Positions 1-55,559 of a DNA stretch of 55,559 nt are shown here, piece after piece. The notes beneath the pieces are model-generated. The model made no database searches. It was not told the DNA's origin and saw nothing but the letters and a program-made list of their open reading frames with translations. The translations under genes were made by a program, and so were the position numbers. Position 1 is the first letter of the stretch, and each line of letters begins with the position of its first letter. The DNA is from a virus (taxonomy: Duplodnaviria > Caudoviricetes), in IMG/VR virus record IMGVR_UViG_3300037440_000150, positions 1 to 55,559 of that record. The stretch is one strand, 5' to 3'.

Positions 1-127
1 GGCTCCTCGCTCGCCAGCCTGGTCAGGCACGCCGTCACTTGATCGAACCCCAGGCCGATCTTGTCCACGTCACGCTCGAATGAGTCGAACATCTCCTCGG
101 CCCAGCCCCAACGCTTGTGCGTGATCG
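1..127 (+). repeat. Terminal overlap identical to 55433-55559 (assembly circularisation)
   Basis: Direct base identity over 127 nt, a common assembler k-mer length. Confidence 0.95.
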
Positions 128-185
128 CGGGGAAGAGCCGAATCACCAGCGATATCAGGCTTGACCGAGTCGCTTCTTCACCCAT
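1..185 (-). CDS. 5' part of junction-spanning hypothetical protein (185->1 joined to 55432->55123, 164 aa), possibly replication accessory
   Basis: ATG at 185 opens MGEEATRSSLISLVIRLFPAITHKRWGWAEE in frame with MFDSFERD of ORF 55123..55524; lies directly downstream of the initiator. Confidence 0.75.
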   Translation of the reverse strand, partial: MGEEATRSSLISLVIRLFPAITHKRWGWAEEMFDSFERDVDKIGLGFDQVTACLTRLASEE

Positions 186-907
186 GGCGCTACGTCGTCC
201 TCTCTGAGCTGGCCGCCCCGCCTGATGTCCGATTTCTCCCAGGTCCGCACCGCTGCCTTCCAGTCCTTGATGGGCTTGCCCCTGGTGCCCTGAACCCAGC
301 CGTTCGCCGTGTAGAAGTCCACGAACGTCTCGGCATCGACTTCGTTTGACCGCTCGTTGCAGTAGGCCGCGACTTCTTGAACAGTCGGCTTCTGAAAGCG
401 CTGCGCGCGCTCGCGCTTCTTGTCTTTGTCTTGCGCCTTCTCTGATGCCTTACCGTCTGGTTGAATTGCGCCTTGAAAAGACAGTCCCCCCAGCCCCCCA
501 TTCGGAGGTTTCGGTCCCAGCGTGGGACCGTTTTGCGTGTTTTCAGCCCCTTTCGGTCCCAGCGTGGGACCGGGCGGTTGCCGCGCCCCGTCCATCGGTC
601 CCAGCGTGGGACCGCCCAATGCAGTCCCAGGATGGGACCGGGCGTGCAGCCAGTCGGCCACTATGAGATTCGTGAGTTGCGATTTCGTCAGTCCGGCGCG
701 GGAGCACATCGGCTCCATCTCGGCGGCGTTCTGCTCGGTCAACCGAATCCGAATCTCAGCCATGCGGCCGTCCCTGGCGCAAGAGGCCACCCATCCTGGA
801 GCCGTCGCAGGGACAGGATGGGCGGCCAAGATCAGACCTGGGGGGCTTGCGACGGCTCCCTGACCGCAGACACTACACAAGACCACGATCGTAGTCAAGC
901 TGGCCAT
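155..907 (-). CDS. Phage replication initiator (replisome-organiser-like); start 907 or 763
   Basis: C-terminal FQKPTVQEVAAYC...FVDFYTANGW...IKDWKAAVRTWEK domain typical of phage replication proteins; internal iteron-like repeats. Confidence 0.75.
   Translation of the reverse strand: MASLTTIVVLCSVCGQGAVASPPGLILAAHPVPATAPGWVASCARDGRMAEIRIRLTEQNAAEMEPMCSRAGLTKSQLTNLIVADWLHARSHPGTALGGPTLGPMDGARQPPGPTLGPKGAENTQNGPTLGPKPPNGGLGGLSFQGAIQPDGKASEKAQDKDKKRERAQRFQKPTVQEVAAYCNERSNEVDAETFVDFYTANGWVQGTRGKPIKDWKAAVRTWEKSDIRRGGQLREDDVAPWVKKRLGQA
512..640. repeat. Palindromic iterons, putative replication origin
   Basis: CGGTCCCAGCGTGGGACCG at 512, 554 and 596 (42-bp spacing) plus a degenerate copy at 622, inside the initiator gene. 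Confidence 0.75.
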
Positions 908-1170
908 CAGGTCGCCTCGATCTCGGATTCGTGACAGGTGGCAGTGCGACCGTTTGCGAGCTGTTCGAGCATGTACCGACCTTGCCGGCAACGAGTGAAC
1001 CGCCTCCCGTCGTAGTAGAGCCGATCGTTGACCAGCCTCCCGGGACGACGCTCCATAACTACCCAGATTTCAGACGTTTGCGCGACTCCAGGCACGATCT
1101 CGCCGTCAATGACTCTCGGCGGGTCGTTCTGGCGGAATCGCACCGTTGCGCCGACTGGAAGGGCGTTCAC
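907..1170 (-). CDS. Hypothetical protein
   Basis: ORF with overlapping start/stop coupling in early operon. Confidence 0.6.
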   Translation of the reverse strand: MNALPVGATVRFRQNDPPRVIDGEIVPGVAQTSEIWVVMERRPGRLVNDRLYYDGRRFTRCRQGRYMLEQLANGRTATCHESEIEAT

Positions 1171-1376
1171 TTGCTGTCCGCCTTTCCGAGCGCAATCAGG
1201 GCCTCTGCGCGCGACAGGTCGAACCAGACTCGACGCAGCGTCCGCATTTCGAGCGAGTTTGGAGCACGAGCCTCATTGGTGTAAGTCAGGCATTGGATCA
1301 ACTCGTCCAGATCGGCTTCCGCCGACGCCACGAGCCTGTCGATTTCCGCGCGCCGCTCAGTCAGATTCATCGCCAT
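1167..1376 (-). CDS. Hypothetical protein
   Basis: AGGAG RBS, coupled to next ORF. Confidence 0.65.
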   Translation of the reverse strand: MAMNLTERRAEIDRLVASAEADLDELIQCLTYTNEARAPNSLEMRTLRRVWFDLSRAEALIALGKADSK

Positions 1377-1388
1377 CGTCGTCTCCTG

Positions 1389-1646
1389 TCAAATGGTGGC
1401 GGGGGGTTGGCCCGGATGGGTGATGAGGCGGCCCACGTCGTCGAATGAGAATGCGCCGCTGAGGTTCGCACCGCCAATGAAATAGACGCGGCCGGAGCGA
1501 TTGAACTGCATGATCTGCTTTGACGCTCCGTGTTGATCCTGGCCACACAAGGTGACATCCCCGCCGCGTACCTCAAGCCACAGCGTTACTTCCGCCTCTT
1601 TCGTTATTGGGTCGAGTTGTCTGTTCTCTCGTACTCGCAGCTTCAT
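1389..1646 (-). CDS. Hypothetical protein
   Basis: AGGAG RBS before ATG 1646. Confidence 0.6.
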   Translation of the reverse strand: MKLRVRENRQLDPITKEAEVTLWLEVRGGDVTLCGQDQHGASKQIMQFNRSGRVYFIGGANLSGAFSFDDVGRLITHPGQPPATI

Positions 1647-1657
1647 GGGGTCTCCTG

Positions 1658-2302
1658 TCAAAACGGTTGGTCTTCGTCTACCTCATGCACCGGCGGCTTC
1701 ACGCCGAGCCGCGTCATCGCCGCATCCATCTCCGCGAGGAACTGATCGACCGCATCGCTCAGCGCCGCGATGAACGCCTCGTCACGCTCGACGCGCACCA
1801 CGACCTGATCGAAGGCCGGGTTGTACGCGAGCATCGCGCACCAATCGAGCTCGCACACCCACAACTGGCCTTGCACCTGGCACCGATGCGCTGCCACGAG
1901 CGAGTCGGGATCGCGCAGGTAGCCCATGTGCGTGTGCGCTGCCGGGCATTTGATCTCAAGCAGTCCGTCGTCCTCGACGAGCCGATCGGGGCTCGCGCCA
2001 ACTCGGCCGTCGTCACGCAGCACGAGTCCGACAGTCTTGACCTCTACCTCGCGGTCGAACGCGAACCACGCCGCTGCCTCCCGCTCCATCTTCGAGCCGC
2101 GCTCCATGAACTTCGAGGAACCGTCGTCGATGGGGTGGCCGAGACTGATCTCCGCGAGGAGCCGGTCCATGAGCGGGCCTGCCGACGCGCTACGCTTGAG
2201 CGTTCGCGGGGTAATCACCTTGTCGAAGCAGGAACTGGTCAGCACGCCGACGCGGGCCTGTCGCCACTCTTCCGAGCCTTGGGCGCAGTCGAGAATCCTC
2301 AT
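1658..2302 (-). CDS. YqaJ/lambda-type exonuclease
   Basis: QGSEEWRQAR...TSS, GASPDRLV, LEIKCP, QVQGQLWV motifs. Confidence 0.92.
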   Translation of the reverse strand: MRILDCAQGSEEWRQARVGVLTSSCFDKVITPRTLKRSASAGPLMDRLLAEISLGHPIDDGSSKFMERGSKMEREAAAWFAFDREVEVKTVGLVLRDDGRVGASPDRLVEDDGLLEIKCPAAHTHMGYLRDPDSLVAAHRCQVQGQLWVCELDWCAMLAYNPAFDQVVVRVERDEAFIAALSDAVDQFLAEMDAAMTRLGVKPPVHEVDEDQPF

Positions 2303-3081
2303 GCCGAGTCCTGCTTCCTGCGCTTCTTCTCAATCGCGGCGATCGCTTCCTTGAACCGAGAGACCGGCATCTTCTCGACCGACTCCACGCCCATGTATTC
2401 GAGGAATACCTTGCGGTCGGCCTTCAGCTCATCGAGCATCGCGTTGATGTTCGCGGCCTGGTGCTCGGTGATTGTCTCGGCGCTGCCGCTGGCTTCGTTC
2501 CCGTCGTTGTCGTCATCAACGGTGGTCAGTCCGAGCGCGTTGACCAGCGTGTAACGGCGCAGATACGTGTTCACGATCGCGTACAACTGCTGCGGGGACG
2601 CGCCAGCCTTGCTCTCCAGCGGAAACTTCATCGACGAAGCCTCCGAGTGACTTCCGACGTGGCTGACGATGCACGCCAGCTCCATGAAGCCATCGCTGAT
2701 CGTGTAGTCGGACCATCGGAAGTCGAGCCCGTGCTTGGCGAGGGCGGGCCTGATCGTGGAGCCGATGTCTTCAAGCGATGCGAACTTGCTCGCTACCTTG
2801 CGGCCGTCTCTGGTCACGCTGAACTGCGGGTTCTCGGATCGACGCGGGATAGGCGGGCACTCGGCCTTGAACTTCGCCATCGCCTCGTGGAACTCGCCGC
2901 GTGCCCGGTTCGCCTGCATCCGCTCGTGGAGCGCGACGAGCCGTTCCAGCGATTCCGTCTTGTCGCTCTTGAGCGCGATCTCCATGAGGCGCTCGATAGA
3001 GGGCTCGGCTCTGGCGAGCGCAGTGTCGTCTCTCTGAGCAAGCGGGGTGTCCGCATCAACAATCTCGATCTCGTCGGTCAT
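2299..3081 (-). CDS. ERF-family ssDNA annealing protein
   Basis: KFASLEDI...PALAKHGL, PQQ...TYLRRY...LGL...DDDNDG motifs; adjacent to exonuclease; GGAGG RBS. Confidence 0.85.
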   Translation of the reverse strand: MTDEIEIVDADTPLAQRDDTALARAEPSIERLMEIALKSDKTESLERLVALHERMQANRARGEFHEAMAKFKAECPPIPRRSENPQFSVTRDGRKVASKFASLEDIGSTIRPALAKHGLDFRWSDYTISDGFMELACIVSHVGSHSEASSMKFPLESKAGASPQQLYAIVNTYLRRYTLVNALGLTTVDDDNDGNEASGSAETITEHQAANINAMLDELKADRKVFLEYMGVESVEKMPVSRFKEAIAAIEKKRRKQDSA

Positions 3082-3611
3082 GGCGCCTCCTGTGGAACTT
3101 GAACGAGCGTGACATCGGAGTAGACGCGAAACACCGGCATGAGCAGTGCGTCGGTCTTGTCGTCGAACACCACGCGGACGGCGCATTCGGCGGGCTTAGC
3201 CACGCGGGGATAGACCGTCCCGCCGTGCCGAATCACGATGGCGAGGTACTTCTCGGACAACCCCACGCACCCGAAGTCGAAGCAGCGCCATTTGCGTTCG
3301 GTCAATCCCGTGTCATCACACTGGTCACACCCTACGCCCTTGCATTCAGAGCACTGGATCGGCGTGGCGTCGCTCTCGAACTGTTCCGGCATCACCAGCG
3401 CCTTAGTGGAATACACAGCGTCCCAAGGCAGCTCGTTGATTGGAGGTACGACCATTTCTGGCTTCTGAGCCGACGTCTCGTGTCGCGTTCGGACACAGAT
3501 TCGGCCATCGGTCGCGTAGGTGGTAGTCCCGTCCTTCCACGGCTTGTCAATCGCGTACCGGCCAGATTCGACCGCGCAGCAATCCTTGAGCAGCGATTCG
3601 ATGTCGATCAT
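3078..3611 (-). CDS. Sliding-clamp (beta)-like fragment with CxxC zinc-finger insert
   Basis: ESGRYAI...ATDGRI and C-terminal LLMPV recall beta-clamp motifs; CSECKGVGCDQCDDTG insert. Confidence 0.5.
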   Translation of the reverse strand: MIDIESLLKDCCAVESGRYAIDKPWKDGTTTYATDGRICVRTRHETSAQKPEMVVPPINELPWDAVYSTKALVMPEQFESDATPIQCSECKGVGCDQCDDTGLTERKWRCFDFGCVGLSEKYLAIVIRHGGTVYPRVAKPAECAVRVVFDDKTDALLMPVFRVYSDVTLVQVPQEAP

Positions 3612-4096
3612 GGCGCCACCCTTTCGGCCAGCACCGGCGCGGGCTCGTCGAGGTACTGGCCGGTCGGGTCGTACATGAGCACGACGTCGCGGATGCGTTT
3701 CGCGGCCATTGCGGGGGTGATGTCCTTGTCTTCGACGTTGAACTCATCTCTGTAGCCGGGAATACCTGTAACCAAGTTCCCGAAACCGTTGGTAATCCAA
3801 TATGCCAATGTGTAGTCGATCCCAAAGAATCTGGCGAATGCGAGTACGCCATGTCGTCTATCAAACCACACTAAGCCGTCATCTATGATCCAGCCCTCTC
3901 CGGCATAGACCGTCGCGGCCCACCCGCACGCGCACCCAGCGGTGCCGCACCGCGTCGCGGTTGCATCCTCGCTCACCCATCTCGGCATATGGAACCGTCG
4001 GTGCGGCAAATCGTCGAGGAAGTTGGCCAGCGCGGCGAGCTTTCGTAGCTGCACCGGCGACGGCGTGCATTTCGGTTGGAACTGTGCGTTGGTCAT
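3608..4096 (-). CDS. Hypothetical phage protein (CGTxxCxxGW type)
   Basis: CGTAGCACGWAA motif; coupled ORF. Confidence 0.65.
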   Translation of the reverse strand: MTNAQFQPKCTPSPVQLRKLAALANFLDDLPHRRFHMPRWVSEDATATRCGTAGCACGWAATVYAGEGWIIDDGLVWFDRRHGVLAFARFFGIDYTLAYWITNGFGNLVTGIPGYRDEFNVEDKDITPAMAAKRIRDVVLMYDPTGQYLDEPAPVLAERVAP

Positions 4097-4338
4097 CGCG
4101 TGGCGTCCTGTTTGGGCAGGTTGAGGAAGATCGCGAGTTCCGAAACATCCAAGTCGTCGAACCGCTGTTCGTACACGTATTGCATCCGGTCCTTCAGTAC
4201 CGCACGCTTCACATAGCCACGCTCATCGGCTCCGGGCTCTTCCGTGCCGATGTAGTGATCGTCCAACTCCGGCCACGTTCGGCGTTGCGTCACAGTGAGT
4301 ACGTACTCGTACCGCTCTTCAAGGCCACCGTCATTCAT
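4093..4338 (-). CDS. Hypothetical protein
   Basis: AAGGAG RBS, ATGA coupling. Confidence 0.55.
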   Translation of the reverse strand: MNDGGLEERYEYVLTVTQRRTWPELDDHYIGTEEPGADERGYVKRAVLKDRMQYVYEQRFDDLDVSELAIFLNLPKQDATR

Positions 4339-4885
4339 CGCTTGCTCCTTCCGTGGCTTCGCAAGCGGCCTCGTATTCCGCCTTGGCCGCAGCCACAATC
4401 GAGGCGATGCGTTTGTCCAGGTAGCGGAGCACGCACGACTTGACCGCTTCGCCGACTACACGGCTGCCAGAGTAGGTGATGGCACCCCCAGACCCATTCT
4501 CAGTGACGCAGACGGCCGACCTCACGAAGGCCTGGTCCAGATCATGCTCCCGCGAGTACCCACCTTCATCCGTGAAGATCCGCGGGGTCGGGCCTGAGCA
4601 ACACCATTCGCACGCGGCGAGCGCCGCCCGCTTCTCGCGTAGGGCCTTCAACTCGTCAAGCATTCCCATCTTCATGTCCTTTCTCGCCGGAGCGGCGCCG
4701 CCGAACGCCCGCGCTATCACGCGCAGCATTGCCGCGTGCATCGGGTCGGTCGAGTCCTGTGCCTGACGCTCCAGGTCGTCGCTCACCGTCTCGTCGAACC
4801 GCCGCGCGTCACGCTCGATCTGCTCCTCGGTCGCGGTCGGTGGCGGGAAGGGGTCTGGCACGTCGCGCCATGTTGAGCCTTCCAT
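4331..4885 (-). CDS. Hypothetical protein (alternative start about 4669)
   Basis: GGAGG RBS before ATG 4885; open frame. Confidence 0.5.
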   Translation of the reverse strand: MEGSTWRDVPDPFPPPTATEEQIERDARRFDETVSDDLERQAQDSTDPMHAAMLRVIARAFGGAAPARKDMKMGMLDELKALREKRAALAACEWCCSGPTPRIFTDEGGYSREHDLDQAFVRSAVCVTENGSGGAITYSGSRVVGEAVKSCVLRYLDKRIASIVAAAKAEYEAACEATEGASDE

Positions 4886-4962
4886 GCTGCCTCCAGTCCG
4901 CGAACATTTGTCGCATGCCACGCCGGTCGTCCTCATGTTACTTGAACTCTGGACGCGACGAT

Positions 4963-5805
4963 TCACATGGCCCCCGGGTAGTCGATTCGATTGCTTGTGT
5001 GCCGCCGGTGGTTTAGGATCATCGCTACCCCGATAGCACACATACGATCACCGCCCTTCCCGTGAAGGGAGGAAGCTTCCGCGATCTTCTTGAGTATGGC
5101 AGATTGCCCAACATCGGAGAGTTTGGAGATGCTTTCGCGGTCCACAATAGACCATCTTGAGTCCTTGTCGAGGAGCCAACGCTCCAGCGTGAATAGGCCC
5201 TGAACCAGCCGATTGTGAATGGGTTGGGGACGGCAAACGACCGCAGCGACCCGCAGCGATTTCCTCAATCGCACTTTGTCTGCGGCGTAGTACTTTTCAA
5301 GCAATGACACACAAGAAATGCTTTCGAGCATCTTGGAGGGGCCTATTCTGTAGCCGACTTCTTCGACAAGCGCCTTGATGTCCAGTGCTGTTGGATCTTG
5401 GGCGACAAGTTTCGCTTTGAACTTCTCAAGCGTCCTGATGTTGCCGCGAACTGTGTTCGCGCGAACAAAGCCCATGGCCTCATCCTTGACATCATGGACA
5501 CGAAACACGATGCAGGCCAGCATCGTTATTTCGTCTCTCTTGTCGGCCGCCAACTTCCTGTGCTGTCCGTCGACTACGTAGTACGTCCCGTCACTTCTCT
5601 GAACAACAATCAGCGCGCCACAGGCTAGATAGGACCAATCGCGCGCAATGTCTACAACTCTCCGATTCGATGTTATGCTTCGTTGGTAGAGATCATCGAC
5701 ATGTAGAATGTTCTTGGGGAGGTATTCGAGTTCGCCCTTATTGTCGACGATGTTCCACCCGTAGCGCTTTGCCCTGTCTAGCATCTTCGCGTCTAACGCT
5801 GTCAT
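4963..5805 (-). CDS. ParB/Srx-like (DGQHR motif) protein
   Basis: VDDLYQR...GALIV...YYVVDGQHRKLAA; GGAGG RBS; visibly lower GC. Confidence 0.75.
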   Translation of the reverse strand: MTALDAKMLDRAKRYGWNIVDNKGELEYLPKNILHVDDLYQRSITSNRRVVDIARDWSYLACGALIVVQRSDGTYYVVDGQHRKLAADKRDEITMLACIVFRVHDVKDEAMGFVRANTVRGNIRTLEKFKAKLVAQDPTALDIKALVEEVGYRIGPSKMLESISCVSLLEKYYAADKVRLRKSLRVAAVVCRPQPIHNRLVQGLFTLERWLLDKDSRWSIVDRESISKLSDVGQSAILKKIAEASSLHGKGGDRMCAIGVAMILNHRRHTSNRIDYPGAM

Positions 5806-5939
5806 TTATGCCTCCAGTCAGAGTGTCAGAGAGACCGCGAGCGCCACCAGCACGCCCGCAAACGCGATGGCGGCCAGGAGCGCGTCCGTGCGCACTTGGC
5901 GACTCGTTCGCCCCTGACCGCCTTTCACGAGAGGAGAGA

Positions 5940-6149
5940 TCACTTGAGCCCCCGGATGACGCGGGAAGCCTTTTCCTCGGGCAGCGTCTCCAGCCACAAG
6001 ATCGCGGCACTCACGACCCGCACCTGGGTTGTGGCGTGACTCGCGGCCAGCGTCTTGACGGCTTGGTGGGCCGCCGCCCCGATCCGCAGTTGGTGTCCGC
6101 CGTTGCGCCCTCCGGGGTCGCGGGCGGGCTGTTTCCGGTGTCTCGGCAT
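5940..6149 (-). CDS. Small ribbon-helix-helix-like regulator (Cro-position)
   Basis: HQLRI strand then two helices; first gene of the leftward early operon, divergent from 6297. Confidence 0.55.
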   Translation of the reverse strand: MPRHRKQPARDPGGRNGGHQLRIGAAAHQAVKTLAASHATTQVRVVSAAILWLETLPEEKASRVIRGLK

Positions 6150-6164
6150 GGTGGCCTCCGTTCA

Positions 6165-6257
6165 GTAGCCAAAGCCTAGTCGATGTGGTTATCGGTAGTC
6201 AAGCGTGGCGTCTCGTGGTGGATAGCTTGTGGATTGTGGTCCGTAGTGGCTTATACT
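6165..6257. promoter_or_regulatory. Divergent switch region: leftward promoter TTGACT-N18-TAGGCT (6202-6173), rightward -10 TATACT (6252-6257), 10-bp-phased GTRGY boxes
   Basis: GTRGY at 6165, 6185, 6195, 6205, 6215, 6236, 6246. Confidence 0.6.
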
Positions 6258-6296
6258 TGGGGCGCTGTGAGGATGGGCTTTGAGAGGGTCTCACCT

Positions 6297-6542
6297 ATGG
6301 CTAGATCGAAGAAGGCGGCTGCTTCTAGCAAGCCGGGGAAGCCGCGAAATATCCGAAACTTGGAGTTCGCGGATAAGGCGTTCGAGACCATTCAGCGATG
6401 GCACCGGCAGACCAAAATACCCCAGAAGGTCATTGCCAGCCGGATCATCGAGGAGTTTGCTGAGCGTCCGGAGGAGGAACAGCGGGCGTTCATGCTGAGG
6501 CTGACAAATCTCGACGACAAAGCCAACGGAGAAAACGATTAG
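6297..6542 (+). CDS. Ribbon-helix-helix-like repressor candidate
   Basis: Lone plus-strand gene between the early operon and attP; basic N-terminus, RNLEF strand plus helices; resembles 5940..6149. Confidence 0.55.
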   Translation: MARSKKAAASSKPGKPRNIRNLEFADKAFETIQRWHRQTKIPQKVIASRIIEEFAERPEEEQRAFMLRLTNLDDKANGEND

Positions 6543-6543
6543 C

Positions 6544-6771
6544 GTTGGCACGATTGTTGGCACGATCCGGAGTGGTTTTTCGTAGTCCCTGTATTCCACA
6601 ATGGACCACAACCCCGTAAAAACGTGCATTCAAGAGTCTGAGGTGGGTCTGGCGTCCAGCTTCCCAAGCTGAATGTCGTGGGTTCGACTCCCTTCACCCG
6701 CTCTTGCAAGACAACGACTTACGAAGCGCCCGATTCAGAATCACCCCGAGTTGGCACGATGTTGGCACGAT
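6544..6771 (+). other. attP: attP: tRNA-Gly(CCC) 3'-half core (about 6657-6703) flanked by paired arm-type repeats
   Basis: CAGC-TTCCCAA-GCTG anticodon arm, GTGGGTTCGACTCCC T-arm, CACCCGCT acceptor strand; GTTGGCACGAT at 6544, 6556, 6750, 6761; near the integrase. Confidence 0.85.
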
Positions 6772-7367
6772 TCGGTGCCGTCATGGGGTTTCTTGCCGAG
6801 TACGGCGTCGAGTCGATCGGCGGTGATTTTGAGCTGGCGTATCTCGTGTTCTCGTACGGTCGAGGGGATCTCGTGGTTGATTGCCGCCGCTTCAAGGGCG
6901 CGTTGGTAATCGCGCCGCGCAGCCTCGCACGCCTCCCTCAGCGCGTCACGTTCAACCTTCAGCGCGTCGCGCTCGACAAGCAGAGCACTTACCCTGGATG
7001 CGTTGACAGAAGCGAGAGACAACATGTCGGGGTTATAGGCCCGCATCGTATCGATGGACCGTCTCAAATCCGTCCACCTGTCGTCAGTCATGACCATGGC
7101 CTTGGCTTGCTCAATCTGGCGCTCGATGTCCAGTGGCGTCGTGTGTCGCATCGGGTCTTCCATGCTCGTCTCCTCTTGGTTGAGTTTTCCCCATCGCTGT
7201 TGGGGGGTGAGTTCTTTCCGTTTGACTGTCTTGACACAGCCATCGCATGATGGGCTGAAGCATTGCCAACGCTCCGAAACAATGCCTGGGTCCATGAGCA
7301 GCTTCACGACGCTCACGCGCACCATCAGCTTTCCGCACTTGTAGCACGTAATTGGACTCGCCATCAT
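6741..7367 (-). CDS. Hypothetical protein (N-terminal zinc ribbon, C-terminal coiled coil)
   Basis: CYKCG...WQCFSPSC; coupled to integrase stop. Confidence 0.5.
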   Translation of the reverse strand: MMASPITCYKCGKLMVRVSVVKLLMDPGIVSERWQCFSPSCDGCVKTVKRKELTPQQRWGKLNQEETSMEDPMRHTTPLDIERQIEQAKAMVMTDDRWTDLRRSIDTMRAYNPDMLSLASVNASRVSALLVERDALKVERDALREACEAARRDYQRALEAAAINHEIPSTVREHEIRQLKITADRLDAVLGKKPHDGTESCQHRANSG

Positions 7368-8497
7368 CGCGTCTCCTGTGTTGAACCCATCTGCATCGGT
7401 GTCCCGTACCCCAACCGCCTCGCCGCCTCGCGCTCTTCCTCGATGTATTCGATCGGCTGCGCGATGTAGTGCCGCATCAGCGTCTCCACCCGATCCCCGA
7501 TCCACTCCGACACGAACGGGACCGGGAACATCCCCACCCACGTAGACGCCCGCCACTTCCGCAACGTGTGGAACGGCTTGGCGTAGACCTCGAGTCCGGC
7601 CTTCTGCACGAGGCCGGGTATGTGGCGGTCCAGGTCAGTGCCGGGTATCCCGACGACCTTTCCGACCATGGCGCGGTGCAGGTCGCGGGCTCCCAGGTCG
7701 CCGACGATCAGCTCACCCTCGGCTTCGTCGCGCAGTTCCAGCAGGATTCGCTCCAGCACCGGGCTCATGTAGACCTCGCGTCGCCGCCGCTTCGTCCCTG
7801 TGAGGCCCTCAGAGTCCCACACGGCGATTCTGGCGCGGTCCCAGTAGATGTGGTCCCATCGGGCCTCCCTCGCCTCCAGGTCGCGTCTCATGCCTCCCAG
7901 GGAGCACAGGGCGAGCAGGGCCCGCCATGCAGGGGACGGGGCGGAGTCGATGAGCCGGAGCACCTCCTCGCCAGTGTGCATCTTCCAGGGCCGCTCAGAC
8001 TTCCTGGCCGAGCCCACGAGGTGCCGCCAAGGGTTCTCGTGGATGAGCTTCCGATCCACCGCCCAGCTCAGGATCACCTTGGCGTTTCGGACGTGGGCGC
8101 AGACGGTCTGGGCCCCGAGTCCCTTCTCGCGCAGGTGCGTCACCCAGCGGTCGCCGTCGTGGGGCGTGAGCGATCGCAGTCGGGCCTTGTCGCCGACCAC
8201 CTCGCGCATGTACGAGATCGTCGTCTCGTGCATCGTCCGCGTGCCCGCCGCCAGATCAGACCGCATCGCGACGTAGCGCTCACACCACTGGCTCAGCGTC
8301 ATCGGCGCCGACGGCGCCACCCAGCCAGCGTTCAGCTTGGCGGCGAGTTCCTGGCACCAAGCCAGCGCCTCGCGATTCGTCATGCCGGACGTGAGGCCAC
8401 CACTCTTGAAGCCTCGTCGGCCAAGGTGGTCGGTCCAGTGTGCGCGCCAGTAGACGCGGCCCTTGGTGCGGTTGGTTCCGAGGCGGACGACGATCAT
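7364..8497 (-). CDS. int: Tyrosine integrase
   Basis: N-terminal arm-binding and SAM-like domains; GMRR, FHTLRK, WIGD...RHY catalytic motifs. Confidence 0.92.
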   Translation of the reverse strand: MIVVRLGTNRTKGRVYWRAHWTDHLGRRGFKSGGLTSGMTNREALAWCQELAAKLNAGWVAPSAPMTLSQWCERYVAMRSDLAAGTRTMHETTISYMREVVGDKARLRSLTPHDGDRWVTHLREKGLGAQTVCAHVRNAKVILSWAVDRKLIHENPWRHLVGSARKSERPWKMHTGEEVLRLIDSAPSPAWRALLALCSLGGMRRDLEAREARWDHIYWDRARIAVWDSEGLTGTKRRRREVYMSPVLERILLELRDEAEGELIVGDLGARDLHRAMVGKVVGIPGTDLDRHIPGLVQKAGLEVYAKPFHTLRKWRASTWVGMFPVPFVSEWIGDRVETLMRHYIAQPIEYIEEEREAARRLGYGTPMQMGSTQETR

Positions 8498-8673
8498 GAT
8501 TTCCTACGCTCAATCGCCTCGTTGATCGCCACAATGAGCGCGTCGGCCATGTAGACGCGCCGACCGCCCTTGGGCTTCAACAGCTTGGCGAGCCTCGCTA
8601 GTTGCTTGCGCGTGCCTTTGCGTGCCGCGAGCATTTCGGTGCCGCCGGACAGTCCCGCGTTCGACTTCGTCAT
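8494..8673 (-). CDS. 59-aa basic protein, excisionase/RHH candidate (not in ORF track)
   Basis: MTKSNAGLSGGTEMLAARKGTRKQLARLAKLL...ERRKS; ATGA overlap with integrase start. Confidence 0.5.
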   Translation of the reverse strand: MTKSNAGLSGGTEMLAARKGTRKQLARLAKLLKPKGGRRVYMADALIVAINEAIERRKS

Positions 8674-8954
8674 GGTGTAGCTCCCTCACCCCTCGCCTGA
8701 CGATGGGCCCGGAAGGCTTCGCCTATGACAACAGCGATTGCCCTGTCAGCCTTGAGTCGCTGACTGAGTCTCATTGATTTCGTGTCCTCAATGACTCTGA
8801 GAGCGCGTTCCACCAGCCTATCTGCCGCCTCCCTCTCCTCGCGGAGTGCGTCGTCGATGATGGCGGCGGCAGTAGCCTCATCATCAGTTGTCATGAAGGC
8901 GACTGTCTCAGAAATCCTGTTCGCCGCTTCCCTCGCCGCTTTGCTCGCCATCAC
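8670..8954 (-). CDS. Hypothetical protein
   Basis: Coupled ORF chain. Confidence 0.6.
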   Translation of the reverse strand: MMASKAAREAANRISETVAFMTTDDEATAAAIIDDALREEREAADRLVERALRVIEDTKSMRLSQRLKADRAIAVVIGEAFRAHRQARGEGATP

Positions 8955-9286
8955 GGGGTCTCCTTGCCGAGCAGCAGGGCCGCGAGATTGCAGCCCTTCC
9001 GGTGTCCGATCACCTCCGCATGTAACTCGCGATCAACATTGGCCTGGACGGGCTTTGCCCCGCCGCAAGTCGGGCACACCCTGAGTGGCACGCTGTCGCC
9101 GCCACTGCCATGCGGGCCGGTGACAATGCCTAGCTCGACCGCGCTCCATTCGAGCGATTCGAGCATGGCCATTGCCGCGTCGCGCTCGGCGAGGAGGGCG
9201 GCGATGTCGTCGCTCTCAATCGACACGCCTCGCCGCGTTTCGCTTGTTTTCAGCCACCGTCTCAACCCCGCCCACCTGTCAGCCAT
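8951..9286 (-). CDS. Hypothetical protein (CPTC...HxxxC)
   Basis: Coupled ORF, GGAG RBS. Confidence 0.6.
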   Translation of the reverse strand: MADRWAGLRRWLKTSETRRGVSIESDDIAALLAERDAAMAMLESLEWSAVELGIVTGPHGSGGDSVPLRVCPTCGGAKPVQANVDRELHAEVIGHRKGCNLAALLLGKETP

Positions 9287-9479
9287 GCTCGGCTCCCTTC
9301 GGCTTGATGGCGGAGAGGAGGGTGCGAAGCAGCTCGATTTCGTCAGCGGCCATCAGCATGTAGCCCAACCAATCGCAGGGCGGGGCGTCGTCGCAGTTCT
9401 TATACCCGTCGGCGGCGATCTCTCGCAGAGCCTCCACGATGTCATTCGGCCGTTCACTCATCGCGGTCTCCTTTGTCAA
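9279..9479 (-). CDS. Hypothetical protein
   Basis: LMAADEIE motif common in small phage proteins; true start probably MSER. Confidence 0.55.
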   Translation of the reverse strand: MTKETAMSERPNDIVEALREIAADGYKNCDDAPPCDWLGYMLMAADEIELLRTLLSAIKPKGAEHG

Positions 9480-9536
9480 ACCGTCCCGCCCCGTGTCCGA
9501 GGCGGGTCGGTCGCGCTACGAGCGCCTCACTGGGGA

Positions 9537-9836
9537 TCAGGGGGTGATGCCGACCATTGCGCAGATTCGTGCGTGTCCAGCCTCGGCTTCGTCGTAGGTC
9601 GCGTACCGCTCCTGGTAGTAGTCGTGCTCGCCGCCGATCACCTCCGTCTCGAACACGAGCGGGGCACCGTCAGGTGTGTACCCGTGCTCGGTGCCGAGGA
9701 ACATGGTGGACACCCTCACGTCACCCTCGGAGTCGTTGGCCACGCGGCGGTTGCTGGTGTTCTCGAACCACATCGCCCACTCCATCAGTGTCGCGGGCAC
9801 CAGTTCGCGGTCGCGCAGAATCCACTTGTCGCTCAT
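9537..9836 (-). CDS. Hypothetical phage protein
   Basis: VSTMFLG...PLVFETEV...RYAT.DEAEAGH pattern; AAAGGA RBS. Confidence 0.65.
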   Translation of the reverse strand: MSDKWILRDRELVPATLMEWAMWFENTSNRRVANDSEGDVRVSTMFLGTEHGYTPDGAPLVFETEVIGGEHDYYQERYATYDEAEAGHARICAMVGITP

Positions 9837-10039
9837 CGCATGTCCTTTCGCTCACCATCCAAGCCAAGCCGCCACGCCACGCACGGCGGCCACTATGACC
9901 GCCACGCCGAACAGCGACACGAGCACGAGCGGCAAGCCCGTCACGGGTCGACCTTCGTTCTCGGGTTGCGGGTTCACGCCTCCGTTCATCGTCGTCCCTT
10001 TCAGTCAATCCACCCCGCGAAGGGGCGAGGAGGGGAGGG

Positions 10040-10294
10040 TCAGCGGTCCAGATCATCGCGGAACATCGCATCCCACTCCGTCGGCGTGTATCCGCTGAGG
10101 ATGAACTCTCGCGCGTCGGCCGACACATCGGGGATCGCATCTTGAATCAGCTTGCCGCCTGGGAATCGGGTCGGCTTGAATCGCTCCCACTGGTCGGGCG
10201 TGAGCCGGACCGTGTAGTCCGTACCCTCGCGCGAGATCACCACTCCGCCCGAAAACAGCTTCGTGAACACTCGTTCGGCAGGAATCCCCTTCAC
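10040..10294 (-). CDS. Hypothetical phage protein
   Basis: LIQDAIP...REFILSG.TP.EWD pattern. Confidence 0.65.
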   Translation of the reverse strand: MKGIPAERVFTKLFSGGVVISREGTDYTVRLTPDQWERFKPTRFPGGKLIQDAIPDVSADAREFILSGYTPTEWDAMFRDDLDR

Positions 10295-10551
10295 GCCTCA
10301 CCTCCAAGCTCGCTCGCGGCCACGTTCTCTACCGCCACCGCCAGCGCGTCAAGGGCGCGGGCGTGCTCGACTTCGGTGTGGTTGTGAGGGTACTCGCGGC
10401 CTGCCGGGGTCAGATCGTACCAACCCTTCCCATTGCACCGAATCAATCCTGCCCGAAGCAGCATCCGATCCGCGCCGGGCGTGCAAACCATCGCACCCTT
10501 GCGTACCGCGCGAAGATTTCTGATGATCTCTGCCTCTGCTACGCTTTCCAT
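10291..10551 (-). CDS. Small winged-helix-like protein
   Basis: LLRAGLI...WYDLTPAGRE; AGGAG RBS. Confidence 0.5.
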   Translation of the reverse strand: MESVAEAEIIRNLRAVRKGAMVCTPGADRMLLRAGLIRCNGKGWYDLTPAGREYPHNHTEVEHARALDALAVAVENVAASELGGEA

Positions 10552-10615
10552 CGGTGATTCTCCTAGTGAGTCGCCCGGCCCCCGGCGAGTAACGGCGCGC
10601 GGGGGCATTTGTGAA

Positions 10616-10751
10616 TGATGCGGGCAGGAGTCGAACCTGCTTGACGGGGCAATGCGTCCATCCCCCATCAACTGCTGGATCACCGAAAACTCTCGGCATG
10701 CGGGAGTTGCACCCTCCCCAGCAGTACGCGCTACCGTCGCGCTTCCGCATC
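10616..10751 (-). ncRNA. tRNA-like ncRNA with expanded anticodon and variable domains
   Basis: Acceptor GATGCGG/CCGCATC, D-arm GCGC-GACGGTA-GCGC, T-arm GCAGG-TTCGACT-CCTGC, 8-bp ACTGCTGG/CCAGCAGT stem, long variable stem; intergenic. Confidence 0.7.
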
Positions 10752-10800
10752 TTCGATTGTCAAGCCGCGCCCCAGCCGCGAGGCCGAAGCGCGGTGGAGG

Positions 10801-11307
10801 TCAGGGCTTGGCCTTGGCGATGGCGGCGCGGGCGTTGTTGATCGCGTCGCGTCCTCCCTGCCTCTCGAAATCACGTAAGTCTAGAGTGCTGGCAAGTGTC
10901 TCCGTTTCGCCTACCAATGCCTCGCACGCCGCCAGCAGGTCGTCGTGGGAGTTCAAGCACAGCGCGATACGCGCAGCTCGCGTACCGTCTGTGTCGCCAT
11001 AGGTCACAGCGATTTCTGCGTTGCTGGACTTCACGTAATAGACGTCGATGTCGGTATGGCGTTCTACCGTCACCAGCCCCAGCGTGTGCGTTGCCTTCGT
11101 CGTCGTCATGTCGTCCGACATCGCGATCCCGCACACATCGCGTTCGCCGGTACAGTCGTCGGCGCTGTATTGATTCAGCGCCGCTTGTAGTTCTGACTCG
11201 CTCGTCGTACCCATTTGCTCATGCACCCAGGCAGGGTGCGTATCTCTGACATCGGGAGACAGTGTGACTATTTCATCGCTGCCGTGTCGTTTGATCGTCA
11301 TCGTCAT
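10801..11307 (-). CDS. Hypothetical protein (HDDLLAACE...AIAKAK family)
   Basis: AAGGGG RBS; C-terminus paralogous to 18764..19081. Confidence 0.55.
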   Translation of the reverse strand: MTMTIKRHGSDEIVTLSPDVRDTHPAWVHEQMGTTSESELQAALNQYSADDCTGERDVCGIAMSDDMTTTKATHTLGLVTVERHTDIDVYYVKSSNAEIAVTYGDTDGTRAARIALCLNSHDDLLAACEALVGETETLASTLDLRDFERQGGRDAINNARAAIAKAKP

Positions 11308-11399
11308 GGTCATCCCCTTGTGTTCGCGGTTCGGACAATCCCGGCCCGCGCCAGTTACGGCGCGGGCGGGAGCGTGGCGCGTGAGCGCCTCACAAGGGA

Positions 11400-11750
11400 T
11401 CATTCGCCGTAGACCTCGATGCCCGGCTCGTACGCGCGGGCCTCGGCCTCGGTCATCGGGCCGTGATAGATCGCATCGCCGTTGTAGCGAGGCGTGGTGA
11501 CGTGCTCGGGCCAGTCGACCACAAACCACCGCTGGGCGATCATGGAGTAATCCTCGGACTCCAAACGCAGGGCCTCGGCCTCCAGGGCGCACAACTCGTC
11601 GCCCGGCTCCATGTCTCGCATCTCGACCTCCAGCGTGTCGAGCTGGGTACTCTGCCACCCGATCACCTCGCGCCAGTTGCTGTCCGTGTGGCGCTCGATC
11701 ATGCCGAGCATGTCCGACCCGAGTACCGCAATCTTCGTGTGCTTCGCCAT
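11400..11750 (-). CDS. Hypothetical protein
   Basis: Shared 19-bp leader containing AAGGGG RBS. Confidence 0.6.
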   Translation of the reverse strand: MAKHTKIAVLGSDMLGMIERHTDSNWREVIGWQSTQLDTLEVEMRDMEPGDELCALEAEALRLESEDYSMIAQRWFVVDWPEHVTTPRYNGDAIYHGPMTEAEARAYEPGIEVYGE

Positions 11751-11824
11751 TCCGTTTCCCCTTGTGGCCGGACGCCATGCCCGGCAAGCCCAGCCCCAGC
11801 CAGTCAAGGCGGGGGCGGGTGTGG

Positions 11825-12097
11825 TCAGGCGAGGACGGGCGGGTTCGATGCTTCCTTGGCGGCCTCAATCCCAGCCAGCATCATCGACGCCGCAAACGTC
11901 TGCTCGGCGACGTGACCCATACCGCACGCGAGCGCTTCTCGCGCATCGCCCAGGGCATCGGGCAGCTTGATCTTCACCCACGATCGGATGCACTCACTGA
12001 GGGCGGTCATGTCGGCCGTCAGGCCATGCACCCGCAGATACTCGATCGCGCCTTGAGAGGCGATTCGACACGCCGTTGCCGCCAGTTCGTTGTCCAT
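11825..12097 (-). CDS. Hypothetical protein
   Basis: First gene after promoter at 12165; shared leader. Confidence 0.65.
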   Translation of the reverse strand: MDNELAATACRIASQGAIEYLRVHGLTADMTALSECIRSWVKIKLPDALGDAREALACGMGHVAEQTFAASMMLAGIEAAKEASNPPVLA

Positions 12098-12136
12098 TCG
12101 TTTCCCCTTGTGGCCGGCCGCATTGCCGACTACACG

Positions 12137-12165
12137 AGACTACACCACCTTCGGCCACCGGTCAA
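12137..12165 (-). promoter_or_regulatory. Sigma70-like promoter TTGACC-N17-TAGTCT
   Basis: Exact 17-bp spacing; overlapped by phased ACTAC boxes at 12129 and 12139. Confidence 0.7.
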
Positions 12166-12236
12166 AGGTATATGCAAGAATCTTGTGTAGATTCTTGAGA
12201 ATGCTCATTCAAAGGGAAGAAAAAGGAGCCCGAAAC

Positions 12237-12548
12237 TCAATCGACCGGAGGTCTCGGAGCATCACGAACGAACTCGCCCTGCTCCGGCCCGTCGTCAGGC
12301 TCAAGCCCCATTCGCTGCCGAAGGTCGCGCCGGCTCACCTCGATAGGATCGATCCCGCGAGCACGAGCCATGGCCCTCAACTCACTCCTGGCACGCCTGA
12401 GCGATCCACCCACCCAGTAGTTCAGCCAGTCACCACGAGTCAATGGAAGCACCCTCACCAACGCTCGGCACTGGCGGAGTACCTCGACCTCATCCGTCGT
12501 CAGCCGGATGTTGCACTGACGCCAGCGGTGAGGCAGACTATGACGCAT
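12237..12548 (-). CDS. Hypothetical protein, possible RHH-like DNA binder
   Basis: CNIRLTTDEVEVL pattern; start uncertain. Confidence 0.4.
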   Translation of the reverse strand: MRHSLPHRWRQCNIRLTTDEVEVLRQCRALVRVLPLTRGDWLNYWVGGSLRRARSELRAMARARGIDPIEVSRRDLRQRMGLEPDDGPEQGEFVRDAPRPPVD

Positions 12549-13212
12549 GTACCAATGGTAGCTGCAAAAGGCACCAACCACGATTCTGAGACAGTGAGTA
12601 GGTGGGAAGCCATCCTCCCGCACACTTTCGTGCCGCTTTCGGCCCCCTTCCCACGGAGTTGTGGCGAGGTGACCGGCGCTCCTGTCCGTTCGTGCCAACA
12701 GTGTGCCAACCGTGCAGCTAAGTTGTTGGGTGGCAAGGGATGACAGTCAGCTTGCATAGCTGGATGTCGATGGCCCCACCAGGTCAGCATGAGGCGTCGT
12801 GTGAGCGTAAGTGCATGGTATGGCGTGGGTTGCGTCTGTTGTTGGCGGTGTGGTGATGGTCGCCGGCTGGCAGGGGCCGATTGGCTACCCGGCCCCACCC
12901 CCAAGGGGGGCCTCCATCATGAGGTCATATCCCCACTCTCACAACTGCTGCCCGTTTCCCGGATTTGGACCAGAGTCCGAACGTGGGATTGTTTCCCAGA
13001 AGTCGATTGCCGGTTTCTGGACGTTCGGATGATTTTTGAGGTTCGTTCAGCGCGCATTGACGCGTATTTGAGCCTGCGGCATTTTTCGATTTGACCGGGG
13101 CACTGGGCTTTCTTCTGACCATGCTTTTGGGCATGGCTGTTCATCATCGCCCCGTTTCCCAGCGGCAGTCCTGCGGTCCACGCAGTCCGGTCGCATCGCC
13201 GAAGTTGGGTGC

Positions 13213-13584
13213 TCACACTTCCGTTGGGTGAGCTTGTGCGGCCTTCGGGAGCCGTATCAGGATCGCGTCTTCGTCCTGGGGTTCGAGCGTTGCGGCGTAG
13301 GCCAGGATCGTGGGAATGTGTCGGTGGTCGTGGCTGGAGAGTTTGCCGGCGTTTCCGTTCAGGGCGCGGCGGCAGAAGGTGGCGACGCGGTAGGCGTCGG
13401 CGAAGGGGAGGTCGGCGAAGTGTCGTTGGATCTGTTCGAGGCGGTCGGATTCGGCCTTGACGCCTCGGGTATTGAGTTCGATGAACTTCGCTTTGGAGAT
13501 CGCGTCGTGTCGTAGGAGTCGTGGGTTGTCGGCCATGAGTCCGGCTGCAATCCCTCGCACCCGAGCCCATTGGGCATCGGTCAT
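13213..13584 (-). CDS. Hypothetical protein
   Basis: ORF downstream of promoter at 13733; start uncertain. Confidence 0.5.
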   Translation of the reverse strand: MTDAQWARVRGIAAGLMADNPRLLRHDAISKAKFIELNTRGVKAESDRLEQIQRHFADLPFADAYRVATFCRRALNGNAGKLSSHDHRHIPTILAYAATLEPQDEDAILIRLPKAAQAHPTEV

Positions 13585-13704
13585 GGGTAGCTGCTTTCGC
13601 CGACGTGATCTAGCCATCCTGATCCTGCGCAAACGACCGCACCCGCGGGCTTCAGGGGCGCGGTGCACGGTCGGTTGTTGTCATGGTTCCTGAAGCCATG
13701 CCTG

Positions 13705-13733
13705 AGACTACCCGCGTAGCCCGGCGTGGTCAA
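13705..13733 (-). promoter_or_regulatory. Sigma70-like promoter TTGACC-N17-TAGTCT
   Basis: Same hexamers as 12165; contains ACTAC-N4-GTAGC-N5-GTGGT. Confidence 0.65.
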
Positions 13734-13777
13734 GTCGGCCGGTAGTTTCCTGTGGTTCCACGTGGAACCTCCAGCGA

Positions 13778-13999
13778 TCAGCGTAGGACGATTTCCCATT
13801 TCTGGCGCCCCTGGAGGTCTTTCCCGATCCACTTCTCGACTGTGCCGTCGGAGGCGATTCGGTAGAAGCTGCCATCGACGATTTCGAGGTCGGTGTAGGT
13901 GGTGGTGGGCTGGGAAGGGGCGGTTGCGGCCAGGATGGGGATGCCGATCAAGGCGACCAGCGTGATGGCGACGCATAACCGGATGGGTTTGTCCTTCAT
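13778..13999 (-). CDS. Small exported/membrane protein
   Basis: N-terminal basic plus hydrophobic signal-like segment; AGGAG RBS. Confidence 0.6.
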   Translation of the reverse strand: MKDKPIRLCVAITLVALIGIPILAATAPSQPTTTYTDLEIVDGSFYRIASDGTVEKWIGKDLQGRQKWEIVLR

Positions 14000-14331
14000 T
14001 TCTTCTCTCCTGCGGGGTCAGACATGGATTCGCTGACGATGCGGATGGAGCCGTAGGTGAAATCGGGATTCTCCCTGATGGGGATTCCGATGAGCGCGAT
14101 GGTTGTAGTGTCGTCAAAGACTTGGAATCCGTACGTGTCCTTTAGCGCGATCTTGAACTCTTCGATGGACCAGACTTCAAAGACTCGGCCCTGTGCGGGT
14201 CTGGACTGTTCTTTGAAACGCTGGACAGCGTTCCTGACGTCGTTGATGCAAATGTACGGGACGTCGGGGTTTGCGCACATGAGCCGGCAGAAATCGTCGA
14301 TGTCGGCGCGGCTGAAGTTGTGGTTACTCAT
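13996..14331 (-). CDS. Hypothetical protein
   Basis: Coupled ORF, AGGAG RBS. Confidence 0.6.
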   Translation of the reverse strand: MSNHNFSRADIDDFCRLMCANPDVPYICINDVRNAVQRFKEQSRPAQGRVFEVWSIEEFKIALKDTYGFQVFDDTTTIALIGIPIRENPDFTYGSIRIVSESMSDPAGEKK

Positions 14332-14627
14332 CTCTGCTCCTGCCTCTTCGGTGCTTTCTCGATCTTGTCGGCGAGGTACTCGGCTCCGCGCCGGATGTAT
14401 TGGTCGGTGGCGTCGTCGTCGACTTCCACCACGACGACGAAGAGGCCGCGTGTGAAGTGTACCAGCGTGGTGGACGAGCCGTCGTAGTCGTAGTAGGGCC
14501 TGATGGTGACCTCGTCGGGTATCGCACCGGCGGCTTCGAGGATCGGCATCGCGACTCGGCTGACGTGCTCGGCGCGGTTCTGCCGGTTGATGGCGTGCCG
14601 GATTCGTTTGACGCTGAGCTTGGTCAT
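14328..14627 (-). CDS. Hypothetical protein
   Basis: AGGAG RBS; divergent from TIGR locus. Confidence 0.6.
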   Translation of the reverse strand: MTKLSVKRIRHAINRQNRAEHVSRVAMPILEAAGAIPDEVTIRPYYDYDGSSTTLVHFTRGLFVVVVEVDDDATDQYIRRGAEYLADKIEKAPKRQEQR

Positions 14628-14681
14628 GGCGGTCTCCTGAACCACACCGTACTACGTTGGTGGTCGGGGCTTCGACGCGAG

Positions 14682-14710
14682 TTGACTACGGGCGACCACC
14701 AGTGTAGTCT
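14682..14710 (+). promoter_or_regulatory. Promoter for TIGR-Tas unit, TTGACT-N17-TAGTCT
   Basis: -35 at 14682-14687, -10 at 14705-14710; followed by 10-bp leader stem (14717-14726 / 14760-14769). Confidence 0.7.
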
Positions 14711-14790
14711 AGGGGCGTGCGACCGTACCCGAACACCAGAATATGCCGCCGCGTGCGCAACGGTCGCACAGCCAGCGCCGTGGCGGCTCA

Positions 14791-15070
14791 GCCAGACGAA
14801 GTGATCGAACATGAGCCGAGAGCGAGCCAGAGATTCAGATTGAACAGAATCGATGAGCGAGCCATCACGCACGATTGCACAAACCGTGAGAGCGGAGCCA
14901 CTATCGCGGATTGAACATTCACAGTGAGCGAGCCACGATTTGGGATTGAATAGGAAAGGGAAGCGAGCCACACGCGGAGATTGAATACACCTCGGGAGCG
15001 AGCCAGTCGTTCGGATTGAACAGAGGACACGAGCGAACCAGATTCCACGATTGCACTTTTGAACGGAGTG
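14791..15070 (+). ncRNA. TIGR-like dual-repeat guide array, upstream half (7 full units plus 1 degenerate)
   Basis: GAGCGAGCCA-N8-GATTGAACA-N8 period; first repeat at 14820, 14855, 14890, 14926, 14961, 14996, 15031. Confidence 0.88.
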
Positions 15071-15073
15071 AAA

Positions 15074-15919
15074 ATGACCACAGCAGAGACCATGACGCGA
15101 CTACAGGAACTCGACAAGGCCGTCAAGCTCGACACCGGCAAGGCCGGGCGGCTTCTCGGGCGACAGGAAGCACGCTTCCTCGTCGATGCGTACTACCAGA
15201 TTCAGGACAACCGCAAGCGATCCGACGCGCAATCGCGCACGCTCGCGGAGGCCGGCGAACCACACACGGTCATCGACTACCTCGGCGAGATGTCGCGCGA
15301 GTTCGAGACGATGATTAAGGGCCATCTCAATCGCTACTCCAAGGCGCACCCTGTCGGCGCATGGTCGCGCGAGCAGAAGGGCATCGGGCCAGTGACCGCA
15401 TCCGGGTTGCTCGCTCACATCGACATCGAACGCGCACCCACGGCGGGCCATATCTGGCGGTTCGCCGGACTTGACCCGACGGTCGAGTGGAAGAAGGGCG
15501 AGAAGCGTCCCTGGAACGCCAAGCTCAAGGTGGTGTGCTTCCACATCGGCGAGTCGTTCGTGAAGATCCACACGCGGCCCGACGCCTACTACGGCGATCT
15601 GTGGGCGCAGCGCAAGGCGTGGGAGACGGAGCAGAACGAGGCTGGGAAGTACGCCGACGCTGCCGTGGCCAAGCTGGAGAAGTTCAAGATCGGGAAGGAC
15701 ACGGAGGCGTACAAGCACTACTCGGCTGGTCGTCTGCCGCCCGCCCACGTTCACGCGCGTAGCAAGCGCTGGGTGGTGAAGCTGTTTCTGTCACACTGGC
15801 ACCACGTCGCGTACCAGGATCGCTACGGGAAGCCGCCGCCGCGTCCGTACGTGATCGAGCACATGAACCACGTCGATCTGACCTACCCGCCTGGGTGGGA
15901 AGCCATGTCTCCGGATTGA
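15074..15919 (+). CDS. tasA: TasA-like Nop-domain RNA-guided protein (IS110/Nop58-related, no nuclease domain)
   Basis: LVDAYYQIQDNR coiled coil, KGIGPVTA...IWRFAGLDP, HARSKR...KLFLSHW...PPRPY; no N-terminal DEDD RuvC or HNH; flanked by array. Confidence 0.85.
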   Translation: MTTAETMTRLQELDKAVKLDTGKAGRLLGRQEARFLVDAYYQIQDNRKRSDAQSRTLAEAGEPHTVIDYLGEMSREFETMIKGHLNRYSKAHPVGAWSREQKGIGPVTASGLLAHIDIERAPTAGHIWRFAGLDPTVEWKKGEKRPWNAKLKVVCFHIGESFVKIHTRPDAYYGDLWAQRKAWETEQNEAGKYADAAVAKLEKFKIGKDTEAYKHYSAGRLPPAHVHARSKRWVVKLFLSHWHHVAYQDRYGKPPPRPYVIEHMNHVDLTYPPGWEAMSPD

Positions 15920-16326
15920 ACACGTATCAAGAGCGAGCCATCCGACGCGATTGAACATCGGCATCGAGCGAGCCAAGTCCCGTGATCGAACAGAACTTGG
16001 GAGCGAGCCACATGCCGAGATTGAACAGACTGCATGAGCGAGCCACGCTCCTCGATTGAACAGCCACGACGAGCGAGCCACAAGTTGAGATTGAACAGAT
16101 GGACTGAGCGAGCCATCTATGCTGATTGAACACGCACGGCGAGCGAGCCAGAGCGGGGGATTGAGCAAATACGCAGAGCGAGCCACGAATCGTGATTGAA
16201 CAGGAGATCCGAGCGAGCCACCGTTCATTGATTGAACAGGGTGCAAGAGCGAGCCATGTGGCGGGATTGAACAGATGCAGAGAGCGAGTCAGCGCTGGAG
16301 ATTGAACATGACCCCTGAGCGAGCCC
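15901..16326 (+). ncRNA. TIGR-like dual-repeat guide array, downstream half (12 units)
   Basis: GAGCGAGCCA at 15931, 15966, 16001, 16036, 16071, 16106, 16141, 16176, 16211, 16247, 16282, 16317; alternating GATTGAACA; all spacers differ. Confidence 0.9.
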
Positions 16327-16347
16327 CGGGTTTCGGCCCGGGGTTTT
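16324..16347 (+). terminator. Rho-independent terminator closing the array
   Basis: CCCCGGG-TTTCGG-CCCGGGG followed by TTTT. Confidence 0.75.
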
Positions 16348-16366
16348 CTACTCCAGACCCCCTCAA

Positions 16367-16395
16367 ACTACGCCTGTAGCCTGACGTGGTACAAT
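16367..16395 (+). promoter_or_regulatory. Extended -10 promoter (TGGTACAAT) and operator for terminase, likely leaderless
   Basis: TACAAT 16390-16395, ATG at 16403, no SD; ACTAC-N4-GTAGC-N5-GTGGT overlaps it. Confidence 0.55.
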
Positions 16396-16402
16396 CCGGT
16401 CG

Positions 16403-18757
16403 ATGGCCAAGGCGATCGACATAGCGGCCCTGAAGTCGCTCAGCTTCGAGCAGTTCGACGAGAAGTACCCCCAGTTCATCAAGGGCAAGCCGAACATCGA
16501 CCGTCTGCGGGCCATGAGCCTGCTCAACGAATCGCTCGTCTTCGATGTCCAGACCGGCAGGGCCGACATGCCTCGCGGCGTCCGGATCGACGACCTTCGC
16601 CGCAACCTCATCGACTCGGCAGAACGGGTTTACGGGGTCGATCCGAGGCACCTCCTCGATATCAGGACCGACGCCGAGAAGGCCGCCGATGTCCTGAAGT
16701 CATGGACTGACGCGCCCGAGAAGATATTCGAGGATATCGACGAGGAACTGAAGGCTGTCGAATCGGCCTTCAACCAGTGCGATCTCGGTCTCGACAACTA
16801 CCTTGAGGAGCGGGTCCGGGACGTACAGGCCACCGCAGATGAGCGACGGCATCGGTCGGCCGAGATGGACAAACGCTTGGGAAAAGCCGCCCGGGAGCGG
16901 ATCGAGAGGGTCCGCTCCCTGATCCGGCGGGTCCTGAGACTTCGTCAGCGAGTCCGTGAGGACGCGCCGGCCTTCATGCTCAGGCACGAAGAGCCGCGCG
17001 GCCTTGAGAAACTGCGCGTAGAGAACGGCGATTGGCCCAGGGTGAGGCGGCCCGAGGCGTTGGAGGCCGCCAACCTGGGGCGCTACATGGCCTACGTGTG
17101 CCGGTCCGGCATGGCGCAGGAGGGCGACGGGCCGGAGGAGCGGATTCTGAGCTTCGGCCCCCACCACTACAAGATGTTCGGCGACATCTGGCAGAGCGAG
17201 AACAGCGTCCACATCGGGTTTCCGCTCGGCTCGAACAACCTTGAGCGGATTCAATCGGGAGTCGGTCTGTTCAAGGGCGTGACCCGGTGTCGTGGCGGCG
17301 TGGTGATCGCCCCGCCCGCGCACAGCAAGACCGAGGTGGCGCAGGCATGGACGATGCGTCGGATCGCGCGCAACCCTGCGACCCAGGGGACGTATCTGCA
17401 CAACCGCGAGGACATGGCCCAGACGAGCCTTGCCTACATCGCGTCGGCGTTCAAGCCCGACAACGCGATGGGACGGCGGAATCTGGCGATCTTCCCCGAT
17501 CTGGCGATCGCGACCTCCAATGCGTCCGAGCTTCGGATGCGGCGCGAGAATCGCAAGAAGACCCCGACGCTGGTGGGCGCGGGCGTGATGAGCGACCATC
17601 AGGGCTCGGACAACGACTTCCAGGTCTACGACGACGCGGTACCGCAGTCCGACGTTCACGAGGAATCGGTGCGCGAGCGCCGCATCGCGAAGATCAACGG
17701 GACGTGGCGTCGGCGTCTGAGAGGTCAGAAGCATTTCACGCTGGTGGTCTGCACGCTCTGGCATCACGCAGACTACAACGCGACGCTCATAAGGCAGGCC
17801 AAGGAGGGGAAGGCTCGGTTCCTGGTGAGCCGCCAGTGGGTCGGCGGTCCGAGGACCACGCCGAAGTTCCACGCGCTCTGGGATCGAATCCCGGCGTCGG
17901 AGCTTGAGGCGATCTACATGGAGATGAACGATCCGGTCCTGTGGTCATGCACCTTCATGGCGGACCCGAGGCCGGAAGAGTCGCGCATCATCCGCAAGCT
18001 TCGTTTCTACGACCCCGACGCGGATGAGCACCGGCGGTTCATGATGGCCGGTCCGACCTTCTGGCTGAGTCTCGACCCGTCGTACTCCAACCGTAAGGAA
18101 GCGGATCGGTCCGGGCTGGTCTACGCGGCGCTCGGACTGGTCAGCCGCGAGGAATGGAGCGAAGGCATCCGGGTCGTCACGACCGAGATGCGGCTTCGGA
18201 TCATGGACGCGATCGAGTTCCACGCGACCCAGGCGGAAGGCGCCGACGCTGTCAAGATGTACGCCCTGACCCACAAGGTCGATTCGGTGCTGGTGGAGGC
18301 GCAGTCCGGCGGGATCGGTTCGCTCCAGTGGATCGAGCGCGAGACGAACTGCCGAGTTGAGGGGTATAAGCCGGGCTCCAAGGACAAGGAACTGAGGCTC
18401 AGGATGGCGGCGAAGTGTCTTGAGAACCATTCACAGGCCAAAGTGACGGGCGCGGTGGTTGAGTTCCCGGGCGAGGTGCGGGACGGGAAGATCGTCGGTC
18501 CGGCGATGTCGGTGCGTGGTCTGGTGGGACAGATCCTTGAGTTCGGCATGACGGGCAACGACCACATGCTGGACGCCTGCACCCAGTTGGTGATATACCT
18601 GATGCACGAGCTGAGGCCGGGCGGCGGCGAGTTCAGTGAGCGTGTCCGGGAGTCGATCTCGCGCCAGGGCGACCCGAGGCTGAAGGAACTGGTGAAGTCG
18701 TGGCTTCGTCCTCGGGAGGATGATCGAGTTGAGCAAGAGTGGAATCTGCTGAACTAG
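16403..18757 (+). CDS. terL: Terminase large subunit with long N-terminal extension
   Basis: APPAHSKT Walker A variant, QVYDD Walker B, CTLWHHADY, SLDPS, VLVE, DHMLDACTQ nuclease motifs. Confidence 0.88.
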   Translation: MAKAIDIAALKSLSFEQFDEKYPQFIKGKPNIDRLRAMSLLNESLVFDVQTGRADMPRGVRIDDLRRNLIDSAERVYGVDPRHLLDIRTDAEKAADVLKSWTDAPEKIFEDIDEELKAVESAFNQCDLGLDNYLEERVRDVQATADERRHRSAEMDKRLGKAARERIERVRSLIRRVLRLRQRVREDAPAFMLRHEEPRGLEKLRVENGDWPRVRRPEALEAANLGRYMAYVCRSGMAQEGDGPEERILSFGPHHYKMFGDIWQSENSVHIGFPLGSNNLERIQSGVGLFKGVTRCRGGVVIAPPAHSKTEVAQAWTMRRIARNPATQGTYLHNREDMAQTSLAYIASAFKPDNAMGRRNLAIFPDLAIATSNASELRMRRENRKKTPTLVGAGVMSDHQGSDNDFQVYDDAVPQSDVHEESVRERRIAKINGTWRRRLRGQKHFTLVVCTLWHHADYNATLIRQAKEGKARFLVSRQWVGGPRTTPKFHALWDRIPASELEAIYMEMNDPVLWSCTFMADPRPEESRIIRKLRFYDPDADEHRRFMMAGPTFWLSLDPSYSNRKEADRSGLVYAALGLVSREEWSEGIRVVTTEMRLRIMDAIEFHATQAEGADAVKMYALTHKVDSVLVEAQSGGIGSLQWIERETNCRVEGYKPGSKDKELRLRMAAKCLENHSQAKVTGAVVEFPGEVRDGKIVGPAMSVRGLVGQILEFGMTGNDHMLDACTQLVIYLMHELRPGGGEFSERVRESISRQGDPRLKELVKSWLRPREDDRVEQEWNLLN

Positions 18758-18763
18758 GAGAGG

Positions 18764-19081
18764 GTGATGACGACCAAGAACATCCAATCGTATACGCCGG
18801 GGAAATGGCAGCGCAATGGAACCGATATCGTTGGTCCTGAATGCGAGAGTTCTTATGGACCAACTGTCCGGATCATTGCGAATCTCGTCGGCGATGATGC
18901 GATCAAGGCCGCCAACTGTGATCGCATCCTGCTCGCCGTCAACTGTCACGATGATTTGGTGGCAGCGTGCGAGGAGGCCCTCTCCATGCTGGAGAGTTAC
19001 AACAAGTTTAACCGAACATGGGCCGACAAGTCGTTTGATCCGATCCGAGACGCCATCGCCAAAGCCAAGGTAACGCCATGA
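18764..19081 (+). CDS. Hypothetical protein (HDDLVAACE family)
   Basis: YTPGKW...HDDLVAACEEAL...AIAKAK; AGGAG RBS. Confidence 0.65.
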   Translation: MMTTKNIQSYTPGKWQRNGTDIVGPECESSYGPTVRIIANLVGDDAIKAANCDRILLAVNCHDDLVAACEEALSMLESYNKFNRTWADKSFDPIRDAIAKAKVTP

Positions 19082-19401
19082 CCGAACTCATCGTGATCGC
19101 CATTCTCGGCATCGTCGCGCTCGGCTCAGTAGCGGCGCTCGGCGCGACCGTATACCACGTCACCAAGGCGTCCAACGTGCGAGCCGCCGAGGACTCCAAG
19201 CAGATCGGCAAGCTGCTGGCGAACATCAAGAGCCTCACCGACGCGGTCGTGACGCCACCGCATTCGCAGACCGAGCGAATCGAAGCTGAACAGGGTGGGT
19301 CGGCGCTGCGCACGCACGTGCGGAACAACTCGCGGATGCCGGCGTTCGACGACGCGCCCGGACCCGACCTGAGAGTCCTGATGCCGGGGAACAAGGATTG
19401 A
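19078..19401 (+). CDS. Small membrane protein
   Basis: N-terminal transmembrane helix; between terL and portal. Confidence 0.6.
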   Translation: MTELIVIAILGIVALGSVAALGATVYHVTKASNVRAAEDSKQIGKLLANIKSLTDAVVTPPHSQTERIEAEQGGSALRTHVRNNSRMPAFDDAPGPDLRVLMPGNKD

Positions 19402-19793
19402 TGATGAACATGAGCATTGAGCTTGATCGTGTCATCTTGCTTCCAGGTCAGTCGGGGTACTGGTATCGCATGCCGGACAAAACCCTCAGGTTCGACGGCT
19501 TGGCGTACGAGGCTGATACCGACCGGAAGGTCGCCATCGGTGACGCCATGACGATCAAGACCATCGAGGCCATCACATCCTGGGACGCATATAGAGAAAG
19601 CTGGGCTCAGCGCTGCATCGAGTCGCTGGGGTCGGAACTCGGCGGTGCTCTTTCTGAGAAGTCAAGGTCCATGATCCTGGCGGCATCCGACCGGATCAAG
19701 TATCCCAGGCTTCAATCCGGCGTTCATTACGGCCAATCCACTGGTTCCGTCGTCCCACGGGTAGATTGCGTACCAAGGGATAAGGCTGGGTAG
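19398..19793 (+). CDS. Hypothetical protein
   Basis: Coupled ORF. Confidence 0.55.
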   Translation: MMMNMSIELDRVILLPGQSGYWYRMPDKTLRFDGLAYEADTDRKVAIGDAMTIKTIEAITSWDAYRESWAQRCIESLGSELGGALSEKSRSMILAASDRIKYPRLQSGVHYGQSTGSVVPRVDCVPRDKAG

Positions 19794-19802
19794 AATGAAG
19801 CC

Positions 19803-21887
19803 ATGAAGATACCGCAGGGCGAGAAGGCGCTCGCCTCATTCGTCCGTGACCGTTGCAAAGACTACGAGGAAGTCAGGCGGTCTCACTTCCTCAGCATCTA
19901 CATCGACGCCTGCTACGCTATTGGAGACCAGTGGATCACCGAGCAGACACCCGGAAGGCAGGTCGATTACTCGTCTGGGTCGAGTGTGGCGCGGTGGTAC
20001 AGCCGATACGACCCGTCCGACCCCGAACTCCGCGTAACAGCCAACGAGACGACCCGGCTCATCCAGATGGTCAAGGCGTCCACCAGCCCGACGAACATCG
20101 AAGTGTCGTGCGAGCCGGTGGAGGCCGACCTGGAGGCGGAATCGCTACAGCGGGCCGACCGGGCCGAGAAGGCGGTCAACGCGGTCCTGGAGGAGATCGG
20201 CTACACCGAGAACGCCCGGTGCGCCAACTACGCCAGGACGATCGGCGGGACGTGGGGAATCGGGCTCGGGATGCGGGTGGTGCCGATCGAGATAGACGGC
20301 GAGGAACGGGCCGATCAGAACATGACCGTGTTCGACTTCGACCCGTCGATGCTGACGCTCGACCCGTCCAACTACAGCCCCGACCTGCACCGCCACGAGT
20401 TCGTGATCTACACCGACACCTGGACGGCCGGGAAGCTGGAGCGGATGTTCCCGGGTTGGCTCGAATCCCAGAACGTCAAGGAAGACGATCTCAAGACCAT
20501 CGGGGATCTGGACCCGTTCAAGCACACGATGAACGAAGTATCGGGCGGGCGGCTGTTCGCCGACCATGCCCGTTACAGCAAGACGCGCGGCGTCGTGGTC
20601 CATCAGGTCCACATCCGGGGCGACGACGGGCGGTACACGCTCCAGCACGTCATCGAGGCCGGACGCGACGAGGCCGGTTCGCCCGACGCCGACAGCCCCG
20701 AGAGTCCGTTCGGGGGCGACGGTCTGCCGCTCGTGCTGATCCACGGCCATCCTCGATTCAAGTCGCCGTTCGGGTTGAGCGACGTCCGGTGCCTGAAGGA
20801 AGATCAAGACAAGAACAACCTCGCGGAGACGCTGTTCTGGCGGATTGTACAGAAGGCTACTTCATCGACGACCTACGTGGACGGGCGCTGGTTCAGCGAC
20901 GCTCGCGACGAGGAGTCGGTCGCCCAGAAGTTCACGAACCGAGTCCGCCGGATCATCATCGGATCTCCGCGCAATGACGCCAAGATGCAGGGCGTGGAGG
21001 CCCCGAAGGAAGTCGAGCACAAGGTCGTGGACTTCGGGCTCATGCAGCACGCGGAGCAGCAGAACGAGCGGATGCGCCGCAAGGTTCATCGGGCCGCAGG
21101 TCATGAGGGCGCGGTCAAGACCCACGTGACGGCCGACGCGAACGCGAGGAATCTCGACGAGGCCGATTCGGTGCTGGATGAGCGGGTGCGGGCCGACGTG
21201 ATGGCGCACCGCCGCTTCATTCACGAGATCGTGCTGGGCACGTTGGTGAAGCTGCTGTCGGACAAGACCCCCTGGGCGGCGGCGCTGTTGCGTCGGCACG
21301 GGTTCAGCGCGGACGATCTGGGCGCGCTCGCCGGGATGGACTTCCGCAAGCCCCAGGTGCGGGTGATCCTGCGGGAATCATCTATCCGGCGTCGCTCGCT
21401 GAACGCCAAGAAGGCCGACCTGAACTTCGCCCTGGAGAGGAACGCGATCGACGGTCTCCGCTACCAGCGAATCCTGGCCCAGTACCTCGACACCCCGCTG
21501 GACGACGAGATGGACGACATGGTTCAGAAGGCCCGGCGGGCCGTGTTGGACATCAAGGCAGGCGCCATCTGGGAGCCGGTGCCGCTCGGGGTCTATACGG
21601 ACCTGTTTCTGGACTCATTCCGGCGTGCGATGCTGGATCGGAACTCCGACCCGGACACTCGGTCCAGGCTGGCCGACGCGATCAGGGCACAACAGATTGT
21701 GGCTACGCAGGAACTCATCATGGCCGACCCCAAGATGGCGTTCCAGTTGCAGAGCGCCGCGATGGGGGTACAATCGGGGGCAGCACCCCAGGGGGCAGAG
21801 ACGATTGACCTCGTCTCGCTGGCCCGTTCGCTGGATCAGGCAGGTGGGAGTCCATCGGGACAAGCCCTCCTGCCGTCAGCGGTGTAA
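19803..21887 (+). CDS. Portal protein
   Basis: 694 aa between terL and scaffold/capsid; GDQW N-terminal motif, FGLSDV..LKEDQDKNN as in P22-like portals. Confidence 0.78.
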   Translation: MKIPQGEKALASFVRDRCKDYEEVRRSHFLSIYIDACYAIGDQWITEQTPGRQVDYSSGSSVARWYSRYDPSDPELRVTANETTRLIQMVKASTSPTNIEVSCEPVEADLEAESLQRADRAEKAVNAVLEEIGYTENARCANYARTIGGTWGIGLGMRVVPIEIDGEERADQNMTVFDFDPSMLTLDPSNYSPDLHRHEFVIYTDTWTAGKLERMFPGWLESQNVKEDDLKTIGDLDPFKHTMNEVSGGRLFADHARYSKTRGVVVHQVHIRGDDGRYTLQHVIEAGRDEAGSPDADSPESPFGGDGLPLVLIHGHPRFKSPFGLSDVRCLKEDQDKNNLAETLFWRIVQKATSSTTYVDGRWFSDARDEESVAQKFTNRVRRIIIGSPRNDAKMQGVEAPKEVEHKVVDFGLMQHAEQQNERMRRKVHRAAGHEGAVKTHVTADANARNLDEADSVLDERVRADVMAHRRFIHEIVLGTLVKLLSDKTPWAAALLRRHGFSADDLGALAGMDFRKPQVRVILRESSIRRRSLNAKKADLNFALERNAIDGLRYQRILAQYLDTPLDDEMDDMVQKARRAVLDIKAGAIWEPVPLGVYTDLFLDSFRRAMLDRNSDPDTRSRLADAIRAQQIVATQELIMADPKMAFQLQSAAMGVQSGAAPQGAETIDLVSLARSLDQAGGSPSGQALLPSAV

Positions 21888-21954
21888 GCCTGAGTGAGCG
21901 GAGCCCGTTCGGGCAAGCCGCGCGCGACGGAACACGACACAAAGGAGAACCGTG

Positions 21955-22764
21955 ATGGCGGACAATCAGCCCGAAGGTACTGCTGCACCCACGCAGACAG
22001 AAACTACGCCGGTAGTCCCGGACGGGCATCGTCTCATCACCGAGGCCGAGTATCGGTCTCTCTACGGAGAGGCGACAGCGGCCAGAGGGATGAGGGACTT
22101 CCACACAAAGGCCAAGGAGGCCGGCTTCCAGACCGCAGACAGCTTCGATCAGTTCGACAGGGACGCATACTCGCAGCTCGCGGAGATGCGCAAGTCGGGG
22201 GTCGATCTCGGAAGGCTCAAATCCATGTCTCAGCTTCTCGCGGACAACAAGGCCGAAAAGAACGGCGACTCGGAGTTCGATCCGGAGTCGTTCAAGTCGT
22301 CCATCATGGGCGACTTCGAGAAGCGGCTCGCGTCCGAACGCGCCGAGGGCGAGTACCGGGGCAAGCGTGATTCGGTGTCCAAGCAGATTCGCGACTTCGC
22401 TCGCGAGCTGCTCGGCGAGGACGCGCACGACCTGGAGGTGGACGTGATGAGCGAGGGCCTGAACTGGCGCTCGCTGCTGAAGGGCCGACCGTTCGAGAAG
22501 GACCACCCGCTGCACGACAAGTACGGCATCGACGTGCCGGACGAGGCGACCCTGAAGGAAGTGTTCGAGGAGTTCAAGAAGGCGCGCACCCGCGAGACCG
22601 GCGAGGAGATCGCCAAGGTCGGCGACAAGGCCAACAAGGCCAAGGCGACGGCGGCGGGCGCGGCGTCGGATCAGGGTGCTGCGAAGGAAGCCGACACTTC
22701 CGCGATGAGCATGGAGCAACTGCTCGACCATGAGGCGAGCAAGATCAAGCTTCCGGCTCGATAG
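21955..22764 (+). CDS. Capsid scaffolding protein
   Basis: Acidic, helical, between portal and capsid; AAGGAG RBS. Confidence 0.65.
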   Translation: MADNQPEGTAAPTQTETTPVVPDGHRLITEAEYRSLYGEATAARGMRDFHTKAKEAGFQTADSFDQFDRDAYSQLAEMRKSGVDLGRLKSMSQLLADNKAEKNGDSEFDPESFKSSIMGDFEKRLASERAEGEYRGKRDSVSKQIRDFARELLGEDAHDLEVDVMSEGLNWRSLLKGRPFEKDHPLHDKYGIDVPDEATLKEVFEEFKKARTRETGEEIAKVGDKANKAKATAAGAASDQGAAKEADTSAMSMEQLLDHEASKIKLPAR

Positions 22765-22776
22765 GAGTGATCCGCG

Positions 22777-24177
22777 ATGGCGGAACCGTTCGATTCAGCA
22801 ACCACTTTCCTGACCGACACCGCGTCGGCGATCCGCCAGCTTTATCACGGGTCGTTCGGCCAGCAGATGAACCGATTCGGGCAGGTGTCCAATCGAATCC
22901 TGAAGCCGTCGAAGCGCAGGCTCGACGGCGACGGCATCACCGTCCAGGTGATGAGCAAGAACCTCTACGGGGCTCGTCTGGACACCGATCTCAATGCGGA
23001 CTTCCACACGCCGCGCACGTTCGGGTCCGATTCGTACAAGGCGACGATCTCGGAGACGGCTGGCAGCAACGACTTCCGCCGCGTGTCGATTTCGCTCCAG
23101 ACGACGTGGCTCGATCTGCGTCGCCAGCACCGCACGAATCAGTCCGCCGTGGACTACGCCAAGAAGCTCGTGATGCAAGCGTCCGAGAACATCATGGAGA
23201 CCGTGGCGCTCCACCGCAATCTCGACTCGACGGGCCGGATCGCGCTGGTCAACGGCACGCCGACCCAGAACGACGCCCGGACCGTGGCGGATGCGTCCGC
23301 GACCCCGGCAGCCGGGACCGGTGCTCGATTCATCATCGACAACGGCAGCATCTCCAGCCTGCCCCCCGGACTGGTCATCAGCGCCTACACCGGCGATACC
23401 CTGGACAACTTCTACGAGGTGACGGACTACAACCCGCGCGACAAGTCGGTCGGGGTGAATCTGCTCAACTCCGACGCCAAGACGGTTGACTCGTCCGGAA
23501 CGCCGGACATCGCGGACGACGACGCGATCTATGTCGAAGGCAACAAGGACAAGGCCCTGATCTCGTTCGGAGAGTGGTTCAAGGCCGACGCCGACCTGGC
23601 CTCCGGCGAGAGTTTTCTGGGCAACGACCGCACGACTTCCAGCAAGCGCTGGATGCGGCCGCACTTCTCTGGTCCGACCGCCAACGAGACGTTCAGCAAG
23701 AAGCACATCGACACGTTCTTCGTTGAACTCGGTCACATCGTTCCGAATCCGGAAAAGCCGTACGTCATGGTGTCCACGCCCGAACTCTGGCAGCGGTTCA
23801 TGGACGAGCACGAGAACAACCTGCTCGTGACGTTCCCGACCACGGAGCAGCGCGGCAAGAAGCTGGCCGACGCGGGCTTCGACGGTCAGCCGATCTACCG
23901 TCACCCGTTGGCGGGCCGGATCGCGCTGGTCGCCGACCAGTTCGCTCCGCAGAGCAAGGTCCGGCTCTACCGGCTCGAGGACTGGGAGACCCTGCATCCC
24001 GGCGATCAGCAGTTCGAGTGGATGCCGGGCTACATGGGCAACTGGTATCGCATGCCTTCCAGCACCCCAGGCGGCGGCGACACGACCACGTTACGCATGG
24101 ACGGGCTCATGGCGCTGTGCGACATCTGCCTGATGCCGCGCATCCAGGGCCAGATCGAGAACGTGACCGCGACCTGA
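22777..24177 (+). CDS. Major capsid protein
   Basis: 466 aa after scaffold, AGGAG RBS, strong codon bias, followed by terminator; ends P..QGQIENV. Confidence 0.75.
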   Translation: MAEPFDSATTFLTDTASAIRQLYHGSFGQQMNRFGQVSNRILKPSKRRLDGDGITVQVMSKNLYGARLDTDLNADFHTPRTFGSDSYKATISETAGSNDFRRVSISLQTTWLDLRRQHRTNQSAVDYAKKLVMQASENIMETVALHRNLDSTGRIALVNGTPTQNDARTVADASATPAAGTGARFIIDNGSISSLPPGLVISAYTGDTLDNFYEVTDYNPRDKSVGVNLLNSDAKTVDSSGTPDIADDDAIYVEGNKDKALISFGEWFKADADLASGESFLGNDRTTSSKRWMRPHFSGPTANETFSKKHIDTFFVELGHIVPNPEKPYVMVSTPELWQRFMDEHENNLLVTFPTTEQRGKKLADAGFDGQPIYRHPLAGRIALVADQFAPQSKVRLYRLEDWETLHPGDQQFEWMPGYMGNWYRMPSSTPGGGDTTTLRMDGLMALCDICLMPRIQGQIENVTAT

Positions 24178-24194
24178 TTCTCTCTTTCTCCTCC

Positions 24195-24231
24195 ACCCGT
24201 CCTCACGTCGAGAGATGTTGGGATGGGTTTT
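24195..24231 (+). terminator. Probable terminator after capsid gene
   Basis: ACCCGTCC...GGATGGGT hairpin followed by T run. Confidence 0.45.
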
Positions 24232-24690
24232 ATGAAGTACCCGAACCTACGGGAACTGAGCCAGGGACCGCCGCTCGGAATGAGCGATGGCCACTTCCGC
24301 GCCGTGAAGGAGATGGCGGAGGGGGTGTGCGCCTCGTGCGGGGTCGATGCGTGGATCGACACGCTGAGCGAGGAGGTCGTGTTCGGTCATCGCAACAACG
24401 GCGACGTCGAGACGATCATCGGGTTCGCGCTGTTCAAGGGCCGTAGTACCCCGTGTCACTTCGATCCGGCGATCGACCGCTGGTGCGCTGAGGACGCGAA
24501 GTACGCCGTCTGGCTTGCCCGCCAGCCGATGTCGCGCAAGAAGCGTCAGCTCGCGTGGAACCAGCGGAACCGCAAGGCGGACGACCGTGAACTGATGGGC
24601 CAACTGCTTGAAGAGGACGGTAATCACTGGCTGGACCGGAAAGCGACGCGGGGACGCTCCTCCCTGGTCGTGGACGGCCGCCGCGCATAG
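24223..24690 (+). CDS. Hypothetical protein (start may be 24232)
   Basis: ORF in head module. Confidence 0.55.
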   Translation: MGFMKYPNLRELSQGPPLGMSDGHFRAVKEMAEGVCASCGVDAWIDTLSEEVVFGHRNNGDVETIIGFALFKGRSTPCHFDPAIDRWCAEDAKYAVWLARQPMSRKKRQLAWNQRNRKADDRELMGQLLEEDGNHWLDRKATRGRSSLVVDGRRA

Positions 24691-24699
24691 GAGCTGACC

Positions 24700-25353
24700 A
24701 TGAGTATCGGCGCACGAATCAAGTCCCTTGGCGGCGCGTCCTGGATGGACCCGCTCACGCTCACGTCCGCGACCGCGATCGTCCTTCCGGACGACAGCAA
24801 CGTGTTCTATGTGTCTGGCACGGCGACCTGTACGAGCCTGAAGGGACGCTCCGGCGCGCTATTCGGGCGGACTCTCATCCTCATCGGGACCTCCGGCACG
24901 ACCACGTTCACCCATACGTCCGGCGCTTCGACGAACGGCACGATGGACCTGGGCGGCCAGAACTTCCCGCTCGGAACCGACGACACGCTCGTGCTGACGC
25001 AGAAGAAGGACGGGTCGTGGCGCCGCATCGGCGGCAGTATCGAGCCGTCCCCGACCTCGCTGACCGACCTGACCGCCGCGACCACGACAAGTCTGACGGA
25101 CGGGCAGGATCAGTATCTCATCAGCGGTTCGGCGACCATCACGGACCTGGACGTGACGAGCGTGGAGCCGGGCCGGATCGTCACGATCGTCGGGGACTCC
25201 GACGCCAACGTGGTATTCACCCACACCGCAAGCCCTTCGACCGCCGGAGAGATGTTCCTAGGCGGCGCCAACGTCACCATCACGGCCAACGACTCCATCA
25301 CCCTGATGCTCATGGCGGGCGGAACCTGGGTGATGACATCAACCGTCTCCTGA
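24700..25353 (+). CDS. Virion decoration-like protein with two tandem beta domains
   Basis: Thr/Gly-rich; duplicated SG.AT.T.L...GR...FTHT...G.M.LGG.N...D...L...G.W. Confidence 0.55.
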   Translation: MSIGARIKSLGGASWMDPLTLTSATAIVLPDDSNVFYVSGTATCTSLKGRSGALFGRTLILIGTSGTTTFTHTSGASTNGTMDLGGQNFPLGTDDTLVLTQKKDGSWRRIGGSIEPSPTSLTDLTAATTTSLTDGQDQYLISGSATITDLDVTSVEPGRIVTIVGDSDANVVFTHTASPSTAGEMFLGGANVTITANDSITLMLMAGGTWVMTSTVS

Positions 25354-25384
25354 CCCGTAGTCATAGCCAACGGAAAGGAATCCC

Positions 25385-25987
25385 ATGCCTTCGATCTCAG
25401 CCAATGCGGTGCCGTCAACCAATGGCGCCATCCTGCACAGGTGGTTCGGCTCGCGCCGGGCCGCCGAACTCGTGGAGCGCGTGTCGATCACGGCGGACAC
25501 CGCCGTGATGACGCTGAACAAGAAGGTGCCTGCGCGCTCCAAGGTCATCATGCAGTCGCTCAAGCTCGTCACGGCGGTCGGTCTGGCGCATTCGGCCGCC
25601 TCCGGTACGAGCGTTCTGTGCAACAGCTTCGCGCTTTGCCAGGCTCTTCCGACCACGAATGCCACCTCCGCCACGACCACGATGGTGATGATAACTTCCC
25701 CGACCGGCGCGACGAGCACCAACACGTCCGGCGCAAGTCGATCGATTCCGGCCGGCACCGCGGAGACGAGCGTGACGTTCGCGTACGGCGGCCAGGTCAA
25801 CTCGGCCCTGGAGCACAACACCGCCACGAGTGATTGGACCCTGTACATGATCCCGATTGCCTCGGGCGAATCGGAGGAGTTCAACATCCAATCCGGCACC
25901 GACACTGACGGACATCACTTCGGCACGACAGGCACGGTCGATGTGCAGGTCTGGTACGAGGACTTTGAGACCTACGCCAGCGCGTAG
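25385..25987 (+). CDS. Putative virion structural protein
   Basis: Thr/Ser/Ala-rich, AAAGGA RBS. Confidence 0.55.
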   Translation: MPSISANAVPSTNGAILHRWFGSRRAAELVERVSITADTAVMTLNKKVPARSKVIMQSLKLVTAVGLAHSAASGTSVLCNSFALCQALPTTNATSATTTMVMITSPTGATSTNTSGASRSIPAGTAETSVTFAYGGQVNSALEHNTATSDWTLYMIPIASGESEEFNIQSGTDTDGHHFGTTGTVDVQVWYEDFETYASA

Positions 25988-25998
25988 GGGAGTCGATC

Positions 25999-27972
25999 AT
26001 GCAAAGCGACAACGGACTTTCCCTCATCGAGTCCGATCGCGTCTCTTCCCTGTCTGGGGAACGGATGCGGTGCGGCAATGATGAGGCGCCCGCATCCACC
26101 CCGGACAGCTTGGCCGATGATGAGCGTGGTCAGTTCGGCGAAATCGCCGCACTCCAGGACCATCTCGCGCTCTACGGGGTAGAGAACAAGTGGATCGTCG
26201 ATGTCGGCGCGTACAACGGCAAGCTGTTCTCCAACTCGCTTGCGTTCAGGCGGCGGGGATGGCACACGGTCCTGATCGAGTGCGAGCCGGAACTCGTCAA
26301 GGCGATTCTGGCCGATCTCGGGCCCGGCGATCGTCACGTCAATGTGATCGAGGCCGAAGTCGAGCCTGATCGAACGAGCTTCAACTGCCTGGACAATCTT
26401 CTGTCGCATCTCGGACGCACGGCGGATGAGCGCGGTGATGCGGTGCCGGACGTGCCGGAAGACTTCGACATCCTGTCGATCGACATAGATGGCTACGACT
26501 ACCACGTGTGGGAGTCGCTGGAGCGGTTCCGGCCCAGGTTCGTCATCATCGAAACCCGCGATATTCGTGCTCCGGGCGCCCGCGACAGGTTCGTGCCGGA
26601 GTACGGCGAGCCGATCGCCGCGCTCCCGTCCGGCGCTCTTGAGCATCCCTACCTGGCCGTGACCACGAAGCCCTCGATGGCCGACCTGGCGCGCGAGAAG
26701 GGATACCTCGTTCTGTTCGCATCGCAGTGCAACACGGTGTTCATTCGCAAGGACGTGGCGGAGTCGAGGCCGGTCAGGTTGAATCTGGGGTCGGGCTTCA
26801 CGTCGATCGGCGGCTTCCTGGCCGTCGATTCGTGGAACGGCGAACCCGTCTATCCGCTCGATTGGCCTGATGGCTCGGTCGATGAGATCCGCGCGAGCCA
26901 CGTGCTTGAGCACTTCGGGCATCGCCAGACGCTGCTGGTTCTGGAGGAATGGTGCCGTGTCCTCAAGCCAAACGGGATCATGCGTATAGCGGTCCCGTCG
27001 ATCGAACAGATCATGGCCGAGATGGACCGGGGCACGCCGTTCAACATGATCGAGATGTTCATCACCGGCGGTCAGGTGGACGACGACGACCATCACGGCA
27101 CCGTGTTCACTCGACAGAAGCTGGCAGCGCAAATGCACCTGTCGGGCTTGTGGAAGCTGGAGGACTGGCAATCCGAGATCGTCGATTGCGCCTCGCTGCC
27201 GGTCAGCCTGAATCTCAAGGGCACCAAGCGGACCTTCGAGGTGAAGCAGAACCCGCGCTTGACGTGCGTGCTGAGCCAGCCCCGCATCGCGTTCATCGAC
27301 CAGGTGCATTGCGTGTACCGCGGCCTGCGATGCCTGAGCAACCGCGAGATGTACGGCAAGGGACCGGCTCCGGTCGTTGACGACGTGATCGACTGCGGCG
27401 GCGCCTTCTGGGAGAAATACATCTCTGGCGGCATCAAGGCGGCGATCGAGCGCGGCGCCGACCTGATTCTGTTCTGCGACTACGACGGCGTGTTCCAGCC
27501 CGAGGACGTGGAGCGGCTGTATTCGTACATGCAGGACAACCCGGACGTTTCGGCCGCGTTCGCCGTCCAGGTGAGCCGCCACCACGACAACCCGCTCGTC
27601 TTTCAGGACCACATCGTCTACACGGACGACGAGACCCGCGTGCAGCTCGGTCACTTCGGACTCACGATGATCCGGACCCAGATATTCGAGGACTTCCCAA
27701 GGCCGTGGCTGTGGTCGGTTCCGAATCCGGACACCGGCGAGTGGGACACGAAGGGTCATTGCGACGCCGACATTCTGTTCTGGCGCCAGCTCGCCGAGTA
27801 CGGCCACAAGGTCGTGCAGCTCGGCGACATCCAGGTCGGCCACATGGACCTGTGCGTGAAGTGGCTGACCCCTCGCGGCATCGCGTACCAGCCGCTGCGG
27901 CACTACAAGACTTACGGGAAGCTGCCTAATGCCAAGTTCAACCCCGAGGCTCACAAGGCGAAGCAGTCATGA
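25999..27972 (+). CDS. FkbM-like methyltransferase + class I SAM methyltransferase + GT-A glycosyltransferase fusion
   Basis: VDVGAYNG...SNS and LSIDIDGYDY; LNLGSG...SHVLEH...RVLKPNG...VP; LFCDYDGVF...HFGLTMI...DILFW...VGH. Confidence 0.8.
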   Translation: MQSDNGLSLIESDRVSSLSGERMRCGNDEAPASTPDSLADDERGQFGEIAALQDHLALYGVENKWIVDVGAYNGKLFSNSLAFRRRGWHTVLIECEPELVKAILADLGPGDRHVNVIEAEVEPDRTSFNCLDNLLSHLGRTADERGDAVPDVPEDFDILSIDIDGYDYHVWESLERFRPRFVIIETRDIRAPGARDRFVPEYGEPIAALPSGALEHPYLAVTTKPSMADLAREKGYLVLFASQCNTVFIRKDVAESRPVRLNLGSGFTSIGGFLAVDSWNGEPVYPLDWPDGSVDEIRASHVLEHFGHRQTLLVLEEWCRVLKPNGIMRIAVPSIEQIMAEMDRGTPFNMIEMFITGGQVDDDDHHGTVFTRQKLAAQMHLSGLWKLEDWQSEIVDCASLPVSLNLKGTKRTFEVKQNPRLTCVLSQPRIAFIDQVHCVYRGLRCLSNREMYGKGPAPVVDDVIDCGGAFWEKYISGGIKAAIERGADLILFCDYDGVFQPEDVERLYSYMQDNPDVSAAFAVQVSRHHDNPLVFQDHIVYTDDETRVQLGHFGLTMIRTQIFEDFPRPWLWSVPNPDTGEWDTKGHCDADILFWRQLAEYGHKVVQLGDIQVGHMDLCVKWLTPRGIAYQPLRHYKTYGKLPNAKFNPEAHKAKQS

Positions 27973-28706
27973 GCGTCGTCTGGATCGCCAGCTATCCGAG
28001 GTCGGGCAACACGTGGTTGCGATTCCTGCTCTGCGGCTACTTCTACGGACGGCCCGAGTCGCCCGAATACGTGTCGTCCAGAATCCCGGACATCCACGCG
28101 ATCGAGGAACACGATCGGGACGCCTTTCTGCGCCGCCTGGGAACCGGTCGCGTGCTGGTGAAGACGCACTTTGTTCCCAGCCGGATTCCCGCAAAGGACA
28201 TCGCCGAAGGGTACATCCACATCCAGCGCGACACAAAGGATGTGTTCAGCTCCGCGGTTCGCTACGATTTGGGAGGCGACCCAGATCCATTTGAAGTGCG
28301 CCGGTACGGAGACGAGTTCCTTTCTTCGCTTGGCTCTCTTCGCTGGCACGCGCTCGGTTACGGGTCGGCGGTCATGCACGATGGCCTATGGGCGGACAGC
28401 GGCCTGTCGGGGTGCCATATCACCTACGAGGATCTGCGCTCCGACACCTTCACCACGATGGAGAGGGTGCTGGAGTTCCTTGGTGAGCCTGTGGACGAGG
28501 ATCGTCTTGATCAGGCGATTGAATGGGCGTCGCTTGGGCGCATGCGCCGAATGGAGGATGATGGAGGCAAGTTCCACCACATGACGCTCAGGGAGCGGTT
28601 CATCGGCGACGGCGTGATCGGATCGGTGATTGGTGACAAGCGTCTCGATGCGGCGTTCGATGCCCTGGCGGGCCGCAATGGTACAGGACATCGCAGATGG
28701 CCCTGA
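27969..28706 (+). CDS. Sulfotransferase
   Basis: IASYPRSGNTWLRFLL 5'-PSB loop, VKTH, RDTKDVFSS 3'-PB, YEDL. Confidence 0.88.
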   Translation: MSVVWIASYPRSGNTWLRFLLCGYFYGRPESPEYVSSRIPDIHAIEEHDRDAFLRRLGTGRVLVKTHFVPSRIPAKDIAEGYIHIQRDTKDVFSSAVRYDLGGDPDPFEVRRYGDEFLSSLGSLRWHALGYGSAVMHDGLWADSGLSGCHITYEDLRSDTFTTMERVLEFLGEPVDEDRLDQAIEWASLGRMRRMEDDGGKFHHMTLRERFIGDGVIGSVIGDKRLDAAFDALAGRNGTGHRRWP

Positions 28707-30010
28707 CGATCTCCAGCATACGTGACGAGGTGGCGCAGAGGCTGTACGGCTACCAGGCGTACACGTCCCTGACGACCGGCCAGAAGAGCATCATCGACGA
28801 CGAGGCCGCGCTCGCGCTCGACACGGTGTCGCAGTACGCCAAGTGGTTCGACATGACCGGCACCGGCGGCGACAACGCCCCGGAGGTGTGGAAGGCGTGG
28901 TTCTCCTGGGAGACGACCTATGCGGTTGCGATCAGCGCACATCCCGATCGCGCCGAACACTATCGAAGGCTTGCAGACCGGGCCAGGACGGATGCGTTCA
29001 GCGCGTACTCCCGCAAGGAGATCGACTTCGACCCGGCGGTCGACACCGAGTCGTACACGTTCAGCACGCAGAGCATCCGGTACTACGTGATGGCCCACGT
29101 GACGAGGCTCGCTCCGCCTCTGATGCCGCCTCCGGAGAGCGTCGATGCCGCGATCGACTCGATCAGGACGATGTACTGGAACGCCGGTAACTGGGTCGTC
29201 CGCAAGCGGGATGTGACCATCCGGATCGTGCCGATCACCATATCTTCCGGCAACTGGACCGAATCAACCAAGACCGTGTCGAACGTGGACGTGTCGTCCT
29301 ACACGTTCAGGGCCGGCGACCTGTTCTACGCGACATCCGGAACGAACGTCGTGACCGGCGAGTACCGGGTGGCGAGCAGCTCCGGCGTTTCGACGTTCAC
29401 GCTCAACGAGTCGATCTCCGCCACCGCCGGGATCCTGAGCAACACCGACATCGCCGGGTTCATCGTGTCGGTAAACGTGTTCGGATTGGACTCCAACGAG
29501 GTGCTGGACTCGATCGAATCGCGCCGGCTCTACCACCTCAACACGGCGGTAGAGAACGTGCCGATCAGATGGGTGAGCCCGGACGATTACACGAAGCTCA
29601 GAATCGGACACGGGTCGACGAGGGACGAGCCGCTCTGGTTCAGGATGCGGCACGACTCGGACGCCATGATCTACCAGTTCACTCCCATCCCGGACACGAC
29701 GTACAGCCTCCGGGCCGTTGTGCTCAAGGCCACCCCGTCAAGCCCGACGAGCGTGTCCGACACCGTGCCGTTCACGGAGTTCAACGCTGAGATCAGGCCG
29801 GCGATCAGACGGGCCGTGCTGGACCGGGTCCTGACCGATCATGGTCGCCACAACGAGGAGATGCACCGGCAGGTGCGAGACGAGTTCGAGAGCCTCGCGG
29901 CGATCTACCAGAACACCGGCAAGATGGACGACGACCAGTCCCCGCGCGACGTGTATCGGGATGTGTACCACCAGCACGGCTGGGGCAACATGATCGGGGG
30001 CACGATGTAA
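28697..30010 (+). CDS. Head-tail adaptor-like virion protein
   Basis: LTISSIRDEV N-terminus, P.PDTTY motif, position after head genes. Confidence 0.5.
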   Translation: MALTISSIRDEVAQRLYGYQAYTSLTTGQKSIIDDEAALALDTVSQYAKWFDMTGTGGDNAPEVWKAWFSWETTYAVAISAHPDRAEHYRRLADRARTDAFSAYSRKEIDFDPAVDTESYTFSTQSIRYYVMAHVTRLAPPLMPPPESVDAAIDSIRTMYWNAGNWVVRKRDVTIRIVPITISSGNWTESTKTVSNVDVSSYTFRAGDLFYATSGTNVVTGEYRVASSSGVSTFTLNESISATAGILSNTDIAGFIVSVNVFGLDSNEVLDSIESRRLYHLNTAVENVPIRWVSPDDYTKLRIGHGSTRDEPLWFRMRHDSDAMIYQFTPIPDTTYSLRAVVLKATPSSPTSVSDTVPFTEFNAEIRPAIRRAVLDRVLTDHGRHNEEMHRQVRDEFESLAAIYQNTGKMDDDQSPRDVYRDVYHQHGWGNMIGGTM

Positions 30011-30444
30011 TGGCCCACCTGAGCAACGCCATCTTCACCGGGATTCATTTTCGATACTCGGCCGACACCGGGTCCGGCGGTCTGGCCGAGTCCGGGGATG
30101 GCACGGCTCGGATTCACCATCTTCTTGAGGAGGACGAGCCTCAGCCTGAGACTATGAGCGAGCCGTGGTGCAGGCTGATCGTTCGGGAGAGCGAGGAGGA
30201 CCGGATCGGAGAGGACGCTTGCGAGGCGATCGTGGAGTTCGTGATCTACACCAACACCTTCAAGACGACGGCGAACCGGAAAGCGGTGGTTGACCGGATC
30301 AGGGAGCGGTATCACGACCAGACGCTCTCGCTGACCGGATGGACGCTTGGGGGAATCCATCGGATCGGAGGCGGTCCGCTAGGCAATTTCGGGCAATGGA
30401 AGAGATGGTCGGAGCGGTTCATCGTCTATGCGACGGAGTCCTGA
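30010..30444 (+). CDS. Tail completion/terminator-like protein
   Basis: Size, position, EPWC...VEFVIYT...VDRIRERYH pattern. Confidence 0.4.
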   Translation: MAHLSNAIFTGIHFRYSADTGSGGLAESGDGTARIHHLLEEDEPQPETMSEPWCRLIVRESEEDRIGEDACEAIVEFVIYTNTFKTTANRKAVVDRIRERYHDQTLSLTGWTLGGIHRIGGGPLGNFGQWKRWSERFIVYATES

Positions 30445-30447
30445 GCG

Positions 30448-30864
30448 ATGGCAAGCCTGCTCGGCAAGGACATGCAGTTCACGTGGACCGGCGGTGCGGG
30501 CGGCGACGCGACCATTGCCGTCGCCAAGATCGTTCGCGGCCAGGTCATTCAGCGCCGTCCCGTCCATGACGACTCGCCGATCAACACCGACGACACCTCG
30601 TTCATCGCCGGCACGTCATCGACGCACGGGTGGATGGACCTGCACGTGGACAGTGCAGCGCCCGGGCTCCCTCCCACGAGCGGGTTGACCGGTACGCTGA
30701 CGATCTTCCGCAACAAGGGAGGAACCAGCACGAACAAGATCGCCGGCACGGCGTTCCTGTACGGGCTTGACAACCAGTGGGTGTCGCTTGGAGGCGCTCC
30801 GATCCAGGTGGCGAGGTATTACTTCCACTTCACCGGCGCAATCACGGCCACGGACCCGACATGA
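30448..30864 (+). CDS. Tail tube-like protein
   Basis: About 140 aa beta-rich, ends F.FTGAIT. Confidence 0.45.
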   Translation: MASLLGKDMQFTWTGGAGGDATIAVAKIVRGQVIQRRPVHDDSPINTDDTSFIAGTSSTHGWMDLHVDSAAPGLPPTSGLTGTLTIFRNKGGTSTNKIAGTAFLYGLDNQWVSLGGAPIQVARYYFHFTGAITATDPT

Positions 30865-31229
30865 TGCCAGACGAGAAGGAACAGCCACGTGAGACCTTCG
30901 GGGCGGACGACGAGGTCGCACGCGCCAGGGACGAGCAATCGGTCGAGCGGCAGGCCGAGATCATCGCGCGCGCGGTATCCGAGGGCGTCAGTGAGGCGAT
31001 CCAGCCGCTGATAGACAAGCTGGAGGTTCTGACCGGAGGGACATCCGATGGGTTCCAGTTCGACCGCATTGTCAGCGGAGAGGGTCTCAACATCGCTCAG
31101 CTCGACCAGGAGGTGGTGCAGCAGGTGGCTGGCGGCAACCTGCTCAACCAGGACTCGCTGAACATCGAGGACATCCGGGACAACGTAGCCGCGATCCTGA
31201 CGATCATGCAGTCGCAGGGGGGACCGTGA
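30861..31229 (+). CDS. Hypothetical virion protein
   Basis: Coupled ORF. Confidence 0.5.
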   Translation: MMPDEKEQPRETFGADDEVARARDEQSVERQAEIIARAVSEGVSEAIQPLIDKLEVLTGGTSDGFQFDRIVSGEGLNIAQLDQEVVQQVAGGNLLNQDSLNIEDIRDNVAAILTIMQSQGGP

Positions 31230-32021
31230 TTGGCCTATCAGACCAAGGAACTCAGGGAAGGTTTTACGCTCCGGGATGGTCTGACCCGAACGATCGTGAT
31301 ACGGCCGTTCCGAATCAGCGGTCTCCCGATCGGTCTCGGAACGGACGACGCGCAGATATTTCAGCCGCCATTCCCACAGAAGGGCGACCCGGACAAGCTG
31401 TTCCCCAATGCCATCTGCTCCAGTCGGGACATTCTGGCGATCAGGCGTATCGACGGCACCGACCCGGAGGGCAATACCGGGACGATCGTGTACGCGGCGG
31501 CCGTGTTCAGATCGGACAATGCGTTCACCGGCGGACCGGTGCCGATCTCGGCCCTGTCGGTCAATGGGGACGCGAAGGTCGACATACCGATCTTCGAGGT
31601 GGTAGTCCAGAACGGAGCCGACGTCGCGTACGTGGAACGCAAGCTTCAGGCACTTCGCCCGGAAGCGACGAGGGTGGAGACCCGGTTCGTCAGCGGCATC
31701 CCGATCGCCGACATTCAGGATGCGATCTTGAGCGCGGTCGGATGCTTGTTCGACCTGGACAACAATGGCAAGCTGGTCCAGTTCGTAGGAGGGCAGGCGT
31801 CCACGACCGGCGCGGGCATCACGGTCGTGCGCTACCAGTTCAAGACGAACGCCAGCGTCAGGGCCATTCCGATCGGAACATTCCAGGGGTCCGATGTGGC
31901 CATCCCGGAGCTTCCCCCGCTATTCGAGTACAAGGTGTCGACCGGTCCGGTCGTGACCGTGATTCCTCATCCCGACCTGTATTTCTTCTGTGAGAACACC
32001 GTTCTGCCCGATTTGATATGA
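31230..32021 (+). CDS. Putative tail/baseplate protein
   Basis: Beta-rich ORF in virion module. Confidence 0.5.
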   Translation: MAYQTKELREGFTLRDGLTRTIVIRPFRISGLPIGLGTDDAQIFQPPFPQKGDPDKLFPNAICSSRDILAIRRIDGTDPEGNTGTIVYAAAVFRSDNAFTGGPVPISALSVNGDAKVDIPIFEVVVQNGADVAYVERKLQALRPEATRVETRFVSGIPIADIQDAILSAVGCLFDLDNNGKLVQFVGGQASTTGAGITVVRYQFKTNASVRAIPIGTFQGSDVAIPELPPLFEYKVSTGPVVTVIPHPDLYFFCENTVLPDLI

Positions 32022-32368
32022 GCGACAACATCCGAACATACTGGGGCATCATCACCGACCGCTCCGTCTCACTGGACGCGGATGGGTTCAGCGACCCGGA
32101 ACAGACGCTCTATTCGTCACGCGCGATGGACACTCAGGACCACGTGGAGTTCGGGTTGGCGGTCCCGGCGAGACGGATCGCTGATGGTGTCAAGATCATC
32201 CCGGCCGAGGTCTTCGATCCTTGCGTCATCCAGATCAGGGACGACGGCTCGCGGGTCTTCTGGGCGATCACGGAGGGCATCCCGTTCAAGGAGTGCGACA
32301 ACATAGTCCAGGCGTTTTTAGGGGGTCGCATAGGTCGGGTGTCCGCCGGGGTTCTCAATGGCGTTTGA
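32018..32368 (+). CDS. Putative tail protein
   Basis: Coupled ORF. Confidence 0.5.
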   Translation: MSDNIRTYWGIITDRSVSLDADGFSDPEQTLYSSRAMDTQDHVEFGLAVPARRIADGVKIIPAEVFDPCVIQIRDDGSRVFWAITEGIPFKECDNIVQAFLGGRIGRVSAGVLNGV

Positions 32369-32735
32369 GAGTTCATTCCTGTTCGACGATGCTTTCGGCA
32401 AGTCCCTGTACGAATGGGATATCAGCGACACCGAGGAACCCAACCGGATCATCGACGTGGCAGCGTGGGAGACCATCGCCATCACGGCGGTGCAGCGCGG
32501 CTCGGTCACGTGGGACGACACCATCACGATCAAGTGGTCGGCCTTGAAGGGCGACAGCGGGCTGGTGGATCTGGACGGCACGCCGACCCTGGTGAGCACG
32601 TCCCCATCCGCCAGCGGCAACATCGTGGACGTTCCTTATATCGTTCTCCAACCGTCAGGCACGCCGGACGCCGGGACGACGGTGGACATCTTCGTGTACG
32701 TCACCAGGGGCGGCTTCGGTCCGTTCAACCCGTAG
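32358..32735 (+). CDS. Putative virion protein
   Basis: Beta-rich ORF overlapping previous stop. Confidence 0.5.
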   Translation: MAFESSFLFDDAFGKSLYEWDISDTEEPNRIIDVAAWETIAITAVQRGSVTWDDTITIKWSALKGDSGLVDLDGTPTLVSTSPSASGNIVDVPYIVLQPSGTPDAGTTVDIFVYVTRGGFGPFNP

Positions 32736-32744
32736 GAGTCAATC

Positions 32745-33569
32745 ATGGGCACGGTCATATGGGATGGATCGGCCGGAGACGGCGACTGGAGCACGGGGTC
32801 TAACTGGGATACTGGGACGGCGCCCATATCCAACGACGATGCCGTCATCAACGCATCGGCCGACGACATCACGGCTGGCATGGCGCAGGGCGCGGTGGAC
32901 CTGAACAGCCTGTACGTCGGGCCGAACTTCAAGGGCACCATCGGATCGTCCGGGGGTCCTCTCGTGGTCGCGGTGTCGGGTACGGCCGGCGCGGCACTGA
33001 CCTACGCATCGGGAGGCGGTGACAGCTTCATCACGGCCGGTACGAACGGAATCGACAAGGCCGAGATCCAGCACGTCACGGAGTCCACGTTCCATGCCAC
33101 GGGCGGGACGTACGCGATCCTGAACACGTCGAACAGGTGCGGACCGACCAGAGTTACGGGGACCTGCACCGTCACCCAGTTGAATCACACGTCCAGGTCC
33201 GGCTATGGGCTTCGGGCGGTGGCCGGCACGACCCTCACGACGGTGTACTCGTCTGGTCAGTACATGGAGTCGGCGGCCGACATCGGAACCGGGCACATCT
33301 CGGGGAATCTGAAGATGACCGGGACTGCCAAGGCCGGGACGATCATCAACGTCTGGCCGAAGGGCAACTACATCAAGCATTCGAGCGGGACGGACGTGGC
33401 CGTGCGGGTCGAGAAGGGCGGCAAGTTCTCGCCAGAGGGCTCTCCGGCCGGGAACTACACTGTGACGACCTTCACTGAGGTCGAGGGTTCTGACGTGGCC
33501 AAGGACGCTCCGGGCGTTACCGGCACGTTCACGACCCGAAACTCGGTCGGTGTGACGAGCGCCGTGTAG
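32745..33569 (+). CDS. Beta-helix-like fibre/spike protein
   Basis: WDGSAGDGDWSTGSNW...P...DDAVI passenger-like N-terminus; Gly/Thr-rich. Confidence 0.55.
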   Translation: MGTVIWDGSAGDGDWSTGSNWDTGTAPISNDDAVINASADDITAGMAQGAVDLNSLYVGPNFKGTIGSSGGPLVVAVSGTAGAALTYASGGGDSFITAGTNGIDKAEIQHVTESTFHATGGTYAILNTSNRCGPTRVTGTCTVTQLNHTSRSGYGLRAVAGTTLTTVYSSGQYMESAADIGTGHISGNLKMTGTAKAGTIINVWPKGNYIKHSSGTDVAVRVEKGGKFSPEGSPAGNYTVTTFTEVEGSDVAKDAPGVTGTFTTRNSVGVTSAV

Positions 33570-33578
33570 GAGTCTGCC

Positions 33579-34721
33579 ATGAGCACAATGTCAACAGAGG
33601 AACGCGAGCGGATCGAACGTCTGCTTCGGCGCCAGGAACTCGGCCGAAGCACCGCTCAGGCGCAGCAGCGGGTCGTGAATGCTCCGCGCGGGAGCGAGGA
33701 CCGCGCTACCGCTGCGGCGGTGTTCCAGAACCTGCGCCAGCGCCAGAAACTGGCCGAAGCCGGCATGACGGCGAGGCAGCAGTTGGCCGCACCCGAGCCG
33801 CCGCGAGACATCAACGCGAGCCGAGCCCAGCTCCGCGAGCAGGGCGCGGCCAATCTCCCGACGGAAGTCGATCTGACGAACCGTCCGGTGGGGACCGACC
33901 GGGAGATCGTGGACCGCCAGCAGTTGCTCCAGCGGCGCGAGATGGACCTCGTGGTCGATCGTCCGCTCAATCAACCTGGACCGTTCATCAGCCGCGAGGA
34001 TGCGTCGGGGAGCATTCGCTCAGACCTCGACGCGGCGAGCCAGGAGGCCGCGAGGAACAGGATGATCCGCGATCGGCTGGATGAGCGGTTCCGTCCGCTC
34101 GAAGGCCGGGAACTCGTCCAGGCCCAGTCTGAGGAGGAGATGTCGCGCCGGCGTCGGTCGGCGCGGGCGGGCGCGATGGTCGAGCTTGGCGATGAAGCTT
34201 TGGCAGGCCCGATGCCCGAGACCGAGCGTGCCGAGTTTGAGAATCGCCGCATCGCGGAGGGTCGTCGTCTGGAGGAGGCGAGGCTGTCGGCCGAGACGGC
34301 CCGTGCCGAGCAGGAGCAGAGGATTGCCGAAGGATCTGGAACCGGAGCAACCCAGGAGGAACTCGAAGGGCAGCAGCGACAGCTTCAGTCGCTCCAGACG
34401 CGGCGCACCATCGAGGAAATGAGCGCGGCGCCAACCGTTACCGACACTGTCTCACGCCTTCAGGACGCCAGCACGGGAGACGCCGATTCGGTCATGCGGG
34501 CAATTGGAAGTGTCCACAAGGCGCTCGACGGGAATACGACGGAATCGGAAATCCGGGCGATGGAGTCCGCTCTCCTGACCGCCCAGCGCAACATCGACGA
34601 AGAAACTCTACTTGGAGATGTGATGTCTCTGAATCCAGGTGCATCCAGCGACCGCCAGGAACTCAAGAACCGCATCCAGGCAGCGCTGGACCGGATTCGA
34701 GCACTTCGTTCGAGAACGTAG
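33579..34721 (+). CDS. Internal/ejection protein candidate
   Basis: Arg/Glu/Gln-rich helical protein preceding giant ORF. Confidence 0.5.
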   Translation: MSTMSTEERERIERLLRRQELGRSTAQAQQRVVNAPRGSEDRATAAAVFQNLRQRQKLAEAGMTARQQLAAPEPPRDINASRAQLREQGAANLPTEVDLTNRPVGTDREIVDRQQLLQRREMDLVVDRPLNQPGPFISREDASGSIRSDLDAASQEAARNRMIRDRLDERFRPLEGRELVQAQSEEEMSRRRRSARAGAMVELGDEALAGPMPETERAEFENRRIAEGRRLEEARLSAETARAEQEQRIAEGSGTGATQEELEGQQRQLQSLQTRRTIEEMSAAPTVTDTVSRLQDASTGDADSVMRAIGSVHKALDGNTTESEIRAMESALLTAQRNIDEETLLGDVMSLNPGASSDRQELKNRIQAALDRIRALRSRT

Positions 34722-34731
34722 CAGTCTGTGA

Positions 34732-37700
34732 ATGAGCCGCTTCACCTCACAGACCGACGTTCCAGGCGACCTCGCCAACATCGGCTTCGATCCTGAGCGC
34801 ATCGTCAGGGCGCAGGCCACCGACGATCTCATCGCGCAGACCCGCGCGGTTACGCCGGCGTCCGTGCTGGACAAGCGAAGCCAGCCTCGGCTCTCCATCG
34901 CGGAGATGAACTCGCTGGACCTGGACGCGATCCAGGACCGGCTTTCGCGCTCGCGTCGCGATGACCGGCCCGGCTACATCAAGGCGCTGGACCTGATCGA
35001 CCTGCCCCGCAACGCGATCGCCAATGTGGTATTCCCGGCGGCGCGGCGTCATCAGGCCCAAGCTGGCGAGCGGGCCACGTTCGGACTTCCCCGCGTGATG
35101 TTCTCAGACGCGCTCCGCGAGATGGGGGTGGAGAATCGGATCGTCCGTGGGGTGGTCGGGTTCGCGGGCGATGTCGTGATGGACCCGCTGACCTACCTGG
35201 GCGGCGCGGGGGTCGTGAAGGCGGTCGGCACCAAGGGCACGACGATCATCAGCCGGGGCGCCGCCAAGGAACTGAACCGGGGCATCTCGGTGGCGGCGCA
35301 CGGCGGAGCGGTCAGGACCCCCCAAGTCGCCGACGTGATCCGGTCTGCCGGGTTTACCGATGAGGCTATCGCGGGAGCCCGTCAGGCTGGCCGTACTCCA
35401 AAGCAGATTCGGGCCGACATCACCCAGGCTCTCCAGGGCGAAGTGACCGGAGGGGCCATCCTGAGTCGTTTGGGCGGCGATCTGAAGCGGACCGGCGGGA
35501 TCATCCCCGAGCGGGCGTTCCAGAGGCTTGACGAGGGACTGGACGACTTGACCCGCCAGCAGATCGACGCCGTGGCGCGCTTCGTCGAATGGGGCAATCC
35601 CACCCGAAGGCCGGGACTGCGGATCGGCAATGCCGGTACTCAGGTAGCCCACCTGCCTTTCACCGACATCGGAATCTCGGTCCCGGCCTTCACTCCGATG
35701 GGGCGCGGTTCCGTCGCCGCGATGGTGGTGTCGAGGGCGAGGGAACTCGTCGACCCCGCCGACGTGTCCGAACCGCTGCTGCTCTCCGCGTTCGGCGACG
35801 TGAAGGAGGCCGCCACGACGTTGGAGGACGCGCAGCACCGATACGCCGGGACGCTGGGTCGGCTGCGCGACATGGACGACGCGATCGACGCCGCCGAGCA
35901 GGGACAGGTGGGGGCCGTCGGCGTGCCCGGCGCGAGCCCGGTCGAGGTGCTCCGAACCCTTCGCGCCGACCGGGACGCGATCGAGCTTGAGGGCCTCAAC
36001 ACCCTGTATGAATCACAGGAGCGGCTCGGTGAACTGAACGACGGCATCCGGACCGCCATAGACGCTCTTGTCGCTGGTGGTGGTCCGACGAGTGACAGCC
36101 CACGGGCGGCTAATCAGCTCGTCGCGATGGGCGAGATGCTGAATCAGACCCAGGCCATCCAGGCGAAGGCCCAGGCCGACGCGGCATTCTTCACGTCCAT
36201 CGGCCATGCGCGGACACGGGCAGGTGAAGTCACGGGTCAGGCCGCCGAACTCGCCGAAAAGGGCGATGCGACGAACGCCTACCGACTGCTCACCGGGGCG
36301 GACGACCTGGAGGACGTGACGGTCGGGCTGATCGAGTTCGTCGGTCGCGACGCCGAAGCGGCCAGCCGATTCGTCGATTCGCTGAACGACATGGCGACCG
36401 CGAGCACGAGGGTTGCGAACCAGCTCCACGACTCCGTCGCGGTCTACGCCAATGCGGGCGAGGACGCGGCTTCCCGATACGTGGCGCAGTCGGTTCTGGG
36501 GCTGGATGAACTGAGCCTGGGCCATTCGTTGCTGTCCAACATGGCCGACGTGTTGGAGCCGACCGGCGGCGGCTCGCCCACGCTGGCGTCAAATCTCGTG
36601 CGTCGGCTTGATAGGGCCAAGCGGGACATCTGGCACATCAAGAGCGGGCATCAGCAGCAGCGGCTCGCCAGCGTGTCGGCGAGCCTTGGTCGCCAGCGCC
36701 AGAGCCAGATTCAGTCGCGTGTCGCGGCCGAGTGGGGCGCGAAGCTCAAGGAAGTGGTTGCGGGCCGAATCCCCGCGCACCAGTGGGATCTGGTGTCCAA
36801 CATCGCCTACGCCAAGATGTACCAGATCGCCGACCCGCACGGGCATATCTACCCGCTCAAGACGCTCGACGGTGAACCGAACGCACTCGCACGGACGCTG
36901 AGCAAGCTGAATGAGCTTGACCTGTCGAAAGCGCCGGAGTTGTCGGCCGATCTTGACCGCATCGCCCGCGAGGCTGTTGAGCGGACCAGGGAACTGGGCG
37001 GCGACGCGGCGGCTAACGATCTTCTGCGGAGTCTGATGGCCGGGTACGTCCCGGCGGTCGCGAGCGCCGAGGCGAGGCGGGCCATCGGGGCGATGCGTGC
37101 CGAGCACAAGTTCCCGGGCAAGTCGCTGGCCCGCACGACCGGCGTGGGCGGCGCCGAAGGGTTCCAACACCAGCGCACGACGTGGCGCCACGTGTTCACC
37201 GACCCCGAGACCGGTCGGACGCACGAGCTGTTCGAGTTCGAGATCGCGGCGTTGAAGGCGTACACCAAGGGCGGGAAGGTGAACCTCGAACGAATCGCCC
37301 GCGACTTCCCACGACCGCCCGACCTGCCCGCCGGGACACCGAGCGCCGCCGACCTGCTGGCCGAAAAGGCCGACGTGCTGGCCCGGTACGAGAAGCTGGT
37401 CCGAGCGGGCGGCGAGGTCGCGACCACAATGCCGACCGATGTGTTCACGCTGAACGAGAAGTACCGGCAGGGGTTCTTCCGGCTTCTCACCGGGTCTGAC
37501 CCGAGCATCGAGAACTTCTTTGAGACGAACCTGCCGCTCATCATGGCATCGCGGGAGGCGCAGCACCATCGCGCGATGGCGAAGCGCACGTTCCTCAACC
37601 ACATCGCGCTCGTGTCTCGACGGATGGACGACCCGAAGCTCCAGTCGCTGTCCAGGGCGGTGGAGCAGGGCGTTCGCGAGCTTGAACTGCCGAGCGGCGC

Positions 37701-39336
37701 GAAGGCGAAGCTCGTCGGCGGTCGCGACAATCCGTCGGTCATCATCGGCGGCGAGCGGTTTCGCCAGCTCCGCGATGTGCCGGCCGATTCGCTGCTGGCC
37801 GATATCATCGGTGACGCTCGCAACTACCTCGTGCCCGAGAAGCTCGCGTCCCGCTTCGAGGACATGGCCGAGATGTTGACGCCCGACCGCTACGGGGCGT
37901 TGTTCAACGGCCTGGAGACCATGACGGGCGTGTGGAAGTCGCTCACGCTGGCCCATCCGTCGTGGTTCCTGAACAACATGGTGTCGAATGCGGTCCTGTC
38001 GGCGGTTGGCGGTGCGGACGTGACCCGGACCTCGGCCAACATGGCAGCGTCGATACGGGCGATCCGCGCGGCATCGCATCGGCGCGGCGGGATCGCCGAC
38101 ATCGCGGTCGAGGCCGGTCCGATCAACAACGCGGCCGATCTGGTCCGAGAGGCGTTCGACCGCCGCGTCATCGGCAACAACGCCACGTGGGAGACCTTCG
38201 CGCAGGCTCACGTGCAGGGCCATCCGACCATTGCGCGGCGCACGCCCATCGATCGCGGCTTTGTCGAGGGCCTGTCAGACCTCCCTCGTGAAGCACGGTG
38301 GGCATACGAGACCTATCTGCGTGCCGGGGCGGGTCCGACCGTGGCGGGCGGCAGGGCCGGTCTGGACATCCTCAGGGACCGCTCACGCCGCGCGATGATC
38401 GTGTGGTTCCGCTTGAATCAGCAGGTGGATGATTCGATGCGCCTCGCCACCTTCATGACGCACTTGCAACAGGGAGACGACGTTGCGTCGGCCGCGTCCA
38501 AGACCATCACGAGCATGGCCGACTACGCGGACTTCTCGCAGGTGGAGCGGCGCGTGTTCCGCAACCTGTTCCCGTTCTACTCATGGACTCGATTCGCGAT
38601 GTCGTACTTCTTGAAACTCGCGTTCACCGATCCGAAGTGGGTCGCGGCGGTCCCGAAGTTCAACCGCGCTCTTGAGGAAACGCTCGCCGGTGAAGGCCGG
38701 GTGCCGGACCACCAGCGCCCCGAATGGATGCGGCGGATGCTCGCCGTCCAGGTGATGGAGAATCCGGACCAGCGGCTCGCCGTGCTGACCGCGAACATCC
38801 ACCCTCAAGCTGAGGCGTTCAACGTGCTCCAGGGCATTTTCGGGCGAGAAGGCGCGATGGAGGTTGCACGCTACGGAACCAATATGCTCAACCCGGTCCT
38901 GTCGGTGCCGGTCCAGATCGGGACGGGTGTGGAGTTCTTCTCAGGCCGGACCATCGGGCCGACCGCCGAAGATGCCGACCTGTCGATCTCGGAGTTCCTA
39001 CGCGGTCAGATCCGGCCCATCGCGGAAGTCGAGAAGGTCGGACGGACGCTCGCCCAGGACGGCCCCGGCATGGCTGCGGCCAGGAGCATCGCGGGCGGTC
39101 GCGTGCAGGACTTCAGCGCCGACCGGGTCTCGATGCACTTGGCGCGTGAGATTCAGGATGAGGAGCGCCGCATACGGGCGTCGATTCGTCGCCGTCAGTT
39201 CCGTGGAGAGGACACGCAGGGCTCGCGCGTGAAGCTCATGCAACTCTACCGACGTGCGATGGAGCTTGGCCGCGACGACCTCGTGCCCGCGTGGGCCGAG
39301 GATCAGCTCGGGATGATGGCTCAGACCTCGCAATAG
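34732..39336 (+). CDS. Large internal virion/DNA-ejection protein (1534 aa)
   Basis: Ala-rich helical; WK.LTL..P.W..NN and DY.DFS..ER......FPFYSW motifs seen in large podovirus-type internal proteins. Confidence 0.65.
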   Translation: MSRFTSQTDVPGDLANIGFDPERIVRAQATDDLIAQTRAVTPASVLDKRSQPRLSIAEMNSLDLDAIQDRLSRSRRDDRPGYIKALDLIDLPRNAIANVVFPAARRHQAQAGERATFGLPRVMFSDALREMGVENRIVRGVVGFAGDVVMDPLTYLGGAGVVKAVGTKGTTIISRGAAKELNRGISVAAHGGAVRTPQVADVIRSAGFTDEAIAGARQAGRTPKQIRADITQALQGEVTGGAILSRLGGDLKRTGGIIPERAFQRLDEGLDDLTRQQIDAVARFVEWGNPTRRPGLRIGNAGTQVAHLPFTDIGISVPAFTPMGRGSVAAMVVSRARELVDPADVSEPLLLSAFGDVKEAATTLEDAQHRYAGTLGRLRDMDDAIDAAEQGQVGAVGVPGASPVEVLRTLRADRDAIELEGLNTLYESQERLGELNDGIRTAIDALVAGGGPTSDSPRAANQLVAMGEMLNQTQAIQAKAQADAAFFTSIGHARTRAGEVTGQAAELAEKGDATNAYRLLTGADDLEDVTVGLIEFVGRDAEAASRFVDSLNDMATASTRVANQLHDSVAVYANAGEDAASRYVAQSVLGLDELSLGHSLLSNMADVLEPTGGGSPTLASNLVRRLDRAKRDIWHIKSGHQQQRLASVSASLGRQRQSQIQSRVAAEWGAKLKEVVAGRIPAHQWDLVSNIAYAKMYQIADPHGHIYPLKTLDGEPNALARTLSKLNELDLSKAPELSADLDRIAREAVERTRELGGDAAANDLLRSLMAGYVPAVASAEARRAIGAMRAEHKFPGKSLARTTGVGGAEGFQHQRTTWRHVFTDPETGRTHELFEFEIAALKAYTKGGKVNLERIARDFPRPPDLPAGTPSAADLLAEKADVLARYEKLVRAGGEVATTMPTDVFTLNEKYRQGFFRLLTGSDPSIENFFETNLPLIMASREAQHHRAMAKRTFLNHIALVSRRMDDPKLQSLSRAVEQGVRELELPSGAKAKLVGGRDNPSVIIGGERFRQLRDVPADSLLADIIGDARNYLVPEKLASRFEDMAEMLTPDRYGALFNGLETMTGVWKSLTLAHPSWFLNNMVSNAVLSAVGGADVTRTSANMAASIRAIRAASHRRGGIADIAVEAGPINNAADLVREAFDRRVIGNNATWETFAQAHVQGHPTIARRTPIDRGFVEGLSDLPREARWAYETYLRAGAGPTVAGGRAGLDILRDRSRRAMIVWFRLNQQVDDSMRLATFMTHLQQGDDVASAASKTITSMADYADFSQVERRVFRNLFPFYSWTRFAMSYFLKLAFTDPKWVAAVPKFNRALEETLAGEGRVPDHQRPEWMRRMLAVQVMENPDQRLAVLTANIHPQAEAFNVLQGIFGREGAMEVARYGTNMLNPVLSVPVQIGTGVEFFSGRTIGPTAEDADLSISEFLRGQIRPIAEVEKVGRTLAQDGPGMAAARSIAGGRVQDFSADRVSMHLAREIQDEERRIRASIRRRQFRGEDTQGSRVKLMQLYRRAMELGRDDLVPAWAEDQLGMMAQTSQ

Positions 39337-39686
39337 GTCAGGCACCCAGCAAGCTCGACGGATGCCGTGGTCGTCATGATGAGGGCCGCGCCTACCGCCG
39401 TGTCGAACCAGCCGTACTTCGTGAAGTCGAGCGGGAAGACGCTCGCCGCTGCCAGCACGGCTTCCTGGTCAGACGTGCCATACATGTAGTTCGTGCCGTC
39501 GTTGATGTCGAACGTCTGGGTTCCGGCCGAGACCATCGAGAGTGACAGCAACCGGATGGACTTGCCAGTCACGGCCGCTACGAGCGTGGTGTTCGTGCCC
39601 GTAGCGATGCCGAAGCTGGCCCGCTTGACCTCGTACCGCTTCGTCCCCTGATCGGCCGGAACCACGATGTATGCTGCGTCGGCCAT
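39321..39686 (-). CDS. Putative virion protein
   Basis: LVAAVTGKSIRL...F.TAVGAAL beta-rich pattern. Confidence 0.55.
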   Translation of the reverse strand: MADAAYIVVPADQGTKRYEVKRASFGIATGTNTTLVAAVTGKSIRLLSLSMVSAGTQTFDINDGTNYMYGTSDQEAVLAAASVFPLDFTKYGWFDTAVGAALIMTTTASVELAGCLTYCEV

Positions 39687-39689
39687 GTG

Positions 39690-40001
39690 CTACTCCAGTA
39701 TCTGTCCGATTTCGATCTTGGCGATCTCGGTACGGTAGTTGAATGCGGACGAATCCGTAACTCTGGCTTGGAGATGATACGGGCCCTGGGTATCGAGATC
39801 GCCGCTGATGAACGTGTATTGCAGCTTCCCGTCCTGACCGTCCGTCACGAAGCCGGCTGTCTTGGTCAGCAGGGTACCGTCCGGCTTCTTGATGATGAAC
39901 TGCCGAACCGTGGCGGAACTGATGTCGATCGCATCGTCGTTCGCATCCGACACCGTAACCGTAACGGTTGCCCCGAAGTCGTCCTTCCTTGACTGACTCA
40001 T
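39690..40001 (-). CDS. BppU-N-like baseplate/fibre-attachment domain protein
   Basis: DISSAT...KKPDGT...DG..GKLQY....DLDT.G.Y..Q. Confidence 0.6.
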   Translation of the reverse strand: MSQSRKDDFGATVTVTVSDANDDAIDISSATVRQFIIKKPDGTLLTKTAGFVTDGQDGKLQYTFISGDLDTQGPYHLQARVTDSSAFNYRTEIAKIEIGQILE

Positions 40002-41503
40002 GGCAGGACTCCGAGCTTGAAGTCGTATGAATCGACCAGTCGCAACGTATAGGACAAACCCATTTCCAATGCGACTGGATCGTTGTTCTCTGCGAGCAGG
40101 TCTTCCCAGTGTTCGGCGGTCATGACGCGCGTGATGGTCTGAGCGCCGATTCCCGTGTAGACGTTGGGCGCGAATGCACGCGCGGCCTTGTTGATCGCGA
40201 TGGCGCGGTCACGCTGAGCATCGGCGCCGACGGCTGCCCCGACGTATGCCGATGTGGTGGCGTCGATGATGACGAACCACGGAAGTCCGGGGTATTCGTC
40301 AGACTGGATGTAGTTGGTGTTCGGGTCCGAGTCGATCAGGTCCATCACGTTGAGCGGGTCGGCTGGGTCGCCTCCCGCGTTCACGGTGTCGAACCAGAGA
40401 TCGAACTCGATGACCGGGTAGACGTTCGTGTAGCTGGTGAACCAGTGCTCGGAGCGCGTTCGTAGTAGCTGGCCCTCAAGGCCGACGTTGATTCCGAGTT
40501 CTGCGCATCGCTCGACGATCTTCTTCGTGATGGTGTCCACGGCGGTGAGGTCGTCTGTCAGTCCGATGCCAAGGTGGGCGTCGAGCCACAGGTGAGCCTT
40601 GGCTTGCAGAACGATGGCGAGAATCGCGTCTATCGCGTCGTCATCGTCGTGAGTCTCGTTCTGGGCGGCTATGCCCCAGTGAAAGACTACCGGCACTTCC
40701 TGGGTGTAGAGGGTCGAGAACGCCGAGATGAAGTCGTCGATGACCACGCCGTCGATGCCGAGTTCAATGGCGCTCAGTGGACTGCGCATGGAGCCCGTGA
40801 CCCACACGCCTCCGTCTGTACGACGACCGATCGTGTACCTGTCCACGGCGGTGTCCGACGCGGTGTTCTCGGCTACGGTGTGGATGCCGAACGGGCGAGA
40901 GATGACTTGGGCGATGGTGATCGAAGCGTCGATCGAGTCCTGTAGCTCGTTGGCAATGAACGTCTCATAGTCGCCGCTCGCGCCGCCGAAGTTGACGGTG
41001 GCGGTGCCGAAGTTGATGCCGCCCTGGTCGATGGCAGCTTGCGAATCGGCGAGCGTGCCACCTGCGAGGTACCAGGCGAACACCCGCGATGTGAATGCTC
41101 GGGATTGCAGGGGGTGAGGCACGCCTCCGAAGTCGGTGACGGTGCCCGTGATGGTGATGGGCGTGGCGGCAACCCAGTTGGAGGTGGCGCTATCTACACC
41201 AGCCGACACAGTGGCAAGCTGCGCCTCGTATGTGTACGTGCCAGCCGCGATGGATTCGGTGTCGCGGACGTGGTTGACGACTTCCAGCGCGGGGTTGTAC
41301 GGGTCTGCGCCGCCTGCTGCATGATCGGCACGGTCGAGCGTGTCCTCGGATGGCGCGTCATTGCAGATGACGACGGCCGCTTGTGCTCCGAACGTCCTGC
41401 GGACCCGAAAGACGTTCCAGCCAGACGAGGTGTCGAGATCGCAAGTGACGAGGCGTGCCCCGGTAGACAGTTCGGTGACGGTGACGTTCTGGGGGTCAGG
41501 CAA
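39998..41503 (-). CDS. Putative tail-associated protein (Ig/FN3-like N-terminus)
   Basis: PQNVTV...AGTYTYEAQ; acidic; 501 aa. Confidence 0.5.
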   Translation of the reverse strand: MPDPQNVTVTELSTGARLVTCDLDTSSGWNVFRVRRTFGAQAAVVICNDAPSEDTLDRADHAAGGADPYNPALEVVNHVRDTESIAAGTYTYEAQLATVSAGVDSATSNWVAATPITITGTVTDFGGVPHPLQSRAFTSRVFAWYLAGGTLADSQAAIDQGGINFGTATVNFGGASGDYETFIANELQDSIDASITIAQVISRPFGIHTVAENTASDTAVDRYTIGRRTDGGVWVTGSMRSPLSAIELGIDGVVIDDFISAFSTLYTQEVPVVFHWGIAAQNETHDDDDAIDAILAIVLQAKAHLWLDAHLGIGLTDDLTAVDTITKKIVERCAELGINVGLEGQLLRTRSEHWFTSYTNVYPVIEFDLWFDTVNAGGDPADPLNVMDLIDSDPNTNYIQSDEYPGLPWFVIIDATTSAYVGAAVGADAQRDRAIAINKAARAFAPNVYTGIGAQTITRVMTAEHWEDLLAENNDPVALEMGLSYTLRLVDSYDFKLGVLP

Positions 41504-41672
41504 TGATCGTCCCCAGCCTGAGCTTCAGGTCGTAAGAGTCGATGATCGTCAGGACGAGGTCGAAGTCGATGTCGGGGGGGACGATGACAGATGACGCGAA
41601 CCCAAGTGTCGGGATGTACTTGACGCTACCGGGCGAGAACCCGATTCCTTGCGCAATGATGAACTTAATCAT
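41496..41672 (-). CDS. Small virion protein (58 aa)
   Basis: MIKFIIAQGIGFSPGSVKYIPTLGF; ATGA coupling. Confidence 0.5.
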   Translation of the reverse strand: MIKFIIAQGIGFSPGSVKYIPTLGFASSVIVPPDIDFDLVLTIIDSYDLKLRLGTIIA

Positions 41673-42862
41673 GTTGCCCTTGTTCTGCTGGTGGGTGCGG
41701 TGGAGGAATCGAGCGTGAAGGTCATGCTCGTGGTGGACCCGTCGAGCTTCTTCGCCGTGATGGTGGTGCCGCTGATGGCGAACTCCGACAATGCCGACCA
41801 GATCATGAAGAGACCTTGGGCAGGCGTGAAGGCCGACCCATCGGTGGCGTACGCCTCGGTCAGGGTGGTGGTCCAGATTTCCTGCACGGCGTCGGCCGCG
41901 AGGCTTGAGGCCGTGATGATGTCGGCCGGGAGCGTAACGGAGTCCATGCCATCGCTGGCGAGCGAGAAGCCCGTCTTGTCGCTGACCGTCACGCTGGTGG
42001 CCGTGATCCAGGCAGAGTCGCCTCGGTCGCGAATGGCCTGGAGGGAGTCGGTCTGGTTGTCGAAGTCGGTGAACACCGGTGTGGCTGACTTGGAGACCAG
42101 CCGCGCGAGGATGCTGCTGTTGGCCACCTCCAACCCGGTCGCGGATGCGAACAGGTGGTCGAGGCTCAATGCCACCAAGGCGTCGTTGCACTCAGACTGC
42201 ACTTCGGTGTCCCAGGATGCGTTCCAGGGGATCGCGGTGAGTTGGTCGCCGGTTCCGCCAGCCTCGGTGAGGCCAGCGCCCGCCGCACCGATCTCGGCCG
42301 TGTCCACGAGAATCGCGGCTACGTCGGTAGCGATCTTGGCAAGGCCACTCGTGCCGTCGTCGATCAGGTCCGTGTCGTCGAGGATCGCCGTGACGTTGCT
42401 GTTGAGCGTGTCGACATCGAGCCCGCCGGCATCGGAGATCGTAAGCCCGCCAGCAGCATCGGCTGCCGCTGCGGGAAGCGCCGTGCCTGCCATGCCGCGA
42501 GTCGCAGAGACGATACGGAACGCGCACGCCACAAAGCTGACCGTCTGGCTGTCCACGGTGATAGCCGAGACGACAACGTGATACCACGAGCCCACGGAAA
42601 AGAACCCGGCGTCGGTGTCGTCGCTCAAGTCGATCGAAAATCCGTGGATGCCCGTTATGCCGTCGAAGTCAATACCGTCCGTGTCCAGCAGCGTATAGCC
42701 CACATCGCTCGATCGCTGAGTGGCGCTGCCGTCCTTGTAGATTTCGATGTCGGTTACAGCTAGTCCGGTCATGGTGATGGACGCGCCGGTGCCGCCATCG
42801 AACGTGTCGAACAGGTGCGGCAGCGTGTCGTTCTCTTCGACGTAGTAGACGGGATAACCCAT
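41669..42862 (-). CDS. Tail fibre-like protein
   Basis: Asp/Thr/Ala-rich with repeated ILDDT/ILVDT segments. Confidence 0.55.
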   Translation of the reverse strand: MGYPVYYVEENDTLPHLFDTFDGGTGASITMTGLAVTDIEIYKDGSATQRSSDVGYTLLDTDGIDFDGITGIHGFSIDLSDDTDAGFFSVGSWYHVVVSAITVDSQTVSFVACAFRIVSATRGMAGTALPAAAADAAGGLTISDAGGLDVDTLNSNVTAILDDTDLIDDGTSGLAKIATDVAAILVDTAEIGAAGAGLTEAGGTGDQLTAIPWNASWDTEVQSECNDALVALSLDHLFASATGLEVANSSILARLVSKSATPVFTDFDNQTDSLQAIRDRGDSAWITATSVTVSDKTGFSLASDGMDSVTLPADIITASSLAADAVQEIWTTTLTEAYATDGSAFTPAQGLFMIWSALSEFAISGTTITAKKLDGSTTSMTFTLDSSTAPTSRTRAT

Positions 42863-43954
42863 TCAGCCCACCAGCCTTCCTTTGAGCAATGGACCGCCGC
42901 CAAGCATGGAACCTCCGATCAACGGACCCTCACCCTCGGCGGCGGCGCCCGCCGTCCAACTCCACGTATTCCAGAAGGCCGCGTTGTCATTCGCCTGCGC
43001 GTACTCGTGCGCGATCCAGTCGTCGGAGAGGGCCACGCCGTGGAGCTGCACGTCGTCGATCATGCCGTCCCACGGGTTAGATGGGTTCGCGTCGCGCAGC
43101 ATCCCAATGGCGATGCGATCAAACCCGGCCATGTTGGGATTGCCGAGTTGCGCTTTGGTAGCCTCCGACGCGCCGTCAGTGAATACCTCGGTATCTACGG
43201 TGGTGCCGGCGTCAACGATTGTCCCGGCGAAGTGCCGCCATGTTCCATCACAAACGTCAGATGTGCTCGACGTTTGGGCTCCCACCGCAGCGTCGCGAGA
43301 CCAAATACGCATTAGTCCGCTCGCATCGGCGTTGATGCTGTGCCAGACAGTCGTTGATGATGAGTCTCCGTAATACCAGACATACTGCGTGTCCGCCGGA
43401 TTGTCATTGTCATTCTTATGCCACGCCATGACGGTCACGGGCAGCGCTGTCGTGGGCGTCGCATCGACCGAGAGATAGTCCGGGTTGCCGTCAACGAACC
43501 GCGCGCCGTTTCCAAGCTTGCCCGCCTCGAAGCTCACGCTGCCGCTATTGGTGAGATGGAGAGCGTTCACCGTACGGTCGTTGACGTCGTGCAGCGGCCA
43601 GTAGCCCAGCCAACTCGCGTTGTAAGCGTTGTATTGACCGTAGGTATCGGATGCCGCCACCGTGGCGTTCGCCGCGACCGGCGGGTATATCCGCACGGTG
43701 TCCTGGCTGGCCTTCGCATCGTGGTTGATCCGTGCCAGCCCCGTCTCCGCGGCGTGGTCGTAGTCGATCCAGTCCACCGCCAGCTCGGTCGCACCGTCGT
43801 CGAGAAACACCCGACCGCGCGTCGCGTCCACGTTCTCGGCCTCGGCCCACCATGCGGCGGGCAAGTTGGCCAGGTCCACGAGGAAGCTGAACCCCGTGAG
43901 CGTCGAGCCCGCCGCGTCAGGCGTGGCGCTGGCATATCCGGTGGAGGGCGGCAT
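42863..43954 (-). CDS. LamG/ConA-like lectin-domain receptor-binding protein
   Basis: GYWPLHD...GKLGNG, TVMAW, DGTWRHFAGT, WDGMIDDVQLHGVALS..WI..EY. Confidence 0.75.
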   Translation of the reverse strand: MPPSTGYASATPDAAGSTLTGFSFLVDLANLPAAWWAEAENVDATRGRVFLDDGATELAVDWIDYDHAAETGLARINHDAKASQDTVRIYPPVAANATVAASDTYGQYNAYNASWLGYWPLHDVNDRTVNALHLTNSGSVSFEAGKLGNGARFVDGNPDYLSVDATPTTALPVTVMAWHKNDNDNPADTQYVWYYGDSSSTTVWHSINADASGLMRIWSRDAAVGAQTSSTSDVCDGTWRHFAGTIVDAGTTVDTEVFTDGASEATKAQLGNPNMAGFDRIAIGMLRDANPSNPWDGMIDDVQLHGVALSDDWIAHEYAQANDNAAFWNTWSWTAGAAAEGEGPLIGGSMLGGGPLLKGRLVG

Positions 43955-43957
43955 GGC

Positions 43958-44254
43958 TCAGGTCGTGAAGTCGATCGCGGCCAAACCGGTTTGGGCCGTC
44001 GTAGCCTTCGTCTTGAGGGCCTGGAACTCCGAGGTGAGCGCCGCCTTCTCGTCCTGCGCCAGCGCCTCGAACTCGCCCGTTGGCGCGTAGCCGTCGATCG
44101 TCGTGATGAGATCGGCAAAGTCCGTAGGGATCGCATTCAGTTCATTGAGCGCCAGCGTGACCTGGGCCTTGGCCGATACGAGACGCTGGCGGTTCTGCAC
44201 GATGCGATCAGACACCGCCTGCATACCGCTCTTGACCTGTGATTTCGTCGCCAT
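43958..44254 (-). CDS. Hypothetical helical protein
   Basis: AAGGGG RBS; coiled-coil-like. Confidence 0.6.
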   Translation of the reverse strand: MATKSQVKSGMQAVSDRIVQNRQRLVSAKAQVTLALNELNAIPTDFADLITTIDGYAPTGEFEALAQDEKAALTSEFQALKTKATTAQTGLAAIDFTT

Positions 44255-44302
44255 TTGCTACCCCTTCATTTCGCCGCGATGGCGAGTTGTCAGTCTTGGA
44301 TA

Positions 44303-45157
44303 TCAGCCTCCGATCGCCGCCACCATCGCGTCGAGCAGCTCGTCGCTGAGCAGGTTGAACGGCACGATGACGTCGTGACCGGCACGCAGGTCGTCCACCG
44401 CCGTGGCGATCTTCCTGACTGCCACCTTCTGATTGCCGTGAACGACGATCCGCCGCCCGCCGTAGTCGAGGCTCCTGACCTGTTTGTCGTAGTAATCCCA
44501 CCGATCCGCGAGCCCCATTGTGTCCGCGACTCCGTCGAACGGGATCGGGGGCGACGTGGCCCGCCAGCCCGGCTCGAAGATGACATTGACCCCCTTGGTC
44601 CTGCCGTCCTTGTGGGCGGCGTCGTTCGCGCGCGGGTTGCCGTCTACGTTCGTCTCGCGCTCGCCGCCCGTGTCCAGGCTCACGTCGAAATTCGCGACGG
44701 CGCACACGTCGTTAGATTCGACGTCGTCCGCGATGATCTCTCCGGCGCCGATATGGACGATACCCCGACCGGCGCCGAACCGCGCCCGCATGAACTCGCC
44801 GAACTGGCGCAGCAGGAATGCGTCACGCGACATGCTCAGCGGATACCCGCCGGTGAGCACGTCCTCGGGTCCGTTCTTACCCGTGACCGTCCCGCAGACG
44901 ATGCGGTCCTGGAGCGTGGGCGTGATGCCGTTCGGGCATCGGAGCCAGTAGCAGCTCGCCCGGAACCCCCGCGCATATGCCCTCGCGAACGCCACGCACG
45001 CCGCGTGCGTCGCGTCGAACATCCGATCGAATCTGGAGTTGACGTAGTCGATGTGAACGCCGCGATTCGAGTCGTCGTAGCGCTCGTTCGGATTGGAGGC
45101 GTCGCGGTCGAGGCCGCGCATGGCGACCTCGAAGCTGGGGATGATGCGTGGTTTCAC
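44303..45157 (-). CDS. Hypothetical enzyme-like protein in lysis position
   Basis: GTG start with AAAGGA RBS, follows membrane-protein genes. Confidence 0.5.
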   Translation of the reverse strand: MKPRIIPSFEVAMRGLDRDASNPNERYDDSNRGVHIDYVNSRFDRMFDATHAACVAFARAYARGFRASCYWLRCPNGITPTLQDRIVCGTVTGKNGPEDVLTGGYPLSMSRDAFLLRQFGEFMRARFGAGRGIVHIGAGEIIADDVESNDVCAVANFDVSLDTGGERETNVDGNPRANDAAHKDGRTKGVNVIFEPGWRATSPPIPFDGVADTMGLADRWDYYDKQVRSLDYGGRRIVVHGNQKVAVRKIATAVDDLRAGHDVIVPFNLLSDELLDAMVAAIGG

Positions 45158-45447
45158 GGGATGTCCTTTCCGAGCCGGTCGCGTTCCTTGAGTCGTTCGA
45201 GGTACAGCTCGGCCGCGCCAAGCCTCCGCTCCGTCGCTTCCGAGATCGCGTCGTGGCGGGCGTCCACCAGCGCCTGCCGCTGCCACAGAAGTTCGGCCTG
45301 TGAGCGAGGCCACTTCTCATCGTTGGACGCTTTGAGTTCGGTCTTGATGACCTGTACGTCGGCGTACAACTTCACGCCCGCAACGATACACAGCACCAGG
45401 AGACCCGAGATGACGCTCAGCAAGAAGTTCGTCGTCTTGCCGTTCAT
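45154..45447 (-). CDS. Single-TM coiled-coil protein (holin/spanin-like)
   Basis: FLLSVISGLLVLCIVAGV then helix. Confidence 0.5.
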   Translation of the reverse strand: MNGKTTNFLLSVISGLLVLCIVAGVKLYADVQVIKTELKASNDEKWPRSQAELLWQRQALVDARHDAISEATERRLGAAELYLERLKERDRLGKDIP

Positions 45448-45791
45448 GCGCCGACGCACTCCTCGTAATCTTCGCAGTAGGTGGCCTCGCAACCGTCTAC
45501 GCATAACTGCGGGTTCGGCTGGCTCAGGCACTGGAGGTAACAGGTGAGCATTTCGTAGCCCACCCTCACGGCGCACTCCAGATGCTCGGGATCGTCCGGC
45601 GGGTCCTTGATGGGCGGCACCGGCGGATTGCCCGGGCTCGCTTCGTTCGAGAATCCCGACCAGGACGGACTCGTGAGCGAGAACTGGGTCGCGAGCGTCA
45701 TGGCCCGCGCCGCCACGTCGCCCTTGCGGTCGCAACCTGATGCGGTCAGCAGCGAGTGAAGATCATTGGCGAGTTCCTGAATCGTCGGCAT
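45444..45791 (-). CDS. Hypothetical protein with Cys-rich C-terminus
   Basis: AAAGGA RBS; CYLQC...CVDGC...C...C. Confidence 0.55.
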   Translation of the reverse strand: MPTIQELANDLHSLLTASGCDRKGDVAARAMTLATQFSLTSPSWSGFSNEASPGNPPVPPIKDPPDDPEHLECAVRVGYEMLTCYLQCLSQPNPQLCVDGCEATYCEDYEECVGA

Positions 45792-45792
45792 T

Positions 45793-46281
45793 TCAAGGTC
45801 CTTTGTTCTGGTGATCGAACCATGCGCGCAGCTCAGCCATCCATTCGCGTAGTTCACGCTGCCGGGCGTCGGATGCGTCCTGATCCGACCTGACCGCGTC
45901 CACCCGCGATGTCAGCACTTCGGCTACGGTCCTGATCTCGTTCTGAAGCCTGCGGTCCAGCGCCACGCGCTCGGAGTTGCCCGTCTCATCGAGCAGCCGC
46001 ATCTCACGCTGGAGCGTTACGTCGAGGCTGGCGATCGCGGTCCGAGCGTCGGTGATCTTCTGGTCGGTCTGGCCCCGGTGGTAGGCGTTGGCCTCGGCCC
46101 GTGTCACCTCCCGCTCCTGGATTGCCAGGATGGTCCCCTGAATGCGGTCCTGCTCGCGGCCGTAGATGGCGTAGACGAAACCCAGCAGCGTGAGCCCGAG
46201 GCCGACGAACCCCACCATGCCGCCGCACGCGAATGCGAGGTTCTGCCATGTAATCACGCCGTTAGGACGCTCTCCGTTCAT
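45793..46281 (-). CDS. Single-TM coiled-coil protein (i-spanin-like)
   Basis: N-terminal TM plus long helix. Confidence 0.5.
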   Translation of the reverse strand: MNGERPNGVITWQNLAFACGGMVGFVGLGLTLLGFVYAIYGREQDRIQGTILAIQEREVTRAEANAYHRGQTDQKITDARTAIASLDVTLQREMRLLDETGNSERVALDRRLQNEIRTVAEVLTSRVDAVRSDQDASDARQRELREWMAELRAWFDHQNKGP

Positions 46282-46291
46282 GGCGTGCCAG

Positions 46292-46486
46292 TCATGCTCC
46301 CCTAGCAGGTATGTACTCGCGGGCTGCCTTCACGAACGAACGACCGCCGACGTAGACACCGATCAGACCCGTGATGGCCCATTGCGTCAGCGAGGAAAGC
46401 TCAATCTGGAAAGCGTCGGCGGTGAACAACAGCACGACCCCCAGCACGCACAACCAGAACTCGGTCGTGGTCGCGCCGGGCTTCAT
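46292..46486 (-). CDS. Holin-like 2-TM protein
   Basis: MKPG.TTTEFW start, two hydrophobic helices, Y..GRS.VK. Confidence 0.6.
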   Translation of the reverse strand: MKPGATTTEFWLCVLGVVLLFTADAFQIELSSLTQWAITGLIGVYVGGRSFVKAAREYIPARGA

Positions 46487-46860
46487 TCGCCCGCCTCCGG
46501 CGTCGTATTGGTCGTCGCTCGCAAGTACGCCGCGATCGCCGCACGCACCACGTGCGCGGGGTCGTCCGACTCCAACGCCGCCCGAATCTCGGCCACGTTC
46601 CCCTTCGCGTAGGTCAGGATCACCCCAAGCTCGTCAGACTCCACCCCGACCGCCGCCACGACCAGCTCAGCCGCCGAGACGATGTTCAGGATCTCCTGGT
46701 CGGTGATCTGGCCGTCCTGGGTCGCGGTGTCGATCTCAAGGGTCAGGAGCAGTACCGGCGCGATGGCCGGGTGAGGATCCTGTTCGCCGGTGTCTGGGTT
46801 GGTCACACAGGCAGACAGCCACGGAAGGGCAGCGGCGACGAGCAATGCCAGGTATCGCAT
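46483..46860 (-). CDS. Lipoprotein
   Basis: Signal with LSAC lipobox; AAGGAG RBS. Confidence 0.65.
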   Translation of the reverse strand: MRYLALLVAAALPWLSACVTNPDTGEQDPHPAIAPVLLLTLEIDTATQDGQITDQEILNIVSAAELVVAAVGVESDELGVILTYAKGNVAEIRAALESDDPAHVVRAAIAAYLRATTNTTPEAGE

Positions 46861-46876
46861 GGGGGGCTCCTTCTAG

Positions 46877-46950
46877 ACCACGCCGGTAGTATATCGTAGT
46901 CCCGGAGCACCATTGGTAGTGGCCTAGGGAGCCAGCCCGGCCCCTGTCAA
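46877..46950. promoter_or_regulatory. Divergent control region with operator ACCAC-N4-GTAGT-N5-GTAGT
   Basis: Boxes at 46877, 46886, 46896, 46916; minus-strand TATACT and TTGACA present. Confidence 0.5.
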
Positions 46951-46993
46951 GTCGCCTCCGTGAAGCGAAGGCTGGGGCGATAGGAATCCGAAC

Positions 46994-48313
46994 ATGGCCG
47001 ACGCCGTAGGGCTCTCAAAGGACGGGGTTGCTTGCTCCCAAGACGGTAGAGCCATCGACAACTCGTGCTGCGAAGAAGAGTGCTTCAACCGCTTCGACCC
47101 GTGCGAGACCGCAGATTGCGAAGACCCGATCTTCCTGCCATGCGAGTTCGAGTGCGAATCTGAGATCGTGGCGTGGATCGGATGCTGCTACGTCAAAGAC
47201 CCGGACACCGACTATGTCTCGTGCCCGCCGGGACGCGACCCGCCCAAGGGGTTTGAGTGCCTTCCGGAAGATGCGGTCCTGCCCAATCCAGGCTCAGTCG
47301 AATGCGTACCCGACTGCGAGGACGATCGTTGCCACACGTGCTTCATCCAGGCTACTCCGTGCCCAGGAAACGACGGCTCACTGGTGCAGCTCGTCGAGTG
47401 CAAGCTGTTCGACGACATCGAAGAGGACTGCTTCGTGTTCGGCGCGGGTGGACCAGGCACGTGCGCGTGGGTGCATGAGCAAGGCCCGACCTACAAGGGA
47501 TGCGTGGACTTCCCCGGCCAGCAATGCATCGAGATCACGAGCCTGCCGAACATATTGGGTCAGACGTGCTGCGATTGCACCGACAGCCCGCCGGAATGCG
47601 ACGCGGGCAACTGCGCCACGCTGCTCAATCAGGCCATGTTCGATTTGCTGGCCGCCGGGAACGTCGGTCCAATCCCGATCCCCGTATGCTGCTGCGACGA
47701 CGACGCGACGCGCGACTCATGGCAGGTCAACGCGATGTCGGTAAATCGTGTGTTCACCTGCGGCCAGTGCCAAGACTGTGGGAACATTCCGGGCCTGCTG
47801 CTTCGAGATCAGGTCAATACGACCGATGGAGGGGCGGGACAGATTCATTGCGTCAGAGAGCTAACGCAATACCAGCCGAACTGCAATACGTGTACCCAGG
47901 GCGATGGAGATTTTTCCGTAGGCGAGTTCGATGGTACGCACCACCCCAGTCCGTGCTGCCCGCCCAATGGGGGATTCGACCAGGCGACAGCGTGCGTTGA
48001 CGGGAAGTTCATATTCAGCCACCAGTGCGAGTCCACGACCATAACGGGACTCATTGTCTCGTGCAACATGCTGATGATCGCGTGGACCAGAGAAGGCAGG
48101 AATACTACTGCCGGTTGCGGAGACTGTACTCTCATCGGAGAGACAACGTCTGGATTTTACATCGGCACGAGGAGTATGGGCGAGTGCTCATCCGGATGCA
48201 ACGATGCGAATATCGGGATGGGCGCCAACAGTCGAGGCTTCATCGGACCCGAGGGCCGAGAGCCATCCGGCGTTGAGAAGATCGGGGCGCTGGATATATT
48301 GGCAATGGGGTAG
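46994..48313 (+). CDS. Cysteine-rich acidic protein (45 Cys in 439 aa)
   Basis: Cys counted from translation; long ORF divergent from lipoprotein gene. Confidence 0.7.
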   Translation: MADAVGLSKDGVACSQDGRAIDNSCCEEECFNRFDPCETADCEDPIFLPCEFECESEIVAWIGCCYVKDPDTDYVSCPPGRDPPKGFECLPEDAVLPNPGSVECVPDCEDDRCHTCFIQATPCPGNDGSLVQLVECKLFDDIEEDCFVFGAGGPGTCAWVHEQGPTYKGCVDFPGQQCIEITSLPNILGQTCCDCTDSPPECDAGNCATLLNQAMFDLLAAGNVGPIPIPVCCCDDDATRDSWQVNAMSVNRVFTCGQCQDCGNIPGLLLRDQVNTTDGGAGQIHCVRELTQYQPNCNTCTQGDGDFSVGEFDGTHHPSPCCPPNGGFDQATACVDGKFIFSHQCESTTITGLIVSCNMLMIAWTREGRNTTAGCGDCTLIGETTSGFYIGTRSMGECSSGCNDANIGMGANSRGFIGPEGREPSGVEKIGALDILAMG

Positions 48314-48316
48314 ACG

Positions 48317-48694
48317 ATGGCGTGCGGCTCATGCGGCGGGAACAAGTCTGACGGAAACCTGGGCGTGTCGGACAGGCTCAGGACCGCTATGGCAATGTGC
48401 CAGACGTGCCGACCGGCGAGGCGTGCGAATGCGCCGTTGGACCAGCACGGGGTCGTGCTGTGCATTAGCGGTCATCCGGTGGTCGTGACGCTGGATATGC
48501 CGGAGCCGTTCGGGTGTCCGCGCGGCCGACACCCGGATAAGGACGGCGTAGTACGTTGGCTGCGCATCAGGTGGAGAGGCGTCCCGTTGCCGCTCAGGTG
48601 GCGTCTACCGAGCCGGTACAAGCTTCCTGGCTGCGGGTGCATCCACGTCCTCAAAGGCTTGTGGGAGAGGCTGAAACCCCGCCCGAGCCGGTAG
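48317..48694 (+). CDS. Small Cys-rich basic protein
   Basis: MACGSCGG, CQTC, CPRGRH, PGCGC. Confidence 0.6.
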   Translation: MACGSCGGNKSDGNLGVSDRLRTAMAMCQTCRPARRANAPLDQHGVVLCISGHPVVVTLDMPEPFGCPRGRHPDKDGVVRWLRIRWRGVPLPLRWRLPSRYKLPGCGCIHVLKGLWERLKPRPSR

Positions 48695-48746
48695 GAACTG
48701 GCGGGGTGATGTGGGGCCGTGGGCGACGAGCCCACAGCGGTGACAC

Positions 48747-49112
48747 CTAGATACGTCTGCCCACCGCATCATGCTTTGGATGAGGGGGTGTACTTTCTGA
48801 GACTTCTGATTGCTCCCGGCACACTCGGCATCCGTTGCCACCCATCACCATGTTGTCGATTGTCGCAGGAGCGACGCAACAACAGCAGAACATGGGGCTG
48901 GAGTTCCCCAGCTTCCCCAGGTCGAGCGGGGTGATGCCGAGGATGGCGCACAAAATCCTGTATTTGACCTCAGTTTCCTTCCTGGCCTCGACCATTCGCA
49001 ACCGATCTCTGCCGCGAACAGCAGAGTGACTAGGCTCCCATTTGAGCGAAGAGTCTTGGACAACACTCTGTACCGCTTGCGCGATCAGCGCGGCGTGCAG
49101 TGGGTCAATCAT
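48747..49112 (-). CDS. Hypothetical protein
   Basis: GGAG RBS; last gene of converging early operon. Confidence 0.5.
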   Translation of the reverse strand: MIDPLHAALIAQAVQSVVQDSSLKWEPSHSAVRGRDRLRMVEARKETEVKYRILCAILGITPLDLGKLGNSSPMFCCCCVAPATIDNMVMGGNGCRVCREQSEVSESTPPHPKHDAVGRRI

Positions 49113-49161
49113 GTCGGTCTCCAGTCAGTCTTGCAGATTCAGCCTTCTCGGTCCTTCGCCC

Positions 49162-49458
49162 TCACCGCAAGATCATGCCCCGAAACTTCGCTTCGTCCTC
49201 CAGTCTCCCACGCAGTTCTGCCTCCAGCCTCAAGTTGGTCACATCACCATCGCGGCTCATCATCGACGCCAGATTCGCCGACTTCTTGATCGCGACCTTG
49301 AGGCCGTCGTCGCTCAGGCTTCCCAAGAGCCGCCCGATGATGTAGCCACTCCGTGCTGCGAACGTGATTGTGTCATCGTTGAGGACGCCCTCGCGTCGCA
49401 GATCGTTAATGAACCGGCTCTCCTCGGTCGTCAGTTGCAACAGGTCTGGATTCCCCAT
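49162..49458 (-). CDS. Hypothetical protein
   Basis: AAGGAG RBS. Confidence 0.6.
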   Translation of the reverse strand: MGNPDLLQLTTEESRFINDLRREGVLNDDTITFAARSGYIIGRLLGSLSDDGLKVAIKKSANLASMMSRDGDVTNLRLEAELRGRLEDEAKFRGMILR

Positions 49459-49460
49459 CG

Positions 49461-49796
49461 TCAGTCTCCTTTTTGACTTGCATGTACCGCTTCCACTGCG
49501 AGGCGGAGGAAGGTGTCGAAGTCGGAATGGACTACCTGACCGACACGCCTGACATCACACACCCATTGATTGTTGCCAAAGTGAATCATCCCGCCTCGCT
49601 CGCCCAAGCACCGCACCGCCCGCTCGCGGAAGAGGGCGTGGGCGACGTCAATGTCCTCGCCCTCCGCCATCCAATCTCCCCCTCGCCACCACCAATTTTC
49701 AAAGTCGGGGTTGCAGACGAGACGCCTGCGCCCACCACGCTTCGTCGGCCTCAGCTCCGGCACCTTCTCAATCAACTCCGCGTGTCGGTCAGGCAT
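49461..49796 (-). CDS. Hypothetical protein
   Basis: AAGGAG RBS. Confidence 0.55.
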   Translation of the reverse strand: MPDRHAELIEKVPELRPTKRGGRRRLVCNPDFENWWWRGGDWMAEGEDIDVAHALFRERAVRCLGERGGMIHFGNNQWVCDVRRVGQVVHSDFDTFLRLAVEAVHASQKGD

Positions 49797-50055
49797 GGGG
49801 AGGCTCCTTGGGAGATCGGCTTATGACCTGCCCCAAGCAGGTTTTAACACGGGGCCATAGATACTTCTTGTCACGCCTGGAGAACACGCGGGCTCCACCG
49901 ATGCGATCTTTCCCCCCGAGCGACAGGCCCCGCCACTCATTGGAGATCCACAAGAACCACCCATTGGCGTGACGCAACTCGAACCCATCAAACCCTGTCC
50001 ATCGCTCTGGATGTTGCAGTTCATCTCTGATCGTCTTCGCAAGCTCACTCGGCAT
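49789..50055 (-). CDS. Hypothetical protein
   Basis: Overlapping chain, GGAG RBS. Confidence 0.55.
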   Translation of the reverse strand: MPSELAKTIRDELQHPERWTGFDGFELRHANGWFLWISNEWRGLSLGGKDRIGGARVFSRRDKKYLWPRVKTCLGQVISRSPKEPPHA

Positions 50056-50338
50056 CGGCGGGCTCCGTCTTCACTGGCTTGATCTTGGCCGCTTGCAGCA
50101 GCGCCCGCTGGCGATCGCAATGCGCCCGCGTCTGCTTGATGAGAGTGAGCAGGTTGTCAAACCCCTGCTGATGGCAGTCGCGCTGAAACTCGACGAACCC
50201 AATGAGATGATCCCATTCGGCGTCACCAACCTCTTTCGGAACTTGCAGGGCGAATCTTGACACCGTATAAACCATCGACTTGCCGATTGCTGACGGGGTC
50301 ACGTCCGGCACCACAATCTCCATCTCAGGCTCTTTCAT
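50045..50338 (-). CDS. Hypothetical protein
   Basis: Overlapping chain. Confidence 0.55.
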   Translation of the reverse strand: MKEPEMEIVVPDVTPSAIGKSMVYTVSRFALQVPKEVGDAEWDHLIGFVEFQRDCHQQGFDNLLTLIKQTRAHCDRQRALLQAAKIKPVKTEPADAE

Positions 50339-50618
50339 CGGCGGGCTCCTTGGCGGGCGGGGCGAGGGCGATTCCGGCGATGTCTTGCGACCACGAGACC
50401 ATCTTGGTCATTGTGAAATCGTCGCTTGGATAGTCGCCATTCGATATTGTCCGCAGCGCATCCTCCAGCTTCCCCACACGCTCCGCCATCCCCGCGTACT
50501 CGCGCAGCAGGCGGGCGGTGTCGCGGTAGACACCATTGAAAACGACATCTGAGTATTGCCGCGATGTAGACTCATGCCACTTCGCCAGTTCAATCGCTCG
50601 CTCGGTGTCAGTCTGCAT
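50325..50618 (-). CDS. Hypothetical protein
   Basis: AAAGGA RBS. Confidence 0.5.
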   Translation of the reverse strand: MQTDTERAIELAKWHESTSRQYSDVVFNGVYRDTARLLREYAGMAERVGKLEDALRTISNGDYPSDDFTMTKMVSWSQDIAGIALAPPAKEPADERA

Positions 50619-50889
50619 TGGCTTCCTTTCCCGTGCCGTCGCATCGCGGCTCCCTCTCCATCGTGTGCAGGTTGCTGACGAGGCTGCCGATCGAATACTC
50701 AACCGCACCGATTATCAGGCGCAGCGCGTCCAGGTCATTCGAGGACATCTGGCCGTGCATGAGGCGTTCATCCATGAACCGGGCCGCAATCTTCACGTTG
50801 GACTTGACGCGAATCGACTGGTCCTGGGCGTTGGCCAGGGTGTACCGGGCCGATTCAGCCACCGGCGTGTTCATCTCCGTCATCGTCAT
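50608..50889 (-). CDS. Hypothetical protein
   Basis: GGAG RBS, ATGA coupling. Confidence 0.5.
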   Translation of the reverse strand: MTMTEMNTPVAESARYTLANAQDQSIRVKSNVKIAARFMDERLMHGQMSSNDLDALRLIIGAVEYSIGSLVSNLHTMEREPRCDGTGKEANAD

Positions 50890-51137
50890 TCTCCGTGCCC
50901 TCGACAGGGCTTCGACGCCAACTCTTCCGACCACTGTTCCTCGCACCAGAAGCACCCAGGCCCGTCAAGGCTCATCAGGTTCTCCATGTCGAGGAAGTAC
51001 CTCTCGGCGTTCGGACGCACGGTCCACGCGCCGACGACGACCCACAGATGCTCGCCAGGCTTCTGCTCTGGCAGTTCCGCGTTGTGCTTGCGCTTCGCCT
51101 CGACCTTGGGGCCGATTTCAATACGTTCCAGTGCCAT
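50886..51137 (-). CDS. Hypothetical protein (GPGC..CE motif)
   Basis: AGGAG RBS. Confidence 0.55.
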   Translation of the reverse strand: MALERIEIGPKVEAKRKHNAELPEQKPGEHLWVVVGAWTVRPNAERYFLDMENLMSLDGPGCFWCEEQWSEELASKPCRGHGE

Positions 51138-51231
51138 CACGTCACTCCTGTAAACAGCGGCGCGTCGCCAGCCGCGTCGGTGCGGTGTGTGTCCATGACC
51201 TCGCGGCACTCGCCGACGTGGATGGCGCGCG

Positions 51232-51660
51232 TCACGACGTGGACTCCGTATCTTCATCGTCAATCAAGCGCCACGCCTCGCGCACCCGGTCCATCACCGA
51301 CGCCTCGCGCACAATCGCGACCAGCGGGGGCAGTCCGGCGAACCGGCGCGCACTCTGGCACTGCTCGCCCCCGGCCTGCATCGCCACGCACACCCCCGGC
51401 CTCGTCGCGTAGATCCCGCACCGCTTGTCGGCGGCCAGAAACACACACGCGTGCGCGGCCGTGTGGTGCGGCAATGGCTCTCGCGCGTTGATGTTGATTT
51501 TCCATTCCTCGACAGGCAGTCGCCCTCCGCCATCGAGCCATCGACCTTCCTCAGCAACGCGCGGCTCGCGGATCGCGTCGAGCTGATCAGCCTCGATGAT
51601 CAGGTGCTCACAGCACGCGCCGCACCCATCGCAATCGAACACGGGCAATGAGATCGTCAC
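51232..51660 (-). CDS. YkgJ-like CxxCxxCC cysteine-cluster protein
   Basis: FDCDGCGACC...CVFL...CGIY.TRP.VC. Confidence 0.8.
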   Translation of the reverse strand: MTISLPVFDCDGCGACCEHLIIEADQLDAIREPRVAEEGRWLDGGGRLPVEEWKININAREPLPHHTAAHACVFLAADKRCGIYATRPGVCVAMQAGGEQCQSARRFAGLPPLVAIVREASVMDRVREAWRLIDDEDTESTS

Positions 51661-52007
51661 TTCGCGCCCTCCATCTCCACCGCCGCCAGCAGCGTCGCGC
51701 GGAGGGGGTCGGGGTCTTGCACTTGCTTGCCCTCATTCGTTCCATCAATTAGGTCGTGAGCGGCGTGGTGATGCCAATACCAGACATCCTTTTCACGGTC
51801 ATCATCAATCAGCATCTGCCCACGAGAGAACGTCCACTCTTTATCCGTCAGCGCCACCGCCGCCGCCCAGGCGATGCGTTCGAGGTTGGGCGCGATAAAG
51901 AATGACCGGAGATTGGCGTCGTCGTCAGGCGTGTCCTTCCAGCAGTCTGTGTTGAGCGGAAACCACGCCGCGTACCTCAGCTTGAGCGCAAGGTCGATGT
52001 TGGTCAT
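51657..52007 (-). CDS. Hypothetical protein
   Basis: Coupled ORF. Confidence 0.5.
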   Translation of the reverse strand: MTNIDLALKLRYAAWFPLNTDCWKDTPDDDANLRSFFIAPNLERIAWAAAVALTDKEWTFSRGQMLIDDDREKDVWYWHHHAAHDLIDGTNEGKQVQDPDPLRATLLAAVEMEGAK

Positions 52008-52258
52008 GGGGTGGATTCCTTCGATGGACCTGTCTCGCCGCGATGGCAATCACATCGACACGGCGTCTTGTACGAGTACGTCGAAAGGAAGTCGTGCTTG
52101 AAACGCTCCCGATAGCGGCACCGCCAACCAGCCTGGGCCATCGTCTCGCCGATTCGACGGCCCGGAGCGGCGCAACAGCAAGTGGTCTGCTTGACCTCTC
52201 CATCAACGATGCGCTTCGTCTCGGTCCAGTAGTCAAGAATCTTTCGGAACGTCGCCAT
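52004..52258 (-). CDS. Hypothetical Cys-containing protein
   Basis: GGAGG RBS; PCRCDCH. Confidence 0.5.
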   Translation of the reverse strand: MATFRKILDYWTETKRIVDGEVKQTTCCCAAPGRRIGETMAQAGWRCRYRERFKHDFLSTYSYKTPCRCDCHRGETGPSKESTP

Positions 52259-52583
52259 CACACCCTCCCTTCGCGGCGGTCCAAGCGGCAGTAACACGAC
52301 TCAGGCGGTCAACAGCCTCGTCGCGGTAGTACCAACCTTGGCTCGGGTTGTTCGGGTCCATGTTGTCGGGCTCATGGCCGATGCAATCGGGCGGGCACGA
52401 TACGAGTTGCGACCTCAGCCCTTTGCACGCACGTTCCATCGCATCCCCCGCCGCCACCAACTCCCCGCATCGCTTCCGCAGCTCGGCGTTCTCGGCGCGG
52501 ATGCGGGTGAGGTCGCCTTCCACATAGGGATGCAGCGGTCGTAGCGCCTTCCGTAGTTCTCGACGGTCACTTTTCTCGGTCAC
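52233..52583 (-). CDS. Hypothetical protein
   Basis: Coupled ORF; ends AAWTAAKGG like neighbour. Confidence 0.55.
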   Translation of the reverse strand: MTEKSDRRELRKALRPLHPYVEGDLTRIRAENAELRKRCGELVAAGDAMERACKGLRSQLVSCPPDCIGHEPDNMDPNNPSQGWYYRDEAVDRLSRVTAAWTAAKGGCDGDVPKDS

Positions 52584-52831
52584 CCCTCACCTCCCTTCGC
52601 GGCGGTCCAGGCTGCGAGGGCTGCGTGCGCCTCGTCGTAATCATCGAGCGCATTGAAGTTGCCACCAATGATCGCCGTCAAGTGATCCCCCGCCTCCACC
52701 AGCGGGGCGAAGTGGCGCGTGATGATGGCGGCAAAACATTCCGGCATCGGCACGCCATGCCCGTCATCATCTAAGAGAGCCATATGGATCTCCCTCGCAG
52801 CCGCTTCCGCCTTGGTGTTGATGTCGCTCAT
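52580..52831 (-). CDS. Hypothetical protein
   Basis: GAGGAG RBS. Confidence 0.6.
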   Translation of the reverse strand: MSDINTKAEAAAREIHMALLDDDGHGVPMPECFAAIITRHFAPLVEAGDHLTAIIGGNFNALDDYDEAHAALAAWTAAKGGEG

Positions 52832-53017
52832 TATGTTTCTCCTCAGCCATGATCTGCCGTTCCAGTTCTACCGCCTCATCGAATGGCATTCCTGCGTTGG
52901 ACAACCAGTACCACCCGCACCGGGGGCATTCAGCGTCGATTCACTGGTCGAACGGGGGCACAGTTCCATTAGGGTGTCCGAACTGGAGGGGCGACCCGCA
53001 TCTTGGGCATTGCTCGC

Positions 53018-53308
53018 TCACCCCTCACCTCCGTCCTGACGCGCGGAGAGGCGTCGGGCCCTCCGCGCCGCGCGCCGTCGGTCCTCAGACTCGTTGGCAG
53101 CGGTCCCGCATTCGTGGCACAACGGCACGTCATCCATCGTGAATCCGTCGGACGGCGCCCCACAGGCTTCGCATGGAGTACGCCGCGCGGCTTCGGCAGC
53201 TTCGGCGAGTTCGGCGGCGTAGCGGAGCATGGAGGCTCTCGTCGGACGCCAATAATCAAGTTCATCCGCAGCCGCTCTCAACTCCGCCGGCGTGAACGTG
53301 TCACCCAT
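53018..53308 (-). CDS. Hypothetical protein with CxxC...CxxC
   Basis: GGAG RBS. Confidence 0.5.
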   Translation of the reverse strand: MGDTFTPAELRAAADELDYWRPTRASMLRYAAELAEAAEAARRTPCEACGAPSDGFTMDDVPLCHECGTAANESEDRRRAARRARRLSARQDGGEG

Positions 53309-53561
53309 TGCTATTCTCCAGAAATGCACGCGCGGCCGCGACGAAGGGGGAGTAGTGCTCCACAAATAGGTTGAAATAGTTAGCGACGTGGCCCTGCTCG
53401 CCCCATCGAACAACGACCCCCTGCCTCACAAGCCACGCCAGCCACCTGTCGGCGCGAATGATCGGATCGGTTTCGGCGCTGACCATGTGTGGCCATGAGC
53501 CAAGCGGGACCGCAGCCTCCAGCGCCGCCACCGCTTCGGACTCGGTCGTGATGACAGGCAT
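53301..53561 (-). CDS. Hypothetical protein
   Basis: GAGGAG RBS. Confidence 0.5.
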   Translation of the reverse strand: MPVITTESEAVAALEAAVPLGSWPHMVSAETDPIIRADRWLAWLVRQGVVVRWGEQGHVANYFNLFVEHYSPFVAAARAFLENSNG

Positions 53562-53572
53562 TACCACTCCTC

Positions 53573-54034
53573 TCACAGCACTTCCTCAACTTCGATCCAC
53601 GCCCCATCGCGCTCGCCCCATCGCTTCTCTTTCGCAACGCTCACCACCTGGCAGTCGTCGTGCCACACCACGCCCGTCAGCGCGTCCTTCACCGCCTTCT
53701 CCAGGTTGTCCAGGTCCGGCTTCTGCGTGTGGTGCTCGCGGGCCGTGCGCTTCAGGACATCGGCGTTGCGGCCCGTACCGAAGTGGCTGCGCGGCCGCGC
53801 GAACACGAACTCGATCTTCATCCGAAACGCGCAGCGAGAGGGTGGGCCGCGGTACTCGCAGCGGGCCAAGCCGCGGATGGCCGATTTCCAGCCGTCCGCG
53901 GTGGGGGGTGTGTAGATCCGGGCGACCACCTTGCGGAGCGCGATGAGCTTTCGCGCTATCGCGGTCAGCCCGATCAGCCGCGCCTTCACGCGCGGCTGGG
54001 CCTTCGGCTCGCCTGGGACGTGGAAGCGGATCAT
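53573..54034 (-). CDS. rusA: RusA Holliday-junction resolvase
   Basis: VPGEPKAQPR; KPDLDNLEKAVKDALTG..W.DDCQVV. Confidence 0.92.
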   Translation of the reverse strand: MIRFHVPGEPKAQPRVKARLIGLTAIARKLIALRKVVARIYTPPTADGWKSAIRGLARCEYRGPPSRCAFRMKIEFVFARPRSHFGTGRNADVLKRTAREHHTQKPDLDNLEKAVKDALTGVVWHDDCQVVSVAKEKRWGERDGAWIEVEEVL

Positions 54035-54312
54035 TCGGCCTCATCGTCCACTTCCTCGGGCTCGGACACTTTGCCGTGCGACTCCACGATCACCTTCTCC
54101 GCGCCGGGACGCAGCCGCACCGTCATGTCGCCGTGCGTGTAGACCTCCAGATCCCGATCGTGCATGATCGCCTTGACGGCCTCAGCCGCGTCCTTGATCT
54201 TTGTTCCGAGACTGGCGCGCTCGCTCCGCATCTCCATCAACCGCTCAGCCGCCGCGATCAGCGGCTTGTCTGCTTCGTGGTCGGTCTCAATCAGCTTCTC
54301 TTGCGTGGTCAT
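54031..54312 (-). CDS. Hypothetical protein
   Basis: AAGGAG RBS, coupled. Confidence 0.6.
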   Translation of the reverse strand: MTTQEKLIETDHEADKPLIAAAERLMEMRSERASLGTKIKDAAEAVKAIMHDRDLEVYTHGDMTVRLRPGAEKVIVESHGKVSEPEEVDDEAE

Positions 54313-54767
54313 GAGGACTCCTTTGTGTTTGGTACTGAATCACTTGACGCACCGTGGTGTCCTACGCCCGCCCCAGCCAGCCGGATGCGCCCCCACTCAT
54401 CGACGATCACCCCTACACAGCCGCGCGGCTTGCCACCCATCCGCTGTCTTGGGATCTTGCGAGCCAATGCGAAGCGGGCGATTGCCCCATCATCGCATCC
54501 TCCCCCGCGGATTGGGCCCGTGATGCCTAATGAGTCGAATACGTCTTGGCATGGATGGCGTTCACCCCAACGCTCCTGAGACGGTGAGAAGCGCACCCAA
54601 CCCCAACCCCCATCCCTGTTGCGTCGTTTCTTGACCGTGCTTTCGCGCAGGTACAGATGCCACCCCATATAGAACGGTCCGGGGCAATACTCCGCGATCA
54701 GAAAGAGGGCTTGTTCGCTCATTGTTGACTCTGGTGCGTCAAACACTTCATTGCCTTTGTGTTTCAA
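54309..54767 (-). CDS. Hypothetical protein
   Basis: ORF in chain, start uncertain. Confidence 0.45.
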   Translation of the reverse strand: MKHKGNEVFDAPESTMSEQALFLIAEYCPGPFYMGWHLYLRESTVKKRRNRDGGWGWVRFSPSQERWGERHPCQDVFDSLGITGPIRGGGCDDGAIARFALARKIPRQRMGGKPRGCVGVIVDEWGRIRLAGAGVGHHGASSDSVPNTKESS

Positions 54768-55126
54768 TGCCTTTCCAGCAGCGCGCGCTCCAGCGGCTCG
54801 CGCGTCGCCATCGAACGAAGCGCCGCCCGGTTCACTCGAAACACGCTGCCACGATTGCTGACGCGTTCGCGGTCGATCAGGCCCATACGCTCCAGCGTCA
54901 GCACGGCCCGGTGAGCCCCTTGCGTGTCAGCCACGCACATCCTTGCGGCCAGCCCCCTGCACGACATCACGCGGCCCTGGTGCCACGCCATGACCAGCAG
55001 GGCGGTCTTGAGGCTCGTCGGCTGGACCGAGCGACCACCGATCGGAGGCCCGTAGGTGATCTCGGCCTGCACGATCGCTTCGAGTGTGATGCGGTCAAGC
55101 ATTGTCGACCTCTGCGAATCGTTCAC
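54764..55126 (-). CDS. Winged-helix DNA-binding protein
   Basis: SCRGLAARM...AHRAVLTLERMGLIDR...GSVFRVN. Confidence 0.65.
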   Translation of the reverse strand: MNDSQRSTMLDRITLEAIVQAEITYGPPIGGRSVQPTSLKTALLVMAWHQGRVMSCRGLAARMCVADTQGAHRAVLTLERMGLIDRERVSNRGSVFRVNRAALRSMATREPLERALLERH

Positions 55127-55432
55127 GTCGATGCCTCCGCGATCTGCGATTCCAGACGGTCACACACGTACCGACCCTTCGACTCCTCACGCAGCCCAAG
55201 TTGCCGACAAGCCTCACGCCCGGCATTGAGCGAACCACGCGCACGAAGAAGCCACGCCGCGTCACGACTCTCAGGACGCCACTGACCGAGATGGTCCACC
55301 TGAGCGATGTCGCTCAAGAGCAATGGACGCCCCCGCACGCCGCCGTGAAGACTGACCGGATCGGCGTCGCCCTGCGGAACCCACTGGAGTCGCTTCACGA
55401 GCGTCTGAGGCTTCACAGTGCCCCTCCAGGTC
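55123..55432 (-). CDS. 3' part of junction-spanning hypothetical protein
   Basis: In frame with ATG at 185 across the circular join. Confidence 0.7.
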
Positions 55433-55559
55433 GGCTCCTCGCTCGCCAGCCTGGTCAGGCACGCCGTCACTTGATCGAACCCCAGGCCGATCTTGTCCAC
55501 GTCACGCTCGAATGAGTCGAACATCTCCTCGGCCCAGCCCCAACGCTTGTGCGTGATCG
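55433..55559 (+). repeat. Terminal overlap identical to 1-127
   Basis: Direct base identity. Confidence 0.95.

Follow-up and report, generated by a model that had tools for sequence, protein, structure and literature searches.

Dual-repeat TIGR-TasA systems are the closest described counterparts of the locus reported here. According to the available part of their description (Faure et al. [quoted passage not shown] They begin with a 5'-degenerate first edge repeat and close with a last edge repeat followed by a terminator. In a September 2026 preprint (10.64898/2026.09.09.750476), the catalogue extends to 20,096 tas loci, with 6,685 arrays annotated, and dual-repeat tigRNAs are described as uniformly 36 nt long and positioned for a Y/H pair. 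It also reports that, in E. coli, a TasA binds DNA in a guide-dependent manner and represses transcription reversibly. An earlier sequence-only reading of the present DNA had stated that TasA function is unresolved. This is outdated, as TasA is an RNA-guided transcriptional repressor according to the same preprint.

The window, i.e. the whole stretch of DNA analysed, is a complete circular phage genome of 55,559 bp from sediment, which encodes an integrase. The locus on it (Table 1) is real and is a further member of the kind of system first described in 2025; it almost certainly belongs to TIGR-TasA. Very probably, a dual-repeat TIGR-TasA, carried as a phage accessory cassette and working by the guide-directed silencing mechanism proposed below, is the best explanation. 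The unit length of 35 nt, compared with the 36 nt of dual-repeat tigRNAs, counts against it.

Table 1 Features of the TIGR-TasA locus and integrase gene of the carrier phage
Feature	Position	Strand	Basis
Integrase gene	7364-8497	-	
Weak candidate promoter (TTGACT, 17 nt, TAGTCT)	14682..14710	+	Read from sequence, inferred
Upstream TIGR sub-array, 8 units	14785-15065, terminal pseudo-edge 15066-15075	+	Repeat register
tasA, 281-aa nuclease-free Tas (Nop-fold) protein	15074-15919	+	Sequence and fold match to TasR/TasH
Downstream TIGR sub-array, 12 units	15896-16316, terminal edge 16317-16326	+	Repeat register
Intrinsic-terminator-like hairpin	16321..16349	+	RNA fold

Twenty tandem units were counted between 14785 and 16326, eight upstream and twelve downstream of the 281-aa ORF. 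Each unit is composed of the edge repeat GAGCGAGCCA, an 8-nt spacer, the loop repeat GATTGAACA and a second 8-nt spacer (10 + 8 + 9 + 8 = 35 nt). The length was 35 nt for 18 of the 20 units and 36 nt for the other two. Length changes of 1 nt were observed in the units at 14890 and 16211, which may be defective. From 14820 to 16326, GAGCGAGCCA is present in 14 exact copies and four with one mismatch, and an additional copy at 14890 contains a 1-nt insertion. For GATTGAACA, 13 copies are exact, six have one mismatch and one has two. Thus, 27 of the 38 scored repeat copies are exact; mismatches occur in several upstream repeats. Outside the array, no exact copy of either repeat was found in the 55,559-bp genome, and there were only nine one-mismatch matches. 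The composite pattern edge-N8-loop, allowing at most one mismatch, was matched 14 times, compared with 0.00 expected from 100 dinucleotide-preserving shuffles. All 40 spacers differ from each other, and every spacer is followed by an invariant G. In CRISPR arrays one repeat, about 23-50 nt long, alternates with spacers of similar length, whereas the two repeats of this array are 9-10 nt and its spacers 8 nt long. Two distinct alternating repeats of 8-12 nt with spacers of 8-12 nt characterise TIGR arrays and were found here, with a period of 35 instead of about 36 nt. The sequence-only reading had described about 20 units of 35 bp with two alternating repeats on both sides of the ORF, and this is confirmed by the count and by the position of all elements. 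It had also placed the locus correctly, at 14682..16347; the outer bounds shift slightly, with the first unit starting at 14785 and 14682 marking no more than the weak promoter-like site.

The ends of the sub-arrays correspond to the TIGR design as well, on the same strand as tas. Both first edges are 5'-truncated, GGCTCAGCCA upstream and TGGGAAGCCA downstream, and the final edge of the downstream sub-array, GAGCGAGCCC, is followed by the hairpin. The upstream sub-array fills the DNA immediately 5' of the tasA start codon, and its terminal pseudo-edge GAGTGAAAAT overlaps the Shine-Dalgarno sequence (GGAG, 5 nt upstream of the ATG) and the ATG itself. At the other end, the first edge and spacer A of the downstream sub-array lie within the last codons of tasA, and the first loop repeat (15914-15922) contains its stop codon TGA. 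Either end of the gene is therefore overlapped by an array. Both repeats open with GA and close with CA (CCA in the edge, ACA in the loop), which gives symmetric ends resembling box C and box D. In unit 8, A7 in the 5' half-edge and U4 in the 3' half-edge GAGTG represent a two-sided exchange of G7-C4 for A7-U4, and in the edge at 16282 the change C8>T leads to a G3-U8 pair. The edges of relatives contain the pairs U4-A7 (L004) and A3-U8 (L007). The two-sided changes in unit 8, L004 and L007, a small sample considered without statistics, suggest that the edge pairs 3-8 and 4-7 are kept.

Regarding flanking signals, a scan for the sigma-70 consensus called no promoter at the locus. The candidate listed in Table 1 was missed because its second hexamer matches at 3/6 positions only; it is overlapped by an imperfect inverted repeat with arms of 16 nt (14651-14666 / 14693-14708). 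The terminator-like hairpin contains a 7-bp G+C core (16324-16330 / 16337-16343) followed by UUUUCU, and the last edge repeat extends into its 5' arm. It folds at -22.9 kcal/mol, which was equalled by 8 of 200 shuffles, and it was not listed by a simple terminator scan of the locus. The sole Rfam match, ar45, was below threshold (29.5 bits; gathering score 40) and lies within coding sequence on the opposite strand; it was taken as chance.

The product of tasA consists of N-terminal helices (residues 3-91) and a subsequent RNA-binding domain. The motifs GIGP (103-106), WRFAGLDP (128-135), HARSKRWVVKLFLSHW (227-242) and PRPY (256-259) are all present, as the sequence-only reading had stated. With Pfam, PF02371 alone was obtained (residues 102-138). 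The AlphaFold2 model (pLDDT 87.1, pTM 0.83) shows 11 helices and no strand of at least 3 residues. An HNH or RuvC domain was found neither by Pfam nor in the model, in agreement with the earlier claim. In a phmmer search of PDB chains, TasR (9mty_A) was matched with E 6.7e-17 and TasH (21kl and others) with E 1e-9; beyond these, no match below E 0.1 was detected. Foldseek of the model against the PDB returned TasH or TasR at all of ranks 1-10 (E 2.3e-7 to 2.1e-6, TMq 0.50-0.62), followed by the bridge recombinases IS621 and ISCro4 (E 5e-3 to 4e-2). The Nop- or Tas-type fold proposed before is thereby upheld. Homology to Tas proteins together with an all-helical fold free of HNH and RuvC identifies the protein as TasA. 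Consequently, the former assignment to a TIGR-Tas-type dual-spacer array with a nuclease-less protein holds by sequence and fold homology and by the published array anatomy. At E<=1e-3, 5,296 homologues were found; among the 119 non-self homologues listed, the length is 262-300 aa and the identity at most 62%. Y259 and H266 align with Y289 and H296 of SpTasH, the Tyr/His pair which matures the guides according to the available part of PMC13421893. Across an alignment of 35 sequences, H266 is invariant and position 259 holds either Y or F.

Dual-repeat TIGR-TasA systems such as FpTIGR of Flavonifractor plautii, as described by Faure et al. (2025, PMC12045711), resemble the locus. They have in common with it a solo, phage-borne, nuclease-free Nop-fold Tas and alternating short repeats with paired spacers, arranged upstream and downstream of the gene. 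In each case the first edge is 5'-degenerate, and a terminator comes after the last edge. In contrast to FpTIGR-type loci, the unit is 35 instead of 36 nt long and the spacers have 8 instead of the usual 9 nt. The experimentally studied SpTIGR-TasH of Salicola phage CGphi29 (PDB 9w03, 21kl and others) likewise has 8-nt spacers, its last edge merges into the terminator stem, and its edge AAGCGAGCCA is nearly identical to GAGCGAGCCA. The Nop domain of SpTasH is homologous (E 1e-9, 27% identity) and the Tyr/His processing pair is kept. However, TasH is a DNA-cutting protein with an HNH nuclease at its N-terminus, its loop repeat is AAGACAACCA (10 nt), its unit has 36 nt, and within the stretch examined its array is located downstream of tas only. 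Of the solved structures, TaTasR (PDB 9mty) matched best by sequence (E 6.7e-17). It has the same architecture of coiled coil and Nop domain and a box C-like CCA closing the edge, but differs in an N-terminal RuvC nuclease, 9-nt spacers and repeats opening with UG, where both repeats of the phage open with GA.

More distant are the bridge-RNA recombinases IS110/IS621, which have the RNA-binding C-terminal fold in common with TasA (PF02371; Foldseek E 5e-3 to 4e-2). They carry a DEDD catalytic domain, use a single structured bridge RNA without a tandem guide array and mobilise insertion sequences. Nuclease-free CRISPR effectors of type IV and type V-M, named in the available part of PMC12045711, are a functional analogy only. 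Like the TasA proposed here, they are plasmid- or phage-borne, bind RNA-guided without cleavage and are thought to hamper rival elements; unlike it, they are unrelated proteins, pair single long spacers with just one DNA strand and depend on a PAM.

The following mechanism is proposed for the phage system. Transcription on the + strand would run from the upstream array through tasA and the downstream sub-array to the hairpin; separate transcription units are hard to fit, because the arrays overlap both ends of tasA. A look-up of RNA runs for this sequence returned none. TasA would bind this precursor and cut within each edge repeat by means of Y259/H266. About 20 tigRNAs of 35 nt would be released, each comprising the 3' half-edge, spacer A, the loop, spacer B and the 5' half-edge of the following unit. 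For this step we rely on SpTasH and on 36-nt RNAs recovered in pull-downs of a dual-repeat TasA. [quoted passage not shown] The target would have 16 bp; should the invariant G after each spacer pair as well, it would grow to 18 bp, with GC at its centre. Having no nuclease, the bound TasA would block transcription or replication of the target; repression of this kind was shown in E. coli for MbTasA, a different protein from the one described here. On balance, we favour such steric silencing as the probable mode of action.

All 20 guides were compared with the phage genome outside the array in the forms A+rc(B) and rc(A)+B, and none matched with at most one mismatch (0/20). Three control orders gave no such match in this genome either, and single two-mismatch matches occurred in true and control orders alike. 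Exact guide halves separated by gaps of 0-12 were not found in the genome, nor was the central-GC version at up to two mismatches. Since the phage itself contains no target, the guides are probably directed at mobile elements in competition with it or at genes of the host. The chances are about even that competition between elements, rather than host control, is served. IMG/VR was scanned for protospacers with one of the 20 guides (unit 15931): the true geometry gave 53 matches in about 40 unrelated contexts, which is chance level compared with 44 for the control order; the other guides showed no excess on the loci matched by it. On a single contig, represented by two loci (L020 and L023), a second guide matched with one mismatch. 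Two such cases were found among the control loci, and the match was assigned to chance.

Related arrays were encountered in two further cases. In a second metagenome, also from sediment, a tas gene with about 98% identity is accompanied by an array in which some whole units carry different spacers. A complete 113-kb phage (G001) harbours the same array type and lacks tas. No cross-targeting between this phage and the one studied here was found in either direction.

The same machinery could have another job. Guides that silence chromosomal host genes for defence or metabolism, or that time the phage life cycle, instead of being aimed at rival elements, are a possible but less probable alternative. 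Both host silencing and life-cycle regulation are named as options in the accessible sections of the 2026 preprint (10.64898/2026.09.09.750476). Furthermore, the G+C content of the spacers tracks that of the genome carrying them, judged from two cases (here, spacers 57.6% and genome 62.8%; in G001, spacers 42.7% and genome 49.6%), which fits targets of like composition, e.g. the host. The lack of self-targets among the 20 guides, however, makes a direct regulation of phage genes unlikely, and the spacer differences in some units of a near-identical strain are more in keeping with an arms race than with regulatory targets that stay fixed. From a DNA bend of about 180 degrees and ParB-linked tasA operons, Faure et al. 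(PMC12045711, available part) raised the idea of a TasA that bends or marks guide-specified DNA. A non-repressing TasA aiding integration, recombination or partition in this way would suit a phage encoding an integrase and RusA, but is very unlikely here: none of the 53 ORFs, including those near tasA, gave a ParB-family match (0/53), the integrase gene is 6.6 kb away on the other strand, and twenty different guides are hard to square with a single attachment site.

Could the cassette be a decaying relic, poorly or never transcribed and with disused guides? The missing promoter call, the two units with length defects and the mismatches in several upstream repeats point in this direction. Against it stand the intact ORF with the shared residue at 56/56 invariant columns of the 35-sequence alignment, the predominance of exact repeats (27/38), the compensatory changes which appear to keep edge pairing, and a GC3 of tasA (0.83) matching that of the neighbouring phage genes; decay is very unlikely. 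Still further from credible is an IS110-family transposase remnant beside an unrelated tandem repeat, a reading to which the names of PHROG 4285 and Pfam PF02371 and the annotation of many homologues as IS110 transposase could lead. It is effectively refuted, as the N-terminal DEDD/RuvC-like catalytic domain is absent from both the Pfam result and the model of this all-helical protein of 281 aa. Moreover, in Foldseek IS621 is outscored by Tas structures by about four orders of magnitude, and the repeats hold the exact TIGR dual-spacer register.

A single relative of the large terminase (TerL) of the phage (33% identity) was detected in a search of 5.8 billion proteins, and none in representative prokaryote genomes or, by tblastn, in 50,697 phage records. 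The locus itself had no megablast match in the same records, and the exact array pattern none in representative genomes. A tRNA gene was searched for in the phage genome and not found. The phage is a member of an otherwise almost unknown lineage, and the cassette is accessory: thousands of relatives of TasA contrast with a nearly unique phage backbone, which argues for a horizontally moving accessory module. On the strength of its integrase gene, the phage may be temperate, as the sequence-only reading called it.

Three additional readings are more speculative. As the arrays overlap the ribosome binding site and start of tasA at one end and its last codons and stop at the other, guide maturation by TasA may cleave the tasA mRNA at either end and so hold down the production of TasA. 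Between near-identical strains, whole units may be replaced, so that their two spacers change together. Array-only phages such as G001 may load their guides in trans onto TasA from a co-resident element; if true, this would parallel the orphan CRISPR mini-arrays carried by viruses. Taken together, a self-limiting, fast-evolving silencing module which other phages can borrow is doubtful.

A unit of 35 nt is an exception to the 36-nt rule for dual-repeat systems and offers a simple test of how tightly guide length and processing site are coupled. Catalogued TIGR loci are mostly found on fragments. A full TIGR-TasA with 20 guides in a complete circular genome of an integrase-bearing phage opens no new category but is a useful specimen, because it provides the native context needed for the questions of the field: the targets of the guides, the gain of units and the natural job of the nuclease-free TasA.

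Both the observation of a dual-spacer array and its interpretation as a TIGR-TasA system stand; systems of this kind were first described in 2025 and have been the subject of much work since then. [quoted passage not shown] The sequence-only reading, with about 20 units of 35 bp on both sides of a 281-aa ORF, was right in number and arrangement, but only 18 units measure 35 nt and two are 36 nt long. The unit at 14890 carries a 1-nt insertion in the edge and the unit at 16211 a spacer A of 9 nt.

Coordinates and sequences of the array, its surroundings and related loci
Feature	Position	Strand	Sequence	Remarks
Array	14785-16326	+		20 tandem units
Edge repeat			GAGCGAGCCA	10 nt; first element of each unit
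Loop repeat			GATTGAACA	9 nt; between spacer A (8 nt) and spacer B (8 nt)
Leader	14651-14787			between divergent genes
Candidate promoter	14682-14710		TTGACT-17-TAGTCT	weak
First upstream edge	14785	+	GGCTCAGCCA
tasA ORF	15074-15919			281 aa
First downstream edge	15896	+	TGGGAAGCCA
Last edge	16317	+	GAGCGAGCCC	continues into hairpin
Large terminase region	16403-18757
Second-sample tasA contig	15448-15906			9 differences in 459 nt
Second-sample array contig	15918-16128			211 nt, depth 3.6
Terminal direct repeat	1-127 and 55433-55559			127 bp, exact
Block of large genes	25999-28706	+		two notable ORFs
G001 array	L008 7611-8057 (G001:C1 about 18125-18520)	- (L008)	edge GAGCGAGCCA, loop GATTGAGCA	35-nt period
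L116 tas and array	890-3076	-		27.5-kb IMG/VR contig

No exact edge or loop repeat was found outside the array in the remainder of the 55,559-bp genome. The composite repeat pattern (≤1 mismatch) gave 14 matches versus 0.00 expected from shuffles, and Tandem Repeats Finder reported a period of 35/70 for the downstream array. The G+C content of the spacers was 57.6%, compared to 62.8% for the genome. Long antisense 'ORFs' across the arrays are by-products of the repeats.

The first edge of both sub-arrays retains the 3' half AGCCA, but not the 5' half. At the last edge, the hairpin has a G+C core of 7 bp with UUUUCU behind it, and its fold energy of -22.9 kcal/mol was equalled in 8 of 200 shuffles. 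A simple terminator scan did not call it, presumably because some of the U run is consumed by the longest stem. The SpTIGR array of Salicola phage CGphi29, which has been studied by experiment, is similar in its almost identical edge (AAGCGAGCCA), its 8-nt spacers and a last edge fused to the terminator. In contrast, its loop has 10 nt and its unit 36 nt (here 9 nt and mostly 35 nt). No promoter was called by the promoter scan; the candidate site in the leader was read from the sequence and is overlapped by an imperfect palindrome. Four inverted repeats were found in the leader, among them a 16-nt pair with 88% complementarity spanning the candidate promoter and a perfect 10-nt pair (GTGCGACCGT/ACGGTCGCAC) separated by 33 nt. 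These may be operator or leader structures.

The last upstream pseudo-edge includes the ribosome-binding site (GGAG) and ends directly at the tasA start codon ATG. With its edge and spacer A, the first downstream unit encodes the last TasA residues, and the stop codon TGA lies inside its loop repeat. Overlap or abutment of array and tas was detected in four of seven IMG/VR relatives: upstream arrays stop at the tas start codon in loci L003 and L005, and in L002 and L007 the downstream array starts within the tas 3' end. Arrays were described as able to sit within tas ends, where they may couple maturation with translation (10.64898/2026.09.09.750476). In the phage investigated here, guide maturation would sever the tasA mRNA at both ends and could thereby act as negative feedback.

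The 281-aa protein had been proposed as a nuclease-less Tas protein with a Nop domain, and the database comparisons confirmed both attributes. Pfam identified PF02371 alone, the C-terminal domain of the IS110 family (E 7e-6, residues 102-138), and PHROG 4285, labelled 'transposase', matched with E 9e-45. The only real matches of a PDB sequence search were TIGR-TasR (9mty_A, E 6.7e-17) and CGphi29 TasH chains (E 1e-9), both Tas proteins with a nuclease (RuvC and HNH, respectively). An AlphaFold2 model with 11 helices (pLDDT 87.1, pTM 0.83) was obtained from 35 sequences, namely the protein and 34 of 119 listed non-self homologues with 53-59% identity, chosen for long contigs and varied sources. 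With Foldseek, 11 PDB matches at E≤0.001 were detected; TasH or TasR chains filled ranks 1-10 (E 2.3e-7 to 2.1e-6), and the bridge recombinases IS621 and ISCro4, of the IS110 type, came next after the Tas chains (E 5e-3 or weaker). Neither Pfam nor the model gave any sign of a nuclease domain in the ORF, and there is no room for one; the array reaches the start codon. Hence, by the naming scheme of Faure et al. 2025 (PMC12045711), the protein is TasA. The statement that TasA function is unresolved has partly been overtaken by a 2026 preprint (10.64898/2026.09.09.750476). Homologues are numerous (5,296 proteins at E≤1e-3), the nearest non-self ones among the matches listed being 61-62% identical. 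GenBank phages contain distant relatives only (76 records, 25-28% identity among 40 listed); Mycobacterium phages account for 71 of the 76, and the remainder includes Salicola CGphi29.

The carrier genome from a sediment metagenome is a single 55,559-bp contig; its classification is 100% complete with direct terminal repeats. Either a circular assembly or genuine terminal redundancy would fit the terminal repeat. Third-position G+C backed 67 ORFs. PHROG matches were obtained for four of 52 ORFs tested (integrase, large terminase, methyltransferase domain, RusA) and Pfam matches for eight of 53. For the large terminase a single relative with 33% identity was found in a set of 5.8 billion proteins, and none in GenBank phages or representative genomes. 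The phage backbone has hardly any relatives. The cassette is flanked on one side by small genes in a leftward block and on the other by the terminase gene. With its own hairpin terminator it may be likened to accessory 'moron' genes, which often have their own terminator. Elsewhere, the block of large genes contains a 657-aa ORF with methyltransferase and glycosyltransferase domain matches and, next to it, a 245-aa sulfotransferase ORF (PF00685, E 3e-14). This pair, unusual for a phage, may modify a glycan.

The exact edge-N8-loop-N8-edge pattern was absent from representative prokaryote genomes and occurred in one IMG/VR contig, the phage genome G001 (112,783 bp, terminal repeats, 100% complete, G+C 49.6%). 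Its array of 12-13 units lies between a PHROG-labelled DNA topoisomerase gene and a ResIII/DEAD helicase. No tas was detected in G001, neither by tblastn of the 13-kb locus around the array nor by a whole-record search. With the family HMM and filters off, the best E value among all six-frame G001 ORFs was 0.64 (positive control on the window: 3e-138), and PF02371 gave an 11.8-bit fragment only. The array may be an orphan that works in trans, or what is left of a cassette since lost; a literature search on orphan TIGR arrays yielded nothing relevant. The loop variant of G001 is shared by L116. There, a 371-aa Tas ORF with two insertions, whose aligned segments are 37-41% identical to the TasA described here, precedes some 30 units of the 35-nt type, a far longer array than that of the window. 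Dual-repeat guides were called uniformly 36 nt (10.64898/2026.09.09.750476). In contrast, unit lengths of both 35 nt and 36 nt occur within this TasA clade (L003, L005, L007, G001 and L116 versus L001, L002 and L004).

Contigs of a close relative were present in a second sediment metagenome. The tasA contig was about 98% identical (9 differences). In the array contig, all differences listed fell into spacers, namely the four that belong to the units at 16036 and 16071 (16036-16105) and that are entirely different there, and none into the repeats or the three preceding units (15931-16035). This one short contig of low depth points to replacement of whole units, both spacers together.

Faure et al. 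(PMC12045711) report 8-nt 3' overhangs; on that basis the target strand would read spacer A, then the reverse complement of spacer B. Searches covered this geometry, the alternative dual-strand order and a number of control orders. No guide matched the phage genome at ≤1 mismatch. Across IMG/VR, one guide gave 53 matches in unrelated contexts versus 44 for a control order, in agreement with the report that short spacers are swamped by false positives (10.64898/2026.09.09.750476).

According to PMC13421893, SpTasH, the Tas protein of CGphi29, cleaves the precursor using Y289 and H296 on a C-terminal loop. By HMMER alignment count these correspond to Y259 and H266 here (motif YVIEHMNH); H266 is invariant across the 35-sequence alignment and position 259 is Y or F. 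For TasR, the half-edges of the mature guide pair together and the pairs covary (PMC12045711). Edge positions 3-8 (G-C) and 4-7 (C-G) are able to pair here. In the eighth guide, the 5' half (edge at 15031) has A at position 7 and the 3' half (pseudo-edge GAGTG at 15066) has U at position 4; the change is two-sided and would retain the 4-7 pair. In the 16282 edge, position 8 is U, resulting in a G-U pair, and the relatives L004 and L007 show U4-A7 and A3-U8, respectively. These are few cases. In the TasR layout, the spacer is directly followed by box D. By homology with this layout, the invariant G opening both repeats may serve as a ninth, fixed position of the guide. If this is true, the target would comprise 18 bp with a central GC.
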